Counted from the stretch's first letter, positions 1 through 64,000 are shown. The stretch is 64,000 nucleotides of DNA from an uncultured Gammaproteobacteria bacterium (GCA_964521295.1 CAZFRF010000001.1:463865-527864); one strand, 5' to 3'. A program made the numbers and translations. The notes: generated by a model from the letters alone, not told the origin.

Positions 1-807
1 ATCAACTAAATAACCTGCTCCTAAATTGCTTGGCACAGCAGTTCCCGAAGATCTAAAAATTACTGATTTAACTATACGAGGACTTTGCTCTGCAGACGCC
101 TCTATATCATATCTATAGTAATTTTCCCAACTTGTTCCAGTGTGCTTCAATACTCCATCTATCCACACCTTTACAACGTCATTTGATGGACCATCTAACA
201 TGTCCATCGTAAGCTTAATGGTATGAGGAACTGTTCTATCTAATCCAGCCCCAATTTGTGTTTCAACAAAATTTGCAGGGCTTGTTGTCCCTTGAACATC
301 ATCAAAGAAAACATCAATACCACTAGTTCCATCAACGAATCGAAGGTAGCTCATACGTGAACCATCACCCCTATCCGGAGATACCGACATGGCCAATCCT
401 GTTTGTTGAGAGCCTGGAATTGCAGATGCTAAATCAAATTGCATTTCAAAACTACTCTGAAGCGTTCCTCTTGAAAACGTACCATCTGTTGAATCAACCT
501 CTCCGACGGCATCAACTAATGATTTTGCAAAAGTTTGATCTCCAAAACAGCCACTAGTTACTGCATTTGAAATTCTCAAGGATTTACTTCCAAATGTTGT
601 AAATCCGTAAGTATTATCTACAACTGCATGATCATAAACTGCACATCCTGAACCGATTGATCCTAAACTAGACCAACCATCTTGACTATTCACTGTTCCA
701 TTACTAAATGATTCAAAATTTGAATTAATAGAATCAGCGTAAACAGGAGTTACTAAAATTAATAGAGCTAGAAAAACAGCCGAGAATAATGTAATTAATT
801 TTTTCAT
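1..807 (-). CDS. Secreted hypothetical protein, C-terminus outside window
   Basis: ATG at 807-805 preceded by GGAGGTG Shine-Dalgarno (820-814). N-terminus MKKLITLFSAVFLALLILVTPVYA is a signal peptide. The ORF runs off the 5' edge, which is why it is absent from the ORF track. Confidence 0.5.
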   Translation of the reverse strand, partial: MKKLITLFSAVFLALLILVTPVYADSINSNFESFSNGTVNSQDGWSSLGSIGSGCAVYDHAVVDNTYGFTTFGSKSLRISNAVTSGCFGDQTFAKSLVDAVGEVDSTDGTFSRGTLQSSFEMQFDLASAIPGSQQTGLAMSVSPDRGDGSRMSYLRFVDGTSGIDVFFDDVQGTTSPANFVETQIGAGLDRTVPHTIKLTMDMLDGPSNDVVKVWIDGVLKHTGTSWENYYRYDIEASAEQSPRIVKSVIFRSSGTAVPSNLGAGYLVD

Positions 808-935
808 TTATTTCACCTCCTTTCAGTTATAAATTATCATTGCTATCATTTATAATTTCTAGGAAAAATATTGAAAATTTTTGCATACTCTCTTTGTACA
901 TGTATCAAAAATAATTGTCAAATGTTAACTTTAAA

Positions 936-1559
936 TTATAGAGGAACTGCGGTAACGATAAGTCTTTTTTCGTCATAAAATCCCGTACAAGTATAGATTG
1001 TTAATATTTCATCTTTCGTTGGTTTAATTACTTCTATTTCATTTGGATAAACTGTAGTAATTTTATTAACTTTATATCTAAACCACTTTTCTTTTGTAAA
1101 AAGATAAATTACTTCTCCTATCTTTGTGTCTTTTAAGTTATAAAATAAACCTTTCCTTGCATGTGCGAAAATAACAGTATTTGATTTACTTTGGGGATGG
1201 CCACTTCCCAAGCCATAAGATGCACTAGTATCTGAAGTTTCCCAATATCCATTTACAATTTCCGCAGGTACAACTTTTAAGTCAATCTCGCTGTTGGGAA
1301 TTAGAATCCTAACTGGAATATTTTGATTAACTTTTGAATCTAAAAGTTTTGAATTAATAACAATCGGATTATTACCAGCTGGTTTTGCTACCGGGAATTT
1401 CCAAACTAAAACTAGCATTGCCAAAAATATACAAAGAATTCCAATTACTCTATTAATTAATAATTTATTAAGAAAAGTTTTTTTAACCTGTTTCTGCTTA
1501 GGGGAGTTAGAGGATTTGTTTTTTACCTTAGGCATTTTTTTTGAAAAATTTAAATCCAA
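936..1559 (-). CDS. Sortase-family transpeptidase (membrane-anchored)
   Basis: N-terminal TM anchor. Catalytic triad motifs: His in VIFAHAR, Cys in LTIYTCTG (TLxTC), Arg in RLIVTA. Track start is TTG; an ATG at 1535 (MPKVK) is the alternative. Overlaps the upstream surface-protein gene. Confidence 0.75.
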   Translation of the reverse strand: MDLNFSKKMPKVKNKSSNSPKQKQVKKTFLNKLLINRVIGILCIFLAMLVLVWKFPVAKPAGNNPIVINSKLLDSKVNQNIPVRILIPNSEIDLKVVPAEIVNGYWETSDTSASYGLGSGHPQSKSNTVIFAHARKGLFYNLKDTKIGEVIYLFTKEKWFRYKVNKITTVYPNEIEVIKPTKDEILTIYTCTGFYDEKRLIVTAVPL

Positions 1560-1995
1560 CTATACTTAAAACTAGCGCTAAGACTAATTGCCCAAATTGA
1601 ACTATTGGGTTAATGTCTGAGCTCGTAGAAGATAATCCCAAAACAGCTTGAATAGGTGAGCTTGACTTATCATCTGATTTCCCACTACCAGAGTCTCCTC
1701 CGCCCTGTGGTTGATTTGTTGGAGTAGGTGTTAATTTTTCTGTTGGTGTAGGACTAACTTCTGTAACAGGAGTAGGAGTTACGGTAACTGTTGATGTTGG
1801 CGTTGGAGTAACCTGACTAGTAGTTGGCGTTGGAGTACAATCACAATTTTTAATATTTATATTAACTTGTGTTTCAACAACGTTTTCAGCTTTTGAATCA
1901 CCAGTGGTTGTTGCTAAAGAAAATGTTTGGCTTGATATCGATACCAAAATAACAATAGTTGAAACAAAAACAATAGATTGAAAAATTTTATTCAT
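1528..1995 (-). CDS. Thr/Pro-rich cell-surface protein, putative sortase substrate
   Basis: Signal peptide, TPTPT linker, Gly/Ser-rich stalk. C-terminus is INP + hydrophobic helix + KFFKKNA basic tail, a sorting-signal-like architecture. Overlaps the sortase gene start by 8-32 nt. Confidence 0.5.
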   Translation of the reverse strand: MNKIFQSIVFVSTIVILVSISSQTFSLATTTGDSKAENVVETQVNINIKNCDCTPTPTTSQVTPTPTSTVTVTPTPVTEVSPTPTEKLTPTPTNQPQGGGDSGSGKSDDKSSSPIQAVLGLSSTSSDINPIVQFGQLVLALVLSIVGFKFFKKNA

Positions 1996-2183
1996 GTAAT
2001 TAGGAGGCAGTATCAGGCAGTGGTCATGAAATTATATTGTAGAGAATTTATGTTGTCAATAAGCTATTCACAATCTTATTGAGAATTAACTAATTTTTAC
2101 TATAAAATAAATCAATATTAAACCCCAGAAATATTTACCTTATCCGTATAATTGCAAATTTACCTTTTGAAAATCAGGTAAAA

Positions 2184-3497
2184 TTAATTACAGACTGAAG
2201 CTGGATAATAATTATTCGCCTTAGATCCAAAAACTTCTTTTGATCCATTTTCTGTCATATTGTTTCCACATATTTTACCTTGAGGTTCTGTCTCTATTTT
2301 TAAACCGCCAGCTTGATTTTGTTTAAATGTATTGTTATATACATTATTATCTAAACCATATACAGTACCACCTACTGTATGCCCCCCAAGCCTTATTCCA
2401 GCTCCCTTATTACCAAATGTAAGATTATATCTAAATGTATTTTTATCTCCTCTTGCGTCTAATCCGCCCGATTCAGGATCCATCTGACCAGTACATGAAT
2501 TATATTCAACAATATTTTCACTTGATCCCTCTTTTATATCAACGCATTCATTTCCTTGAGTATTAATAGTATTGTGGTGAATATAATTTTTAGTTGATTT
2601 ATCTGGCCCACTTGTAGGATTCTTACCATCGTCCCATTGATCAGCAGCAGTACCTAAATAAATTGCCTCTCCATTTTTATTGTCACTTTTAAACTTGAAG
2701 TCAAAAGCTCCACAGGGACCAATTGTATTATAAGAAATTTCATTACCTAATGCGTAATATCTCAGTCTAACACATTCTCCGCCAGCATTCTTAATCAACA
2801 TCTTTGTTATTTTTAAATTACTGACACCGCTATATTCCTTTTTACCTAAAACATATATAAGCTTATCTCTATAGCTTTTCTCATCTTTTGGATCGCCTAT
2901 CAAACCATCTACAGTAAATCCTTCGAGATTAATATTGCTATGATTTATTTCGATTACACGTTGGGTCCCTGCACCTTTTACTATTGCCTGCCTTCCCCCT
3001 CTTAAGGTTATTGGCGCATCTTTTAAACCATCCCTAACTGAAATAACATCTTGAAAATATACTCCATCTAAAAGGTTTACAACATCAGAAGGATTTGCCA
3101 GTATTAATGCTCTCTGAATTGTTTTTAGCGGAAGATCTTTACTTAAACCATTGTTTTCATCATTTCCTTTATTTGGATCGACAAAATAATTTATACCAAC
3201 TTTTTGCTGATTTTTTCCTTCACTATTTAAATCCTGAGCTGGAGATAACGATTCTTCATTCCCAACAACCTTTTCCTCATTTTGATTTTTTGATGCATTA
3301 TTTTTACTAAGTAATGAAAAAACAATTGAAATTGAAAGTATAAAAATAATTACTAAGGAAAATATTTTTATCATTGGCATTTGCATAGGACTAACTATTA
3401 TTTTTTTCTTTTTTGCATTTTTTACAACTTTAGACCTAGATTTTTTTCTACGCATTTTTATTATTAGAGTATAAACTGGGATTACAAGAAGTGTCAA
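2184..3497 (-). CDS. Membrane-anchored secreted right-handed beta-helix (PbH1/pectin-lyase-fold) protein
   Basis: Basic N-terminus plus TM. Repeated N-x-I/V-x-N-N beta-helix rungs (NNVYNNTFKQNQAGGLKIE, GNKGAGIRLGG). Confidence 0.5.
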   Translation of the reverse strand: MTLLVIPVYTLIIKMRRKKSRSKVVKNAKKKKIIVSPMQMPMIKIFSLVIIFILSISIVFSLLSKNNASKNQNEEKVVGNEESLSPAQDLNSEGKNQQKVGINYFVDPNKGNDENNGLSKDLPLKTIQRALILANPSDVVNLLDGVYFQDVISVRDGLKDAPITLRGGRQAIVKGAGTQRVIEINHSNINLEGFTVDGLIGDPKDEKSYRDKLIYVLGKKEYSGVSNLKITKMLIKNAGGECVRLRYYALGNEISYNTIGPCGAFDFKFKSDNKNGEAIYLGTAADQWDDGKNPTSGPDKSTKNYIHHNTINTQGNECVDIKEGSSENIVEYNSCTGQMDPESGGLDARGDKNTFRYNLTFGNKGAGIRLGGHTVGGTVYGLDNNVYNNTFKQNQAGGLKIETEPQGKICGNNMTENGSKEVFGSKANNYYPASVCN

Positions 3498-3510
3498 CAG
3501 AAAATATATT

Positions 3511-4422
3511 TTATAATATATTTTTTACTTCGTAGGAGAACTCATTCAAACCAAGTCTTTTAACAAATACATCGTTTACATCGATTGCAGTTTTAAGAAG
3601 TGCTGCGTCAAAACCTTTTTCTGTTGCCCAATTATAAAATGCTCTAGTATCTTTTGGAAGACAACTTCCTTGGAAAGGACCCATATCTCTAATTCCATAT
3701 TTTGGATTCCACATTCCTTCACAACTGATTGCTGTATATTTGAATATTTTATCTGCATCAACATCAATCTTTCCTGCAATCTCTCTCATTTCATTGTAGA
3801 AACTAATTTTTACTGCATTAAATAAATTATGAACATATTTTTGCATTTCTGCTTCCATTAACTTACATCTGTTAATTGGACATTTAAACTTATCTTTATA
3901 AACAGCTTCTAAAATATCTCCTGATTTTTTATCATACTCCCCAATTAAAATTATCCACGCATTTAAAGTGTCATCGTATGAAGTTTCTTCTCTTAAATAT
4001 TCTGGATTCATACATGCACCAAAATCTACTCCAACTTTTTTACCAGAATATTTTTCTATTAATGGAATTACTAAATTTTCTGTAGTTCCTGGGGGAACAG
4101 TGCTTTTTACTACAACCAAATGATATTTATTTGTTTTTGCTAATCTTTTTCCTAAATCGGTTGCTGCTGACTCCATTGCTTCAAGATTAATTTTTCCCAT
4201 TTTTGTAGGAGTTGGAACCGTAAGCATGGAGATATCAAAATCATAATCTCCATCCATTAGCTCCCCTCTTTCATATGCGTCAAATCCTTCTTCTCTTAGT
4301 TTCTCTATTTTTTTAATATTTCCACCTAAGAATGCAACCTTATACCCCTTAGCTGCGAAAACTTTTCCGGTTGCTTGACCGACTACTCCTGGACCAATAA
4401 TACAAATTTTAGGATTATTCAT
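3511..4422 (-). CDS. UDP-glucose/GDP-mannose dehydrogenase-family protein, short form lacking the C-terminal nucleotide-sugar-binding domain
   Basis: N-terminal Rossmann motif IIGPGVVGQATG. Catalytic Cys motif GSCLPKDT aligns with GGSCFPKD of the full-length ugd at 37497-38789. Length is 303 aa versus 430 aa. Confidence 0.6.
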   Translation of the reverse strand: MNNPKICIIGPGVVGQATGKVFAAKGYKVAFLGGNIKKIEKLREEGFDAYERGELMDGDYDFDISMLTVPTPTKMGKINLEAMESAATDLGKRLAKTNKYHLVVVKSTVPPGTTENLVIPLIEKYSGKKVGVDFGACMNPEYLREETSYDDTLNAWIILIGEYDKKSGDILEAVYKDKFKCPINRCKLMEAEMQKYVHNLFNAVKISFYNEMREIAGKIDVDADKIFKYTAISCEGMWNPKYGIRDMGPFQGSCLPKDTRAFYNWATEKGFDAALLKTAIDVNDVFVKRLGLNEFSYEVKNIL

Positions 4423-4545
4423 TTTTTATTGAAACTTAACCTTTATTCTTAGTAGATCTTTTCGGGGCAGAAAGATTTAAGTTTTACTATTGTAAATTGT
4501 TTATTTAAAAAAAACAATAGGTAATTTAAGTAAATTTGAACAGTT

Positions 4546-7449
4546 TTAATTTACTTGATCTATCATTCCCATTACATCTTTTCTATTTCTATATAATTCA
4601 TTAGTGCCTAAAATATTACTTACATCTGTGGTTACTTTTGTATAAATTCCATAAATCTTACTTTGTTTTATTTGATTTTGAGCAAGCTTATTATTTAAAG
4701 CATTTTCTTGGAAATATATTCCAACTCCATTATTAAATAAAATATTTTTACTAATTTCGTTTAAATCAGATTTTATATAAACACCAACTTTATTTCCTTC
4801 AAATGAGTTATTGGCAATTAAATTACTATTTGCTTTATCATAAAAATATATACCATATAATTGACTACCGTTAATATCATTATCTTTAATAAGATTCTTA
4901 TTCGAGCTAACATTTGCCCTAACACCATGTCTATTATTTTGAATTGTATTATTGGAAACTATATTATTACTTGACCTCCAAAGAGCGACTCCGCTAACAT
5001 TACCCCTTATAACATTATTTTCTATGACATTATAATCAGATGTCTCATGGAGCATTATTCCATGTAATTTATTGTTATAAGAAATATTATCTCTAATGGT
5101 GTTGTACATACATCTTTTTGAAAAAATAATTCCATGCGTTCCATTATCATGAGCTATATTTTTTTCTACTATAAAACCGTTAGAATCATCATGTGGATCT
5201 AGTCCATATCTTGTGTTCTCGTAAAACTCATTGCCTCTCCAGATCATTCCAGTTGCTCCGTAGGTAAATGCACCGAAATAATTATGGTGGAATTTACTAT
5301 TAACAACTTCTCCAGTTAAAAGATGATTCTTAAGTTTTAAACTCGATAATTTCCACGATATTCCATATGGGGAAACCGCAATATCAGATGCTGTTGGATA
5401 TCCAAGATAAGAAATTTCTGAATCAAATAAATCCATTCTTGCATTATCCTTTACCATAATAAAACTTCTGCCATCTTTTAGTTCTTTATCGTAATCGTTT
5501 TTCGAACTATCCCATGAAGTAATTTTTACACCATTAATAATTATGTCGCCATTTCTACTTCTAAGCATTGCAAAGCCGTCTTTATTACTTTCAAGCTTTA
5601 ACCATTTAACTTCACTTTTATCTAACTTAAGAGTTACACCATCTGCTAGGAAAATTGTTGCTTTAGAAAGATATGTATAGGGCTCAAGTTCTAAAATATA
5701 GTCTTTTCCTGCACGTGAAATAATATCTTTTAGGGTAACAACCTTTCCTCTTCCTGTTACTAAAAGTGTATTTGTTTTACTATCATATGTAACAGCAATT
5801 CCTCCATCATCCCTAAACGGCCTAACTAAACTAAATTCGGAAATTAACTCAAGATCTTTTCCGGGAATAGAAATAATCTGCCCTTTCGTAATTTGTCTAT
5901 TTGGTGCCTTTGCCATATTTGCATAATAGAGTTGCTCACTGTTAACACCAAACTTGTTCGCTATTTGATCCAAAGATTCATCATTTAATACTTCATATCT
6001 TTTTGACAAAAGATCTTTCTGTACTGAACCCGTTCCCAATACGCTTACTGAAGCAATTTTTTTTGTATCATTAGGCAAAGCTTGGGACAATATTTGCATT
6101 TTTTGTTGATTTGGTAGTAAATATGTATATTGTTTATATAAATAAACACCATATGCTAAAAACAAAACTATAGTAAAAGTTGCTAGATATGGAGGAAGTG
6201 AATTAATAAATTTCATATGTGGAAGCCTCGATTTATCCCATCTTGTAATCCAGCCCTGTGTATTTAAAGTGAAAAATGCATATATCTTTACCAAACCAGT
6301 AAAGAAGGAATATAAAACATAACCAGGTAGGATATAAATATTTTTTGGATTCTTTGATAAATAAGGATGAATCTTAATCGCCCTACTTACAAACCACCAG
6401 CAAAAGATTATTGCTGCAGCAACATAAGATCCAAGATAAATCGAAACAAAGAAATATATTGGACTTAAAATGACTACAAATGATTGCAAGAATTTATCAA
6501 TTTGAAAAAACAGTAATGCAGGATGTTTCAATGGCCAACCATTTAATATGGCTCCAAGATCAGCTCTTAACCCATTTCTTGTCCATCTGAGTCTTTGCTT
6601 AAGATATGCTCTTAAACTCTCCATCCCAGGAGTATAAACATGAGAATTACTTTGAAAAGCAACCTTATAACCTGCTGCTAAAACTAAATATGTTAACCTC
6701 TTATCATCACCTGAGATAACTGGTCTACCTAAAAACTTTTCGTTTACTAAATCGTCAAGCATTGGTGTTATTATTTCTCTTTTATAAAATGCGGTTCTTC
6801 CCGAAAGACAGACTAATGCATCTCCACATGCTGCTAAGAATGGGTACTCATGCTTGTACCTTAAATCAAGTTGGATATCAAATATTTTCTGTGCAAATGT
6901 TTTAGGATTTAATACGTTTTGATATGTTGCTACTCCTCCCATTTTTTTATCGTTAAAGGGCGGAAGTCCATTTTCTAAAGTATCTTTTACCCAAATAGTA
7001 TCACTATCTACTAAAGCAACAATCTCACTCTTTGCAACTTTTATTCCATCTACTAAAGCCTGCCTTTTCCCTGGAACTTTAGTAATAATTAATTTTGCAC
7101 CAGGAAAAGTTTTCTTAAACTTCTCGAAAATCTTAATACAAATTTTATCTGTATAATCAATTACTGCAATTATTTCATCTGGCTTATTTCTTTTCCAAGA
7201 TTCTAGAGCTTGTGTAAATACTTTTGGATTTTCATTATATACTGGAGTAATTATAGAAACTTTTGCTTTATAAGATTTTGTTTTGGGATGATAATGAAGC
7301 CCAACTATTTCTTTCATCATCCAAATAGACCATCGCCAAATACCGATTATTCCAAGCGGTACTAAGAATGAATATCTGTCTAAATATTGTTGCGAATAAA
7401 ATGATAAATCTCCAATGAATAATTGAAAGTTCAAAATAAACGATTCCAT
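4546..7449 (-). CDS. Processive GT2 polysaccharide synthase (NodC/chitin/hyaluronan-synthase-like) fused to a LysM motif and a C-terminal PbH1 beta-helix domain
   Basis: GT2 motifs DSDT, SGDDKRLT (GEDRxLT-like), QRLRWTRN (QxxRW), followed by multiple TM helices. LysM-like segment: YEVLNDESLDQIANKFGVNSEQLYYANM...ITKGQIISIPG. C-terminal repeats NNVIRGN / NNTIQNN / IKDNDINGS are typical of parallel beta-helix. Confidence 0.7.
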   Translation of the reverse strand: MESFILNFQLFIGDLSFYSQQYLDRYSFLVPLGIIGIWRWSIWMMKEIVGLHYHPKTKSYKAKVSIITPVYNENPKVFTQALESWKRNKPDEIIAVIDYTDKICIKIFEKFKKTFPGAKLIITKVPGKRQALVDGIKVAKSEIVALVDSDTIWVKDTLENGLPPFNDKKMGGVATYQNVLNPKTFAQKIFDIQLDLRYKHEYPFLAACGDALVCLSGRTAFYKREIITPMLDDLVNEKFLGRPVISGDDKRLTYLVLAAGYKVAFQSNSHVYTPGMESLRAYLKQRLRWTRNGLRADLGAILNGWPLKHPALLFFQIDKFLQSFVVILSPIYFFVSIYLGSYVAAAIIFCWWFVSRAIKIHPYLSKNPKNIYILPGYVLYSFFTGLVKIYAFFTLNTQGWITRWDKSRLPHMKFINSLPPYLATFTIVLFLAYGVYLYKQYTYLLPNQQKMQILSQALPNDTKKIASVSVLGTGSVQKDLLSKRYEVLNDESLDQIANKFGVNSEQLYYANMAKAPNRQITKGQIISIPGKDLELISEFSLVRPFRDDGGIAVTYDSKTNTLLVTGRGKVVTLKDIISRAGKDYILELEPYTYLSKATIFLADGVTLKLDKSEVKWLKLESNKDGFAMLRSRNGDIIINGVKITSWDSSKNDYDKELKDGRSFIMVKDNARMDLFDSEISYLGYPTASDIAVSPYGISWKLSSLKLKNHLLTGEVVNSKFHHNYFGAFTYGATGMIWRGNEFYENTRYGLDPHDDSNGFIVEKNIAHDNGTHGIIFSKRCMYNTIRDNISYNNKLHGIMLHETSDYNVIENNVIRGNVSGVALWRSSNNIVSNNTIQNNRHGVRANVSSNKNLIKDNDINGSQLYGIYFYDKANSNLIANNSFEGNKVGVYIKSDLNEISKNILFNNGVGIYFQENALNNKLAQNQIKQSKIYGIYTKVTTDVSNILGTNELYRNRKDVMGMIDQVN

Positions 7450-7451
7450 AA

Positions 7452-8327
7452 TTAATTTTTCTTTCCTTTCTTAATTTTTTTCATGACACTATTTTTTACT
7501 TCAGTATTTTTATTCTTATTTATAAATTTTCCTATAAATGAAAAATTTATATATTTATTTTTATAAATAATGATAAATGCCATAAATAAAATGACATTTA
7601 ATTGAGGAAAATATTCACACCAAAAATTATCATTTGGACATGAACCGTTTATCCTTTTAAAAATTATGAATATCATTAAGGGTATTAATACTGAATAAAT
7701 TTTTTTCAATTTAACATATCTATTAGAAAAATAAAAAAAACTAATCAATAAAAGTAATTCGATTCCAAGCATTTTTAAACCAACGCAACTTGTGCAACTT
7801 AATGATTGACCTTCAATTGTTGTTAATGGCGCTGGCGGGGGCGCTTTATCATCATCACTATTATTTATTTCTCCTGAGTCTGTTGCGCCCTCAACAGCTT
7901 TATATATCGATAAGTTTGGCTGCCTTGAAGTTGTAATACCATTTGGATATCCAGCAATAGCTGAAAGTTTATTGGAAAATTTTCCAGGCTTACAACCGTT
8001 TTCTCCACGTACTTTAAAATAATACTTAACTCCATTTGTTAATTCATTAACAGTATAAGTAGTGGTACCTTTTGGTCCAACGTTTGGATTTCCAAACTCA
8101 ACATCTAATTCATTTCTAGAATACGCAACCAAATAATGCGTTACAGGATCCGATGCTTCTTGCCATGTCAAAACTACACTTCTATCTTTTGCTTCTGCAG
8201 ACAAAAGAACAGGTGGTGTAAATGGTCTTTCATTTTTACAACTAACCGCATATCCTTTATTTATAGATGAAGACCCCAATAAAAAACAAAAAAGTAGTAT
8301 AACTACTACAAATATTTTTCCCGCCAT
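7452..8327 (-). CDS. Membrane protein with fibronectin type III-like domain
   Basis: Signal peptide. FN3-like block (LTWQEASDPVTHYLVAY...YYFKVRGENGC). Pro-rich linker. C-terminal hydrophobic helices with a Lys-rich tail. Confidence 0.4.
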   Translation of the reverse strand: MAGKIFVVVILLFCFLLGSSSINKGYAVSCKNERPFTPPVLLSAEAKDRSVVLTWQEASDPVTHYLVAYSRNELDVEFGNPNVGPKGTTTYTVNELTNGVKYYFKVRGENGCKPGKFSNKLSAIAGYPNGITTSRQPNLSIYKAVEGATDSGEINNSDDDKAPPPAPLTTIEGQSLSCTSCVGLKMLGIELLLLISFFYFSNRYVKLKKIYSVLIPLMIFIIFKRINGSCPNDNFWCEYFPQLNVILFMAFIIIYKNKYINFSFIGKFINKNKNTEVKNSVMKKIKKGKKN

Positions 8328-8819
8328 ATTTTTAATATGGCAAATTGTAACATAAAAATTTAAAAAAGTCTTGAGTTAATTTTACTAATATTTCCATTTT
8401 CCCAACGATCGAGAAATTTTGAATATATTTCTAAACAAAATAAATATAAATATTACTATTTAAAAAAATTGTCTTACTAATCTCTTACTCATAAATATGT
8501 GTTTTAAAATAAATAAATTTTATATTTAATACATGAAATATTTAGTTGCTTGGATACTAGGAGTCCCAGTTGGGGTGTTGGTTATTATTTGGATTATCAC
8601 GCAAATAATATAATTTATGAAAATTACATTATTTAACAAAAAATCTTCTCAGAAAATATATTTAGATGAAAATCAAAAAAAATTAATTCTTTTTACAAGA
8701 TTTCAAATTAAAAAATTACAAGAAAAAGGCCTTAAAATTCCCATTACCTTCTTATAATCTTTACACAATTATTACATTTTCTTCATATTGTTTTTCAAAA
8801 TAAGAGTTATAAATAAATT

Positions 8820-9158
8820 ATGAATTTTAACGCAGGCAGAATTTTGCTTTTTTTTGTAAACTTTGTATTTGGACTTATTGAAATAATAATTGGTTTTAGA
8901 ATTTTACTTCTTATGTTAGGTGCAAACCCTAATACCCCAGTTGTGAGCTGGATATACTCAGTAAGCGCAAATCTTTTATATCCATTTCAAAATATTTTTC
9001 CTTCTCCAGTATTAGGAAAAGGTTTTGTTTTAGATATGTCCGCCCTAGTTGGTTTATTAATTTACGCTGTAATAAGTTATTTAATTACTGAATTAATTAA
9101 ATTTATAAGTTATACTTCAAACAATTATTATGTATCAGATAAAAGAAAACATGAATAA
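8820..9158 (+). CDS. YggT-family small membrane protein (putative)
   Basis: 112 aa, 3-4 TM helices. FVLDMSALVGLLIY resembles the YggT repeat. Confidence 0.4.
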   Translation: MNFNAGRILLFFVNFVFGLIEIIIGFRILLLMLGANPNTPVVSWIYSVSANLLYPFQNIFPSPVLGKGFVLDMSALVGLLIYAVISYLITELIKFISYTSNNYYVSDKRKHE

Positions 9159-9204
9159 TTTAAGGTAAATTGCCGAGTTTTCTGTTAACTGTTAAAATTT
9201 AAAA

Positions 9205-9882
9205 ATGAATAAAACAATATTAGTAATCGAAGATCAAAAAGATTTACAGAATTATCTAAAAGAGTTCTTACTTGATAATGATTTTCTTGTCTTAACTGCA
9301 AACGATGGCATCACAGGATTAAATCTTCTAAAAAGAACGCTTCCAGACTTAGTTCTTCTAGATCTGGGACTTCCTAATATGGATGGGGAAAGCGTTTGCC
9401 GTGAAATCAAAAAGAATTGGCCGGGACTTAAGATTATTATTCTCACAGCTAAAAATGATACCCTCGACATAGTTCATGGTCTTAATCTAGGTGCTGATGA
9501 TTATATTACTAAACCTTTTCAGCTAGAAGAATTAATTGCAAGAATAAAAGCAAGACTTAGGCATGATACTAAAAACACTCCCACTAAAAGCCTAGAGGAT
9601 CTTGAGCTAAATGAAGAAACCCACGAGGTAAAAAGAAATGGAATAAACATAGACCTTACAGCAACTGAATTTAAACTTCTCGATTATTTAATGTCAAATC
9701 CAGGCAAAGTTTTAACCAGAGAAATGATTTTAAGTAAAATTTGGTCCATGGCACCAGATATTGAATCTAGATCGGTTGATGTATATATTGGCTATTTAAG
9801 AAGAAAAATAGACAGTAATTCTCCAAAAAAACTAATTCAATCAGTAAGAGGATTTGGCTACACAATTAAATCATCTAACTAA
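9205..9882 (+). CDS. Two-component response regulator, OmpR/PhoB family
   Basis: Receiver domain (DQKDL...LLDLGLPNMDG...K). C-terminal winged-helix trans_reg_C (LTATEFKLLDYLMSNPGKVLTREMI...VDVYIGYLRRKI). Confidence 0.85.
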   Translation: MNKTILVIEDQKDLQNYLKEFLLDNDFLVLTANDGITGLNLLKRTLPDLVLLDLGLPNMDGESVCREIKKNWPGLKIIILTAKNDTLDIVHGLNLGADDYITKPFQLEELIARIKARLRHDTKNTPTKSLEDLELNEETHEVKRNGINIDLTATEFKLLDYLMSNPGKVLTREMILSKIWSMAPDIESRSVDVYIGYLRRKIDSNSPKKLIQSVRGFGYTIKSSN

Positions 9883-10144
9883 TCGTCAATAGTTTCGATG
9901 TCTTTGCTTTAGATTTTTCCGTAAAATATGTTGTTGCATTTGGATTATTACTAAGTTTATGAGTGTAATCAAACTTAGAAGAATATTTTCTCTTCTTTAA
10001 TTTTACTGTATGTTTTACCTCTAGGGGCGATGACCAAATAATGTAAAAAGAGTTTACTAATGGAATGTTATTTATTATGTTTTTCATATTTTTATAATAG
10101 TGAAAAAATATTGTAAGTTGAGGAAAGTGGAGTAAGAAAAAAGT

Positions 10145-10191
10145 AAAAAAAAAGAGGCTTGTTCAAAGCGCTAAACAAACCTCATTTTTTT
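10145..10191. terminator. Bidirectional rho-independent terminator
   Basis: A8-GAGGCTTGTT-loop-AACAAACCTC-T7 hairpin flanked by A- and T-runs, between the convergent response-regulator gene and the 10198-10470 gene. Confidence 0.45.
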
Positions 10192-10197
10192 AGGGAT

Positions 10198-10470
10198 TTA
10201 TTTTTTATTACTTTTACTTGATTTATTTTTTATTACTTTTTTTAATTTATCTTTTCCCTCTTCCAAATTCACATCGTCTTTGTGGGAGTTTATATATTCA
10301 ACAGCCTGATCCTTAGCTGCTGTTACAACTTCCTTAACCTTTTTCTTGGCATTTTCATTTTTAAGAGCTTGAGCTGCTGCAATTGCTACACCTGCTCCAA
10401 CTACTGCTCCAGTTACGGCACTCGCTATTGGATTTATTGAATTGTCCTTCTTCTTATCATTACTAAACAT
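10198..10470 (-). CDS. Small Lys-rich protein with one hydrophobic segment (stress-protein-like)
   Basis: 90 aa. AVTGAVVGAGVAIAAAQAL helix flanked by K/E-rich tails. Confidence 0.4.
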   Translation of the reverse strand: MFSNDKKKDNSINPIASAVTGAVVGAGVAIAAAQALKNENAKKKVKEVVTAAKDQAVEYINSHKDDVNLEEGKDKLKKVIKNKSSKSNKK

Positions 10471-10482
10471 AATCTCACCTCC

Positions 10483-10695
10483 TTATTTTTTAGAATCTAT
10501 ATTAACGTTTATATCTTTAGGAACATTAATCTCTGGTGATGTGGAATAAGAGTTAAAAAAACTTGCTAACATTGGGAATAAATATACTACTAATATAACC
10601 ACTACCACCAATAACAAAATAATTCCTAAAATCATTCCCATTCCATTTCCTGATGAATCATTGTTTGCTGGAGGATTTACGATTGTCGTTGCCAT
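10483..10695 (-). CDS. Small membrane protein
   Basis: 70 aa, single strong TM (ILGIILLLVVVVILVVYLF). Confidence 0.35.
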   Translation of the reverse strand: MATTIVNPPANNDSSGNGMGMILGIILLLVVVVILVVYLFPMLASFFNSYSTSPEINVPKDINVNIDSKK

Positions 10696-10696
10696 T

Positions 10697-10939
10697 TTAT
10701 TTATGCACCATCCTTCCTATGGTAATTAAAATTACTGCTCCAATAATCGCTACTACGAAACTATAAATATTAAAACCCGTCACTCCTGATTCACCAAGAA
10801 GGTTCATAATAAAACCACCCACAAATGCACCAAGAATTCCTAAAATGATATCCTCAAGTAAACCATGATTACCCTTAGTTAATAAATCTGCAATCCAACC
10901 CACTATTGCTCCGAACACTATCCATACAATGATATTCAT
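10697..10939 (-). CDS. GlsB/YeaQ/YmgE-family transglycosylase-associated membrane protein
   Basis: 80 aa. Pattern IVWIVFGAIVGWIADLL...GILGAFVGGF is typical of this family. Confidence 0.7.
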   Translation of the reverse strand: MNIIVWIVFGAIVGWIADLLTKGNHGLLEDIILGILGAFVGGFIMNLLGESGVTGFNIYSFVVAIIGAVILITIGRMVHK

Positions 10940-11026
10940 AAGCTCATCTTAATAAAGGATGTAAAAAATCAAAGAAGACTAATGTAAGAAATAAGTAAGA
11001 AAGATCATTTATGGATTATTTTTTGT

Positions 11027-11032
11027 TATAAT
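11027..11032 (+). promoter_or_regulatory. Extended -10 element (TGTTATAAT) about 10 nt upstream of the kinase ATG; near-leaderless transcript likely
   Basis: TGtTATAAT at 11024-11032, ATG at 11043, no Shine-Dalgarno. Confidence 0.35.
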
Positions 11033-11042
11033 TTAGGCTCAA

Positions 11043-12227
11043 ATGGAAACAATTGATGTAAAAATTAAAAATGAAAATATAATGGATTTAGTTTATAAAT
11101 CCGCTATCAAATTTCTTACTCCGCTCAATCTGGAGGAAACATATAAAGTATTTATAAATGAAGCATTAAAGATTTCCAAAGCTCAACATGGATCAATTAT
11201 CCTGATAAAAAATGGACACTTTACTAGAGCTTATTCTACAAGTACTCTTTTAAATCAAATTAAACCTCGAACGAGAGGCTACACATATAATGCATATAAA
11301 ACGAAAACAATTAAAATCTTAACAAAAACTCAACTTGCTAAAATTCATCCCGAAATATTAGAGCAACAAATTGAATACGATATTATTATTCCCCTAGTTA
11401 ACGATAATAGATCAATTGGAGTTTTTACAATTCTTTCTAAACATAAGCTCTCTAAAGATCAAATAAGAGCTCTAAAGCTATTTAGTCCCTTGGGAACTCT
11501 AGCAATTAGAAAAGCTCAATTATATTTGGATGTTCAAAAAACTATCGAAGCAAGAGACCTCTTTGTATCAATTGCTTCCCATGAACTACGAACTCCTCTA
11601 ACCACTTCCTACATATATCTTCAGCTAATTGAAAGAAATTATGCAAAAAATAAACCTTTTGATATTAAGTGGGTAACGACTTTAAAAGATGAAACTGAGA
11701 GGCTTTCTTCAATAATTAACGAGTTATTAGAAATAAATCAGATTAACATGGGAAAATTCTCATATAATTTAGAGGTTTGCAATATTGATGACGTCATTAA
11801 TAGAGTAATTAGTAACTTTAAAATTAAATATAAAAATAGATTTACAGCTATTAATAAGATTCCTTCTGAAAACAAATTAATAATTTGTGACTCTAATAAG
11901 CTAATCTCCGTATTTATTAATTTATTAGATAATGCTATTAAACATTCTGATGAAACTTCAAAGGTAACAGTTTTACTTGAATCAGATCGAAAAAAATATA
12001 TTACCATTTCAATACAGGATAAGGGAGAAGGAATTCCTAGAGAAGATTTAAAAAAAATATTTGATGATTTTTATAAAGCCAAAAATAATACAAAACCAGG
12101 AATGGGTTTAGGTCTTTTTATTGCTAAAAGAATTATTGATAAACACAGGGGCAAAATCTTAGTAACATCCCAGCTTAACAAAGGTACCAATGTTAGTGTA
12201 CAATTACCATTCATTAAAGATGCTTGA
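11043..12227 (+). CDS. Cytoplasmic sensor histidine kinase (GAF-like N-terminus, HisKA, HATPase_c)
   Basis: H-box SIASHELRTPLT, N-box NLLDNAIKHS, G-boxes DKGEGIP and GMGLGLFIAKRII. No TM segments. Confidence 0.85.
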   Translation: METIDVKIKNENIMDLVYKSAIKFLTPLNLEETYKVFINEALKISKAQHGSIILIKNGHFTRAYSTSTLLNQIKPRTRGYTYNAYKTKTIKILTKTQLAKIHPEILEQQIEYDIIIPLVNDNRSIGVFTILSKHKLSKDQIRALKLFSPLGTLAIRKAQLYLDVQKTIEARDLFVSIASHELRTPLTTSYIYLQLIERNYAKNKPFDIKWVTTLKDETERLSSIINELLEINQINMGKFSYNLEVCNIDDVINRVISNFKIKYKNRFTAINKIPSENKLIICDSNKLISVFINLLDNAIKHSDETSKVTVLLESDRKKYITISIQDKGEGIPREDLKKIFDDFYKAKNNTKPGMGLGLFIAKRIIDKHRGKILVTSQLNKGTNVSVQLPFIKDA

Positions 12228-13248
12228 GCAACAACCAACATCCAGGATAAGGCAAATTGTACCACCAGTAGATCAAGGCGCAGCAATTCTAAATAATGCG
12301 CTCTTAATAGATGGTCAAAAAGCAGCACCGGCTATTTTGGAAAAAGTCGCAGATTTCCCAATCAGAAGAATAGTTGTGTTTGGTGAACCAGGCGCAAACA
12401 AAACAACCATTTTACTACAACTTGCGACTGCTATAACCCAGCAAGATCCAAGTATTAAACCTCAGTATTTATTTTATGATTCTGTGCTTGCTAGATACAG
12501 ACAGGAAACAGGTACCACAGAGATGAAACCAAAAGATCATCACGCTGTGTCAAATAGGCTAACGCATGAGATGGAATCAACTTTTAGACCAAAATCTAAA
12601 CTCGATGGCAAAAGACCCATTCAATTCCTAGAATTAGTAGGAATGAGCAGGCAAGACAGAGGAGTGTCTACTTTAAGAAAAGCAGCGGCAAGAACCACGA
12701 ACATATCTCCTATCGAAAGAGATACGTTAGCGATTGGAATAGTGGCAGATCCGCGATCACTTAGAGACGCTGGCGAAGTTAGACAACAAGTAAGAGATTT
12801 AGTAAATCCTCAAGACGTATACAGAGTTTTAAGAGATTATAGAATTTTTATCTCTCGCTTCAACCAAGGAGCTTCTTATGAGCAAATGGCTGAACGAATT
12901 GTTGAATTTTTCAGAAACATGGCTCCTCCTCACAAAATTGAAGAGGTACATAGAGAAGTTATGAGTCAAGCAAGACAAAGCTCAGAAGAAGATGAATATA
13001 GACTTTTTAAACAACTAAAGCTTCCCCAACTAGATTTTCCCATATCTGATGCTGCTATAAAAACAGATTATCTTCTCAGTCTTTCATATATGCAAACACA
13101 TATGGCAGATTTAGGTTTAGTTGCTGATCCTCTCTCACCTACTCCAGATTACTTAAGAGATTCTGGACTAACAATATTCAGTCCCTATAATCCAAATATC
13201 CCAAAGGTTTTAGACCTAGCTCAAGTATTAGAGGCAACAAAACATTAA
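12220..13248 (+). CDS. Hypothetical protein with degenerate P-loop (GEPGANKTT), translationally coupled to the histidine kinase
   Basis: ATGCTTGA start/stop overlap with the kinase. Arg/Gln/Asp-rich and higher GC (~40%) than its neighbours. RecA/KaiC-like Walker-A-like segment RRIVVFGEPGANKTTILLQLA. Confidence 0.5.
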   Translation: MLEQQPTSRIRQIVPPVDQGAAILNNALLIDGQKAAPAILEKVADFPIRRIVVFGEPGANKTTILLQLATAITQQDPSIKPQYLFYDSVLARYRQETGTTEMKPKDHHAVSNRLTHEMESTFRPKSKLDGKRPIQFLELVGMSRQDRGVSTLRKAAARTTNISPIERDTLAIGIVADPRSLRDAGEVRQQVRDLVNPQDVYRVLRDYRIFISRFNQGASYEQMAERIVEFFRNMAPPHKIEEVHREVMSQARQSSEEDEYRLFKQLKLPQLDFPISDAAIKTDYLLSLSYMQTHMADLGLVADPLSPTPDYLRDSGLTIFSPYNPNIPKVLDLAQVLEATKH

Positions 13249-13307
13249 TTACTCAATTCTTACGCATTTATTTAAACATTTATAAATTTTATCTTTATAT
13301 TAATAGT

Positions 13308-13478
13308 ATGCCAAAAGGTAAACACCTAAAAGGAGTAAGTACAAAAGAACAACGAAAATATGAACATATCAAAGAATCAGCTGAAAAGAGTGGAAGATAT
13401 GGAAAAAGAGCGGCTGAAGTTGCTGCTCGAACTGTAATGAAACAACACGGTGAAAAACATCATCTCAAAGGTAAATAA
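13308..13478 (+). CDS. Small basic protein (56 aa), possible ChaB-like; not in ORF track
   Basis: ATG at 13308, stop at 13476-13478. MPKGKHLKGVSTKEQRKYEHIKESAEKSGRYGKRAAEVAARTVMKQHGEKHHLKGK. Confidence 0.35.
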   Translation: MPKGKHLKGVSTKEQRKYEHIKESAEKSGRYGKRAAEVAARTVMKQHGEKHHLKGK

Positions 13479-13489
13479 CAGTATTAAAT

Positions 13490-13942
13490 CTAAATACTTC
13501 CAAATAATTTAACCCCAAAATAAAGCGAAAATATTATCGAAAAAATAAGGCAACATTGCCAAAAAAGCTGATAAATAAACCAAATTGAATCCCCTTGAAA
13601 AATTTTATGAAACTTAAGAGTATGAGGCGGATTACGATTTTTCCCTGCAAACTGCTCGTTAATCCAATAAATGATTTCACCAAAACTCCTTACTAACCAA
13701 AACAATGAAACTATAAGTAAAAATAGATTAAAATTATTTAATATTAAAGACATTAAAGATACTATTAGCCAAAATGGGCCCAAAATAAACATATCTCCCC
13801 ACACGAAACCTCCTAGGAAAAATAAAAATGGAGTTAATCCATAAACATTCTTTCGGTTTTTTATCTGCAATAACGAAGTAAGAAAAAATATTAATCCCAA
13901 AAATCCAATTGTTAAGATTATAATTTGCTGAAAATTATTCAT
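13490..13942 (-). CDS. Small integral membrane protein
   Basis: 4 TM helices. Start reassigned to ATG at 13942 (MNNFQQ) because the TTG-initiated track ORF runs into the tRNA. Confidence 0.45.
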   Translation of the reverse strand: MNNFQQIIILTIGFLGLIFFLTSLLQIKNRKNVYGLTPFLFFLGGFVWGDMFILGPFWLIVSLMSLILNNFNLFLLIVSLFWLVRSFGEIIYWINEQFAGKNRNPPHTLKFHKIFQGDSIWFIYQLFWQCCLIFSIIFSLYFGVKLFGSI

Positions 13943-13961
13943 AAAGTATGATTGAGGTGTG

Positions 13962-14032
13962 CTGCCGAGCAGGGATTCGGACCCCAATAAACGGATCCAG
14001 AATCCGTTGTCCTACCATTAGACGACTCGGCA
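13962..14032 (-). tRNA. tRNA-Gln (anticodon CUG)
   Basis: Manual cloverleaf on the minus strand: acceptor TGCCGAG/CTCGGCA with U1:A72 and G73; D-arm GTCT-AATGGTA-GGAC; anticodon stem ACGGA/TCCGT with loop TTCTGGA; T-arm TGGGG-TCCGAAT-CCCTG. No encoded CCA. Confidence 0.6.
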
Positions 14033-14066
14033 ATAAATTGATTTTACTAAAAAAGAAGCTAAAAAG

Positions 14067-14417
14067 CTATTTAAATAAATGAGGAGTAAAAATTACTATT
14101 CCACAAATTAATGCTCCCAAAGAAACAACCAATACCATCCCTGCACTTACATCCTTGGCAATTTTAGCCTCTAGCCTATGCTCGTTAACTAATAAATTTA
14201 CAACCTCCTCAAGCGCACTATTAATCATTTCGGCACTAAAAACCAGCATTATTAATATAACTACAAAAATAAGTTCTAAATGACTAAGGTTAAAAATGAT
14301 ACCAGCAACAATCGCAATTACCGCTAAGAATAGATGAATTTTTAAATTCAAATTTAATTTAAAGGCAGTTAATACTCCTGCGATAGCAAAGCCAAAAGAT
14401 TTTAATATCTTATTCAT
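14067..14417 (-). CDS. dgkA: Diacylglycerol/undecaprenol kinase (DgkA family)
   Basis: 116 aa, 3 TM. SAEMINSALEEVVNL...HRLEAKIAKDVSAGMVLV matches the DgkA signature region. Confidence 0.7.
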   Translation of the reverse strand: MNKILKSFGFAIAGVLTAFKLNLNLKIHLFLAVIAIVAGIIFNLSHLELIFVVILIMLVFSAEMINSALEEVVNLLVNEHRLEAKIAKDVSAGMVLVVSLGALICGIVIFTPHLFK

Positions 14418-15007
14418 ACTACTATTATATATTCAAAAACTAAGTAAACTGCAACAGTTAATATAAAACCAACTATTCCCCCAATAACTATTTCTTTTAA
14501 CGTATGATTCCTAGTTTTTATTCTTGACCATGCAACTAAAGGCACCGACAAATATAATGGTATAAAAATTAATCCATAAACCTCAACAACTGTCGTTACA
14601 AAAGCTACCAAGGTTCCAACATGCAAACTAAGTTTAATTTTTGAATTAATAATTTCCCCTATTGCTAAGAATAAGCAAAGCGCAATTGCTGCAATGTATA
14701 AAACAAGAGGTGCCTGTAAAACAAACAATGTTATTAAATAAATTAATGCCATTGAAATTGCTAATGAATACAAAAGAGGCCTTTGAGTTCTTTTTGAAAT
14801 ATCTAAGTTGGAAAAATATCTAAATCTTACACCAAGTAAAACAAACAAGGAAAAAATTAAAATAAAAATAAAAGATATTTCAGTCCAATAAATTGCTAAA
14901 TGTAAATTACTAGTAGTTTTATGAATTAACAAAAAAGGAACAAGTGAAATTAAAGCAATAGGATTAATAACCGTGGAAATTAATTTAGCTATTAGGGCAG
15001 ATTTCAT
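14414..15007 (-). CDS. PAP2-family membrane phosphatase (undecaprenyl-diphosphatase-like)
   Basis: KRTQRP (KxxxxxxRP), SLHVG (PSGH-like), SRIKTRNHTLKE (SRxxxxxHxxxD-like). 4-nt overlap with dgkA. Confidence 0.55.
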   Translation of the reverse strand: MKSALIAKLISTVINPIALISLVPFLLIHKTTSNLHLAIYWTEISFIFILIFSLFVLLGVRFRYFSNLDISKRTQRPLLYSLAISMALIYLITLFVLQAPLVLYIAAIALCLFLAIGEIINSKIKLSLHVGTLVAFVTTVVEVYGLIFIPLYLSVPLVAWSRIKTRNHTLKEIVIGGIVGFILTVAVYLVFEYIIVV

Positions 15008-16240
15008 TTATTTTAAATTACTTAGTAGAAAATCTTTTCCAAAAATCTGATTTAGCTCTAATATTCCAATGCCTTGCTCTTTACCTGTTAGTAAGAAGAA
15101 AATAGTTTTAAAAGGAACTTTTTCAGTTTTACTAAACTCTTTCATTGCAGAAAGAAGTTCTTCATCTTCCCAATTATCAGTTAAATTATATATTAAAAAT
15201 TCTGATAGTTTTCTTGCAATCTCTTTTTCATCTGCTGTTCTCTCTCGAGTTTTTGCAAAAGTAACTAAATTTTTAAAATCTTTCAAAGTTTTCATTCTGG
15301 TTGTAGCAGCTGAAATAAGTAAATCAGATTTTGGAGAATTCATAATATTTAAAACTTCATTATCGTCCTTATAGAAATCAATAAGCCTTGTTTTTAATTC
15401 AATAAGGCCAATTTCTCTAATCCAAACCCCATTTAACCATTCAAGCTTAGTCTGATCAAAAATGGGGTTTGCTGTATTAACATCTTCAAGTGCAAATAAA
15501 TTTTCCATTTCAGATAAACTCATCTGCTCTTTATCTCCACCAGGATTCCAGCCCAATAAAGCCATGTAATTTAAAAGAGATTCTTTAAGATAACCCTCTG
15601 CGCGATAATCCAAAGCAGATTTTGCACCATGCCTTTTAGAAAGTTTTGTTTTGTCTGGTCCCAAAATAACAGGTAAATGTGCAAATCTTGCTGGCTCCCA
15701 ACCTAAGCTCTCATATAAATATAGATGCTTAGGAGTTGAAGAAATCCACTCTTCTCCTCTTATAACATGGGTTATCTCCATTAAATGATCATCTATAACA
15801 TTTGCTAAATGATAAGTTGGAAATCCATCAGATTTTAGAATTACAAAATCTTCTACGTCTTTACCTGCAAAAGAAATATGCTTTTTACCAATTAAATCTT
15901 CCCACTCAAAATTTTTTTCATCAGGAACTTTTACCCAAATCGCACCTTCCTTTTCATAAGCAATTTGCTTTTCGACTAACTCTTTTGCATATTTGTGATA
16001 TATATCTAATCGTTGAGATTGATAGGTTATTTCCCCATCAAACTTAAGTCCTAACCATTCTAATATTTCTAAAAGTGCTTCCCTTGCGCCTTCAACCAAT
16101 CTCTTCTGGTCAGTATCCTCAACACGTAAAACGAATTGACCATTGTTTTTTTTAGCAAACAGATAATCAAAAAGTGCTGTTCTTGTATTGCCGATATGAG
16201 GTATCCCAGTTGGACTTGGAGCAAACCTAACTTTAACCAT
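15008..16240 (-). CDS. gltX: Glutamate--tRNA ligase (short form, 410 aa)
   Basis: Class I HIGH-type motif PSPTGIPHIGN and KMSKS-type motif KLSKRHG. About 60 aa shorter than typical GluRS. Confidence 0.85.
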   Translation of the reverse strand: MVKVRFAPSPTGIPHIGNTRTALFDYLFAKKNNGQFVLRVEDTDQKRLVEGAREALLEILEWLGLKFDGEITYQSQRLDIYHKYAKELVEKQIAYEKEGAIWVKVPDEKNFEWEDLIGKKHISFAGKDVEDFVILKSDGFPTYHLANVIDDHLMEITHVIRGEEWISSTPKHLYLYESLGWEPARFAHLPVILGPDKTKLSKRHGAKSALDYRAEGYLKESLLNYMALLGWNPGGDKEQMSLSEMENLFALEDVNTANPIFDQTKLEWLNGVWIREIGLIELKTRLIDFYKDDNEVLNIMNSPKSDLLISAATTRMKTLKDFKNLVTFAKTRERTADEKEIARKLSEFLIYNLTDNWEDEELLSAMKEFSKTEKVPFKTIFFLLTGKEQGIGILELNQIFGKDFLLSNLK

Positions 16241-16280
16241 ATGCTTGCATTGTACATGAATCTTTTTTTATACTCAATAT

Positions 16281-17333
16281 ATGTTCACTTTAACTAATGC
16301 TAGTAAAGATACAAAATTAATTATTAAATGGTTAATAGTCTTAATAGTGTTAGTATTGATAGGTTATGGAATTTTTAGAACTGCCATAATTATCAAAGAT
16401 ACGCTTTATCCCCCACCACCAGTTGTTGCTGAAAAAGCTTTTGGAAAATTACCTGCTCCAGATTTTATATTAAACGGAGAAAATAATGATTTAACTTACT
16501 CTATTAATACAATATCAGGTTTTATACCTACTCTGCCTAATCTTGCAAATGTTTATATATTCACTGAAAATAAACCGGATTTATTAGGACTGCAAAACAC
16601 AGAAAACACGATCCAATCTGCAGGTTTTATCAGCGATAAAAAACAAATAGACGGAAATATTTATGAATGGAATACGCTTGATAAATATAGCTTAGTAAAA
16701 ACAATTAAGATGAATATTCTTAGCCATACTTTCCAAGTCACAAGTGATTTTTATAATGACCCTGATGTAATCGCAGCCGAGAATTTACCAGATCAAAAAA
16801 AAGCGATTACAACCGCTACCAACTTTTTGAATTCCTTAGGCGGATGGACTGACACATTAAACGTAGACGGCGCTAAAACACAACTTCTTAGAATAGATAA
16901 TCAACAATTAATAGAAGCAACAAGTATCTCTAATACTCAGATTATTAAAGTAAATCTCTTTCCCACCGATATAGATGGCTTAACTGTATTTCCTCCAAAC
17001 CCAAATGAGGCCAATGTAAATTTATTAATTGCGGGTGGACAAGATATGCCTCAAGTAATTTATGCAAACTATATAACTAGAAAATTGGGAGATTCAACAA
17101 CTTATTCAATTAAAGATACTGCAAAAGCAATTGAAGAATTAAAAAATGGTAAAGCCTATATCGCTTCCTATAATGGAGTTGATAAAAATATTTCAATAAC
17201 AGATATCCTGCTAGGTTATTATGATTCGGGTAAAGAAGAACAAAAATATTTAACTCCCATAATTGTATTTAAAGGGTCAAACAATTTCTATGCATACATA
17301 AGCGCAATTAAGGATGAAGAGATAGGTAAGTAA
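16281..17333 (+). CDS. Membrane-anchored extracytoplasmic hypothetical protein
   Basis: N-terminal TM followed by a PPPP linker and a 300-aa soluble domain. No recognisable motifs. Confidence 0.45.
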   Translation: MFTLTNASKDTKLIIKWLIVLIVLVLIGYGIFRTAIIIKDTLYPPPPVVAEKAFGKLPAPDFILNGENNDLTYSINTISGFIPTLPNLANVYIFTENKPDLLGLQNTENTIQSAGFISDKKQIDGNIYEWNTLDKYSLVKTIKMNILSHTFQVTSDFYNDPDVIAAENLPDQKKAITTATNFLNSLGGWTDTLNVDGAKTQLLRIDNQQLIEATSISNTQIIKVNLFPTDIDGLTVFPPNPNEANVNLLIAGGQDMPQVIYANYITRKLGDSTTYSIKDTAKAIEELKNGKAYIASYNGVDKNISITDILLGYYDSGKEEQKYLTPIIVFKGSNNFYAYISAIKDEEIGK

Positions 17334-18291
17334 TATTGTCTTTAAGCAAATCCAACAATCTTCTTGTATCTAAAAATCTATCCTGACTTCCCATTACTAC
17401 TATAATAATTGTCTTATCTTTTTCTTTTTTTGAGGTTACCAGTACCTGTCCCGCTTCTTCAGTAAAACCAGTTTTTACTCCGTTCACTCCATCAACCCCA
17501 AGCAATTCATTTAGATTGCGAATCTCATAAGTATTTAACCCACTAGTATCACTAATAACTTTATATTTAGTATTTACGACTTCTGCGATTAAAGGACTCT
17601 TAACTGCAAAAGAAGCTAAACTAGCTAAATCAAAAGGGGTAGTATAATCCTCACTATCTGCGAGTCCAATAGAATCACCATAATGCGTATTTTTTAATTT
17701 AAAAACTTTAGCCTTATCATTCATTTTTTTAATAAATGCTTTTTCGCCACCAGGAAAATTTTCTGCCACAGCTAATGCAGCATCATTTGCTGAAGGCAAC
17801 ATCATTGCATACATTAAATTTTCAAAAGTCATCTGCTCATTAATTGAAAGTCCTAACGTTGAGCCCTCAACTCTTCCTGTTTTTACAACTAGTATCTCTT
17901 CTGGCTTAAAATGTTCTGCCGCTACGATGGAAGTCATAATTTTCGTAGTGGAAGCAGAGGAAAACCTGAGATCTTTATTTTTAGAATATAAAACTACTTT
18001 TGAATCAGCATCCATAATTATTGCCCCTGTAGCTGATATTTGAGGGTTAAATTTATTCTTAATAATTGGATAATAAAAATTATTGCTTGTTTTAAATGGT
18101 GGATTAAATAACTTATTACTTTCGTTCCAATATCTTAAGAATAAATTTGCACCAAAAACAAAAATAAATACAAAAAATAGAAACAAAGGAAGTATGAAAT
18201 ATACCTGAATTAAATCTTTATTTTGCAGAAAGCCTTTCATCAATTCTTTCCATATCTCGAGGAAACATACTTGCTTCCCTAATATTGGCAA
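17308..18291 (-). CDS. D-alanyl-D-alanine carboxypeptidase (PBP5/DacA-type serine peptidase)
   Basis: N-terminal TM. SxxK motif SASTTKIMT, SAND-like motif SANDAA, KTG motif VKTGFT. Confidence 0.75.
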   Translation of the reverse strand: MPILGKQVCFLEIWKELMKGFLQNKDLIQVYFILPLFLFFVFIFVFGANLFLRYWNESNKLFNPPFKTSNNFYYPIIKNKFNPQISATGAIIMDADSKVVLYSKNKDLRFSSASTTKIMTSIVAAEHFKPEEILVVKTGRVEGSTLGLSINEQMTFENLMYAMMLPSANDAALAVAENFPGGEKAFIKKMNDKAKVFKLKNTHYGDSIGLADSEDYTTPFDLASLASFAVKSPLIAEVVNTKYKVISDTSGLNTYEIRNLNELLGVDGVNGVKTGFTEEAGQVLVTSKKEKDKTIIIVVMGSQDRFLDTRRLLDLLKDNITYLSLHP

Positions 18292-19564
18292 GTCCTAGTA
18301 TTTGCATGGTCATTCTTTCTGCGCCAAATGCAAAACCACCCTCCGGAGGCACTCCATATCTAAATGCATCAAGAAAAAGCTTAATCTTTGCGGGATCCAT
18401 TTTCCACTCATCAACATGCTTCATTAACTGATCGAAATCATTAATTCTTCTTCCTCCCGATAGCCACTCAAGACCCTTGCATAAAAGATCCATACCTTCG
18501 TTATATTCAGGATCTTCTGGGTTTGGATAAACATAAAAAGGTTTTTTCTTAGTTGGATATCCATAAATAAAAACAAAATCAGATCCTGTTTCCGCTTTAA
18601 TAATCTCACAAATTTCTCTTTCATCTTCAGGATTTAGATCTTTTTCTCCTCTAACATCTCTGCCGCTATGCTCAAATATTTTCTCCTGCGCCTCTTTCAA
18701 GGACAAATATGGAGTCTTATCGATCATACTTGGCAAAGTAACATTATAAAGCTTAAGCTCTTTAGAACATTCTTTATTAAGTCTTTGTAGAATACTCCTG
18801 ACAACTTCTTCTGCCATATTTTTTACATCTTCCCATGTGTCAATAAATGCCATCTCTGCATCCAAAGAAACAACCTCTGTTAAGTGTCTAGTCGTGACTG
18901 ATGGTTCTGCTCTAAATATCTTATTAACTGAAAAAACTCTTTCAAATGCAGACATTACAATTTGCTTATAAAGCTGAGGACTCTGAGACAAATAGGCTTT
19001 CTTATCAAAATAATCAACCTTAAACACTTCTGCCCCTCCTTCAGCTACTGCAGGGGCGATACTTGGAGCTTGAAATTCGAAAAAATCTTGGCTTTTTAAA
19101 TACTCTCTAAATTGATCTATAACTACTTCTTGAATTTTAAATATAGCTTGCACTTTTGGATGTCTTAAGACTAAAGCCCTATTGTCTAAAAGAGTAGGTA
19201 ATTCTAATTTCAAATCTTCTCCACCCATATCAAAAGGGAGAGTATCAGCTTTAGCAATTATTTTTATTTCCGTAGCCTCAAGCTCTACAGATCCACTATC
19301 TAAATCTTTATTAACTGCGTTACCTGGTCTTTCGTTTACCTTACCAACTATCTCCACCACATATTCTGGTCTTAATTCTTGCGCTACGCTGTAAGCTCCT
19401 TCAGCAACATGTGAGTTCACAACAACTTGAATTACACCACTCCTATCTCTAATATCTAAAAAGATAAGTTTGCCATGATCACGTCTTATTCTAACCCAAC
19501 CTTTAATTAGAATTGATTCGCCGACATGATTTTTAGCAGCAATTGATAAAACTCTTGCTCTCAT
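18218..19564 (-). CDS. aspS: Aspartate--tRNA ligase, archaeal/eukaryal type (likely non-discriminating)
   Basis: N-terminal OB fold. Class II motifs QSPQLYKQ and FRAEPSVTTRHLTEVVSLDAEMAF closely match archaeal AspRS. 448 aa. Confidence 0.85.
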   Translation of the reverse strand: MRARVLSIAAKNHVGESILIKGWVRIRRDHGKLIFLDIRDRSGVIQVVVNSHVAEGAYSVAQELRPEYVVEIVGKVNERPGNAVNKDLDSGSVELEATEIKIIAKADTLPFDMGGEDLKLELPTLLDNRALVLRHPKVQAIFKIQEVVIDQFREYLKSQDFFEFQAPSIAPAVAEGGAEVFKVDYFDKKAYLSQSPQLYKQIVMSAFERVFSVNKIFRAEPSVTTRHLTEVVSLDAEMAFIDTWEDVKNMAEEVVRSILQRLNKECSKELKLYNVTLPSMIDKTPYLSLKEAQEKIFEHSGRDVRGEKDLNPEDEREICEIIKAETGSDFVFIYGYPTKKKPFYVYPNPEDPEYNEGMDLLCKGLEWLSGGRRINDFDQLMKHVDEWKMDPAKIKLFLDAFRYGVPPEGGFAFGAERMTMQILGLANIREASMFPRDMERIDERLSAK

Positions 19565-19613
19565 ATTCGTAAATCATATCATTTGGATATGAAGAAGACA
19601 AGCAATATTGATC

Positions 19614-21260
19614 TTAGGAAGACAAAATATCCCTAACAATTAATTGTAAATTCTTATTTCCATTCCACTCATTTAAGCTCAAATTGTAAGCAACTGAAAT
19701 AATATCGCCGATTCTTAGCGTGTTATCCTGTCCACCACCAAAATATATTGCCTCAAATACCTGACCTGAGGCAGACTTTAACCTTAACTTTATATGCCTA
19801 CCTTCTTTTCCTATTATTCTTAGATCCGAAATCTTAATTTCTTTTGTTAAAAAAAGTGGCTCTGGGTTTGCCATACCAAAAGGATATAAACTTAAAATAT
19901 CTGTATATAATTCTAAATTAATATTATTACTCGTAAGTTCTAAGTCAATATTAAGTATTCTTTCTAAATGATTTTTAGAAATAAGCTTCTCTGCTTTTTC
20001 ATAAAGCTTCTTTTCTAAAAGATCTAATTTATCTGTTTCAACAGTAAAACCAGCGGCCATAGGATGACCACCCAAATCTACCATCAAATCCGAAGCTTCT
20101 CTTAGAAATTCAATAATATTAAACCCTTGAACACTTCTAGCTGAGGCTTTGCTTAGCTTTTCTCCTTTTGAAATAACAATTGAAGGCAAATAGAATTCCT
20201 CAACCAATCTTCCAGCAACTAAACCAATTACTCCTTGCTGATAACTTTTGTCTGCTATAAAAATTAAATTTTTTAAAGCTTTTTCCTTAGCCCTTAATTT
20301 TGCATTCAACAAAATTTCTCCAGTTATCTCTTGTCTTTGTAAATTAGTTGTAGACAGTAAGCTGGCTAAGTCTTTCGCCCTTTTAGAACTTGTCGTACAT
20401 AAAAGCCTAAGTGAATCCATAGCAGAGGATAATCTTCCCATGGCATTAAGTCTTGGAGCTATTACATGACCAACCTGATATACATCTATTTTGTCGGTTT
20501 CAATACCGGCAACATTAAAGAGCTCTAAAAGCCCAACTCTTTTTGTCTTCTGCAGTCTTCTTATTCCTTTAGAAACAAAAACTCTATTTGCGTTTGTCAA
20601 AGGCACTAGATCTGCAATAGTAGCTAAAACGACTAGCTCTAGGTGACTATCTTCCTTTTCTATTTCTTCTTTTTTTAATTGCTTTGATAAAACATAAGCA
20701 ACCCCTGCCCCACAAAGCTTAGTAGTATGAACTATTGAATATGCTTTTGGTAATGATTTTGCAGCAACATGATGATCTGTAATAATAACTTCTATGTCTT
20801 TTTTATTTGCATAATCAACTGCGCCTGCTGCAACGATTCCATTATCAACAGTTATAATCAATTTTGTGTCAGGATTTTTTTGTAATACATTATCTATTCC
20901 AGCCTCAGACAAACCATAACCCTCGTCAAATCTGTTTGGAATATAAGGCAAAGCTCTTGCGCCAAGATTACTTAAGGTCTCCCATAAAATGGCACTACCA
21001 CAAATACCATCAACATCATAATCACCAAAAACAATTATCTGCTCTTTGTTTTGTATAGCTTTTTTAATCCTTTGAATAGATTTTTTTATTTCCTTTACAT
21101 CTAAATCAAGCGATTTTAAATTGATATTTGCAAATGTAGGATTTAAAAACTCTTCCTGCTCCTTTTTCGTTACTATTGACCTATTTTCTAAAAGAATTGT
21201 AAGTATTTGTTGATTAGTTAAATCCTTTTTTCCTTTATGAATTACGTTCCATTTTTTCAT
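19614..21260 (-). CDS. recJ: Single-stranded-DNA-specific exonuclease RecJ
   Basis: DHH motifs FGDYDVDGICG, ITDHHV, DHHA1-like GGHPMAAG. 548 aa. Confidence 0.85.
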   Translation of the reverse strand: MKKWNVIHKGKKDLTNQQILTILLENRSIVTKKEQEEFLNPTFANINLKSLDLDVKEIKKSIQRIKKAIQNKEQIIVFGDYDVDGICGSAILWETLSNLGARALPYIPNRFDEGYGLSEAGIDNVLQKNPDTKLIITVDNGIVAAGAVDYANKKDIEVIITDHHVAAKSLPKAYSIVHTTKLCGAGVAYVLSKQLKKEEIEKEDSHLELVVLATIADLVPLTNANRVFVSKGIRRLQKTKRVGLLELFNVAGIETDKIDVYQVGHVIAPRLNAMGRLSSAMDSLRLLCTTSSKRAKDLASLLSTTNLQRQEITGEILLNAKLRAKEKALKNLIFIADKSYQQGVIGLVAGRLVEEFYLPSIVISKGEKLSKASARSVQGFNIIEFLREASDLMVDLGGHPMAAGFTVETDKLDLLEKKLYEKAEKLISKNHLERILNIDLELTSNNINLELYTDILSLYPFGMANPEPLFLTKEIKISDLRIIGKEGRHIKLRLKSASGQVFEAIYFGGGQDNTLRIGDIISVAYNLSLNEWNGNKNLQLIVRDILSS

Positions 21261-21270
21261 TTATTTTTCT

Positions 21271-22659
21271 TTGCTATACTATAGCAAGATGGTAAATATT
21301 ATTCCACAAGAAATTATTGATATTTATAGAAAACTTGAATCAGCAAATTTTGAAGTTTATCTAGTTGGTGGCTCTGTTAGAAATTTAATGCTTAAAAGAG
21401 AAATTAAAGATTGGGATTTAACCACTAATGCCACCCCTGAAGAAATATTAAAACTATTCCCCAACGGATTTTATGATAACAAATTTGGCACAGTTGGTGT
21501 TCCATTTGCATTAGAAGGAAATCAAAAAATAGCCGAAATAACTACATATAGAACTGAATACGGCTTTTCAGATAAAAGACATCCTGAAGTTGTTGCTTGG
21601 GGAAAATCCATTGAAGAGGATTTGCAAAGAAGAGATTTTACTATAAATGCTATTGCATTAAAGCTGACTGAAAAAAATAATTCCTTTGAGCTCGTTGACC
21701 CATACGATGGGGAAAATGATCTAAAGAAAAAAATCATTAAAGCAGTAGGTGATGCGAATCTAAGATTTAAAGAAGACGCATTAAGACTTATTAGAGCAGT
21801 TAGAATTGCCACTGAACTAGGCTTTAAAATTGAGGCCAACACTTGGAAAAAAATAATAGAAGACGCATCTCTTATTGAAAATGTTTCTTTTGAAAGAATA
21901 ACAGCTGAACTTTTTAGAATCTTAAAATCAGAAAACGCCTATGATGGTATTATGCTCCTTTATACAAGCGGTCTTTTAAAGCATGTCTTACCAGAGCTTC
22001 TAGACGGAATTGGCGTTTCTCAAAAAAGACCCGGCAGGCACCATACGGAAGATGTATTTACTCATAATGTTTTATCATTAAAGTTTTGCCCATCCAATGA
22101 TCCTGTTGTGAAATTTGCAACCTTAATTCATGATGTGGGAAAGCCTAAGGTAATGTCTAAAGATAAAGATGGTCTAGTTATTTTCCATAACCATGAGGTG
22201 GAAGGCGCTAGAATTGCCAATGATATTTGCTTAAGACTTAAGCTCTCAAAAAAAGATAGAGAAAAAGTTATTAATCTAATTAGATGGCACATGTTTTCAG
22301 TTAATGAAAACTTAACAGAGTCCGCAATTCGCAGATTTATTAGACGAATTGGAGTAAGCAATGTTAAAGATATGATGGATTTAAGAGTTGGAGACCGACT
22401 CGGTGGAGGAACACAAACGGCTGAAAGCTGGAGACTTAAGCTTTTTAAAGAAAAAATAGAAAAAGAACTTAGTCCCGTTCCTTTTTCTATTAATGATTTA
22501 AAGATCGATGGAAATGATATAATGAATGTGTTACAGTTAAAACAAGGTCCCAAAGTTGGGGACATATTGCAAAAATTATTTGAAGAAGTGGATGAAGACT
22601 TGTCTAAAAATAACAAAGACTATCTCCTCAAACGAATAAAGGACCTCGCTAAAAACTAA
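21271..22659 (+). CDS. cca: CCA-adding tRNA nucleotidyltransferase with HD domain
   Basis: Pol-beta-type head (LVGGSVRNLML...DWDLTT). HD domain (HHTEDVFTHN, IHDVGKP). Confidence 0.8.
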   Translation: MLYYSKMVNIIPQEIIDIYRKLESANFEVYLVGGSVRNLMLKREIKDWDLTTNATPEEILKLFPNGFYDNKFGTVGVPFALEGNQKIAEITTYRTEYGFSDKRHPEVVAWGKSIEEDLQRRDFTINAIALKLTEKNNSFELVDPYDGENDLKKKIIKAVGDANLRFKEDALRLIRAVRIATELGFKIEANTWKKIIEDASLIENVSFERITAELFRILKSENAYDGIMLLYTSGLLKHVLPELLDGIGVSQKRPGRHHTEDVFTHNVLSLKFCPSNDPVVKFATLIHDVGKPKVMSKDKDGLVIFHNHEVEGARIANDICLRLKLSKKDREKVINLIRWHMFSVNENLTESAIRRFIRRIGVSNVKDMMDLRVGDRLGGGTQTAESWRLKLFKEKIEKELSPVPFSINDLKIDGNDIMNVLQLKQGPKVGDILQKLFEEVDEDLSKNNKDYLLKRIKDLAKN

Positions 22660-22669
22660 GATTTATTTT

Positions 22670-24427
22670 ATGGAAAACTCAATTCCTAAGAATCCGTTTA
22701 AGTTTGGTATTTATGGATCAAAAAAACATTTAAAATGGGTGATATTTGCCCTATCTTTCGTTGTGATTGCAACAGGTGTTGGTAGATCTACGGCTTTAAT
22801 TCTTAAAAACCTAACAGATTCACTATCACACCAACCAATAATATTTAACGACATCTGGTTTTGGGCTCTTGCCTATCCCTTAGTTGATTTTATTGCTGGA
22901 CTTTGCTGGAGAATGAGTGGATTTACGGGTATGCGTTGGTTTATGAATTTCAGATTCACCGCCTACGAATCTTTATACAAATATATAACCCTGCATAGTA
23001 AAGATTACTTCAACAGTAGATTTGCTGGAAGCTTAACAAATAAAATCAGCAATGCGGTTGATGGAACAGAAAGTATATTTGAAAATATTTTATGGCAGTT
23101 CATTCAATTATTTATTGGTATCTTTTGGTATATCATTTTTACAAGCTTAAGTAATCCAATCTTGGGACTAATTATTTTTGTCTGGTCAGTTATTTTTCTA
23201 TCAAGTAATTTTTTGTTTGCAAGAAAAATTCAACCTTTATCATATGCGTTTGCTAAATCTCTATCAACTCTCAAAGGTAGAATCGTTGACTCTTTATCAA
23301 ACATATCTTTAGTTCACGAAAGTGCATACCTGGAAGAAGAACGAAGCTATATTAAAGAATATATTGAGAAACAAAGAGAAAAAGGCTTATCAGAATGGCA
23401 ACTAAGTGAATGGATGTTGCTTACTAATAACATATTAATACTCATATTTATGGTTGCCATGATTGGCACATCTGTTTTTATGTTTCAACATGCAATTGTC
23501 TCAATTGGTGTTGTCATAATGGTAATAGCAATTACTGCAGATTTATCTGGTCAACTATTTTTTATTGGGCATGAAATTAAAAATTCTACAAAATATTTTG
23601 GTGAAGCGAAGGAAGGGTTAGAAGAAATTTTAAATAAACACTTAATTGTTGATAGTAAGGTCGCAAAGAAAGTTCATATTTTAAACGGTAATATTAAAAT
23701 TGAAAATATAGATTTTGAATACGATAATACAAAAGTTTTTGAAAACTTTTCATTAAATATTCCCCAGGGGCAAAAAGTAGGAATCGTTGGCAGAAGCGGA
23801 GCTGGAAAAACAACTTTTGTTTCCCTACTTCTAAGACACTTCGATCCACAAAAGGGCCAAATCAGTATTGATGGCTTTAATATTAAAGATATTAAATTAG
23901 AAAGTTTAAGAAGAGCAATCGCGTTTGTCCCACAGGATACTACCCTATTTCATAGAACGATTTTAGAAAATATTAAATACAGTAATCCCGATGCCTACGA
24001 AAAAGATATTAAAGAAGCTGCAAAACTAGCTCAAGCAGATAAATTTATTCAACAACTTCCTGAAAAATATGCCACAATTGTTGGCGAAAGAGGCGTTAAA
24101 TTATCTGGAGGACAAAGGCAAAGAATTGCTATTGCCAGAGCATTCTTAAAAAAATCACCTATTCTTATTCTAGATGAAGCAACCAGCAGCTTAGACAGTG
24201 AGAGCGAACAAGCAATTCAAAATGCTTTAGAAGAGCTGATGCATGATAAAACAGTCATTGCAGTTGCTCATAGATTATCTACCTTAAAGAGCATGGATAG
24301 AATAATAATTATCGAAAATGGCAAAATAATAGAAGATGGAGCTCCAGAAGAATTATTAAAAAATAAAAATGGGGTATTTAAAAAAATGTGGGATAAACAA
24401 ATCAAAGGTTTCATAGCCGATGAATAA
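22670..24427 (+). CDS. ABC exporter, fused permease/ATPase (MsbA-like)
   Basis: 6 TM N-domain. Walker A GRSGAGKTT, signature LSGGQRQRIAIARA, Walker B ILILDEATS. Confidence 0.85.
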   Translation: MENSIPKNPFKFGIYGSKKHLKWVIFALSFVVIATGVGRSTALILKNLTDSLSHQPIIFNDIWFWALAYPLVDFIAGLCWRMSGFTGMRWFMNFRFTAYESLYKYITLHSKDYFNSRFAGSLTNKISNAVDGTESIFENILWQFIQLFIGIFWYIIFTSLSNPILGLIIFVWSVIFLSSNFLFARKIQPLSYAFAKSLSTLKGRIVDSLSNISLVHESAYLEEERSYIKEYIEKQREKGLSEWQLSEWMLLTNNILILIFMVAMIGTSVFMFQHAIVSIGVVIMVIAITADLSGQLFFIGHEIKNSTKYFGEAKEGLEEILNKHLIVDSKVAKKVHILNGNIKIENIDFEYDNTKVFENFSLNIPQGQKVGIVGRSGAGKTTFVSLLLRHFDPQKGQISIDGFNIKDIKLESLRRAIAFVPQDTTLFHRTILENIKYSNPDAYEKDIKEAAKLAQADKFIQQLPEKYATIVGERGVKLSGGQRQRIAIARAFLKKSPILILDEATSSLDSESEQAIQNALEELMHDKTVIAVAHRLSTLKSMDRIIIIENGKIIEDGAPEELLKNKNGVFKKMWDKQIKGFIADE

Positions 24428-24447
24428 TTTTATGCTATAATCCATTT

Positions 24448-24900
24448 ATGACTAAGGTTGACTTACAATCAGAATTAAAAAATTCAATGCTTGCCAAGAA
24501 CGAGGTAAAAACTTCAGTTTTAAGAATGCTTTTATCAGCAATTAACTATTATGAAATTCAAAAAGGTGGAGCGGGATATGAAGCAACTGAGGAGGATGTT
24601 ATGAATGTCATTGGCGCACAAGCAAAACAAAGAAAAGATTCTATAACAGAATATGAGAAGGCTAATCGACCAGAACTTGTAGTAAAAGAGACTAAAGAAC
24701 TAGAGATACTTCAAGTTTTCCTACCGGCTCAAATGACAGAGGATGAAGTAAAAACTCTTGTTCGGGAAGCTATTTCAGAAACTGGATCACAGACCATGGC
24801 AGATATGGGAAAAGTTATGGCAGCGCTTATGCCAAAAGTAAAAGGAAAAGCAGATGGTGGAATGGTGAGTAACTTAGTAAAACAATTACTTACTTCTTAA
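24448..24900 (+). CDS. GatB/YqeY-domain protein
   Basis: 150 aa. LKNSMLAKNEVKTSVLRMLLSAINYYEIQKG is typical of the YqeY N-terminus. Confidence 0.7.
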   Translation: MTKVDLQSELKNSMLAKNEVKTSVLRMLLSAINYYEIQKGGAGYEATEEDVMNVIGAQAKQRKDSITEYEKANRPELVVKETKELEILQVFLPAQMTEDEVKTLVREAISETGSQTMADMGKVMAALMPKVKGKADGGMVSNLVKQLLTS

Positions 24901-25794
24901 TCTTTTATTAGTAAATTCTTGCCAGACAACCAAAAGTGGAGCTGCATTAAAAATAGATGAAAAAGTACCTGAAACTATTCCAATCAAAAGCGCAACTACA
25001 AACCATCTAATACTATCCCCTCCAAAAAGAAGAAGAGCTAGTAAAACTAAAACAACTGTTAAGGATGTATTCAATGATCTATCAAGTGTTTGTAAAATAG
25101 AATCATTAACTATCTTTTCAAATGATTCTCCTCCAAATCTCTTCAAATTCTCTCTGATCCTATCAAAAACAACAATTGTGTCATGAACCGAAAAGCCAAT
25201 AACAGTTAAAACAGCAGTAACAAACAAACTGTCTATTTCTACATTAAAAAAGTGTCCCAAGATTGAAAAAACCCCTATTAAAACTAACACATCATGAACT
25301 AAAGCCAAAATTGCACTTATACCAAATTTAAAACTACTGGCTGGTTTTGGAACTTTTCTAAATGACCAGGTAATATATAAAACAATTAAACCTGATGCCA
25401 CCAGCATACCCTTTAACGCATTTAGAGTTGTTTCTATACCAATAACCGGACCTACTGTTTCAAATTGTGTTTGTCTAAAATCGGAATATTTAGATTTTAG
25501 ACTCGTTATTATACGTGAATCTTTATTTTGATCTAAAGGCTTACTTCTAATAAAAATGGTATTTTTAGTTGTCTCTATTTGCTGAATATGAATGTTTTCT
25601 TTTTGAAATGCTGCCTCTACAGTTTTAATATGATTTTGCTCTACGGTTTGATTGAAGGAAAATGTCAATCTACTTCCTCCGGTAAAATCGATTGACATAT
25701 TGAGGCCAAACAAAATTAAAGAAATAATTCCAGGAATAATAACTATTCCCGAGATTAAAAAGTAAATATATTTTTTCTTACCTAAAATATTCAT
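24886..25794 (-). CDS. secF: Protein translocase subunit SecF
   Basis: 6 TM. SecD/SecF family motifs (VHDVLVLIGVFS, FDRIRENL). Immediately follows secD. Confidence 0.85.
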   Translation of the reverse strand: MNILGKKKYIYFLISGIVIIPGIISLILFGLNMSIDFTGGSRLTFSFNQTVEQNHIKTVEAAFQKENIHIQQIETTKNTIFIRSKPLDQNKDSRIITSLKSKYSDFRQTQFETVGPVIGIETTLNALKGMLVASGLIVLYITWSFRKVPKPASSFKFGISAILALVHDVLVLIGVFSILGHFFNVEIDSLFVTAVLTVIGFSVHDTIVVFDRIRENLKRFGGESFEKIVNDSILQTLDRSLNTSLTVVLVLLALLLFGGDSIRWFVVALLIGIVSGTFSSIFNAAPLLVVWQEFTNKRLRSK

Positions 25795-25795
25795 C

Positions 25796-27124
25796 TTATT
25801 TATATACTGCTCTTAAAAACGTTCTGGTCACTACGATTGCACTAAACATTGAAACCAAAACACCAATCGCAAGCACTAACGCAAATCCCTTAACAATTCC
25901 TGTCCCAAAACTATATAATACAAAACTCGTAATTAAAGTGGAAATATTAGAATCCCTAATTGAAGTCCAAGCTCTAGAAAAACCTAACTCAATTGCCATA
26001 GATTTTGACTTACCAGACCTTAATTCCTCTTTCATTCTCTCAAAAATTAAAATATTTGCATCAACCGCCATTCCAATTGAAAGAATAAAACCAGCAATAC
26101 CAGAAAGTGTCAAGGTAATTCCAAAAGGAGAAATAGAACTTAATTTAAAAATTGCTAAATTGAAAATTGCATATAAAAGCAAGGCCAGAGAAGCAACTAC
26201 GCCAAGTCTGCCATACAAAACACACATGAAGATTACGATAATTACAAAGCCCAAAATTCCGGCAAACAAACTCTTCTCAAGCGAGGAAGTTCCTAAAGTT
26301 GGAGCAATTATACTGCTGGAAAGAATTTTTAAAGGAACCGGTAGAGCACCAGCATTTAGTTGGGTACTCAACTGATTAGCTGTTGCTGTCGTAAAACCAC
26401 CCGAAATAACAGCGTCCCCTGTTAAAATTGCTTGATTAACAACTGGACTTTCGATTATTTGATTATCTAACACAATGGCTAAGGGCTTATTAATGTTTCT
26501 CTTAGTAATGTCTGCAAATTTTTTTGCACCATCAGAAGTAAATTGTAGCTGAACTTGAGGCTTACCCGTATTCTGATCAAAACTTACTGATGTTTGCTTT
26601 ATATCAGCTCCCGTTAAATTTGTTTGTTTAAATCCAAGCTGAGCGGCACCCGAAGCATCTAAATTCGCAGATGTTGATGCGACTTGTTCCCAAAAAGTAA
26701 GCTGCGCAGTTGTTCCGATTAAACTCTTGACTTGCTCAATATCTGTAATTCCTGGAAGCTCAACGATAATTCTATAATCCGAACCCGAAATTGCAGTTTG
26801 CACCAAAGGCTCTGAAACCCCAAACAAATTAACGCGTTTATCGATAACAATCTTTGCGCTGTCTAGCGCTGCAGTTTTCTGAGATGAAGAAATCTTAGAC
26901 ATATCAGCTTGAAGTACCAAGCTTGTTCCGCCTTCTAAATCCAGACCTTTTCTAAAATCTAACTTCTTATCTACTCCAAACTTTTGAAAAATAAAACCTG
27001 GATCAAAGCTAATGGTTTTATTTAGAGGTTTAATTTTAAAATCTTTGAACGAGGGAAGATTAATAAATAAAGATAAAATGGTTAGGACAATAATTGTCCA
27101 AAATAAATATCTTGGATTTTTCAT
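25796..27124 (-). CDS. secD: Protein translocase subunit SecD
   Basis: N-terminal TM, large periplasmic domain (LGLDLEGGTSLVLQAD), C-terminal 5-TM bundle. Confidence 0.85.
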   Translation of the reverse strand: MKNPRYLFWTIIVLTILSLFINLPSFKDFKIKPLNKTISFDPGFIFQKFGVDKKLDFRKGLDLEGGTSLVLQADMSKISSSQKTAALDSAKIVIDKRVNLFGVSEPLVQTAISGSDYRIIVELPGITDIEQVKSLIGTTAQLTFWEQVASTSANLDASGAAQLGFKQTNLTGADIKQTSVSFDQNTGKPQVQLQFTSDGAKKFADITKRNINKPLAIVLDNQIIESPVVNQAILTGDAVISGGFTTATANQLSTQLNAGALPVPLKILSSSIIAPTLGTSSLEKSLFAGILGFVIIVIFMCVLYGRLGVVASLALLLYAIFNLAIFKLSSISPFGITLTLSGIAGFILSIGMAVDANILIFERMKEELRSGKSKSMAIELGFSRAWTSIRDSNISTLITSFVLYSFGTGIVKGFALVLAIGVLVSMFSAIVVTRTFLRAVYK

Positions 27125-27696
27125 GACAACATGCTTTCTTCATCGCCAACAAGCATTACCCTAGATCCTGACAAAATGGCAGTGATGAATGGATCTCTTT
27201 TTTTCTTTCTGAAATCAAATTCATCCTCAGTCATAACTGTATAGTTAATTTCAGTTGTGAGCCTTTTTTCTTCTTCACGAACCAAAAGCGCTAATTCTGG
27301 CAACACCACAGTACCGACAATAAGCAAATCTACTTCATCTGGCTGTTCCTTAATTCCTCTTAAAAATCTACCAGAAAACATAGCGTATTTTATTTTACCT
27401 AGCTTTACTTTATTCTCTAAAATTTTTCCACCCAAACCAATATTCTTAGACCCAATTCTAAGGAGATCAAAATAAAATGGGTAATTTTTGGACATAGAAT
27501 AATAGACTCTATTTGCTCTTGGCTCTCTAGAGAGAATTCCTTTTTGCTCTAAAAATGAGAGCTCTCTTCTTACAGCATTTATCTCATCTTTAGTGCGTCT
27601 CACTAATTCTCTTACGTGGAACATATCATTTGGATTAGCCAAAAAAACATTAAGAAGTTTTACCCTAGATTTTGATGTAATAAGATCTGAAAACAT
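27121..27696 (-). CDS. Winged-helix DNA-binding protein with C-terminal minimal nucleotidyltransferase-like domain
   Basis: wHTH (HVRELVRRTKDEINAVRRELSFLEQKGIL). C-terminal MFSGRF...PDEVDLLIVG resembles the GS...DxDLL minimal-NTase motif. 4-nt overlap with secD. Confidence 0.45.
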   Translation of the reverse strand: MFSDLITSKSRVKLLNVFLANPNDMFHVRELVRRTKDEINAVRRELSFLEQKGILSREPRANRVYYSMSKNYPFYFDLLRIGSKNIGLGGKILENKVKLGKIKYAMFSGRFLRGIKEQPDEVDLLIVGTVVLPELALLVREEEKRLTTEINYTVMTEDEFDFRKKKRDPFITAILSGSRVMLVGDEESMLS

Positions 27697-27764
27697 AATT
27701 TGTTCTTTTTATTTCTGAACATAAATATACAACTATGATGAGCAATCTGCAAGTATTAATTGCG

Positions 27765-28937
27765 TTATTTTACGTCCAAAACGCCATCGGTCGGAAGAAC
27801 CGTAAACCAGATTAAGCCTCTGTTAAATTTCATCTCTTTTCCGCTTGCGTCGGTAATAATTGTTCTATCTATTCTAGATTTTTTCGACCAAGTTGCTTTT
27901 ACCTCTTCTCCATCTTGAAGCACAACGGCCTTACCTGTTCCTTTGTTTTTATATAAAAGATGAACATTGTTTTCATAACCGTCATTTGCGTGTGACTCTA
28001 CCATATACATGACTACAATGGTTTTGGCGGTAATTTGTTTTTTCGTATTCACATCAATATGTGGAGCTCCACCATTGTTTCTTGCATACAGATTAGTTTT
28101 AGGATCATATTTCCAATCTACGTCATAATCTTTGTCTCCCCAGAACTCTATATGCGCCACTTGACTTGCACCCCTATCAGCAACAGGAGCATCATCTTTA
28201 AATGAATATTGCACAAATGTTGTATCCCAAGCTTTACCATCTTCATCTACATTAGTTAACTTTCTATTTTTTGCTGCATAATCCCACAAGCTTTGTGTTT
28301 TAGAATACATTGTATGCTCCGAAGCAACATCTCGACCTTGTCTTGCATCAATCTTTTTATATATTGGAAATGGAACACTAAACTGGCTTAAATCGTTATA
28401 TAAATGCCAACCATATTGATCTAACTGACCCAATGCATCAGCAGGACCAGGCTGAGCCGCGCCTCCTACGTGAGCATATAATGGATAATTGCCATACTCA
28501 GAAATAAAATCAATAAAGTATGTTCTAGCAGATCTAATTGGCCCAATATATTCTCCGCCATCCTGGCAATAATAAACAGCTAAAAATCTAGTTATTCCAC
28601 CCTCAGCAACGATCTCATAAACGACGTCTGCCTTAGAAAGACCCGATTGCGGTCTCGACTGTTCATGGTTTTCTGTCATCACGCCCAATGGCCTATGTTT
28701 TTGCCACCAAGCTTCTTGTTGCTTTGAGTACATTGCTCCATTTAGAGGACACTCTTGAGTTTTGGGTAAAGTTTCATCAAATGCAACACTACCGCTAGAA
28801 GTGACCTTAGGGGCGCTTACAGGCGTTGCTACTACACCAGTTAAACCTTGGGAAAAGATAAAAAAAGAAATACCTGTAGATAAAAAGTATAAAGCTAACG
28901 CAGAAAGTAAAATTATTAATTTATTGTTATTTTTCAT
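27765..28937 (-). CDS. DUF3048-family secreted/membrane-anchored protein (YerB-like)
   Basis: N-terminal anchor. RPLGVMTENHEQSRPQSGLSKADVVYEIVAEGGITRFLAVY closely resembles the DUF3048 core. Confidence 0.6.
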   Translation of the reverse strand: MKNNNKLIILLSALALYFLSTGISFFIFSQGLTGVVATPVSAPKVTSSGSVAFDETLPKTQECPLNGAMYSKQQEAWWQKHRPLGVMTENHEQSRPQSGLSKADVVYEIVAEGGITRFLAVYYCQDGGEYIGPIRSARTYFIDFISEYGNYPLYAHVGGAAQPGPADALGQLDQYGWHLYNDLSQFSVPFPIYKKIDARQGRDVASEHTMYSKTQSLWDYAAKNRKLTNVDEDGKAWDTTFVQYSFKDDAPVADRGASQVAHIEFWGDKDYDVDWKYDPKTNLYARNNGGAPHIDVNTKKQITAKTIVVMYMVESHANDGYENNVHLLYKNKGTGKAVVLQDGEEVKATWSKKSRIDRTIITDASGKEMKFNRGLIWFTVLPTDGVLDVK

Positions 28938-29398
28938 TTAGCAACTATAGATTCTTTGAGGGCCTTTTTCTCTTCTTCAGAAAGCTCTAGCTCTACTCCT
29001 TTTCCATTTGCCACTCTTTTTGCATACCATCTTGTCCCAGCCCTGGAGTATAAACCTGAAAGAATTACGCCTGTATCATTTTTATCTACTAAAGATAAGA
29101 TAAAGCTTTGTTCTCCGCCAGTATCCTTAAATGGATTAAACCTGACTAAACCAACCTTCTGAATATGAAAAGTGCCGTCTTTATCTATTCTATCAGAATA
29201 GTGCTTTAGGTAGTCAATATCCTTTTTAGAAACTTCCATATTTTTAACCAATTCCTCAAGTACAGATTTAAGCGTTTTATTACTTACACCATTAGTTAAT
29301 CTGTTGTAATGATTGATAATTCTCCAGAAGAAAAACGACAAAGCAGCAAGCCAAACAAAAATTACAGCAATTAAAAAAATTAGGAAATTTGCGGGCAT
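28934..29398 (-). CDS. Membrane-anchored hypothetical protein (DUF4446-like)
   Basis: N-terminal TM. Conserved-looking GLVRFNPFKDTGGEQSFILSLVD...GVILSGLYSR. 4-nt overlap with the DUF3048 gene. Confidence 0.4.
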   Translation of the reverse strand: MPANFLIFLIAVIFVWLAALSFFFWRIINHYNRLTNGVSNKTLKSVLEELVKNMEVSKKDIDYLKHYSDRIDKDGTFHIQKVGLVRFNPFKDTGGEQSFILSLVDKNDTGVILSGLYSRAGTRWYAKRVANGKGVELELSEEEKKALKESIVAK

Positions 29399-29420
29399 AA
29401 TATTTACCTATATTAGCCTC

Positions 29421-29450
29421 TTGACAGCCTTGCTGTCAATAGTGTAATCT
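29421..29450 (+). promoter_or_regulatory. Sigma70-like promoter with operator-like palindrome
   Basis: TTGACA (29421-29426), 18-nt spacer, TGTAATCT -10 (29443-29450). Palindrome TTGACAGC-CTT-GCTGTCAA overlaps the -35. ATG at 29462 gives a near-leaderless transcript. Confidence 0.4.
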
Positions 29451-29461
29451 AGCCTCTATAC

Positions 29462-29734
29462 ATGGCTAAGAAGAGAAAAACACGAGAGCAAAAACAAATA
29501 TCAGACTCTCGCCATAATTTTGAACACAAACTAGTCTTAAATAGCTTCCAAGCTAAACCTTCTTCTAATAAAAATGTAACCACAGTAGCAGTTAAAAGTG
29601 AAAATTTATATCCATATCTTGCGCAAGATCTTACTAAAACATTTGCCCTATCCGCTACGATAATTGCAGCGCAACTAATTCTTTTTTTCACTTTAAAATT
29701 ACACTTAATTAAGATTCCAGGATTATCTTATTAA
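29462..29734 (+). CDS. Small Lys-rich protein with C-terminal TM helix
   Basis: MAKKRKTREQKQ... N-terminus typical of this genome. Preferred over the Cys-rich antisense ORF 29449-29691. Confidence 0.4.
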   Translation: MAKKRKTREQKQISDSRHNFEHKLVLNSFQAKPSSNKNVTTVAVKSENLYPYLAQDLTKTFALSATIIAAQLILFFTLKLHLIKIPGLSY

Positions 29735-29756
29735 TTGAAGGGGGGTGAAATATATT

Positions 29757-29900
29757 ATGGCATCAATGTATTGCGTAAAATGCAGAGCAAAGAGAGAAGA
29801 CCCAAGTGCAGAAAGAGTTACCATGAAAAATGGTAAACCTGCAATGAAAGGTAAATGCCCAGTCTGTGGTACAGGAATGTACAAGATCGGCGCAGCCTAA
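29757..29900 (+). CDS. Small zinc-ribbon protein (47 aa, CxxC...CxxC); not in ORF track
   Basis: Strong Shine-Dalgarno GAAGGGGGGTGA, ATG at 29757, TAA at 29898. MASMYCVKCRAKRED...KGKCPVCGTGMYKIGAA. Confidence 0.6.
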   Translation: MASMYCVKCRAKREDPSAERVTMKNGKPAMKGKCPVCGTGMYKIGAA

Positions 29901-29975
29901 CTTGCTCTTGAAAATCCTTCGAAGGAATAAGCCCATTTGTTAAACAGATGTGGAAATTCTTCAAGAGATATAAAA

Positions 29976-30004
29976 AACCCCGACCCATTTGGAAGGGGTT
30001 TTTT
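29976..30004 (+). terminator. Rho-independent terminator
   Basis: AACCCC-loop-GGGGTT followed by TTTT, downstream of the zinc-ribbon gene. Confidence 0.45.
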
Positions 30005-30091
30005 AGTGAATTTTTATTAATAATTGTCAACCCCCATTTTTACCCATTTTTGAGGCCAATTTATATATATAAATATATATAAATTATAAGG

Positions 30092-30637
30092 GTGTATACT
30101 CCACCCAAGATGTTAAAAACACATAGGCAAAACACTTTTGAAGGCTGCCTTCCCATCTGTCTTTTAATTATTGAGGATAAAGATATAAATAAGAAAAATG
30201 AACTAGAGATTATTTACAATGCCCTCTTAAAAAGACGTGATAATTTTTATGCACTCAACATTCTTTCTTCATTTGCAGAAAAATATTCAAAAGACATAAC
30301 TCTATTTGTAGGAATTAATGAATACGCAAAATATTTAAATAAACATAAAGATAATCAACGAATTAAAATTTTTTACCAAGAAATAAACTTAGAATTTTTA
30401 CTTAAAACAAAAATACCATATATTCTACAAATTGATGATTTTGCGCTTGGAGACATTGTCCATGCCATGCATTATGTAATAATTGAAAATATAGATGAAA
30501 ACGAAGTCATAATAAACGATCCCTGGAGTGGCTCAAGAAATAAGCTTAAAACCTCTACACTACTAAACGGCATTGAATTACTTGAGAATCATTTACTTTT
30601 CTCTCCACTTTTAATTTCTATTAATAAATATGAATAA
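30092..30637 (+). CDS. Cytoplasmic C39-like (Peptidase_C39_2-type) cysteine peptidase domain protein
   Basis: Cys motif FEGCLPICLLII. His/Asp region HAMHYVIIENIDENEVIINDPWSG resembles the C39 H...DP signature. No signal peptide. Confidence 0.45.
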   Translation: MYTPPKMLKTHRQNTFEGCLPICLLIIEDKDINKKNELEIIYNALLKRRDNFYALNILSSFAEKYSKDITLFVGINEYAKYLNKHKDNQRIKIFYQEINLEFLLKTKIPYILQIDDFALGDIVHAMHYVIIENIDENEVIINDPWSGSRNKLKTSTLLNGIELLENHLLFSPLLISINKYE

Positions 30638-31058
30638 ATTATTTGGGTTAACAATTATACTAACCGAAACATTTCTCTATGCCTTGCTAAGTCCGTTGCT
30701 AAAGAAAGCTAATTTAAATTTTCAACCTTTCACAGTCATGACTTTCTCGATGTTATCTTTATTTATTTTCTCCTTAATTATGAGCGTTTGTTTTGAAAAT
30801 TTATTAAGTATTAATCTTCAAAAAGACTCGCGAACAATTTTATTTCTTTTTGTAATTGGACTCATTAATGGCGTGGCTTTTTGGTTAGGAATAAAAACCT
30901 ATAAAATCTTACCTCTGTCACAGCTCTCACTTTTTGCACTACTATCTCCAATTTTTATAACAATATTGGCATATTTTATCTTGGGAGAAAAATTTTCTTA
31001 TAAAATTTTCATTAGCCTAGCTATTATGGGAATAGGTCTGATTTATTCTTTGATCTAG
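30630..31058 (+). CDS. Small 4-TM membrane protein (EamA/DMT-half-like)
   Basis: 8-nt ATGAATAA overlap with the upstream C39-like gene. Four hydrophobic helices. Confidence 0.4.
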   Translation: MNKLFGLTIILTETFLYALLSPLLKKANLNFQPFTVMTFSMLSLFIFSLIMSVCFENLLSINLQKDSRTILFLFVIGLINGVAFWLGIKTYKILPLSQLSLFALLSPIFITILAYFILGEKFSYKIFISLAIMGIGLIYSLI

Positions 31059-31059
31059 A

Positions 31060-31188
31060 TTATTCACAACACGGATCTTTGTAGCCACACTGTGGGCAAT
31101 ATGCATCCCTACTTCCAGGCATATCTCCCATAGGGGTTTGGCAAACAGGACATGGCTGAGTTCTTAAAGAAGATTTTTTAGATTCCAT
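31060..31188 (-). CDS. Small Cys-rich zinc-ribbon protein (42 aa); not in ORF track
   Basis: MESKKSSLRTQPCPVCQTPMGDMPGSRDAYCPQCGYKDPCCE. Its ATG (31188-31186) overlaps the last codons of the HAD gene. Confidence 0.4.
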   Translation of the reverse strand: MESKKSSLRTQPCPVCQTPMGDMPGSRDAYCPQCGYKDPCCE

Positions 31189-31876
31189 TTATCTCTTTAA
31201 TAATATCAATTACACTTCTTAAATTGTCAATTTTCTTCCAAGCCGCTTTCTGCAACTCATCGTCTTTATGCCACCATGAATCGCTTAAATGGTTTGGATT
31301 TTTCGTTCTATACAAAAGCCCTCGCTTTGTATACTTAAAAGCGTCTAAATCATTGTTAGCATCCCCTATAAATAAAGAATCTTCTGGGTTTAGATCTAAC
31401 TTTTTACAGAAATCATCAATTGCAATTACTTTAGCTTTTGGATCCAAATCAGTATAAGAGGTATTAAGAAAATTTCCATCTTCAGCAAAATGAAAGACTG
31501 CATTTGCATGATAATAATCAGTTCCAAAATACTTCGCAATTTGACTAATATAAAATTCTATACCACTAGATATAAAAGCAAACTCAATATTTTGAGATTT
31601 AATAAAATTAATTAAATCAATGGCTTCTTTGTTTAATTCAAAGTTTTTAATATCCAGAATTTCCTCATATTTTTCCCTAGTTAAACCTTGACCCCTATAA
31701 TGCTCAACGACTTTTTGATTCCACTCATCATAGCTAATTTCGCCTCTTGAGTATGCGTCGTACCATTCTCTATCTAATTCTGGAGAAACGTTCATCGCCC
31801 TATGAAGCCTAAGCCAAGGATTACCAAAAATTACAACGCCATCACAATCAAAAAATACAATTTTTACTTTATTCAT
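31178..31876 (-). CDS. HAD-superfamily hydrolase (PSP/SerB-like subfamily)
   Basis: Motif I VFFDCDGVV. Later KxxxD and DxxxD-type motifs (FIGDANNDLDA). Confidence 0.7.
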   Translation of the reverse strand: MNKVKIVFFDCDGVVIFGNPWLRLHRAMNVSPELDREWYDAYSRGEISYDEWNQKVVEHYRGQGLTREKYEEILDIKNFELNKEAIDLINFIKSQNIEFAFISSGIEFYISQIAKYFGTDYYHANAVFHFAEDGNFLNTSYTDLDPKAKVIAIDDFCKKLDLNPEDSLFIGDANNDLDAFKYTKRGLLYRTKNPNHLSDSWWHKDDELQKAAWKKIDNLRSVIDIIKEINGI

Positions 31877-31892
31877 AAGAAAATATTATACC

Positions 31893-33470
31893 CTATTTAC
31901 CTTTATAGTGGACTAATTTATAAATCTCTACAACGGAAACTTTCCATTTCTGATCAATCTCTGCTCTACCAAAACCTGCAATTTCCCATAACGAATTTCC
32001 TAATGGCTCACAAGGCAAACTTTCACAAACTACAAATAATTGATCGGTTACAGTTTCTCTTTTCGGATCAGCGTTTGGATCTTTTATTGTCGTTGGCGGA
32101 TGTCCCCAAATTGTAAAGAAATATCGATATGCGTGATCACTATTGCCTCCCGTAACTAAAGCGAAATTAAAAGGCTTTGCATCGGTATGCACCATTACAA
32201 ACTCAGCGATACTTCGCATTTGATTTAATTGCTGATTAGCTGGATATGCAAAGGGATTACTCCAGAGATTTTGAATTAAAATAATAACAAAAATAATAAT
32301 TACTAAGACTTTAGAAAATATACCTATAATTTTTTTATTGTTAAAAATAAATTCTAAAAGTAAACTTACTAAAATAAATGGTGCTGGGAAAAGAAAGGTA
32401 AAATAATAATCGTAAATTGCTTTTTTATAAAATCCAAAAAGTACAATTCCTAATACTAACCAAAAAAAGAGTAAAGAATATTTATAAAAATCATTATCTT
32501 TATTTTTAAATGAATTATAAAGTCTATAAAAAAGTAGAGCTAAAGAACAAACGGCCAAAACAAGAACGAATATATACCAGATATTTAAAACTTCCTTGGA
32601 AAAATGCACTTTTTGATCTATATCTGGATATGCAAATACCAATCTTCCAAAAATTCTGAAAAATACATCGTAAACAGTACCCAATAAATTAACTGATGGA
32701 CCTGTGTCTCCTGAGTTAAATAAAAAAGTAGTAATATTTTTAAAATCAGGAAAACCATGACGTACCTCAAATGCAATAAACGGAGACCAACCAATTAAAA
32801 ATCCAACAAAAATAGTTAAATAATTTTTAAATAAACTAATTACAGCTTTTTTAAAGTTTGATTTATAAAATCCAACAAACAGTAAATATAAAAATATGAC
32901 CCCTCCCAAAAATAGCGCTAAATAATGCAGCTGCATGGCAATTCCTAGTAGAAAACCTGAAAAAGCAAAAAGCTTTAGAGAATTTTTACGAAGTGCAAAG
33001 TAAACCGTAAATAAGGTAAGTAAAGAAACAAAAGGTAAGGGATTTGGATTCCAACTTGACCTAGAATAAGTTACGACCAAAGGTGATATTGCATATAAAA
33101 AAGAAGCAAGCAACGCTACCTTTTTGTTAAAAAAATTAGCAACAATTATATACAAAAGCAAAACTGTTAAAATTCCGATTAAAGCAACTCCCACCGCAGG
33201 ACCCACAGGATTAAAGTTAAATAGCCATAAAAAGGGAGCCATATAATAGTAATAAATAGGACCCAAGAAAAATCCACCAACTGATGAGGTAGGACCTAAA
33301 AGAGTTAAGTGCCCATGTAAAATATTATAAGCAACTAACACATCTCTTCCTTCGTCACCCAAGAAACGTAAATACTTTTCTATCTTATATAGCCTAAAAA
33401 AAGCAGATATTACTAAAATGATTAAAAGAGCAATATTCTCTTTTGTAAGAAATGATTTTAACTTGTTCAT
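31893..33470 (-). CDS. GT-C membrane glycosyltransferase, PMT/ArnT (GT39/GT83)-like
   Basis: About 12 TM. First-loop DE motif (FLGDEGRDVLVAYN). 525 aa. 4-nt overlap with the upstream Dpm1-like gene. Confidence 0.6.
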   Translation of the reverse strand: MNKLKSFLTKENIALLIILVISAFFRLYKIEKYLRFLGDEGRDVLVAYNILHGHLTLLGPTSSVGGFFLGPIYYYYMAPFLWLFNFNPVGPAVGVALIGILTVLLLYIIVANFFNKKVALLASFLYAISPLVVTYSRSSWNPNPLPFVSLLTLFTVYFALRKNSLKLFAFSGFLLGIAMQLHYLALFLGGVIFLYLLFVGFYKSNFKKAVISLFKNYLTIFVGFLIGWSPFIAFEVRHGFPDFKNITTFLFNSGDTGPSVNLLGTVYDVFFRIFGRLVFAYPDIDQKVHFSKEVLNIWYIFVLVLAVCSLALLFYRLYNSFKNKDNDFYKYSLLFFWLVLGIVLFGFYKKAIYDYYFTFLFPAPFILVSLLLEFIFNNKKIIGIFSKVLVIIIFVIILIQNLWSNPFAYPANQQLNQMRSIAEFVMVHTDAKPFNFALVTGGNSDHAYRYFFTIWGHPPTTIKDPNADPKRETVTDQLFVVCESLPCEPLGNSLWEIAGFGRAEIDQKWKVSVVEIYKLVHYKGK

Positions 33471-34600
33471 TGTTGGGGTTTTTTACGCCAAATTATCAAT
33501 CTGTAGACCGAAAAATTATAAATAAGTAATATTCCTGTTCCAAAAATAAAATAGACAAAGTAATATTGTCTACCAAAAATAATATCTCCTAAATAAATAA
33601 TGCCTGACTGAATGATAATTACACCAAAAGCTGAAGTAGCATAGAAATTAAGCATCTTCCAAATATATTGAGCTATAGTTTTTACTCTTTCATTTTTAAA
33701 TGTCCATAAATTATTTAAATTGTAATTTGAAAATACTGCAACAACTGCACCTATTAAACTTGCAACAGCTGGAATAAAATGAAAATTTTCTACTAAAACT
33801 CTTAAAATTATTGCCTGAAGAAAAAAGCCTATTCCTCCAACTACTAAAAATTTACCAAAAGAACCATGAAGTAATTCATTTACTCTTACTTTAATGACAA
33901 AAGCTAATGTCTTAATTATTGTTTCTATCCCAGGTATTTTAGATTTTCCCATTGTTCTATCTTTTGCATTAAAAGGCACTTCAGCTACTTTATAACCATC
34001 TTTTACTGCATTCCACAAAAATCCTACTTGAAAAGTATATCCTGTAAATGAACCTAACTTATCCTTTTCTTTTAGAAAAACTTCTTTCTTAATTGCTCTG
34101 TAGCCCCCGGTCCAATCATCAATTCCTTTTCTTCCAAATAAAAGTCTAATAAAAACATTTCCCCACACAGACATTATTTTTCTATGAATTCCCCAATCTG
34201 CAGGTATTGAACCGCCTTTACTATAACGAGTGCCCACAACAAAATCATTTCCTTCATCGATTTTTTGCAAAAATTCTGGAATTTTCTGAGGATCATGAAA
34301 AAAATCCGCATCCATTTCAAACATTACATCAGCATTCATTTTTTCAACCGCATAGGTCATTGCTCTTATATAAGCTGCCCCTAAACCAGCTTTTTCGCCT
34401 ACTAATACCTCTAGGTTTTTATATTTACCCTGCAACTCCTTAACAACCTCTCCGGTTCCATCAGGCGAACTATCATCTGCAACCAAAATACTCATTTGAT
34501 GTGTTTTAATTTGGGGAAAAATTTCTTCTTCTAGGTTTTTAATTAGGAGCTCTATGTTTCCTTTTTCATTATAGGTAGGAATAATAATTACTGCATGCAT
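33467..34600 (-). CDS. Polyprenol-phosphate mannose/glucose synthase (Dpm1-like GT2) fused to a GtrA-like 4-TM domain
   Basis: IIIPTYNE...VADDSSPDG...GAAYIRA GT2 core. C-terminal GtrA-like helices. Confidence 0.75.
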   Translation of the reverse strand: MHAVIIIPTYNEKGNIELLIKNLEEEIFPQIKTHQMSILVADDSSPDGTGEVVKELQGKYKNLEVLVGEKAGLGAAYIRAMTYAVEKMNADVMFEMDADFFHDPQKIPEFLQKIDEGNDFVVGTRYSKGGSIPADWGIHRKIMSVWGNVFIRLLFGRKGIDDWTGGYRAIKKEVFLKEKDKLGSFTGYTFQVGFLWNAVKDGYKVAEVPFNAKDRTMGKSKIPGIETIIKTLAFVIKVRVNELLHGSFGKFLVVGGIGFFLQAIILRVLVENFHFIPAVASLIGAVVAVFSNYNLNNLWTFKNERVKTIAQYIWKMLNFYATSAFGVIIIQSGIIYLGDIIFGRQYYFVYFIFGTGILLIYNFSVYRLIIWRKKPQQ

Positions 34601-34612
34601 GATTATATTAAA

Positions 34613-35569
34613 TCATAAAGATCTGAAATATTCTATTGTCTTAGTAAGTCCAGTCTCTACATCGATCTTAGGTGCCCAACCAAAAAGCCTTTGTGCTTTA
34701 GAAATATCTGGTTTTCTTTTTTTGGGATCATCTTCAGGTAAAGGTTCGAATATGATTTTAGAATCTGAATTTGTCAGTTTTAAAACCAATTTTGCTAACT
34801 CTAGAATTGTTCTCTCGTCTGGATTACCTAAGTTCAAAACTTCACCATTTGTCATATCTGAAAACATCGCCATTGTTAACCCATTGATTAAGTCACTAAT
34901 AAAACAAAAGCTTCTTGTCTGATCACCTTTACCAAAGACTACTATATCTTCATTTTTTATTGCCTTGTTAATAAAATCAGAAACAACCCTTCCGTCATCG
35001 GGCTGCATATTTGGACCATAGGTATTAAAAATTCTAATAATTTTTATATCTAATCCAAACTTACGATAGTAGGTCATAACCAGCGCTTCACCAAATCTTT
35101 TCGATTCGTCATAAGGAGACCTAATTCCATTAGGATTCACATTGCCAAAATAATCTTCAGTTTGAGGGGAAATTGCTGGATCTCCATAAACTTCCGATGT
35201 CGAAGCATATAAAAACCTTGCATTATTAACCTTGGCTAACTCAAGTAAATTATGGGTGCCTTGAGAGTTAACTAATAAAGTTTCTAAGGGAAAATTAATA
35301 TAACTTCTTTTACTTTTTTTATTTGGAGACGCAGGGGATGCCAAATGAAATATGAAATCTATTTTTCCAAATTCATTTGGATCAATATTTTCAATTATAT
35401 TTTTTTCAATTAAACTAAAATTGGGATTTGCCTTTAACGCTTCAACGTTTTTCGCATCGCCAGTAATATAATTATCTACAGCTATAACTTTGTAACCTTT
35501 TTCGAGAAGATCTTTACAGAGGTGTGATCCGATAAAACCTGCTCCGCCAGCAACCAAAGCAGTTTGCAT
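34613..35569 (-). CDS. UDP-glucuronate decarboxylase (UXS)-like NAD-dependent epimerase/dehydratase
   Basis: GGAGFIGSHL Rossmann fold. YDESKR (YxxxK). UXS-like length and motifs. Confidence 0.65.
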   Translation of the reverse strand: MQTALVAGGAGFIGSHLCKDLLEKGYKVIAVDNYITGDAKNVEALKANPNFSLIEKNIIENIDPNEFGKIDFIFHLASPASPNKKSKRSYINFPLETLLVNSQGTHNLLELAKVNNARFLYASTSEVYGDPAISPQTEDYFGNVNPNGIRSPYDESKRFGEALVMTYYRKFGLDIKIIRIFNTYGPNMQPDDGRVVSDFINKAIKNEDIVVFGKGDQTRSFCFISDLINGLTMAMFSDMTNGEVLNLGNPDERTILELAKLVLKLTNSDSKIIFEPLPEDDPKKRKPDISKAQRLFGWAPKIDVETGLTKTIEYFRSL

Positions 35570-35571
35570 AT

Positions 35572-36534
35572 CTATTTTTCCCTTTCTAACTCAGCTTCAA
35601 CCATCATCTTTACCAAATCCTCAAATGACACCTCTGGCTCCCAGCCTAATTTTTCTTTGGCTTTTGTATAATCTCCGATTAGATAATCTACCTCTGCTGG
35701 TCTTGTATGTTCTGGATGGTCTTGAACAACATAGTGTTCCCAATCCTCAATTCCTGCGTTTTTAAACGCTAATTCAACAAACTCTCTAACACTGTGGGTC
35801 TCACCGGTAGCGATTACATAATCGTCAGGTTCTGGTTGCTGAAGCATCATCCACATAGCTTTTACATAATCTCCAGAGTAACCCCAATCTCTCTTTGATT
35901 CTAAGTTTCCTAAAATAATTTTACTTTGCTTACCAAGCTTAATCCTAGCAACACCGTTGGCAATTTTTCTAGTAACAAATTCTATTCCTCTTCTTGGAGA
36001 CTCATGGTTAAAGAGAATTCCTGAACATGCAAAAATTCCATAGCTCTCTCTATAATTCTGAGTAATGTAATGACCATAAACTTTCGCTACTCCATAAGGA
36101 CTCCTTGGATGAAATCTCGTTGTTTCTTTTTGTGGAGTCTCAGTTACTTTTCCAAACATTTCGGAGCTTGATGCCTGATAAAACTTAATCTTTGGATTTG
36201 TAGTTCTAATTGCCTCTAAAACCCTAGTAACACCTAATCCTGTAAATTCTCCTGTTAAAACTGGTTGATCCCAGGATGCTTTTACAAATGATTGCGCAGC
36301 AAGATTGTATACCTCATCTGGCTTTGCCTTATGGATTGCATCTGTTAAAGATCCCTGATCTAATAAATCTGCAGATACTAAATGAATATTATCAACTATA
36401 TCTTTAATATTCTCCATGTTTGGAGTAGAGAGTCTCCTAACTGTTCCCCAAACATCATAACCCTTAGAAAGCAAAAACTCTGCTAGATATGGTCCATCCT
36501 GTCCTGTAATACCAGTAATTAATGCGCTTTTCAT
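35572..36534 (-). CDS. gmd: GDP-mannose 4,6-dehydratase
   Basis: [23 protein letters not shown] and the remaining sequence closely match Gmd. Confidence 0.85.
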
Positions 36535-37493
36535 TGTTTAATAAATCCTCTCCAATATTCTAGAATATCTTGGAGTGTTTTCTCAAGTGGTATTTCTGGC
36601 TCCCATCCAGTTAAACCGCTAATTTTTGTATTATCGCAAATTAAATTAGGATTGTCAGTAGGTCTTAATAAACTTGGATCAACCTCGATTTTTATTTCTG
36701 TATGAGAAAAAGCCAACAGCATGTCCAAGACTTCTGACATCTTATATGATTTACCTGAACCAATATTGTATACATCTCCTATTTGCCCCTTTTCCATGAG
36801 TAAAATATATGCTCGTACTACATCTTTTACATCCGTGAAGTCTCTTTTTGAATCTAAATTTCCCACTGTTAGCACAGGCGGCCTAATTCCTTTTTCAATT
36901 TCAGCAATTTTCTTAGCAAAAGCAGAAGTAGCAAATTGATCACCTTGACCTGGCCCTATATGATTAAAAGGCCTTACCCTGAGTACATTTAATTTATATG
37001 AATTAAAATACTGCAAGGCCATAAAGTCCTGGGCAATTTTTGAAACAGCATATGGATTAGCAGGATTTAATTTTGTTTCTTCATCTATAGGTAAATCTTC
37101 CTCTGAAACAATTCCGTAAACCTCGGCTGATGAGATAATCATAATTCTAGTCTGCAAATTTAATTTTCTTACTGCTTCAAAAATATTTAACTCACCAACA
37201 ATGTTATTTGTCATAACATCCTGAGGATTATCAAAACTAACCCTTGCTGAAGTTAATGCTGCTAAATGATAAACTTCATCGGGTTGAATTTGTTCAATAA
37301 TTTCAAATACATTTTTAGCATTCATTAAATCAACCTTTGCAAGTTTAATTTTAGAAGTAAGCTCTGTAAGAGAAGTTAGGCTTTTATCAGAAAGATATGT
37401 CCCAAAAATTTCTACATCAGGATTCTTTATTAATTCCTTAACTAAATAGCTGCCTACAAAACCTGAGGCACCGGTTATTAAGATTTTCTTCAT
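36531..37493 (-). CDS. NAD-dependent sugar epimerase/reductase, likely GDP-4-dehydro-6-deoxy-D-mannose reductase (Rmd)
   Basis: [15 protein letters not shown] (YxxxK). [12 protein letters not shown] resembles the Rmd C-terminal motif. 4-nt overlap with gmd. Confidence 0.5.
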
Positions 37494-37496
37494 AGA

Positions 37497-38789
37497 TTAT
37501 CTACCAACACCAAGATAATTAAAACCGAGTCTTTTTACCTCAAGAGGGTTATAAATATTTCTACCATCTAAAAGATTTGGATTCTTCATTAATGACTTTA
37601 TTTTTTCTAAATTTAGCTGCTTAAATTCATTCCATTCTGTAACCACGATTAATATATCCGCTTCCCTAGCAGCTTCATACGAATCATCTACAAATTCTAT
37701 TCCATCAATTAACCTTATAGCATTTGAAACTGCAATAGGATCATAGGCTCTAATTTTTGCACCAGTTTTCTTAAGCTCATTAATAATTACGATTGAAGGA
37801 GCGTCTCGCATATCGTCGGTATTTGGCTTAAAGGAAAGTCCTAATACTCCAATCGTAGAATTCTTAATCTTTTCGCCTAATATTTTCTTAGCTTTCTTAA
37901 CAATATCTAACATTGCTTCTTCATTGATTTCCTCAACTGCTTTAAGCAATTTAAAATCATATCCATAATCCCCGGCAATAGAAATTAAGGCCTTAACATC
38001 CTTAGGAAAACAACTACCACCATATCCTGCTCCTGGAGATAAGAATTGATTACCAATTCTCTTGTCGTAACCTATACCCTCTAAGACCTTAATGCCATCT
38101 GCCCCACTTAATTCAGAAAGCCTTGCAATTGCCCCTGCAAATGAAATCTTAGTAGCTAAAAATGCATTTGCTGCGTATTTAATCATTTCAGCTGTCTCAA
38201 TGTTAGTTAATACATAATTACCATCAATTGGCTCATGAAGCTCAACCAAAATATCTTTAGCCTTATCTGAAACTGTACCAATAACAATTCTATCTGGATG
38301 CAACGTATCAGAAATTGCTTGTCCTTCTCTTAAAAATTCAGGTACAGATCCTAATTCAAATTCTGCTTTTTCTGGCTTATTTTGCTCAATAATCTCCCTA
38401 ACTTTTTTGTTAGTACCAACAGGAACCGTGCTCTTAGTAACTACAACTGTATACCCATCTAAATGCTTTGCGATTTTTTCGGCAACATCAAAAACTACTG
38501 TCAAATCTGCTTCCCCTGTTGGTCTTGGAGGAGTACCAACGGCAATAAAAACAACTTTAGACGCTGGAATTGCCTGGTCGTAATCTAGAGTAAATAATAA
38601 TCTTCCTGCCTTAACATTTCTTTGAACAATTTCTGCAAGACCAGGTTCATAAATAGGAATAATACCTTTTTTGAGATTTTCAATTTTTTCTGGAGTATGA
38701 CCAATTACCCAAACAGTATTCCCTAAATCGGCGAACACTGCTGCTGTAACAAGTCCCACATATCCGTGTCCTAAAAAAGTAATTGTCAT
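37497..38789 (-). CDS. ugd: UDP-glucose 6-dehydrogenase
   Basis: TFLGHGYVGLV. Catalytic GGSCFPKD. C-terminal SFKPNTDDMRDAP UDP-sugar-binding motif. 430 aa. Confidence 0.85.
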   Translation of the reverse strand: MTITFLGHGYVGLVTAAVFADLGNTVWVIGHTPEKIENLKKGIIPIYEPGLAEIVQRNVKAGRLLFTLDYDQAIPASKVVFIAVGTPPRPTGEADLTVVFDVAEKIAKHLDGYTVVVTKSTVPVGTNKKVREIIEQNKPEKAEFELGSVPEFLREGQAISDTLHPDRIVIGTVSDKAKDILVELHEPIDGNYVLTNIETAEMIKYAANAFLATKISFAGAIARLSELSGADGIKVLEGIGYDKRIGNQFLSPGAGYGGSCFPKDVKALISIAGDYGYDFKLLKAVEEINEEAMLDIVKKAKKILGEKIKNSTIGVLGLSFKPNTDDMRDAPSIVIINELKKTGAKIRAYDPIAVSNAIRLIDGIEFVDDSYEAAREADILIVVTEWNEFKQLNLEKIKSLMKNPNLLDGRNIYNPLEVKRLGFNYLGVGR

Positions 38790-39652
38790 GAGTTTTTTAG
38801 TAAATGCAATCCTTCTTCAAAGGAATGCATGTTAACGCTTAACTTTCTTATTTTAGCATTGTTAAGTGCTGAATAAAAGGGCTCCATTGGCCTCGAAACT
38901 AGAAACTCAGCTCTCGTAGTCTTACCAATTAAACTACTATCTAGACCAAAAACTTTAGCAATTAAATTAACCGCATCATGAATACTTAATATTTGACCGC
39001 CAACAGAATTATATAAACCAGTTGCTCCATGTTTTAATAATGTATTAATAGCAACTGCTACGTCGTCAACATATGTTGGAGAAATAACTCTATCTGTTAA
39101 TACTGATATCGGCTTTTGATCTGTCAAAGTTTTTCTAAAAAATCTTACAAAATCTGGTTTTGAGAAGTCGTTTCTATAAGGATACGCAGGCCTTAAAATT
39201 ATCCATGGTGAACTTAAACCTTTCACTATCTTTTCACCCTCAACTTTCGTTTCGGCATAAAAATTAAATGGATTATAACTTGCTTCTTCCGTAAAACCAC
39301 CTTCCGGCATTTCATCTCCACCTACTACTAAATCTGTAGAAAAATGAATCATTTTTTTATTTGTTGCCTCACAAGCTTTAGCTACATTTTGTGTGCCAAT
39401 AACATTGATCTTCCAGACTTCACTATCTTTTCCTAAGTTTTTTTGCACTTCTGCAGTTCTTACGTCTGTATACGCTGCTAAATGAAGTACAAATTCTGCT
39501 GAGGAAGCTTTTATCACTTGATAAACCTGATCAAAATTTGTGATATCTACTCCGGTTGACCTACTTACATTCTCGAATTCAAACTGTTCTGAAAGTAATT
39601 CAACAATTCGAGAACCAAAAAGTCCATTGAGGCCTGTGCCTAAAATCTTCAT
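38786..39652 (-). CDS. dTDP-4-dehydrorhamnose reductase (RmlD)-like
   Basis: RmlD-type substrate-binding-domain architecture. 288 aa. Operonic with rmlB. Confidence 0.55.
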   Translation of the reverse strand: MKILGTGLNGLFGSRIVELLSEQFEFENVSRSTGVDITNFDQVYQVIKASSAEFVLHLAAYTDVRTAEVQKNLGKDSEVWKINVIGTQNVAKACEATNKKMIHFSTDLVVGGDEMPEGGFTEEASYNPFNFYAETKVEGEKIVKGLSSPWIILRPAYPYRNDFSKPDFVRFFRKTLTDQKPISVLTDRVISPTYVDDVAVAINTLLKHGATGLYNSVGGQILSIHDAVNLIAKVFGLDSSLIGKTTRAEFLVSRPMEPFYSALNNAKIRKLSVNMHSFEEGLHLLKNS

Positions 39653-40674
39653 AAATCTTCAACGTGACCTGCTAAATTATTGTGTAAAATTTCTTGATAA
39701 TCCTTTGCAATAATTTCCTCCCACCAATCCCTATGATCCTTATACCATTGAATTGTTTTTTCTAGCCAAACATCAAAATCATGAAGTGGCTCCCAACCTA
39801 ATTCTTGATTAATTTTTGTCCAATTTACATCATACTTTCTATCATTTCCTTGTCTGTCATTCACAAATTTAATATAACTTTCATCCTTACCCATTATCTT
39901 TAAAATTCTATTTACAACTTCATGGTTAGAAATTCCTTTATTCATACCTCCGATTAAATATGTTTCACCAATTTTTCCTTTTTCCAAAATAAGCTCTATT
40001 GCTCTGACATGATCCTCAACATATAACCAATCTCGAATATTTCTTCCGTCTCCATGTAGTGGAATTTTCTTGTCCTGTAAAAGATTAGTAATTGCAATTG
40101 GTATTAATTTTTCAGGATACATTGCTGGACCATAATTGTTAGAACAATTACTAATTGTTATGGGTAAACCATAAGTATGATAGTAAGCTCTTACCAAATG
40201 GTCAGCACCAGCTTTAGTTGCAGAATAAGGACTAGATGGAAAATAAGGTGTTGTTTCCGTAAATTGAGCAGGATTATCTAATTCAATACTTCCGAAAACC
40301 TCATCAGTTGAAATATGATGAAATCTTTTTACATTATTTTTCTTAGCAGCTTCTAAAAGTGAATATGTTCCCACAAAATTAGAGTGAATAAATGGATAAG
40401 GATCCATAATAGATCTATCTACATGTGTTTCTGCGGCAAAATGAACAACGATATCAACACCCCTCATTACCTCATCCATCTTTTCTTTATCGCAAATATC
40501 GTAATTTTTAAATGAATAATGAGGATTATCTTTTACCTGATCTAAATTAACTAAATTTGCAGCATAAGTTAATTTATCAACGTTTATAACGTCATCATCT
40601 GAATGATTTTTCATCCAGTATAAAATGAAGTGTGAACCAATAAAACCTGCTCCACCTGTAACAAGTAACTTCAT
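39649..40674 (-). CDS. rfbB: dTDP-glucose 4,6-dehydratase
   Basis: LLVTGGAGFIGSHF...YAANL, YSATK (YxxxK). Classic RmlB. Confidence 0.85.
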   Translation of the reverse strand: MKLLVTGGAGFIGSHFILYWMKNHSDDDVINVDKLTYAANLVNLDQVKDNPHYSFKNYDICDKEKMDEVMRGVDIVVHFAAETHVDRSIMDPYPFIHSNFVGTYSLLEAAKKNNVKRFHHISTDEVFGSIELDNPAQFTETTPYFPSSPYSATKAGADHLVRAYYHTYGLPITISNCSNNYGPAMYPEKLIPIAITNLLQDKKIPLHGDGRNIRDWLYVEDHVRAIELILEKGKIGETYLIGGMNKGISNHEVVNRILKIMGKDESYIKFVNDRQGNDRKYDVNWTKINQELGWEPLHDFDVWLEKTIQWYKDHRDWWEEIIAKDYQEILHNNLAGHVEDL

Positions 40675-40704
40675 AAATAACTTTTTTATATTACCATTTA
40701 TTGT

Positions 40705-41370
40705 TTGTCAACACAACCTTGGTATGCTATATTAAACGGTATGGACAATCCATATAAATTAGCTCTAAATCCAACAGATCCAGAATGGCCACAATTTATA
40801 CAGACTACTGAAATACCAGGTCTTTTAGTTTCACAACGTGAAGTTTTTGCTGACGATAGGGGCTTCTTCCACGAAGCAGTAGAGCTTAGAGATTTTGAGA
40901 AAGTTTTAGGCAAAAAAATATCTATAACCCAATGGAATCATTCAAAATCTCACCCAAATGTAATTAGAGGAATTCATAGTGAACCTTGGGAGAAAATTAC
41001 TTATGTAGCAAAAGGAAATGCAATTGCTGTAATTGTTGATTTAAGACTTGATTCCCCAACTTTTGGCAAAGCAGTTAAAATTGAAATTGGAGAAAATAAT
41101 AGAAAAACTCTCTATCTACCCCAAGGCATGGGAAATTCTTTTTGCGCAATTGGAGATGAAGATGTTGAATATATGTATATGATTACAGGCTATTTTGAAG
41201 GCAAACCAACACCTGCAATCTCATTTAAAGATCCAATTATTACTAAACAGTTTGGCGGCTGGCCAGTAGAAAATCCAATTGTTTCTGAAAAAGACTTAAG
41301 CTATCCAACTCTTAAAGAAAAATATGAAGGGCAAATAGATTTCTCCAATTTTCCTTGGCTACAAGACTAA
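40705..41370 (+). CDS. rfbC: dTDP-4-dehydrorhamnose 3,5-epimerase (RmlC, cupin)
   Basis: FADDRGFFHE, VIRGIHSEPW, AVIVDLRLDSPTFGK match RmlC. True start may be ATG at 40741. Confidence 0.75.
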   Translation: MSTQPWYAILNGMDNPYKLALNPTDPEWPQFIQTTEIPGLLVSQREVFADDRGFFHEAVELRDFEKVLGKKISITQWNHSKSHPNVIRGIHSEPWEKITYVAKGNAIAVIVDLRLDSPTFGKAVKIEIGENNRKTLYLPQGMGNSFCAIGDEDVEYMYMITGYFEGKPTPAISFKDPIITKQFGGWPVENPIVSEKDLSYPTLKEKYEGQIDFSNFPWLQD

Positions 41371-42299
41371 TTAGCTGGTTTTAAAGAGGCTAATGTTTTT
41401 TTCTCTAAAATATTTATTCCATTTTGAATTAACCAATATATTATAAAAGGATATTTGGTTCTATAATTTTTTTTATAGAAAATTCGCATCGCATTAAATC
41501 TAGCCTTTTGTAGTCTTTTTTTTGATTCAATATTTTCTTTTGTAATGTTAGCAGTTTTCTTTTTTATTCCACTTGAAGCTCCTCCAATATGCATTATATT
41601 TTTCTCACCAATATAATAGATTTTTCTACCTAGTTTTTGAATGTTATAGCAAAATTGCAAATCTTCTCCGTAGAAAAAATAATCCTCATCCCACCAGCCA
41701 ACTTTTTCTCCAACCTCCCTTGGCACCATCATAAAAGCTCCTTCGACTGCATCTACCTCATGAGTGGTGTTCATGTTTTTCCATCCTTGCGTGTAACCTG
41801 AAAAAAATCTGTTTTTGGGAAAAAGTCTTGAAATGCCACTGAAATAGCAAAACGCATTCCAAGGGGTAGGAAAACCCCTATGACAATTAAAATCTATTTC
41901 CCCGTCTTGGTTAATTAACTTACAAGACACCGCTCCGACCTCTTTATGATTATCCAAAAAATTAATCAAATACTCTAATACATTTTTATAGACAATTGTA
42001 TCCGGGTTTAAAAATAGTACATATCTACCATTAGATAAAGCAACGCCTTTATTATTTCCTGCTGAAAACCCAATATTTCCACCGTTATCAACTATATGAA
42101 AATTTTTTATCTTACTTGTCTCTTTATATTTTCTAAAATATTCTAATGACCCATCAGTTGATGCATTATCTGCTACGATCACTTCGTACTTTCCCGCTTT
42201 AACTTCTTCTAGGTAATTTTCTTCAATCGATTTCACCGCCTGAGCAGTAATCTCTTTAGTGTTGTATGTTAAGATAATTATTGATAAATCTACCTTCAT
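41367..42299 (-). CDS. GT2-family glycosyltransferase
   Basis: IIILTYNT...VADNASTDGS...DTIV GT-A fold motifs. Confidence 0.7.
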   Translation of the reverse strand: MKVDLSIIILTYNTKEITAQAVKSIEENYLEEVKAGKYEVIVADNASTDGSLEYFRKYKETSKIKNFHIVDNGGNIGFSAGNNKGVALSNGRYVLFLNPDTIVYKNVLEYLINFLDNHKEVGAVSCKLINQDGEIDFNCHRGFPTPWNAFCYFSGISRLFPKNRFFSGYTQGWKNMNTTHEVDAVEGAFMMVPREVGEKVGWWDEDYFFYGEDLQFCYNIQKLGRKIYYIGEKNIMHIGGASSGIKKKTANITKENIESKKRLQKARFNAMRIFYKKNYRTKYPFIIYWLIQNGINILEKKTLASLKPAN

Positions 42300-42300
42300 T

Positions 42301-43185
42301 TTAATTTATTGCTTTAATTGCTTGAGAATAAGTATCTTTTAAGTATGAATTTTTAGTTAGAATACCAATGATCTGCAAAGCATAAGCCTTTGTTAACAAG
42401 GCGATTTTTATAAGAATATATTCAAATTTAGTCCTATGTTTTTTATAAAAATATAAAAGATTTTTATAAATATTCACAATCGCAAAAGTTCTATTGGTAC
42501 TACCATATTCTGCATGTAATACTGAAATATAAGGATAAAAATAGGTTTTATATCCATTTAATAAAGCTCTATAGCAAAGCTCCATATCTTCCGTGTACAT
42601 AAAAATCTTCTCATCAAATCCACCTAATTTATCAAAGACATCTTTTACAATCATAAGCAGACCTCCTTTTACCCAATCAACCCTTTCGATTTCTTTGGGA
42701 CTTTTATCTAATAATCCAAATTTCTGAAACCCCAAAAGGAGCATAATCGCTCGCGTTAATGTATAAAACTTTCCCGTAGAGGGCTGTAGACTACCATCCT
42801 CGTTTTTTAACTGACCACCCAAAATAGCAACGTTTGGGCTTTCGTCTAAGTATCTAGCCATTTTTATGAATGCATTATCACAAACTACAGTATCATTATT
42901 TAAAAACAATAAATATTTTCCTTTAGCTTTTTTTGCTCCTAGATTACAACCCTTACTAAAACCACTATTTTCATCATTTTCAATCAAAATATTGTTCTTA
43001 AATTTTTTTTCTTCTATTATTTCTTTTATATTTTTAACTGAATCATCACCTGAAGCATTATCAACCACAATAACTTCCATCTGTCCTTCTTCAAATTCAT
43101 TTTTATAGAATTTATTTAATGATTCTAAGCAAGCAATAGTTAAGTGGCTTTTTTTATAATTTAAAGTGACTATGGAGATTAACAC
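42301..43185 (-). CDS. GT2-family glycosyltransferase
   Basis: SIVTLNYK...VVDNASGDDS...NNDTVV. 1-nt gap from the downstream GT2 gene. Confidence 0.7.
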   Translation of the reverse strand: MLISIVTLNYKKSHLTIACLESLNKFYKNEFEEGQMEVIVVDNASGDDSVKNIKEIIEEKKFKNNILIENDENSGFSKGCNLGAKKAKGKYLLFLNNDTVVCDNAFIKMARYLDESPNVAILGGQLKNEDGSLQPSTGKFYTLTRAIMLLLGFQKFGLLDKSPKEIERVDWVKGGLLMIVKDVFDKLGGFDEKIFMYTEDMELCYRALLNGYKTYFYPYISVLHAEYGSTNRTFAIVNIYKNLLYFYKKHRTKFEYILIKIALLTKAYALQIIGILTKNSYLKDTYSQAIKAIN

Positions 43186-43458
43186 CTAAACACCTATCCT
43201 TCCCATAAACACGAAGAATACAATTGATATACCAAGTAATCCAATTAATAAATACTCAACGACAATTTTATTTGTTAAATTATGTTCTTTTTTGTGATGC
43301 CATATTCCCCAAACTACATAGAAAATTATAGTCAAAATAATTATTATAATTTGTAAAAAAATATTTGGATAAACTACCACGGACAATAATAATCCAACAG
43401 CAAATATTGCTAAAAGCGATAAATAATAATTAAGATGTTTAATAATTTTTTTAATCAT
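43186..43458 (-). CDS. Small 2-3 TM membrane protein
   Basis: 90 aa, hydrophobic. Confidence 0.4.
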   Translation of the reverse strand: MIKKIIKHLNYYLSLLAIFAVGLLLSVVVYPNIFLQIIIIILTIIFYVVWGIWHHKKEHNLTNKIVVEYLLIGLLGISIVFFVFMGRIGV

Positions 43459-44364
43459 TTAAAGAACATATCCTTTCAATACAACTAATAATAAAATTCC
43501 TATTAATGCAAAAAGTAAAACATGGTCAAGATTATGTCCAACAAATCGAATAATCTTCTTTCTTTCAATAATAATCATATCCAATATTAAAACAAACATA
43601 AATATTACGACTGTAGTCATAGCCAAATTAGATGAAAAAGTTTGAGCGTTGATAAGCGGAGCAGCCGGAGTCGGCTGAACTGGCTCTACCTTCTTAATCT
43701 CTTCAGTCTCTGGCTTAGTCTCTTTTTGATCAGCAGGAGATGAAGCAACTTGAGGAGTTGACGATTCTACTTGCTGAGAAGGCACAGACGCAGATTCTGA
43801 TTCTCCTCTAGCACCAAACATCTCCACTACTAAAATGGTATTCTCGCCGGTCAAATTACCATCTAGGACTGCAAAGCCAACCTCTTTATAATTTGGAGAT
43901 AAAACGTTTTCCCTATGACTCGGACTTGCCATCCATGCATCCACAACTCCCGATGCCGAATCATATCCCCTTGCTAAATTCTCTCCTGCATAAAGATAGT
44001 TATATCCCGCTGATCTAATAAAATACCAAGGAGTTGTTCCGTCTGGAGCAATATGAGACCAAAAATTTTTTTCAAACATATAATTTCCTTTTGCTAAAGC
44101 TGCGCTACTCAAAGACCCATTCAGTGACAAAGGTGGCAAATTATTATTTTGTCTTTGCTGGTTAGTTAAAATAAGTAGCTGATCAATTGATATTTGTGAA
44201 GTTATTCCCAATACTGATGGGTAACTTTGCCTAGTAAATGAAGTAAGTATGCCCAGAGAAAAGAAAAATAGAATTAACAAGACTAATATTTGAGGATGTA
44301 ATAATTTTGGTCGATAATTGTTAGTTAAGTGAGGAGTAAAAAAATGGCGCAGAAATTTCTTCAT
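43459..44364 (-). CDS. CAP/SCP (PR-1-like) domain protein, membrane-anchored at both ends
   Basis: GENLARGYDSASGVVDAWMASPSHRENVLSPNYKEVGFAV matches the bacterial CAP-domain signature. Ser/Pro-rich linker and C-terminal TM. Confidence 0.65.
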   Translation of the reverse strand: MKKFLRHFFTPHLTNNYRPKLLHPQILVLLILFFFSLGILTSFTRQSYPSVLGITSQISIDQLLILTNQQRQNNNLPPLSLNGSLSSAALAKGNYMFEKNFWSHIAPDGTTPWYFIRSAGYNYLYAGENLARGYDSASGVVDAWMASPSHRENVLSPNYKEVGFAVLDGNLTGENTILVVEMFGARGESESASVPSQQVESSTPQVASSPADQKETKPETEEIKKVEPVQPTPAAPLINAQTFSSNLAMTTVVIFMFVLILDMIIIERKKIIRFVGHNLDHVLLFALIGILLLVVLKGYVL

Positions 44365-44367
44365 AAA

Positions 44368-44682
44368 TTAATTATATACTGGTAAAACTAAATCTCCAAT
44401 TTTTTCTCCGTTTACTGGAATTTTCAAAAAATATGCTAAAGTATTTGCAATTGACACACCAACCCTAAGTCCTGTAAAAGAACCTGGACCAACATTAACT
44501 TTAATTTCTGTCAAATCTTCTAATCTTATACCTGCTTGAGCAATAAGCTTATCAACTAACACAAGACATGTTTGCGAGCTAATTCTTCTTGAGTCAGAAG
44601 TAATTAAATGTTTATTATCATTAACAGTTAATTCCATTTTTGCAATCTTACTATCTGAAGTATCTATGTTTAAAATGATCAT
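44368..44682 (-). CDS. tsaB: TsaB (YeaZ)-like t6A biosynthesis protein, N-terminal domain only
   Basis: GPGSFTGLRVGVSIANTLA signature. Only 104 aa. Confidence 0.6.
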   Translation of the reverse strand: MIILNIDTSDSKIAKMELTVNDNKHLITSDSRRISSQTCLVLVDKLIAQAGIRLEDLTEIKVNVGPGSFTGLRVGVSIANTLAYFLKIPVNGEKIGDLVLPVYN

Positions 44683-45269
44683 ACATTTATATTTATATAC
44701 CCTTGTCTTAAAATTTTCCAGGGAGAATTAGTGCAATCAATAACTGTAGATGCAGATTTATACAAACATTCGCCCTCTAAGACAAAATCAACCATTTGAA
44801 TAAGATTTTTATTCAAATCTTTTAATGAGTAAGGAGTTTGTTCACCATGAAAATTTGCTGATGGCCCTAAAACGGGAATACCAACTAAATCAATTAGCTC
44901 AAGTAGCAGGCTATTATTAGGCATTCTAACCCCTAAATTAGCACTACCTCCTCTTACCAAATCTGGAACCAAATCAGTATGAGATTCCAAAACAATAGTT
45001 AATGCTCCAGGCCAATATTTATCCATTAATTCAGTCTCTACTCTTGAAGAAAATGGTTTTAGGTATTTTTTTGCCATTTCTTTACCGGAAACCAAAACAG
45101 GAGTCGCCTGAGTTAGAGGTCTTTTTCTAATTTCAAATAACTTTTTTATTGCCCTTTCGTCATCCATCCTACATCCTATACCAAATGCCGTATCAGTTGG
45201 AAAAATAATTATCCCCCCGTTGTTTATAATTTCTGCTGCTTTTTTAATTTGATCATTCATACTTGTCAA
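44679..45269 (-). CDS. tsaC: L-threonylcarbamoyladenylate synthase TsaC/YrdC
   Basis: YrdC-fold motifs GGIIIFPTDTAFGIGC, KRP. Confidence 0.8.
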   Translation of the reverse strand: MTSMNDQIKKAAEIINNGGIIIFPTDTAFGIGCRMDDERAIKKLFEIRKRPLTQATPVLVSGKEMAKKYLKPFSSRVETELMDKYWPGALTIVLESHTDLVPDLVRGGSANLGVRMPNNSLLLELIDLVGIPVLGPSANFHGEQTPYSLKDLNKNLIQMVDFVLEGECLYKSASTVIDCTNSPWKILRQGYININV

Positions 45270-45678
45270 TCGTTATTTCTCTTTCGTTATAATTTATTAA
45301 TTTAAACTTAATATCAATTCTTTTTTTAGGCAACATTTCTTGTAATTTTTCTGCCCATTCTATAGCAATAATATTTGAATTATCTTCTAAAATTTCATCT
45401 AAACCAATACTTAAAAAATCATGTTTAGTCTCCGTTCTGTATAAATCTATATGATAAAAAACAAAATCCTTTAGTTCGTAATGCCTAGCAATTATAAATG
45501 TTGGAGAGATGATTCTGTTTTTAATTCCTAATCCCTTAGCTAAACCTTGGACAAAAGTTGTCTTACCACTACCTAACTCTCCATATAAACATAAAACATC
45601 TCTTGGCTTTAATGTTCTAGCAAATTCTTCTGCAAATCCTTGTGTTTCCTGTAAACTTGTCAATCTTAATTTACTCAT
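45253..45678 (-). CDS. tsaE: t6A ATPase TsaE (YjeE)
   Basis: P-loop LYGELGSGKTTFVQGLAKGLG. 141 aa. Confidence 0.8.
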   Translation of the reverse strand: MSKLRLTSLQETQGFAEEFARTLKPRDVLCLYGELGSGKTTFVQGLAKGLGIKNRIISPTFIIARHYELKDFVFYHIDLYRTETKHDFLSIGLDEILEDNSNIIAIEWAEKLQEMLPKKRIDIKFKLINYNEREITIDKYE

Positions 45679-46477
45679 GTTTTAAAAATTTTAACTTTAT
45701 TGTCGGCCAAAAGAATAATATACCACATAGACTTAAGAAAATAACCCCGATAAATACAAAAATAAATCCAATCCAATTTGCAGGATTAAATGAATTAATA
45801 GATTTTGTCTCTTGATTAGGAATAGACGCCTTAGAATTCACAGGGTTATTCGAAGAGCCTAAGACCTCATGTGTAATAGTTTCTTCAGGCTTAGATGTAG
45901 GAGTTAAAGTATTTGTAATTTTTTTAGTAGGAGACAATACGGAAATAGAAGATGGAACAGTTGTAATGGTGGGAGTTAAAGTAGATGTTGGAATAGGAGT
46001 GGTTGTATTTGTTGGCATAGGCGTTAATGTTGGAGATGAATAATTAATAACAATATCAACTGGGGTTTGAATATCTGATGAACTAGGATTACCTGAAGCA
46101 GTATATCTTCTAATCCTTAGCTTATACGGCCCAGAACCTAGATAATCACTTGCTCCTGGGGCACCTAATCTCGCCTGAATTATTGCACTAGCAGAAGAAT
46201 TAATAATGCTCACTGGGAAATATTGCTTTCCCTCGGAGCCTGAATACCAATTCAAACTATTAAATGTTTCACCAAAATAATTAGACGTACCATCTTTAAA
46301 AAGATCAGCTCTAAAATAGTTTTGACCATCTGATGCTCCAGTAACGCTAAATGTAATACTAAAACTGTCTGTAGAAATTGAGGTAGGATAATTAACGATA
46401 CTAATGCTTACCGCATGAGCTGCAGATTTAAAAAAGATAAATACTACAAAAGCAATTATAAAAATTATTGCTTTCAC
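45671..46477 (-). CDS. Thr/Pro-rich cell-surface protein, putative sortase substrate
   Basis: Signal peptide, beta-rich domain, TPxPT linker. C-terminal FNP + hydrophobic helix + KLKFLKHE tail. Confidence 0.45.
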   Translation of the reverse strand: MKAIIFIIAFVVFIFFKSAAHAVSISIVNYPTSISTDSFSITFSVTGASDGQNYFRADLFKDGTSNYFGETFNSLNWYSGSEGKQYFPVSIINSSASAIIQARLGAPGASDYLGSGPYKLRIRRYTASGNPSSSDIQTPVDIVINYSSPTLTPMPTNTTTPIPTSTLTPTITTVPSSISVLSPTKKITNTLTPTSKPEETITHEVLGSSNNPVNSKASIPNQETKSINSFNPANWIGFIFVFIGVIFLSLCGILFFWPTIKLKFLKHE

Positions 46478-46483
46478 AAATTT

Positions 46484-47710
46484 TTAAAACCCGTTAATTT
46501 TATATACCACGTATACGCTATTCGTTGAATATTTATCGGTAAAAGGAATCTTATGCCCACTTGCTGTAAACGGATCATTCATCAAATAATTTCCGTTATT
46601 ATAATCTGTGAGCACAACAAAATGAGTGTCTCCATTTGCATACTTTATTCCCACAACAACTGGTCGACCACTCTGCAATTCACCATCTGCTGCCGAAATA
46701 TAAGTGCCGATTTGCGACCTAGTTGTAGTTATCCCATCTGCTCTAATTGTAAAATTTAAATATGCTGGATAATATGATGCAAAATTCCATGAATCCGAGT
46801 TAATACTTTGTGGAGTAACACCTCTATGCCCATAATGGGTATATACCATTGCCATAGATGTTACCAAGCATCCATCAGATGCCAAAGAGTACTGAGTTCC
46901 ATTCAAAGCGCTCCCACCCCATTGCGAATCTCTTTGATTATAATAACAACCCCAATCATCACAAGTGGTTTGTCCAGATAAAAGCGTTGCTCCACCTTGA
47001 CTCTGAGCAAACCCTGAGAAACCAGCAAGCTGCGCTTTTGCTTGAGCAAGTAAGCTTTGATAATTTGCCTCACTACCCTTTGTTTGAGTAAGTAAATCTT
47101 GTTTTGCCTGTTTCTCAATATCTAACTGATCTGTGTATGCAACTAATTGAGTTTTTAATCCCTCAACTTGTTTTTTCTTGTCTTGATAAATATTTTTTTG
47201 ATTTGAATAATCTACTTTTGCTTGCTGCGTCTCGTAAACTAACTGCTTATCATGTGCTTGAGCTCTTTTTAAATAATTTAGTCTTGATAAAAAATTAGAA
47301 GCATTAGTAGATGTAAGCAAAACATGAAGCGGTTGAATAGTACCTACCTCATAAGTTGCGACTATTCTATTTAAAAGAACCTGTATTGAATCATTTAAAG
47401 TCACCTGTAGTTTGTCTATTTTCTTTGATGCAGTATCTATATCTAAGGTTAAATCTGAAATCTGCTGCTCAACGGACTGAATTTGATATTCAGTTAATTT
47501 TATTTGATTATCCATCACGCTGATTTGAGATGATAAGGTTCTTTCTTGACCTTGCAAATCATTTATTTTATTTTGCAAATCATTTATTTTATTTTGCAAA
47601 TCAGTAACCTGCTGCGAGTTATTAGTAGACTGACCCCAGACAACGGAGCTAGATATTAATAAACAAACTAAAAGAAAAAATATAATTTGAGCTCTTCTCA
47701 ACAATTTCAT
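46484..47710 (-). CDS. Secreted coiled-coil protein with C-terminal C39-like/CHAP-like cysteine peptidase domain (PcsB/EnvC-like architecture)
   Basis: Signal peptide from ATG at 47710. Heptad-rich coiled coil with NKINDLQ repeats. C-terminal NQRDSQWGG...DGCLVTSMAMVYTHYGH and GDTHFVVLTDYNNGNYLMNDP match the C39_2/papain-like Cys/His motifs. Lies directly downstream of ftsEX. Confidence 0.6.
   Translation of the reverse strand: MKLLRRAQIIFFLLVCLLISSSVVWGQSTNNSQQVTDLQNKINDLQNKINDLQGQERTLSSQISVMDNQIKLTEYQIQSVEQQISDLTLDIDTASKKIDKLQVTLNDSIQVLLNRIVATYEVGTIQPLHVLLTSTNASNFLSRLNYLKRAQAHDKQLVYETQQAKVDYSNQKNIYQDKKKQVEGLKTQLVAYTDQLDIEKQAKQDLLTQTKGSEANYQSLLAQAKAQLAGFSGFAQSQGGATLLSGQTTCDDWGCYYNQRDSQWGGSALNGTQYSLASDGCLVTSMAMVYTHYGHRGVTPQSINSDSWNFASYYPAYLNFTIRADGITTTRSQIGTYISAADGELQSGRPVVVGIKYANGDTHFVVLTDYNNGNYLMNDPFTASGHKIPFTDKYSTNSVYVVYKINGF
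47552..47603. repeat. 21-nt tandem repeat, about 2.5 copies (TTGCAAATCATTTATTTTATT)
   Basis: Seen directly in the sequence. Encodes the NKINDLQ repeats of the coiled-coil protein. Confidence 0.85.
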
Positions 47711-47720
47711 ATGGCATATT

Positions 47721-48587
47721 TTATTTAAGATATCTAAGTACTGCAAGAAAACTTGAAAATATTCCCAAAATAATTGCAATTAAAACTTCTATTCCTAAAA
47801 GCGCCAATAAATCAATATATGAAACTGGCAATACAGGAATCCCTTTTAGAAAGGACTCCAAAAATGGCGTTGCATAGATAAGCACTCCAGCTGCAGTCAT
47901 CCAGCCAACAAGCGCACCAAATACACCATAAAATATTCCCTCAAGAACAAATGGCCATCTAATATACCATCTACCTGCTCCAATAAGACGCATTATTTCA
48001 ATATCTTCTTTTTTGTGAGAAATCTTTATTCCAATTATGGTAACCATAATAAAAACAGACACAGCTGAAAGTAAAATTACTAAAGCAATGCCTATTTTTC
48101 TAATAGCATTTGTCCAAGAAGTTAATGCTGAAACTACATCTTTTTGATAAATAACTTGAGAAACAATGCTGGATTTTTCCAAATCTTTTGATATTTCCTC
48201 TAGCTGACTTAGGTCAATTGCTGAAATTTCAAACGAAGAAGGCAAAACATCCGCTGTTACCAAGTCTAAAAGTAACGGATCATTTTTATTTTGCTCTTTA
48301 TAAATTTTCAAAGCATCTTCTTTACTAACGTATTTAATCGAGGCAACCTTACCTGAACGAGATAGATTATTCTCTAATTCATTTATCTGCTCTTGAGAAG
48401 CTTCATTCTTAAAGAAAGCTGTTACCTGAGGCTTAGATTCAAAGAAAGTAACTATCTTAGAAGAACCTACTAGCATAAATGCAAAAAAGGAAATTACCAA
48501 AAAGGTTAATGACATAATAAGAATCGCAGCTAACGCCTGATAAGGCGATCTTCTAATATTTTTCCATGCGGTTTTTGCAAATTTCAT
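47721..48587 (-). CDS. ftsX: Cell-division permease FtsX
   Basis: N-terminal TM, extracellular loop domain, 3 C-terminal TM. 4-nt overlap with ftsE. Confidence 0.8.
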   Translation of the reverse strand: MKFAKTAWKNIRRSPYQALAAILIMSLTFLVISFFAFMLVGSSKIVTFFESKPQVTAFFKNEASQEQINELENNLSRSGKVASIKYVSKEDALKIYKEQNKNDPLLLDLVTADVLPSSFEISAIDLSQLEEISKDLEKSSIVSQVIYQKDVVSALTSWTNAIRKIGIALVILLSAVSVFIMVTIIGIKISHKKEDIEIMRLIGAGRWYIRWPFVLEGIFYGVFGALVGWMTAAGVLIYATPFLESFLKGIPVLPVSYIDLLALLGIEVLIAIILGIFSSFLAVLRYLK

Positions 48588-49363
48588 TTATCTTTCTCCT
48601 CTTCAGCTTTTTCTTCCTTTTCTATTTTTTCTGATTTAATTATCTCCTCTTCAGCTTTTTCATCTTCATTCTTCTCTTCCTTATGATGAGAGCCAGTATG
48701 CTTCTTTTCGTCTTTAATTATTTTACCTTTTTCTAACTGAACAACTCTTTTATGTAGGGTTTTAATAATATCTGCGTTATGTGTAGCCATAATAATTGTC
48801 GTACCCTTACTATTTATGTCTGATAAAATTTTTACAATTTCCCATGAAGTTGCAGTGTCTAAATTTCCGGTGGGCTCATCTGCTAAAAGAATTTCAGGAG
48901 ATAAGATTAACGCCCTAGCAATCGCCGCTCTTTGCAATTCTCCTCCGGATAATTGAATTGGAAACTTATCTTTGTGCTCAATAAGACCAACTTGCCTTAA
49001 TACATCTTCAACTTTTATCTTTGAATCATTGGATTTACCACCTGAAATCTCAAGTGGTAGTATTACATTTTCAAAAATCGTTCTATCGGGAAGAAGTTTA
49101 AGGTCTTGAAAAATAACACCAATCATTTTACGTAAATTAGATAATTTACCACCATTTACCTTAGCTAGATCTATATTTTGCACTGACACGCTTCCTGAAG
49201 TGGGCAAAGTATCACGAATAATGAGTCTTAATAAAGTAGTTTTACCTGATCCAGTGGTTCCAACCAAAAAAACAAATTCTCCCTTTTCAACTTCAAGAGT
49301 AACTTCTGATAAACCAAAAACACCTGTTCCAAATTTTTTCGATACCTTATCTAATTTGATCAT
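48584..49363 (-). CDS. ftsE: Cell-division ATPase FtsE with Lys/Glu-rich C-terminal extension
   Basis: Walker A GTTGSGKTT, signature LSGGELQRAAIARAL, Walker B LLADEPT. About 40-aa KE-rich tail. Confidence 0.85.
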   Translation of the reverse strand: MIKLDKVSKKFGTGVFGLSEVTLEVEKGEFVFLVGTTGSGKTTLLRLIIRDTLPTSGSVSVQNIDLAKVNGGKLSNLRKMIGVIFQDLKLLPDRTIFENVILPLEISGGKSNDSKIKVEDVLRQVGLIEHKDKFPIQLSGGELQRAAIARALILSPEILLADEPTGNLDTATSWEIVKILSDINSKGTTIIMATHNADIIKTLHKRVVQLEKGKIIKDEKKHTGSHHKEEKNEDEKAEEEIIKSEKIEKEEKAEEEKDK

Positions 49364-49831
49364 TTACAAAACTTGCAGCCTGCCAACATCCATTAACCAA
49401 CCAGCATGTTGAGCATCATGTGTCTGACCCCAAACCTTCACTTTTCTACCAATATATTGAGAAAAATCAATATTAGACGATGTTATGTAAACATTTTGAC
49501 TATCTCCACCTGGTCTTTCCAAGTGATGAGTACCTTCTCCCTCAATTCCACCCTCTTTTAGAACTCCCTCGGTAATATTGTTATATGTTTTCGTATCATC
49601 AGAACCAACAATCGTACCCTTTTGCGCTCCCGATGTAATTGACCCAGTAATACTAGAAATACCTCCTGAACCCCTAGAGCTTCCCGAAAGCACATATCCA
49701 GTACCAATACCGAATACTACAACTACAATTAAAACCGCAATAATTTTAGGAGTATACAAACTTTTCATATTATTTTTTTCAAAATTTTTAACTAATGGCT
49801 GAGCATTATCCACTGTGGATTCTTTTTCCAT
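49364..49831 (-). CDS. Membrane-anchored hypothetical protein
   Basis: N-terminal TM, Gly/Ser-rich stalk, small C-terminal domain. Confidence 0.4.
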   Translation of the reverse strand: MEKESTVDNAQPLVKNFEKNNMKSLYTPKIIAVLIVVVVFGIGTGYVLSGSSRGSGGISSITGSITSGAQKGTIVGSDDTKTYNNITEGVLKEGGIEGEGTHHLERPGGDSQNVYITSSNIDFSQYIGRKVKVWGQTHDAQHAGWLMDVGRLQVL

Positions 49832-49886
49832 TGAAACAATTCACCTCCTCATCTAGTAAACCATATTTTTGAGTTTTTATCAACCT

Positions 49887-50891
49887 TCATAAGCTTCGGA
49901 TCTCAGCTTCCAAAAAACCATCCAAATCGCCATCCAATACGCCTTCTGCATCTGAAGTTTCAAAATTAGTACGTAAATCTTTAACCATCTTATATGGATG
50001 TAATACGTAGGACCTAATTTGATTTCCCCATCCTGGAGTCTTGTAGCCACCCTTTAAAGAAGCTTCCTGTTTTTTTCTTTCTTCTTCTTTTTGTAACCAT
50101 AATTTAGCCTTAAGCATCTTTAAGGCATACTCTCTATTTTTACCCTGATACCTCTCTCCCTGTGCTGTAACTATTATTCCACTTGGTATATGTTTTAACC
50201 TTACAGCAGTAGAAACCTTATTTACATTCTGACCTCCATGACCACCACTTCTAAAAAAATCCCACTCTAATTCTTCATCCTTAATATCAATAGCAGCATC
50301 CTCCTCGATATCTGGCAAGACCTCAACTAAAGCAAACGATGTTTGACGTAAATTATCTGCATTAAACGGAGATTGCCTAACTAATCGATGAGTTCCAGCT
50401 TCATGTTTTAAAAAACCATAAGCAAATTCTGCTGGAATTTCCAGAGTTACACTTTTCAAACCTGCCTCTTCGCCAGGATTTTCCTCAACTATGGAAAATG
50501 TCCAACCTTTTTTTTCACATAATCTAGAATACATCCTCAAAAGCATTCCTGCCCAATCCATCGCCTCAACTCCACCCTGACCTGAATGAATAGACAAAAT
50601 TGCACCTGCTTTATCATATTCGCCTGAAAAAAAGAGATAATTTTCTAAATTACCTACAAGTTCTGCTAATTCTTTTGATTCTCCTTGTTTTATAAGTTCT
50701 GCTAATAATTCAAAATCAGCAATCTCTTTTTGTAAGTTCGCAAGCTCTTTCATCTTTTCTGAAGCTTTTTGATTATCATGCCAAAAAGTTGGCTGCATTG
50801 ACTCTGCTTCAATTTCGCTTTGCTGATGTCTTTTAGCCTCAACGTCAATTTTTTCTAAAATTTTGTTTGCTCGATCAATTAAATTTTCCAT
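49887..50891 (-). CDS. prfB: Peptide chain release factor 2
   Basis: SPF tripeptide (RQSPFN) and GGQ (GGHGGQNVNK). The single ORF is intact, so no programmed +1 frameshift is evident. Confidence 0.8.
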   Translation of the reverse strand: MENLIDRANKILEKIDVEAKRHQQSEIEAESMQPTFWHDNQKASEKMKELANLQKEIADFELLAELIKQGESKELAELVGNLENYLFFSGEYDKAGAILSIHSGQGGVEAMDWAGMLLRMYSRLCEKKGWTFSIVEENPGEEAGLKSVTLEIPAEFAYGFLKHEAGTHRLVRQSPFNADNLRQTSFALVEVLPDIEEDAAIDIKDEELEWDFFRSGGHGGQNVNKVSTAVRLKHIPSGIIVTAQGERYQGKNREYALKMLKAKLWLQKEEERKKQEASLKGGYKTPGWGNQIRSYVLHPYKMVKDLRTNFETSDAEGVLDGDLDGFLEAEIRSL

Positions 50892-50894
50892 ATC

Positions 50895-52157
50895 CTAGAG
50901 AACATATGATAGCAGAAGAAATATTCCGCACAAGCCCATAATTAAAGTTATTCCCCAACCAAGCACATTTGAAAACCTACTATTCACCCTCTCTCCCATT
51001 ATTTGTTTATTATTTGAAATTCGCATAATCAAAATAAGCAAAATTGGCGCACATAGCCCGTTTAAGACTGCTGACCAATACAACATTTCGAAGGGTTTAA
51101 TGGGCAAAAAACCAACCATTAATCCAAAAATAGTAGCTAACGCGATTACTAAATAAAATGCTTTTGCTTGTGAAAACCTTTTTCCCAATCCTTCTTTCCA
51201 ACCAAATGCTTCAGAGATTGCATAAGACGCACTTCCAGCTAAAATTGGAATTGCCAAAAGACCAGTCCCAATAATACCAGCCGCAAAAAGTAAAAATGCA
51301 AAATCACCTGCCAGAGGCCTCAGAGCCGCAGCAGCTTGATCAGCAGTAGTAATATTCTTAATCCCATGAGCATTTAAAGTTGAAGCAGTAGTAATAATAA
51401 TAGCTAACATAACTAAATTTGAAAAAAACATACCAATTACTGTGTCTAATCTAAGTTTTTTTATATCCCCTTTATTAATATGAGGTTTACCCCTTCCCAT
51501 ACTAGCGATTTTATGATTTTGAATTTCTTCTTCCACCTCTTCATCCGCTTGCCAGAAAAAAAGATAGGGAGAAATTGTCGTTCCCAATATCGCAACAATA
51601 TTTAGAACATATTCTTTTGAAAAAGAAAAGTTAGGAATAATAATAGATTTTATAATCTTAAACCAATCTTGTTTAACTATAAAAACAGTAATGATGTAGG
51701 AAAAAAGGGAGAAAGTTAAATACTTTAATATTTTTGCATAAGTTGGATACGGCACAAATATTTCCAACAAAAGAGTGGTAGCGGTAATTATTATAATCCA
51801 AAAAATAAACGGCAGATCAACTAATAATTTTGCGCTTGCGGCCATTGCCCCCAAATCAGCTCCGATATTAATAGTATTTGCAAAAAACAAAATAAAAACA
51901 GCAAGATATAAAATCCATTTAGAATAATGAGCCTTAATAACTCTAGCCAAACCCATTCCTGTAACCAAACCGATTCTTCCACAAATTTCTTGAACTACGC
52001 TCATAAATGGAAATGAAAAAAGGGCTGTCCAGGCTTGAGAGTAACCAAATAAAGAACCCGTTTGAGAATAAGTAGCAATCCCTGATGGATCATCATCAGC
52101 TGCTCCAGTTATAAATCCGGGGCCAAGTAATTTCAAGAATTTCTTAAACTTTTGCAT
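50895..52157 (-). CDS. mntH: NRAMP-family divalent metal transporter
   Basis: GPGFITGAADDDPSGIATYSQTGSLFGY N-terminal signature. About 11 TM. Confidence 0.8.
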   Translation of the reverse strand: MQKFKKFLKLLGPGFITGAADDDPSGIATYSQTGSLFGYSQAWTALFSFPFMSVVQEICGRIGLVTGMGLARVIKAHYSKWILYLAVFILFFANTINIGADLGAMAASAKLLVDLPFIFWIIIITATTLLLEIFVPYPTYAKILKYLTFSLFSYIITVFIVKQDWFKIIKSIIIPNFSFSKEYVLNIVAILGTTISPYLFFWQADEEVEEEIQNHKIASMGRGKPHINKGDIKKLRLDTVIGMFFSNLVMLAIIITTASTLNAHGIKNITTADQAAAALRPLAGDFAFLLFAAGIIGTGLLAIPILAGSASYAISEAFGWKEGLGKRFSQAKAFYLVIALATIFGLMVGFLPIKPFEMLYWSAVLNGLCAPILLILIMRISNNKQIMGERVNSRFSNVLGWGITLIMGLCGIFLLLSYVL

Positions 52158-52534
52158 TAAAGTTTATTGCAAATATTATCGCAAACATTTTTAATTTCAT
52201 TTTTAGGCAAATCTTGCAAAGATTTTAAATCATTTAATATTTTTTGCACTTGAGGAGATGAAGAAGCTACCTCTGCAACATCTAAATTGTTTGCCTCAGT
52301 TTTTAGATTATCGATTGCTTGCTTAACATTATTTGAAATATCTTGAGTTGAAATTCCCTTTACTTGCGGAAGATCTATTTTCGTTTTGGGAGCTGGAGCA
52401 TGCGACTCGCCCAATATTCTAGATTTAAGATTTATTGAAACAATAAATAGCAAAACTAAACCGATGGTAAATAATAAAATTTTTTTCTTATCCCAATCTA
52501 TCTCTGGTTTTTTTTCTTTTTTGTTTTGCGGCAT
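52157..52534 (-). CDS. Membrane-anchored hypothetical protein
   Basis: N-terminal TM, soluble C-terminal domain. Confidence 0.4.
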   Translation of the reverse strand: MPQNKKEKKPEIDWDKKKILLFTIGLVLLFIVSINLKSRILGESHAPAPKTKIDLPQVKGISTQDISNNVKQAIDNLKTEANNLDVAEVASSSPQVQKILNDLKSLQDLPKNEIKNVCDNICNKL

Positions 52535-52593
52535 ACAGCAATTGTACCAAGTTAGCTTACATTTGCAAATTAAACAAATGCTATAATCAACTT

Positions 52594-53367
52594 GTGGACA
52601 TTCTGCAAGTTATTATTCTCTCTATTGTTGAGGGCATCTCTGAGTTTCTACCTATTTCATCAACTGGACATTTGATCATTGCATCTGAAATATTAAAAAT
52701 TTCCCAATCTAATTTTGTAAAAGATTTTGAAATATTTATTCAATTGGGAGCAATACTTGCTGTGGTCGTTCTATATTTTAAATCTTTTATACAAAGTAAG
52801 ATAATTTGGCAAAAAGTATTAGCTGCGTTTTTACCTACGGCCATCATAGGATTTATTTTATTTAAATTTATTAAAAACTACTTATTAGGCAATTTATATA
52901 TCACTCTAATATCTCTTTTTATCGGTGGAATATTATTAATTATTTTAGAACTAATCCACAAAGAAAAAGATCATCACACTGCTAAAATTGAGGAAATAAG
53001 TTTTAAAAACGCTTTTATTATTGGCTTAGCACAGGCTCTTGCAGTAATACCGGGAGTATCAAGATCTGCAGCAACGATAATTGCTGCTTTATTTTTAGGA
53101 ACTAAAAGAAAAGCCGCTGCTGAATTTTCGTTTTTACTTGCGGTACCAACAATGCTTGCAGCAACAACACTTGACTTAGCAAAAGCAAATTTTAGTTATT
53201 CAAGTTCTGAGTGGACAGGTCTTATCACTGGATTTTTAGGATCTTTTATAACCGCTCTTATTATCATTAAACTGTTTCTAAGATATATTCAAAAACATTC
53301 ATTTATCTCATTTGGTATTTATAGAATAATAACTGCAATTATTTTTTGGCTTCTTTTAATTAAATAA
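52594..53367 (+). CDS. uppP: Undecaprenyl-diphosphatase UppP (BacA)
   Basis: IVEGISEFLPISSTGHLII signature. GTG start. TGcTATAAT lies immediately upstream (52579-52587). Confidence 0.9.
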   Translation: MDILQVIILSIVEGISEFLPISSTGHLIIASEILKISQSNFVKDFEIFIQLGAILAVVVLYFKSFIQSKIIWQKVLAAFLPTAIIGFILFKFIKNYLLGNLYITLISLFIGGILLIILELIHKEKDHHTAKIEEISFKNAFIIGLAQALAVIPGVSRSAATIIAALFLGTKRKAAAEFSFLLAVPTMLAATTLDLAKANFSYSSSEWTGLITGFLGSFITALIIIKLFLRYIQKHSFISFGIYRIITAIIFWLLLIK

Positions 53368-53670
53368 ATGACTACATTTGAGAAAATATATTCATTTATT
53401 GTAAAAATACCCCTGGGAAAAATTTCTACATATCAACAAATCGCCAGACTATCCCAAACAGATCCAAGAATAGTCGGGTTTGCATTGCATGCCAATAAAA
53501 ACCCAGAACAAATCCCTTGTCATAGAGTTGTAAATTCTAAGGGCAAATTATCTAAAGGGTATGCTTTTGGCGGAATGAATAAGCAAAAAGAAATACTGGA
53601 AAAAGAAGGAATTAAATTCACAAGTGACACGATTGATTTAAAAGAGTTTGAATATAACTTTAGCTCTTAA
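53368..53670 (+). CDS. Methylated-DNA--protein-cysteine methyltransferase, C-terminal DNA-binding/active-site domain only
   Basis: PCHRVV active-site motif and HTH (ISTYQQIARL). 100 aa. Confidence 0.7.
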   Translation: MTTFEKIYSFIVKIPLGKISTYQQIARLSQTDPRIVGFALHANKNPEQIPCHRVVNSKGKLSKGYAFGGMNKQKEILEKEGIKFTSDTIDLKEFEYNFSS

Positions 53671-53986
53671 CTTCTTTAATATCATTTAACAATTCCGCAA
53701 TAGCTTTACTTGCAGTTTTTTTAACCAAATTCTCAACATCTTTAATTTTTGAATTCAAATGTTGCCAAGTTTGATCATGATTATCTACAGCTACATTTTT
53801 AAGAAATGTTTTTTTATCTTCTTCCGGTAAATTATCTAAGACACTTGAAACAATTGTACTATGAATATTTGCTTCAGCCAAAGAAAGAAGATGAACTCTT
53901 TCTTTACTATCAACACTTAACTCTGCAATTTCTAATGTTAAATTTGAGGTTTCAATTATATGTGAATAAAAATGCTTATGTTTCAT
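53660..53986 (-). CDS. Hypothetical protein
   Basis: 108 aa, helical, no motifs. Confidence 0.35.
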   Translation of the reverse strand: MKHKHFYSHIIETSNLTLEIAELSVDSKERVHLLSLAEANIHSTIVSSVLDNLPEEDKKTFLKNVAVDNHDQTWQHLNSKIKDVENLVKKTASKAIAELLNDIKEVKS

Positions 53987-53993
53987 ATTTTAA

Positions 53994-54866
53994 TTATAAA
54001 TTAATTGGTCCTAAAGGCACTTCGTTATTAGGATCATCGATAAAATAATACAACACTGGTCCTTTCTGAGCGCCATCCACTCTTTCTAAATAGCGCATTA
54101 CCTCTGGCGATCCACCCAATTGCTTCTTAGTCCATCTCGCTGGACCCGCATCTGCAATATCAGCAACAATTGCTTTTCCATTTTGGGGATTAACAACTAA
54201 CATTTTACGATATTTAAAAAACTCAACATATTCCTTTACATGTTCTGAAAATCCAGGCGCCAAAAAAGTTTGAACTGCAATGTAATACTTTTCTCTTTCA
54301 ATATCCTCCTTTGTCATTGACTCCTTTGAATCTGCAAAATATCTCCAGGCGCCAAGACCAGGAGCCATACCATAATCCCAATAATTATTTGCATCTTCTG
54401 TAGTCTCAAAATGACTAAACATAGTATCTCCAGGATATCTTGCTAAATGTTGCTCTTGACCTATATATCCATATGATGTATTTAATCTTATTCCCGATAA
54501 TTCAGGCGCCACTTTTATGTTAAAATTTCTAGATAATATCTCGCTTACTTTTTGCTCCTCATCACCAGTTAAAGCCCTAACTTCATTTGGTAAAATGTTT
54601 TTGAGGTCATAAACCAGAAATACCTTCTTATCAATATTTTGTTCAGTTGCAGAATCAGATGCATAAAAACTTGTTTTTATCTGAGGAACAATCGGAGAAG
54701 ATAATAGAAATAAACCGGCAACTGAACCTATAGCTAACTGCTGAGAATTTGTTGTTAACCAATCGAAAACATTTCCATGTTTTCTAAAAATATCTTTTTG
54801 TACATCTCTATGCTTAGCTGTCCATTTATCTACTAAATGTTTATATTGATTACTGCTGGCAGGCAT
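53994..54866 (-). CDS. Membrane-anchored protein with possible RlpA-like double-psi beta-barrel segment
   Basis: N-terminal TM. LVVNPQNGKAIVADIADAGP resembles the RlpA/DPBB motif V.N..NGksvvvrinDRGP. Confidence 0.35.
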   Translation of the reverse strand: MPASSNQYKHLVDKWTAKHRDVQKDIFRKHGNVFDWLTTNSQQLAIGSVAGLFLLSSPIVPQIKTSFYASDSATEQNIDKKVFLVYDLKNILPNEVRALTGDEEQKVSEILSRNFNIKVAPELSGIRLNTSYGYIGQEQHLARYPGDTMFSHFETTEDANNYWDYGMAPGLGAWRYFADSKESMTKEDIEREKYYIAVQTFLAPGFSEHVKEYVEFFKYRKMLVVNPQNGKAIVADIADAGPARWTKKQLGGSPEVMRYLERVDGAQKGPVLYYFIDDPNNEVPLGPINL

Positions 54867-54888
54867 ACATTAATAATAGCAAATATAA

Positions 54889-56622
54889 TTATTTTTTGAA
54901 TTTGAAAATATAATCATTATCCATTTGCTTCAAAAATAACAAATTTTTGTCTTCTTTTACCTTTGATAAAATTTCATCGCCTGTAATTGTCAGAACCTTT
55001 TGCTTATGTAAGGCATCATACTCTAATTTATTAATGATGACATAGTCTACGTTCATTATTTTTATTTTATTAATTGATTCTTTATTGGGAAAATTATAAA
55101 AAAGATACAAGGCATCTTCTTGCCATTTAGCTGGAGAAAAGCCGCTATAACCATTTACAGTTTTCCTAAACGCTATTGTTGAATAGTATTCTCTCTCAAG
55201 CTCTATAGCTGAATTGGGTACATTCCAATTATAAATCGGCATTTGAATATATACAGATTCTTTCGGAATAGAATTTAACCAAGCATATATTTTAGGGAAA
55301 TCTTTTGCTTCCTTGAGTGGGTAAACTTTCATTGGAAAATTATATTCCAAAACAATGCCTAAAATTAAAAATAAAAATACTATTTTTTTGGGTTTTATAA
55401 ACTTACTAAGTAAGATACCTATCGCTACAGCAAGACAAAATATAAACATTACTTCCCAGCGCTCACTATTCCTAAAACCCTTAAACCCGGGAATAAGATA
55501 ATAAAAAAACGCATAGGGTAAAACTATAGGAAAGGGGGAATGAATTGTTTCTCTGTTATAGTGCAAAAGAGGGCCAAAGCTCAAAATTAAACTAAAAATT
55601 CCAGTAACAATAAAACTGTTGTAAATATAATCCCTTAGATTAAAGCGCTTAACATATTTATAAATTAATAAGATAACTAACAAAGAAAATACTAAACCAA
55701 TATATCCATATTTCACCTCATCATATCTTGGATATTTTTTCAGATTTGAAATACTAAGTAGTATGTTTTGCAATCTAGTTTGCTGGTTAGGATAAATTAA
55801 ATCCTCTGGTTGAAGAGCAAAATGAATTGTATCCCTAATATTTCTTGCAGCAGAATATTCACTGTAAACTTCAAAATATGGTTTTACCAACGGAATTAAG
55901 GAAATTAAACAAATGATGATTAAAAATAAATTAGTTTTATTAAAAAGTTTTTGAAATTTATTTTTATTAAATAAAAATATAAAAATTAACAAAATACTAT
56001 AAAACAAAAATAAAAAATATCCTGGTAAAAAACTGTTATACATTTGAAGATCGAAAAACAATAATGCAAAAAATAAGTATCGAGTTTTAAGAGTTTTAAC
56101 AAATATTAAAAACATTAAAATTGACAAAGGAATCCATTGAATCGATAAAATCTGAATATGAACTTCTTTATCTAAAAAGGCTGGAGAGAAGATTAATATT
56201 AATCCTGAAATAAGAGAGGGTAAGAAATTTTTTGTTAAGTAAAAAGATAATAAAAATGTAAAAAATCCCACCATGAAAATTGAAGATATTAAAGTGAAAT
56301 TAACTAAAGCTATTGGTGAATTGAATATTTTTATTAATGGGAAAGAGATTAACGCGGAAGTGATAAACACATCTGAATATGCGATTGGATTTAAATAAGG
56401 ATAATAAAATGTACCAACAAACAAATTTTGTGGACTTGTAAACAAAGAATTAATCACCCAACTAAATACATAACCATGCAAAAGTTGATCTCCATAACTA
56501 GTAACCCCGTTTGATAAATTTAAAATTAAAGGATAGGTAATATAAATTGCGGAAAATACAAAGATGAGAAATGCCAAGGAATAAAGATTAAAAAATCTTT
56601 TAATTAGATTTATTAAATTCAT
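54889..56622 (-). CDS. Large polytopic membrane protein, possible GT-C-type glycosyltransferase
   Basis: 577 aa, at least 12 TM helices. No soluble catalytic domain is recognisable. Confidence 0.4.
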   Translation of the reverse strand: MNLINLIKRFFNLYSLAFLIFVFSAIYITYPLILNLSNGVTSYGDQLLHGYVFSWVINSLFTSPQNLFVGTFYYPYLNPIAYSDVFITSALISFPLIKIFNSPIALVNFTLISSIFMVGFFTFLLSFYLTKNFLPSLISGLILIFSPAFLDKEVHIQILSIQWIPLSILMFLIFVKTLKTRYLFFALLFFDLQMYNSFLPGYFLFLFYSILLIFIFLFNKNKFQKLFNKTNLFLIIICLISLIPLVKPYFEVYSEYSAARNIRDTIHFALQPEDLIYPNQQTRLQNILLSISNLKKYPRYDEVKYGYIGLVFSLLVILLIYKYVKRFNLRDYIYNSFIVTGIFSLILSFGPLLHYNRETIHSPFPIVLPYAFFYYLIPGFKGFRNSERWEVMFIFCLAVAIGILLSKFIKPKKIVFLFLILGIVLEYNFPMKVYPLKEAKDFPKIYAWLNSIPKESVYIQMPIYNWNVPNSAIELEREYYSTIAFRKTVNGYSGFSPAKWQEDALYLFYNFPNKESINKIKIMNVDYVIINKLEYDALHKQKVLTITGDEILSKVKEDKNLLFLKQMDNDYIFKFKK

Positions 56623-57670
56623 TAATTATTTTTACTAAATTCTTAAAGTCCTGTAAACTATGCGCTGGGAAATTACCTATTCTAATTTGCTTATCTTTAT
56701 TTACCCCATAACCACTTCCAATAATAATTCCTTTTGATTTACAAAAATCTAAAAGTTTTTTAGAACCTTTCTTAACATTAATTACTAATGTAGTTGTAGA
56801 TCTTAAATTTTTATCATTAACTGGGATTGAATAATTATTATTTTTTTCAAAATAATTATAAATAAGATTTGCTTTTTCTTCTGTTTCTTCTCTTATTTTT
56901 CTTATTCCTTTTTTAAGCATGTCATTAAGCACTTTATTTAATAAATAAATACCTAAAACATTTGGGGTTTCAGGTGTTTCTCTTTTTAAAGAGTAACTTA
57001 ATAGAGTTGGAAAATTATGATAAGTTCCAATGCTTTTTTTATTTTTTAATAAAGTTTGGGATTTTTTAATAGCTTTTGGACTTAAAATTAATAAACCTAG
57101 TCCCGCTGGTAAACCAAAACCTTTTTGGACAGAAACAAATACCCCATCTAAATATTTATAATTTAAATCCTCATATGGAAGCGAAGACACACAATCTACA
57201 GCAATGAGTAAATTTTTATATTTTCTTTTTAATTTATAAATTTCTTCCATTGATATACCTTCTCCCGTACTCGTGTCATTTTGCGTTACACACAAAAGCT
57301 CTGAGGATTGTAAGTTTTCTTTTTTAATTGATTCCCAATACATCTTCTTAGGTTTTTTTCCCAATTCTTTTGCTATTTCATAAAATCTCTCTCCAAATGA
57401 TCCAGTAATCAAATGCGTACTTTTTTGAATAACTGTATTTTTAATCATTAACTCCATGGCTTCTGTTCCTGAGGTGATAAAAAATATTTGATAATCTTGA
57501 GGAATATTTAAAAGAGTTTTTAAAAGACTGACGGTTTCCGTAAAAAGAACATGAAATTTCTCCCCCCTATGATTTAAAGAAGGGACTTGCTCTTTAATTG
57601 CCATTCTTATGTATTCCTCAACTTTGGGATACAACTTAGATGGACCAACTGTGAAATAAAGGTTTTTCAT
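56600..57670 (-). CDS. serC: Class V aminotransferase (phosphoserine aminotransferase-like)
   Basis: PLP-fold. N-terminal FTVGPS motif typical of SerC/AGXT. Adjacent to the serB-serA fusion. Confidence 0.6.
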   Translation of the reverse strand: MKNLYFTVGPSKLYPKVEEYIRMAIKEQVPSLNHRGEKFHVLFTETVSLLKTLLNIPQDYQIFFITSGTEAMELMIKNTVIQKSTHLITGSFGERFYEIAKELGKKPKKMYWESIKKENLQSSELLCVTQNDTSTGEGISMEEIYKLKRKYKNLLIAVDCVSSLPYEDLNYKYLDGVFVSVQKGFGLPAGLGLLILSPKAIKKSQTLLKNKKSIGTYHNFPTLLSYSLKRETPETPNVLGIYLLNKVLNDMLKKGIRKIREETEEKANLIYNYFEKNNNYSIPVNDKNLRSTTTLVINVKKGSKKLLDFCKSKGIIIGSGYGVNKDKQIRIGNFPAHSLQDFKNLVKIINEFNKSN

Positions 57671-57673
57671 AAT

Positions 57674-59281
57674 TTACTGCTGAATTATACCACTAACTGA
57701 ACAATAACTTAATATTTTATCTCCAACATAATCGGCGATCCTTAACTGAGCCTCCTCTGTGCTTCCACCGATATGTGGTGTCAGAATAACATTATTTAAA
57801 TTTTGTAAATTTGAATGAAATAATTCTCCATTATTTGGTTCATTATTAAATACGTCAATCGCAGCTCCTTTAATTTTACCGTTCTCAATATATTTTACTA
57901 ATTCTTTTAAATCAACAACGAAGCCTCTACTTAAATTAAGAAATATCGAGTTGTTTTTCATTAATCTAAATTCTTTACCAGAAATTAGATTAATATTTTC
58001 TTTTCTTCCATCAACATGGACAGTAATAATATCTGAAATTTTCAATAATTCATCTAAGGATCTACATTTAATCGCATTGCCAAATGACAATTTATCATTA
58101 ATATCAAAATAATATACATGCATACCTAAAGCTTCTGCAAGTATTCCGACACTTGAACCGATATTTCCATAACCGACTATTCCCAAATTCTTACCAATAA
58201 TTTCATTCGAATTAGTTGCTGATTTATCCCAGACTCCTTGATGCAGTTTATTATTTTTTTCAAATATTTTTCTACTAAGAATAATTATCTCTGCAATAAC
58301 CAATTCAACTACGCTTCGCGAATTACTAAAGGGAGCATTTATTATCTGGATTTTTCTTTTTCTACATTCTTCAATATCAATTTGATCAGTTCCTATACAA
58401 AAAGCCGCGATAATTTTTAAATCATGAACATTTTTTAATATTTTTTTAGTAATCCGTGTTTTTGATCTAATACCTAAAATGTTAACATCTTTAATTTTTT
58501 TAATTAAGTCTTCTTCAGATAATGCGTCTTTGATAAATTCAACATTAAAAATATCTTTGTCAAATTTATTTAATACACTTTTGTGAACATTTTCTAAAAG
58601 CATTACATTTAATTTTTTTAATTTATAATTAAAAAGAAATTCGGTTAAAGAATTAGCAATGTAATCAGCTTTATTAGCTAAAACTTCTCTACTAATATTT
58701 TCAGTAAACAAAATGAATTTTGCATTTTTATTATTAATTTTTATCTCATAATCTGTATAACCATCTCCTAAGATATAAAGATTGCCTTTTAACTTTAAGG
58801 CCTCAATTGTTTTTGCCTTTCCTAAAGGCTTAACTAATAAATTATTCCTATCAAAATCTATAACTCTATTTTTTTTATAAATAAATTTGTTTGCAAATAC
58901 ATTTTGTTCTAAAATTCCAAACTCCTTAATGACTGGAATTATATATTCTCTAAATCCTCCGGAAATAATATAAATATTTTCCTTATTTTCTAAAATAAAT
59001 TTCTTATTCTCTAAAAAAGAACTAGAGGTATTTCGTTTTAAAATTTTGATTAACTTATCTATTTGTTTTTTGTTAATATCTAAAAGTCTTAATCTTTCCT
59101 CTAAAGATTTCGTGAATCCAATTTTTCCTTCCATTCCTTGCTTAGTAATATCTTTAATTTTATTTATTATTTGTGATCTGTTTTTACTATTTTTCAAAAC
59201 AATTTCTGCCAATAAATCCATGGCTTCACATTTAATGAATGTACTATCAAAATCAATAATAAAATAGTTAGTTTTTTCCAT
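57674..59281 (-). CDS. Fusion of HAD phosphoserine-phosphatase-like domain and D-3-phosphoglycerate dehydrogenase (2-hydroxyacid dehydrogenase) domain
   Basis: N-terminal IIDFDSTFIKCEAMD (DxDxT) and GDGYTD. C-terminal NAD-binding GIVGYGNIGSSVG and catalytic HIGGST. Confidence 0.7.
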   Translation of the reverse strand: MEKTNYFIIDFDSTFIKCEAMDLLAEIVLKNSKNRSQIINKIKDITKQGMEGKIGFTKSLEERLRLLDINKKQIDKLIKILKRNTSSSFLENKKFILENKENIYIISGGFREYIIPVIKEFGILEQNVFANKFIYKKNRVIDFDRNNLLVKPLGKAKTIEALKLKGNLYILGDGYTDYEIKINNKNAKFILFTENISREVLANKADYIANSLTEFLFNYKLKKLNVMLLENVHKSVLNKFDKDIFNVEFIKDALSEEDLIKKIKDVNILGIRSKTRITKKILKNVHDLKIIAAFCIGTDQIDIEECRKRKIQIINAPFSNSRSVVELVIAEIIILSRKIFEKNNKLHQGVWDKSATNSNEIIGKNLGIVGYGNIGSSVGILAEALGMHVYYFDINDKLSFGNAIKCRSLDELLKISDIITVHVDGRKENINLISGKEFRLMKNNSIFLNLSRGFVVDLKELVKYIENGKIKGAAIDVFNNEPNNGELFHSNLQNLNNVILTPHIGGSTEEAQLRIADYVGDKILSYCSVSGIIQQ

Positions 59282-59434
59282 AAAAAAACCTCCCTTTTCG
59301 GGAGGACTCTTTCTTTTCGTTTACAACAAAATTACCTCCCGCAGTTATTACTACTGCAGGATGGTGAAAAATTGTTGTTTACATCTACTCGACTATTCAT
59401 AATTTAATTATACATTTATTAAGCTTTGTGTCAA
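59282..59434 (-). promoter_or_regulatory. Consensus promoter plus leader containing a Shine-Dalgarno-sequestering terminator hairpin and an alternative anti-sequester partner
   Basis: On the minus strand: TTGACA (59434-59429), 16-nt spacer, TATAAT (59412-59407). Leader GGGAGG (59340-59335) ... CCUCCC (59305-59300)-GAAAA-GGGAGG (59294-59289)-U7-AUG (59281). Confidence 0.45.
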
Positions 59435-59438
59435 TTAA

Positions 59439-62117
59439 TTAATTTGGCCAATGACATTTTTTATATTTCTTGCCACTACCACACCAGCAAGGATCGTTTC
59501 TGCCTAATTTTTTCTTTACTTTTGCCTTTTGATCATCTGAAACTTCTTTATTAAAGTTATCTCCTGCTGCAACCTCTTTTACATTTGCATTATTTAGAGG
59601 ATTCTCAACTAAAGGCTCTTTATGAACATGCATTTTATAAACTCTGTGAACTATTTCATCATCAATGGAACCAATCAATTTTTCAAACATTAGAAATGCT
59701 TCGTTTTTATACTCAACTAGAGGATCTTTTTGTCCATAAGCCCTAAGACCTACTCCTTGTCTAAAGTTCATAATTGCATCTAAATGATCTGTCCATAAAT
59801 TATCAATTACTGATAAATTAACATATCTCTCGATTTGCCTCATTGTGTCGTTTCCCATTTCTTTTTCTCTTTTTTCATAAAGCTCATCAGCTAAATTAAT
59901 TAGGAAATTAATCCGTTCTTCATCAGCCCTGTGCTGCTCAAGTTGCATTGCAATCTGCTTTACTGATTCCTGATCAAAAAGGATAATTGTTGCAAATTCT
60001 TGAGCGATTCTTTCTGACACTGATTGATTCTCATCCAATGAATTTGATTGAATATTCACAATACCAACAATAGCATCATGAATCTTCTCCAACATTTCTG
60101 TTTTTAATTCATCAGATTTCTCATCTATTTCAAGAACTGATCTTCTACGTTTGTAAATAATTTCTCTTTGTTTATTTAAAACATCATCATATTCAACCTC
60201 ATGTTTTCTAGCATCAAAAAAATGTCCTTCTACTTTGACTTGGGCTTGTTCAATTGCCCTTGATACCAAAGGATGAGACAGCGGTACGTCTTCTGGCATA
60301 TTAAAACGAGTCATTAAACCAGAAATCGTATCCCCACCGAAAAGTCGCATTATTTCATCATCTAAGGCTACAAAAAATTGAGACGTACCAGGATCGCCCT
60401 GTCTTCCTGACCTTCCTCTTAGCTGATTATCTATTCTTCTCGATTCATGTCTTTCAGTACCAATAACATATAATCCTCCTAGTTTTACTACTTCATCATG
60501 GTGCTTTTGCCAAACTTCAAATTCTTTTCCTTTCTTATCTGTTCCGTCAGCATTTCGAGGAGGTTCTCCTCCTAAAATAATATCAACACCTCTTCCGGCC
60601 ATATTCGTTGCAACGGTTACAGCACCCTTTTCCCCGGCTTTGGCAATAATTTCTGCTTCTCTTTCATGATTTTTAGCGTTTAAAACTTCATGTTTAATTC
60701 CTTTTCTTCTTAAAAGTTCTGAAATAATTTCATTTTTATCAATTGAAGTTGTACCCACTAAAACAGGCTGACCTGTGGCATGAATTTTTTCAATTTGAGC
60801 TGCAATTGCACTTATTTTAGCTCTGTTTGTTTTATATATAGCATCTGATAAATCCTCTCTTACCATGGGTCTATGAGTGGGGATAGTAACAACTTCTAAT
60901 TTATAAATTTTATTAAATTCTTCAGCTTCGGTTACAGCAGTTCCTGTCATACCAGCTAAAATTTCATACATCCTAAAATAATTTTGGAGAGAAACTGTTG
61001 CAAGAGTCTTTGACTCTCTTTGAATTGGCACATTTTCTTTTGCTTCAATCGCTTGATGTAGGCCTTCAGAAAGTCTTCTGCCAACCATAAGTCTTCCCGT
61101 AAACTCATCGACAAGGATTACCTCTCCATCTTTAACGATATAATCTTTCTCTCTATGGAAAAGAGTTTTAGCCTTAAGAGCCGCTTCAAGATGATAAACA
61201 GTATCAAAATCTTTTTCATAAATATCTTTGATACCAAACATTTTTTCTACTTTTGCTAAACCATGCTCTGTTAAATGAGCTGTTCTTAATTTCTCATCTA
61301 TTTTAAAATCTGTTTCTGACGTAAGTTTTTCGACTAACTTTGCATATTCATAATATTTTTGAGTTGGCTCTTCATCGGGCATAGAAATAATATGAGGAGT
61401 TCTTGCTTCATCAATTAAAACCGAATCAACTTCATCAACGATTGCAAAATAAAACCCACGCTGAACTAAGCTTGCCTTGTCCTGTGCCATATTATCTCTT
61501 AAATAATCAAAACCAAATTCAGAATTAATTCCGTAGACAACATCTGCAAGATATGCTTCTTTTCGATCTACTGGTTTTAAATGCATAAGTCTTGGGTCAG
61601 TAGACTCAGTGCTTTTATATTTAGAGTCATAAATAAATGATTGTTCAGAAATAAGTGAAGAAACTGTTAAACCTAAATAATCAAAAACAGGAGCCATCCA
61701 TCCTGCATCTCTTCTTGCCAAATAATCATTAACCGTAACTAAATGCACGCCTTTCCCTGTCAAAGCATGTAGATATAACGCTGGAGTTGCTGATAAAGTT
61801 TTTCCCTCACCAGTTTTAGATTCAGAAATCTTTCCGCTTGCAAGCACTGCAGCTGCCATTAACTGAACGTCGAAATGTCTAAGACCTATGGTTCTTCTAG
61901 CAGCTTCCCTAACTAGGGCGAATGCTTCGGGTAGGATTGAATCCAGAGGTTCACTATCTTCAATTCTTTCTTTGAATTCTTTAGTTTTTTTAGGAAAATC
62001 AGTATCCTTTAACTTTTCGTATTTCTTCTCTAAGCCATTAATTTTTTCAATAACAGGCAGAAGCTTGGTGATTTCTTTATCGTTGGAGTCAAATAGCTTT
62101 CCGAAGATCTTTAGCAT
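59439..62117 (-). CDS. secA: Preprotein translocase ATPase SecA
   Basis: DEAD-like motor motifs. C-terminal zinc finger CWCGSGKKYKKCH. 892 aa. Confidence 0.9.
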   Translation of the reverse strand: MLKIFGKLFDSNDKEITKLLPVIEKINGLEKKYEKLKDTDFPKKTKEFKERIEDSEPLDSILPEAFALVREAARRTIGLRHFDVQLMAAAVLASGKISESKTGEGKTLSATPALYLHALTGKGVHLVTVNDYLARRDAGWMAPVFDYLGLTVSSLISEQSFIYDSKYKSTESTDPRLMHLKPVDRKEAYLADVVYGINSEFGFDYLRDNMAQDKASLVQRGFYFAIVDEVDSVLIDEARTPHIISMPDEEPTQKYYEYAKLVEKLTSETDFKIDEKLRTAHLTEHGLAKVEKMFGIKDIYEKDFDTVYHLEAALKAKTLFHREKDYIVKDGEVILVDEFTGRLMVGRRLSEGLHQAIEAKENVPIQRESKTLATVSLQNYFRMYEILAGMTGTAVTEAEEFNKIYKLEVVTIPTHRPMVREDLSDAIYKTNRAKISAIAAQIEKIHATGQPVLVGTTSIDKNEIISELLRRKGIKHEVLNAKNHEREAEIIAKAGEKGAVTVATNMAGRGVDIILGGEPPRNADGTDKKGKEFEVWQKHHDEVVKLGGLYVIGTERHESRRIDNQLRGRSGRQGDPGTSQFFVALDDEIMRLFGGDTISGLMTRFNMPEDVPLSHPLVSRAIEQAQVKVEGHFFDARKHEVEYDDVLNKQREIIYKRRRSVLEIDEKSDELKTEMLEKIHDAIVGIVNIQSNSLDENQSVSERIAQEFATIILFDQESVKQIAMQLEQHRADEERINFLINLADELYEKREKEMGNDTMRQIERYVNLSVIDNLWTDHLDAIMNFRQGVGLRAYGQKDPLVEYKNEAFLMFEKLIGSIDDEIVHRVYKMHVHKEPLVENPLNNANVKEVAAGDNFNKEVSDDQKAKVKKKLGRNDPCWCGSGKKYKKCHWPN

Positions 62118-62143
62118 TAGTTAATCTTAACACAAAACAGCCT

Positions 62144-62175
62144 CAAAAAAAATCCCTCACTTATACAAGTGAGGG
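62144..62175 (-). terminator. Intrinsic terminator/attenuator hairpin in the secA leader
   Basis: On the minus strand: CCCTCAC-UUGUAUAA-GUGAGGG followed by U8. Located 27 nt upstream of the secA ATG and 220 nt downstream of the serS stop. Confidence 0.5.
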
Positions 62176-62226
62176 AACCAATTGATCAATTGGTAATAAT
62201 TGGTAATGCTCCAAATTGCTTACCAA

Positions 62227-62256
62227 CTATTTCTTCTTCTTCTTTTTCTTTGCCAT
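62227..62256 (-). CDS. Candidate leader peptide MAKKKKKKK (9 codons)
   Basis: GGGAGGTG Shine-Dalgarno, 8-nt spacer, ATG at 62256. Seven consecutive AAG/AAA codons, TAG stop. Lies 50 nt upstream of the terminator hairpin. Confidence 0.35.
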   Translation of the reverse strand: MAKKKKKKK

Positions 62257-62395
62257 GATCAATTCACCTCCCTTGTGAGTTATATAAACTCAATTAATCT
62301 TATAATCTACCTTTTACTATGTACTGTCAAGGGTTGTTGCTTGCCTCAAAATAATAGAATTAGATTGAATTGGAGAGATAAATTATTTCTAAATA

Positions 62396-63682
62396 CTACT
62401 TAAGTACCTCTTTGCCGATATATTTCTGTAAAACCTTAGGAACTCTAATAGAACCATCGCTATTTTGATAGTTTTCTAAGATAGTAATAATTGTTCTACC
62501 AATTGCAAAACCTGTACCATTAAGAATATATACATACTTTTTCTCATTTCCATCTTGATACTTTATATTTAATCTTCTAGATTGAAAATCAGTAACAGTT
62601 GATACGCTTGTAACTTCTCTGTATATATCCTGTCCTGGCATCCAAGCCTCTATATCGTATTTTCTTGCTGCAGGGAAACCAAGATCACCTGTACACATCT
62701 TAACTACTTGATATGGAATCTCAAGAGCTTGAAAGAATTTTTCCTCTAGAGAAAGCAGGTACTCATGTTCTTTGTCATCTTCACCCTCTGGAACAAATGA
62801 AACCATCTCTAACTTATCAAACTGATGAACTCTTAAAATTCCTTTTGTATCTTTTCCGTAGCTTCCTGCCTCTCTTCTGAATGCTGTTGAAAAACCTACA
62901 TATCTTTTGGGCAATTCTTTTGCATTTAATACTTCATCTTTATGCATTGGAACCAGCGCATGCTCTGCTGTACCAACTAAATACATATCGTCTTTTTCTA
63001 GATGATACATATCTTCCTCTCCACCATTTTCCATGTATCCAAGGCCTTTCATTGTTGCTGAAGACAATAGTACAGGGGGAACAACTGGAGTAAATCCTTC
63101 TTTAATTAAAGTCTCTAAACCGAACTGAACAAGCGCAAATTCTAATAAAACTGCATCGCCCTTTAAATATGCAAATCTTGCACCGGAAACTTTTGAAGCG
63201 TTTTTTACATCAATAATTCCTAATTTCTCACCTAAATCTAAATGATCAAGTGGTGTGAAGTTAAATTTAGTTGGTTCTAGAAATTTTCTAACTACATCAT
63301 TTTCCTTATCATCTTTACCTACTTTAACATCGTCTTTTGATGGATTTGGGATTTTAAATAACCATTGATTTAATTCTTCTTCTAAAGCAACTAAAGCAGC
63401 CTCTTCTTTTTCTAAACTCACTTTTAATTTCTTACCAGCTTCAATTTGTTCATCAGTAGGTTTCCCTTTTATGGAAGCGGAGTTAGCATTTCTTTCTTCT
63501 CTTAGTTTTTGTACCTTTTGAAAAAGATCTCTATATTTTGCATCTATTTCTAATAGATGTTCAAAATCAACAGTTATCCCTTTATCTTTTGCGGCTTTTT
63601 CTACTTTTGCTTTATTTTCTCTAATAAATTTAATATCTAACATGAGCAAATTATATATCTTTTTATTTTTTTTGACTATCAA
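62396..63682 (-). CDS. serS: Serine--tRNA ligase
   Basis: N-terminal coiled-coil arm and class II core. Likely true start is ATG at 63643 (MLDIKFIREN); the track start is TTG. Confidence 0.9.
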   Translation of the reverse strand: MIVKKNKKIYNLLMLDIKFIRENKAKVEKAAKDKGITVDFEHLLEIDAKYRDLFQKVQKLREERNANSASIKGKPTDEQIEAGKKLKVSLEKEEAALVALEEELNQWLFKIPNPSKDDVKVGKDDKENDVVRKFLEPTKFNFTPLDHLDLGEKLGIIDVKNASKVSGARFAYLKGDAVLLEFALVQFGLETLIKEGFTPVVPPVLLSSATMKGLGYMENGGEEDMYHLEKDDMYLVGTAEHALVPMHKDEVLNAKELPKRYVGFSTAFRREAGSYGKDTKGILRVHQFDKLEMVSFVPEGEDDKEHEYLLSLEEKFFQALEIPYQVVKMCTGDLGFPAARKYDIEAWMPGQDIYREVTSVSTVTDFQSRRLNIKYQDGNEKKYVYILNGTGFAIGRTIITILENYQNSDGSIRVPKVLQKYIGKEVLK

Positions 63683-64000
63683 GAAAATTCCTAAATAAAT
63701 CTAAGGCTTTTTTTCTGTGAGACAATTCATTTTTGCCTTTAAGACCCATCTCTGCGTAAGTTTGGTCATAGCCATCAGGAATAACAATGGGATCAAATCC
63801 AAAACCCTCTATCCCTCTTTCTTCCAATGCCAAGGTTCCCTTTACTTCTCCAACGAACACATGAACATCTTTTCCATCGTGATAACCTAAAGCACTTTTA
63901 ACAATAACTGTTCTATTAGCCTCATCTTTTAATAGTTCAAGAATTTTTTTATTTCCCCATGAATCTAAAAAATATTTCGCAAATGGTCCGGGTAAACCGT
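63663..64000 (-). CDS. rdgB: Non-canonical purine NTP pyrophosphatase RdgB/HAM1, N-terminus outside window
   Basis: C-terminal FGFDPIVIPDGYDQTYAEM...ELSHRKKAL motif. The reading frame stays open upstream to the window edge (…SALGYHDGKDVHVFVGEV). Confidence 0.75.
   Translation of the reverse strand, partial: GLPGPFAKYFLDSWGNKKILELLKDEANRTVIVKSALGYHDGKDVHVFVGEVKGTLALEERGIEGFGFDPIVIPDGYDQTYAEMGLKGKNELSHRKKALDLFRNFLDSQKK

Follow-up and report, generated by a model that had tools for sequence, protein, structure and literature searches.

The window (the whole 64,000-nucleotide stretch of DNA that was analysed) carries on its minus strand, in this order, serS (63682-62396), secA (62117-59439), a serB-serA fusion and serC. 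A leader of about 119-122 nt precedes the fusion gene, and the genes putatively under its control are the serB-serA fusion and serC (56600..59281, minus strand). The following features are referred to below:

59441-59439, minus strand: stop codon of secA
59429..59434, minus strand: -35 hexamer TTGACA, beginning 4 nt past the secA stop
59407..59412, minus strand: -10 hexamer TATAAT, with a 16-nt spacer to the -35 hexamer and 6 nt between it and the AUG of the leader ORF
59332..59400, minus strand: leader ORF (uORF) of 22 codons plus UAA, MNSRVDVNNNFSPSCSSNNCGR*, with synonymous substitutions in relatives
59362..59400, minus strand: conserved N-terminal module of the uORF, codons 1-13, M-N-x-R-V-D-V-x-N-N-F-S-P, kept in 21 distinct leaders
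59350..59367, minus strand: Ser-codon cluster, codons 12-17, UCA CCA UCC UGC AGU AGU, overlapping region 1
59319..59382, minus strand: hairpin 1 (regions 1:2) in its extended form, from MFE folds, -24.7 kcal/mol alone
59365-59334, minus strand: core of hairpin 1, ACC-A-UCCUGCAGU / ACUGCGGGA-GGU, with the 9-bp stem UCCUGCAGU/ACUGCGGGA
59335..59341, minus strand: region 2, CGGGAGG, which serves hairpin 1 as its 3' arm and the antiterminator as its 5' strand
59299..59305, minus strand: region 3, CCUCCCG, partner of region 2 (antiterminator) or of region 4 (terminator)
59289..59294, minus strand: region 4, GGGAGG, 3' arm of the terminator and Shine-Dalgarno sequence of serBA, 7 nt 5' of its AUG
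59282..59313, minus strand: intrinsic terminator, consisting of an A-tract, CCUCCC-GAAAA-GGGAGG and U7 (59288-59282), -15.1 kcal/mol
59281-57674, minus strand: serB-serA fusion (SerBA), 535 aa, HAD and 2-hydroxyacid-dehydrogenase domains
57670-56600, minus strand: serC, class-V aminotransferase

The first-pass annotation of this DNA had described a near-perfect promoter just after secA, and the match of TTGACA-16-TATAAT to the consensus is in fact complete (12/12), with a gap of 4 nt to the secA stop codon. Perfect consensus promoters occur twice in the 64 kb, compared to 0.09 expected by chance; the second, TTGACA-N17-TATAAT, is located at 2031-2059 on the minus strand. Because the -10 hexamer ends 6 nt before the AUG of the uORF, the predicted +1 falls on the A of this AUG (59400), which is a leaderless geometry, and transcripts presumably start at or a few nucleotides from it.

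The leader folds with a free energy of -41.3 kcal/mol (z = -6.4), and none of 200 shuffled sequences folded as well. Its 3' end, which had been read as CCUCCC-GAAAA-GGGAGG-U7-AUG, lies at 59305-59279 and is unique in the window (0 expected), and the ribosome-binding GGGAGG indeed forms the 3' arm of the terminator stem. A second, upstream GGGAGG that had been proposed as a competitor for the same CCUCCC was located at 59340-59335, 35 nt 5' of CCUCCC. The additional stem noted as CCGCAGU...ACUGCAGG is real as well and represents the plus-strand reading of the minus-strand hairpin UCCUGCAGU-AGUAAUA-ACUGCGGGA. The terminator at 59289-59305 also scores on the plus strand, as CCTCCCTTTTCGGGAGG followed by a T-rich tail, because an A-tract flanks the 5' side of the hairpin; no convergent plus-strand gene is present.

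Relatives of SerBA were collected by protein homology search and contig look-ups, a procedure without leader bias that yielded 10 loci and thus, together with the window, 11. The uORF cassette was found in seven of these, namely in the window and in the loci L081-L084, L086 and L106, whose SerBA proteins are 86% (L081), 76% (L082), 56–58% (L083 and L084, both Levybacteria), 56% (L086) and 53% (L106) identical to that of the window. All of these carriers have retained the -35 hexamer TTGACA and the -10 hexamer, the latter 6 nt before the ATG, and have diverged in the sequence of the spacer; the -10/6 nt/ATG spacing is also retained in L099. In the remaining SerBA relatives (L085, L087, L107 and L108) the regions upstream of the gene are short or unrelated and the cassette is absent, indicating that the element is lineage-restricted. 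When contigs were scanned with the SerBA protein, only distant SerA domains with 27–42% identity from Proteobacteria and Bacteroidota and no syntenic relatives were obtained. A search with the back-translated pattern of the peptide N-terminus returned 18 further metagenomic loci, of which 15 are distinct, including a truncated one; a caveat to the serine model is that most members of the family were obtained with a pattern that required the peptide itself. Viral contigs searched with the peptide pattern gave 0 hits, and a relaxed six-frame search of the window and all related loci did not reveal a second copy beyond the known ones. The named source organisms of the cassette loci are Candidatus Levybacteria. 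Downstream of the cassette, the following genes were found in further loci:

L088, L099: SerB-SerA
L105: SerA
L090: SHMT/glyA
L091: Gly_transporter (PF03458)
L089, L092, L098, L104: Vut_1 (PF02592)
L094, L100, L102: Methyltransf_28-MTHFR fusion
L103: NlpC/P60
L095: protein of no assigned family

The Methyltransf_28 (PF02636) and MTHFR (PF02219) fusion proteins under leader control comprise 640–650 aa (L094 3244-5205, L100, L102), and since they belong to a serine/glycine/one-carbon leader regulon, a folate-linked function is suggested for them. Genes for tRNA-Ser were encountered near two of the controlled genes: L090 contains a tRNA-Ser with the unusual anticodon ACU at 4854-4942 (plus strand), 359 nt 3' of glyA on the same strand, and L089 contains tRNA-Ser genes with the anticodons GGA, CGA and UGA (6213-6300, 8370-8458 and 9216-9303, minus strand) 2.4–5.5 kb 5' of the Vut_1 gene. 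Among the tRNAs in all family loci retrieved, four of seven are tRNA-Ser.

The uORF starts with its own start-site signal in 21 distinct leaders, as expected for a candidate ribosome-mediated attenuator. Its AUG is reached by either of two routes, TATAAT followed by 6–9 nt or a GAGGAG Shine-Dalgarno sequence followed by 7–8 nt, and the distance from promoter to AUG is 14–15 nt in two loci. The encoded peptides have a total length of 17–28 aa with a variable tail. The peptide of L081 is the same as that of the window, and those of other SerBA loci read MNSRVDVNNNFSPSCSSDNCGR (L082), MNSRVDVNNNFSPSSSSDLNFGRFMVL (L083), MNSRVDVYNNFSPSLSSYLNFGRFMVL (L084), MNTRVDVNNNFSPSSSKASFGRFFVL (L086) and MNSRVMITNNFSPSNRCKKASGRFFAQ (L106). 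Within residues 1-13, ten positions are essentially invariant against a background of saturated synonymous sites, and residue 8 of the pattern-found peptides is N, Y or H. Between the window and L083, whose SerBA proteins are 58% identical, codons 1-14 differ by seven synonymous and no non-synonymous substitutions, including a change from CGA to AGA. Variation within the conserved 39 nt of the 21 leaders is confined almost entirely to third positions and to Arg4, which is encoded by CGA, AGA, CGC, CGT or AGG. Since the 5' 39 nt vary at third positions and by CGA/AGA exchange, the conservation is of the coding type rather than that of an RNA motif, and the comparison of the leaders demonstrates selection on the uORF at the amino acid level. 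Because of the same variation, an operator for a DNA-binding repressor was rejected as an explanation of the conserved 5' block. None of the five leader peptides tested matched a family in Pfam or NCBIfam, and the leader-peptide strings were not found in the literature. The first-pass annotation overlooked this ORF, and the translated leader peptide is most likely the sensor of the element.

A comparison of serA/serB leaders among relatives, which had been recommended as a check of the ON/OFF structure, revealed covariation of the antiterminator. Every relative contains a long hairpin 1 at the equivalent place, with a different stem sequence, followed by a terminator hairpin. At its base, hairpin 1 often pairs the F-S-P codons UUUUCACC with GGUGnAAAA, and the two arms form more stable duplexes with each other than with the arms of other leaders (-16.7 versus -13.3 kcal/mol, p = 1.5e-4). 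Region 2 occurs in the variants CGGGAGG, UUUGGGAGG, GCUGGGAG and GGCCGGGAG, to which region 3 and the terminator loop are complementary as CCUCCCG, CCUCCCAAA, CUCCCAGC and CUCCCGGUC. RNAalifold returned the 2:3 antiterminator as a consensus helix of 17 leaders, with 91% of the cells paired and two-sided changes in 17 cells, compared to 7.1 in shuffled alignments, none of which reached the observed value (0/500). When the partner was slid by 1–3 columns as a control, 2:3 pairing fell to 38–69%. Duplex energies again favoured the strand of the same leader over those of others (-16.0 versus -13.3 kcal/mol, p = 5e-5). The covariation seen in 17 homologous leaders thereby supports the alternative-structure platform proposed for the window, in which the upstream GGGAGG pairs with CCUCCC, and as in known attenuators the antiterminator is mutually exclusive with both the 1:2 and the 3:4 helix. 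The CCUCCC/GGGAG core hardly varies, presumably because three pairings must be satisfied simultaneously.

The terminator hairpin with its U-run lies between the uORF and the first structural gene, the position expected in an attenuator, and is present in 18 of 20 distinct complete leaders; the exceptions are L095 and L103. In L095 (7611-7760), region 3 CCUCCUAG pairs with the AGGAGG Shine-Dalgarno sequence of the main gene and no U-run follows the hairpin, so that this locus is apparently a purely translational variant. L103 (minus strand, uORF at 1378-1325 of the locus) has kept the N-terminal peptide and has a weak hairpin with a U-run in place of the CCUCCC/GGGAGG terminator. In most members, the main start codon is located far past the U-run and has its own Shine-Dalgarno sequence, which indicates that transcription termination is the common output.

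Serine accounts for five of the 22 codons of the window's uORF, and four of them, codons 12 (UCA), 14 (UCC), 16 (AGU) and 17 (AGU), fall within hairpin 1, in its 5' arm and loop. In the tail, which comprises codon 14 and all those that follow, 41 of 142 residues in the family are Ser (29%, p = 7e-10), compared to 10% expected from base composition and 5.7–6.2% in the proteins of the window. If the same tail nucleotides are read in the other two frames, Ser reaches 5/126 (4%) and 11/126 (9%). Ser12 is encoded by a UCN codon in 21 of 21 leaders, and UCN codons are those at which ribosomes slow down under serine starvation in B. subtilis and E. coli (PMC3862929). With an invariant Ser12, a frame-specific enrichment in the tail and serA/serB/serC or glyA downstream, the leaders are enriched in codons for the amino acid of the controlled pathway, as is typical of attenuators. 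Part of the enrichment could be structural because some UCC codons are forced by pairing with GGGA. The idea that it is a mere by-product of the CUCCC arm can be accepted in part only, as it is opposed by the frame test and by the AGU/AGC codons in the loop. Counting against the serine attenuator, Ser12 is the single Ser in the peptide of L104, L095 and L103 deviate in their terminators, and a role in serine supply is not obvious for Vut_1, the MTHFR fusion or NlpC/P60. Sensitivity to asparagine might conceivably be conferred in addition by the three invariant Asn codons.

The spacing of these elements is conserved. Counted from the AUG, region 1 starts at nt 28–39 (codons 10-13), the Ser codons of the window occupy nt 34–51 and region 2 lies at nt 56–77 in all members. 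The stop codon is never more than 6 nt ahead of region 2 or 12 nt beyond it, a position from which a ribosome that terminates masks region 2; in the window, the UAA (59334-59332) abuts the 3' end of the upstream GGGAGG. Folds of the window constrained by a ribosome that has Ser12, Ser14 or Ser16 in its A site, before region 4 is transcribed, contain the 2:3 helix (-15.5 kcal/mol), while with a ribosome on Ser17 or the stop codon no antiterminator is obtained and the terminator (-15.1 kcal/mol) forms. A ribosome on the regulatory codons thus masks region 1 and not region 2, and a ribosome on the stop codon masks region 2, which is the geometry of an attenuator. At equilibrium, terminator and antiterminator of the window are about equally stable (-15.1 and -14.7 kcal/mol), and the switch must therefore be kinetic, as in the trp attenuator. 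Across the family, the comparison demonstrates that the three helices exist and covary and that the Ser codons, region 2 and the stop codon keep their places.

The transcription start, translation of the uORF, seryl-tRNA as the signal and the efficiency of termination are inferred. It is very likely that, in one way or another, the terminator responds to translation of the uORF. The more specific assignment, a ribosome-mediated leader-peptide transcription attenuator of the trp/his type that responds to serine, is in our judgement probably correct. According to this model, transcription would begin at or a few nucleotides from the AUG of the 22-codon leader ORF. When seryl-tRNA is scarce, the ribosome would wait at Ser codons 12-17 (12-16 according to the folds) and mask region 1, and the freed region 2 (CGGGAGG) would pair with region 3 (CCUCCCG). 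This pairing would block the terminator, let RNA polymerase enter serBA-serC and leave the Shine-Dalgarno sequence in region 4 single-stranded. With plentiful serine, the ribosome would reach the UAA just past region 2 and cover region 2, and if the uORF is not translated, hairpin 1 would form. With region 2 either covered or sequestered in hairpin 1, the 3:4 terminator is predicted to form, whereby transcription would stop and the Shine-Dalgarno sequence would be buried.

All defining features of classical attenuators that can be tested in a sequence are present. The leaders trpL, hisL, pheL, leuL, thrL and ilvL of Enterobacteria and the trp, leu and ilv leaders of Actinobacteria likewise contain a short ORF rich in codons for the end product (PMC1183508, PMC1262725, PMC2965389), and they also share the helices 1:2, 2:3 and 3:4 that exclude one another, an intrinsic terminator and a stop codon that places the ribosome over region 2. 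The present family differs from them in the amino acid, serine, in its occurrence in a lineage of the candidate phyla radiation and in its usually leaderless mRNA. Further differences are the block of 13 N-terminal residues conserved across paralogous leaders and the frozen helix core CCUCCC/GGGAGG, which matches the anti-Shine-Dalgarno/Shine-Dalgarno pair; moreover, the Shine-Dalgarno sequence of serBA in the window is contained in the terminator. Leaderless small ORFs enriched in codons for one amino acid and located in front of several operons are also known from the mycobacterial 'Cys ribulon' (Canestrari et al., bioRxiv 10.1101/834739), which has regulon-level control through ribosome pausing in common with the proposed mechanism (10.1101/834739). 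However, the output of the Cys ribulon is translational, since a downstream ribosome-binding site, otherwise sequestered by RNA structure, becomes accessible when ribosomes stall (10.1101/834739), whereas the conserved output here is a hairpin and U-run terminator, with sequestration of the Shine-Dalgarno sequence in some members only. In addition, the Cys ribulon peptides have only the Cys tract in common and lack a conserved N-terminus (10.1101/834739). For the same pathway gene, serA of Paenibacillus polymyxa, a T-box that senses tRNA-Ser charging was described (PMC8002221), but T-box elements are not found here. The UCN codons of sinR form a serine sensor that reads serine via decoding speed and has no dedicated RNA switch (PMC3862929). 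A serine leader-peptide attenuator was not found in the literature searched, of which the coverage is incomplete so that absence is not proof, and the same search returned no cis-regulatory element for Levybacteria or Microgenomates.

In its degree of conservation, the 13-residue N-terminus far exceeds the needs of a codon-counting attenuator, and the serine-starvation model leaves it unaccounted for. Because a codon-counting attenuator needs no conserved peptide, a pause caused by the nascent chain is the main rival explanation, although we judge it to be unlikely. In this case, M-N-x-R-V-D-V-x-N-N-F-S-P would itself be the sensor and arrest or slow the ribosome from within the exit tunnel at codons 12-14, with a small molecule (serine, glycine or a folate/one-carbon metabolite) or a factor as trigger and the Ser codons in a secondary role. 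The conservation of 13 residues across paralogous leaders despite saturated synonymous sites speaks for such a function, and so does the fact that the conserved block stops exactly where region 1 starts. A peptide of just 17–28 aa, of which the conserved part stays in the tunnel until release, leaves the N-terminal block to act only in the exit tunnel or after release. The regulon moreover mixes serine, glycine and one-carbon functions and is not purely one of serine biosynthesis. On the other hand, known ligand-dependent arrest peptides turn genes on at high ligand concentration, which would be the wrong direction for serA/serB/serC if the ligand were serine, the frame-specific Ser enrichment fits codon sensing instead, and the leader peptides have no similarity to known families of arrest peptides. 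TnaC (PMC8429421) and SpeFL are likewise short conserved peptides that act inside the ribosome and govern transcription termination, but what halts them at their stop codon is a free ligand, tryptophan and ornithine respectively, and they act through Rho (TnaC, PMC8429421). The stall predicted here would occur inside the ORF and affect an intrinsic terminator via an RNA antiterminator, and there is no sequence similarity to either peptide. Both explanations use the same RNA platform and could coexist. We entertain, tentatively and as the less probable case, that the N-terminal module is a new tunnel-acting arrest or pausing peptide that makes ribosomes wait at codons 12-14 jointly with seryl-tRNA or a serine/one-carbon metabolite and that spread in Levybacteria as a compact, portable cassette placed before an entire serine/glycine/one-carbon regulon.

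Much less probable is that an unregulated terminator of secA occludes the serBA ribosome-binding site incidentally, or that an RNA-binding protein stabilises hairpin 1, with an irrelevant uORF in both cases. The hairpins are located directly 3' of secA and both are terminator-like, and the first-pass annotation had considered a secA terminator that doubles as translational gate. However, a perfectly conserved promoter belongs to the cassette, which is invariably found downstream of it. The gene 5' of the cassette in L086 is guaA and not secA, which indicates that the element goes with serBA and does not serve as the terminator of secA; other genes precede it elsewhere, and the genes downstream in other loci are unrelated, so that the gate was rejected as the main role. 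Neither variant provides a role for the selection on the peptide and the Ser codons, nor for the fact that region 2 and the terminator loop covary.

The first-pass annotation had further described the leader as a small riboswitch or attenuator, and of these the attenuator platform is borne out by the covarying antiterminator while the ligand-binding aptamer finds no correspondence in Rfam and conflicts with the coding-type conservation. That hairpin 1 is the aptamer of a metabolite riboswitch and the terminator its expression platform is hardly credible, even though a stable hairpin at a conserved position precedes a terminator/antiterminator pair, since the loop and bulge nucleotides of hairpin 1 are not conserved, its sequence and length vary freely and the sole strongly conserved stretch has codon periodicity and an AUG placed at a promoter or Shine-Dalgarno sequence. 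Searches of Rfam at the gathering score returned only tRNAs for the whole window and 12 related loci. At E <= 10, the segment 59200-59520 gave only weak, sub-threshold matches to Phe_leader and His_leader, which are due to the terminator, and no match to the T-box (RF00230); the leader has a length of only 119 nt.

The serine attenuator remains the preferred reading, and as far as can be judged from the DNA, what would be new is a family of mostly leaderless, serine-specific leader-peptide attenuators whose peptide is unusually conserved, in a lineage of the candidate phyla radiation. The genomes of bacteria in this group are tiny and encode few transcription factors, few riboswitches have been recognised in them, and to our knowledge almost nothing is known about their gene regulation. 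If the model is correct, these bacteria use ribosome-mediated attenuation, and control by leader peptides extends to serine. One cassette would then coordinate serA/serB/serC, glyA, a protein of the glycine-transporter family, Vut_1 and an enzyme with an MTHFR domain, which would provide a physiological context for poorly characterised transporters and fusion proteins. The conserved peptide is a testable candidate for a new effect of a nascent chain on the ribosome. For annotation, the locus is a warning that a riboswitch-like leader may hide a 22-codon gene. The SerB-SerA proteins of the window, L081, L082, L099 and L106 lack a C-terminal ACT regulatory domain, and an ACT domain is present in the 627-aa SerB-SerA of Levybacteria (L083 5001-6884, L084, L086). 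Because the SerB-SerA of the window type has no ACT domain, the attenuator may perhaps be the sole serine feedback on the pathway in the ACT-less lineage.

A second conserved leader was observed in the spacer between serS and secA (62118-62330, minus strand). It has a promoter-like site TTGACA-17-GATTAT and a strong Shine-Dalgarno sequence, AAGGGAGGTGA, in front of a 9-codon mini-ORF (62256-62227) that encodes MAKKKKKKK* in the window and L081, MAKKRKKKK* in L083 and MAKRRKKKR* in L084. This spacer has no match in Rfam. The mini-ORF is followed on its 3' side by a nearly invariant block of about 50 nt, GGTAAGCAATTTGGAGCATTACCAATTATTACCAATTGATCAATTGG, and just 5' of secA by a terminator with a 10-bp hairpin and T8 (62176-62145), and the leader may exert control over secA by a polybasic peptide or a structured RNA.
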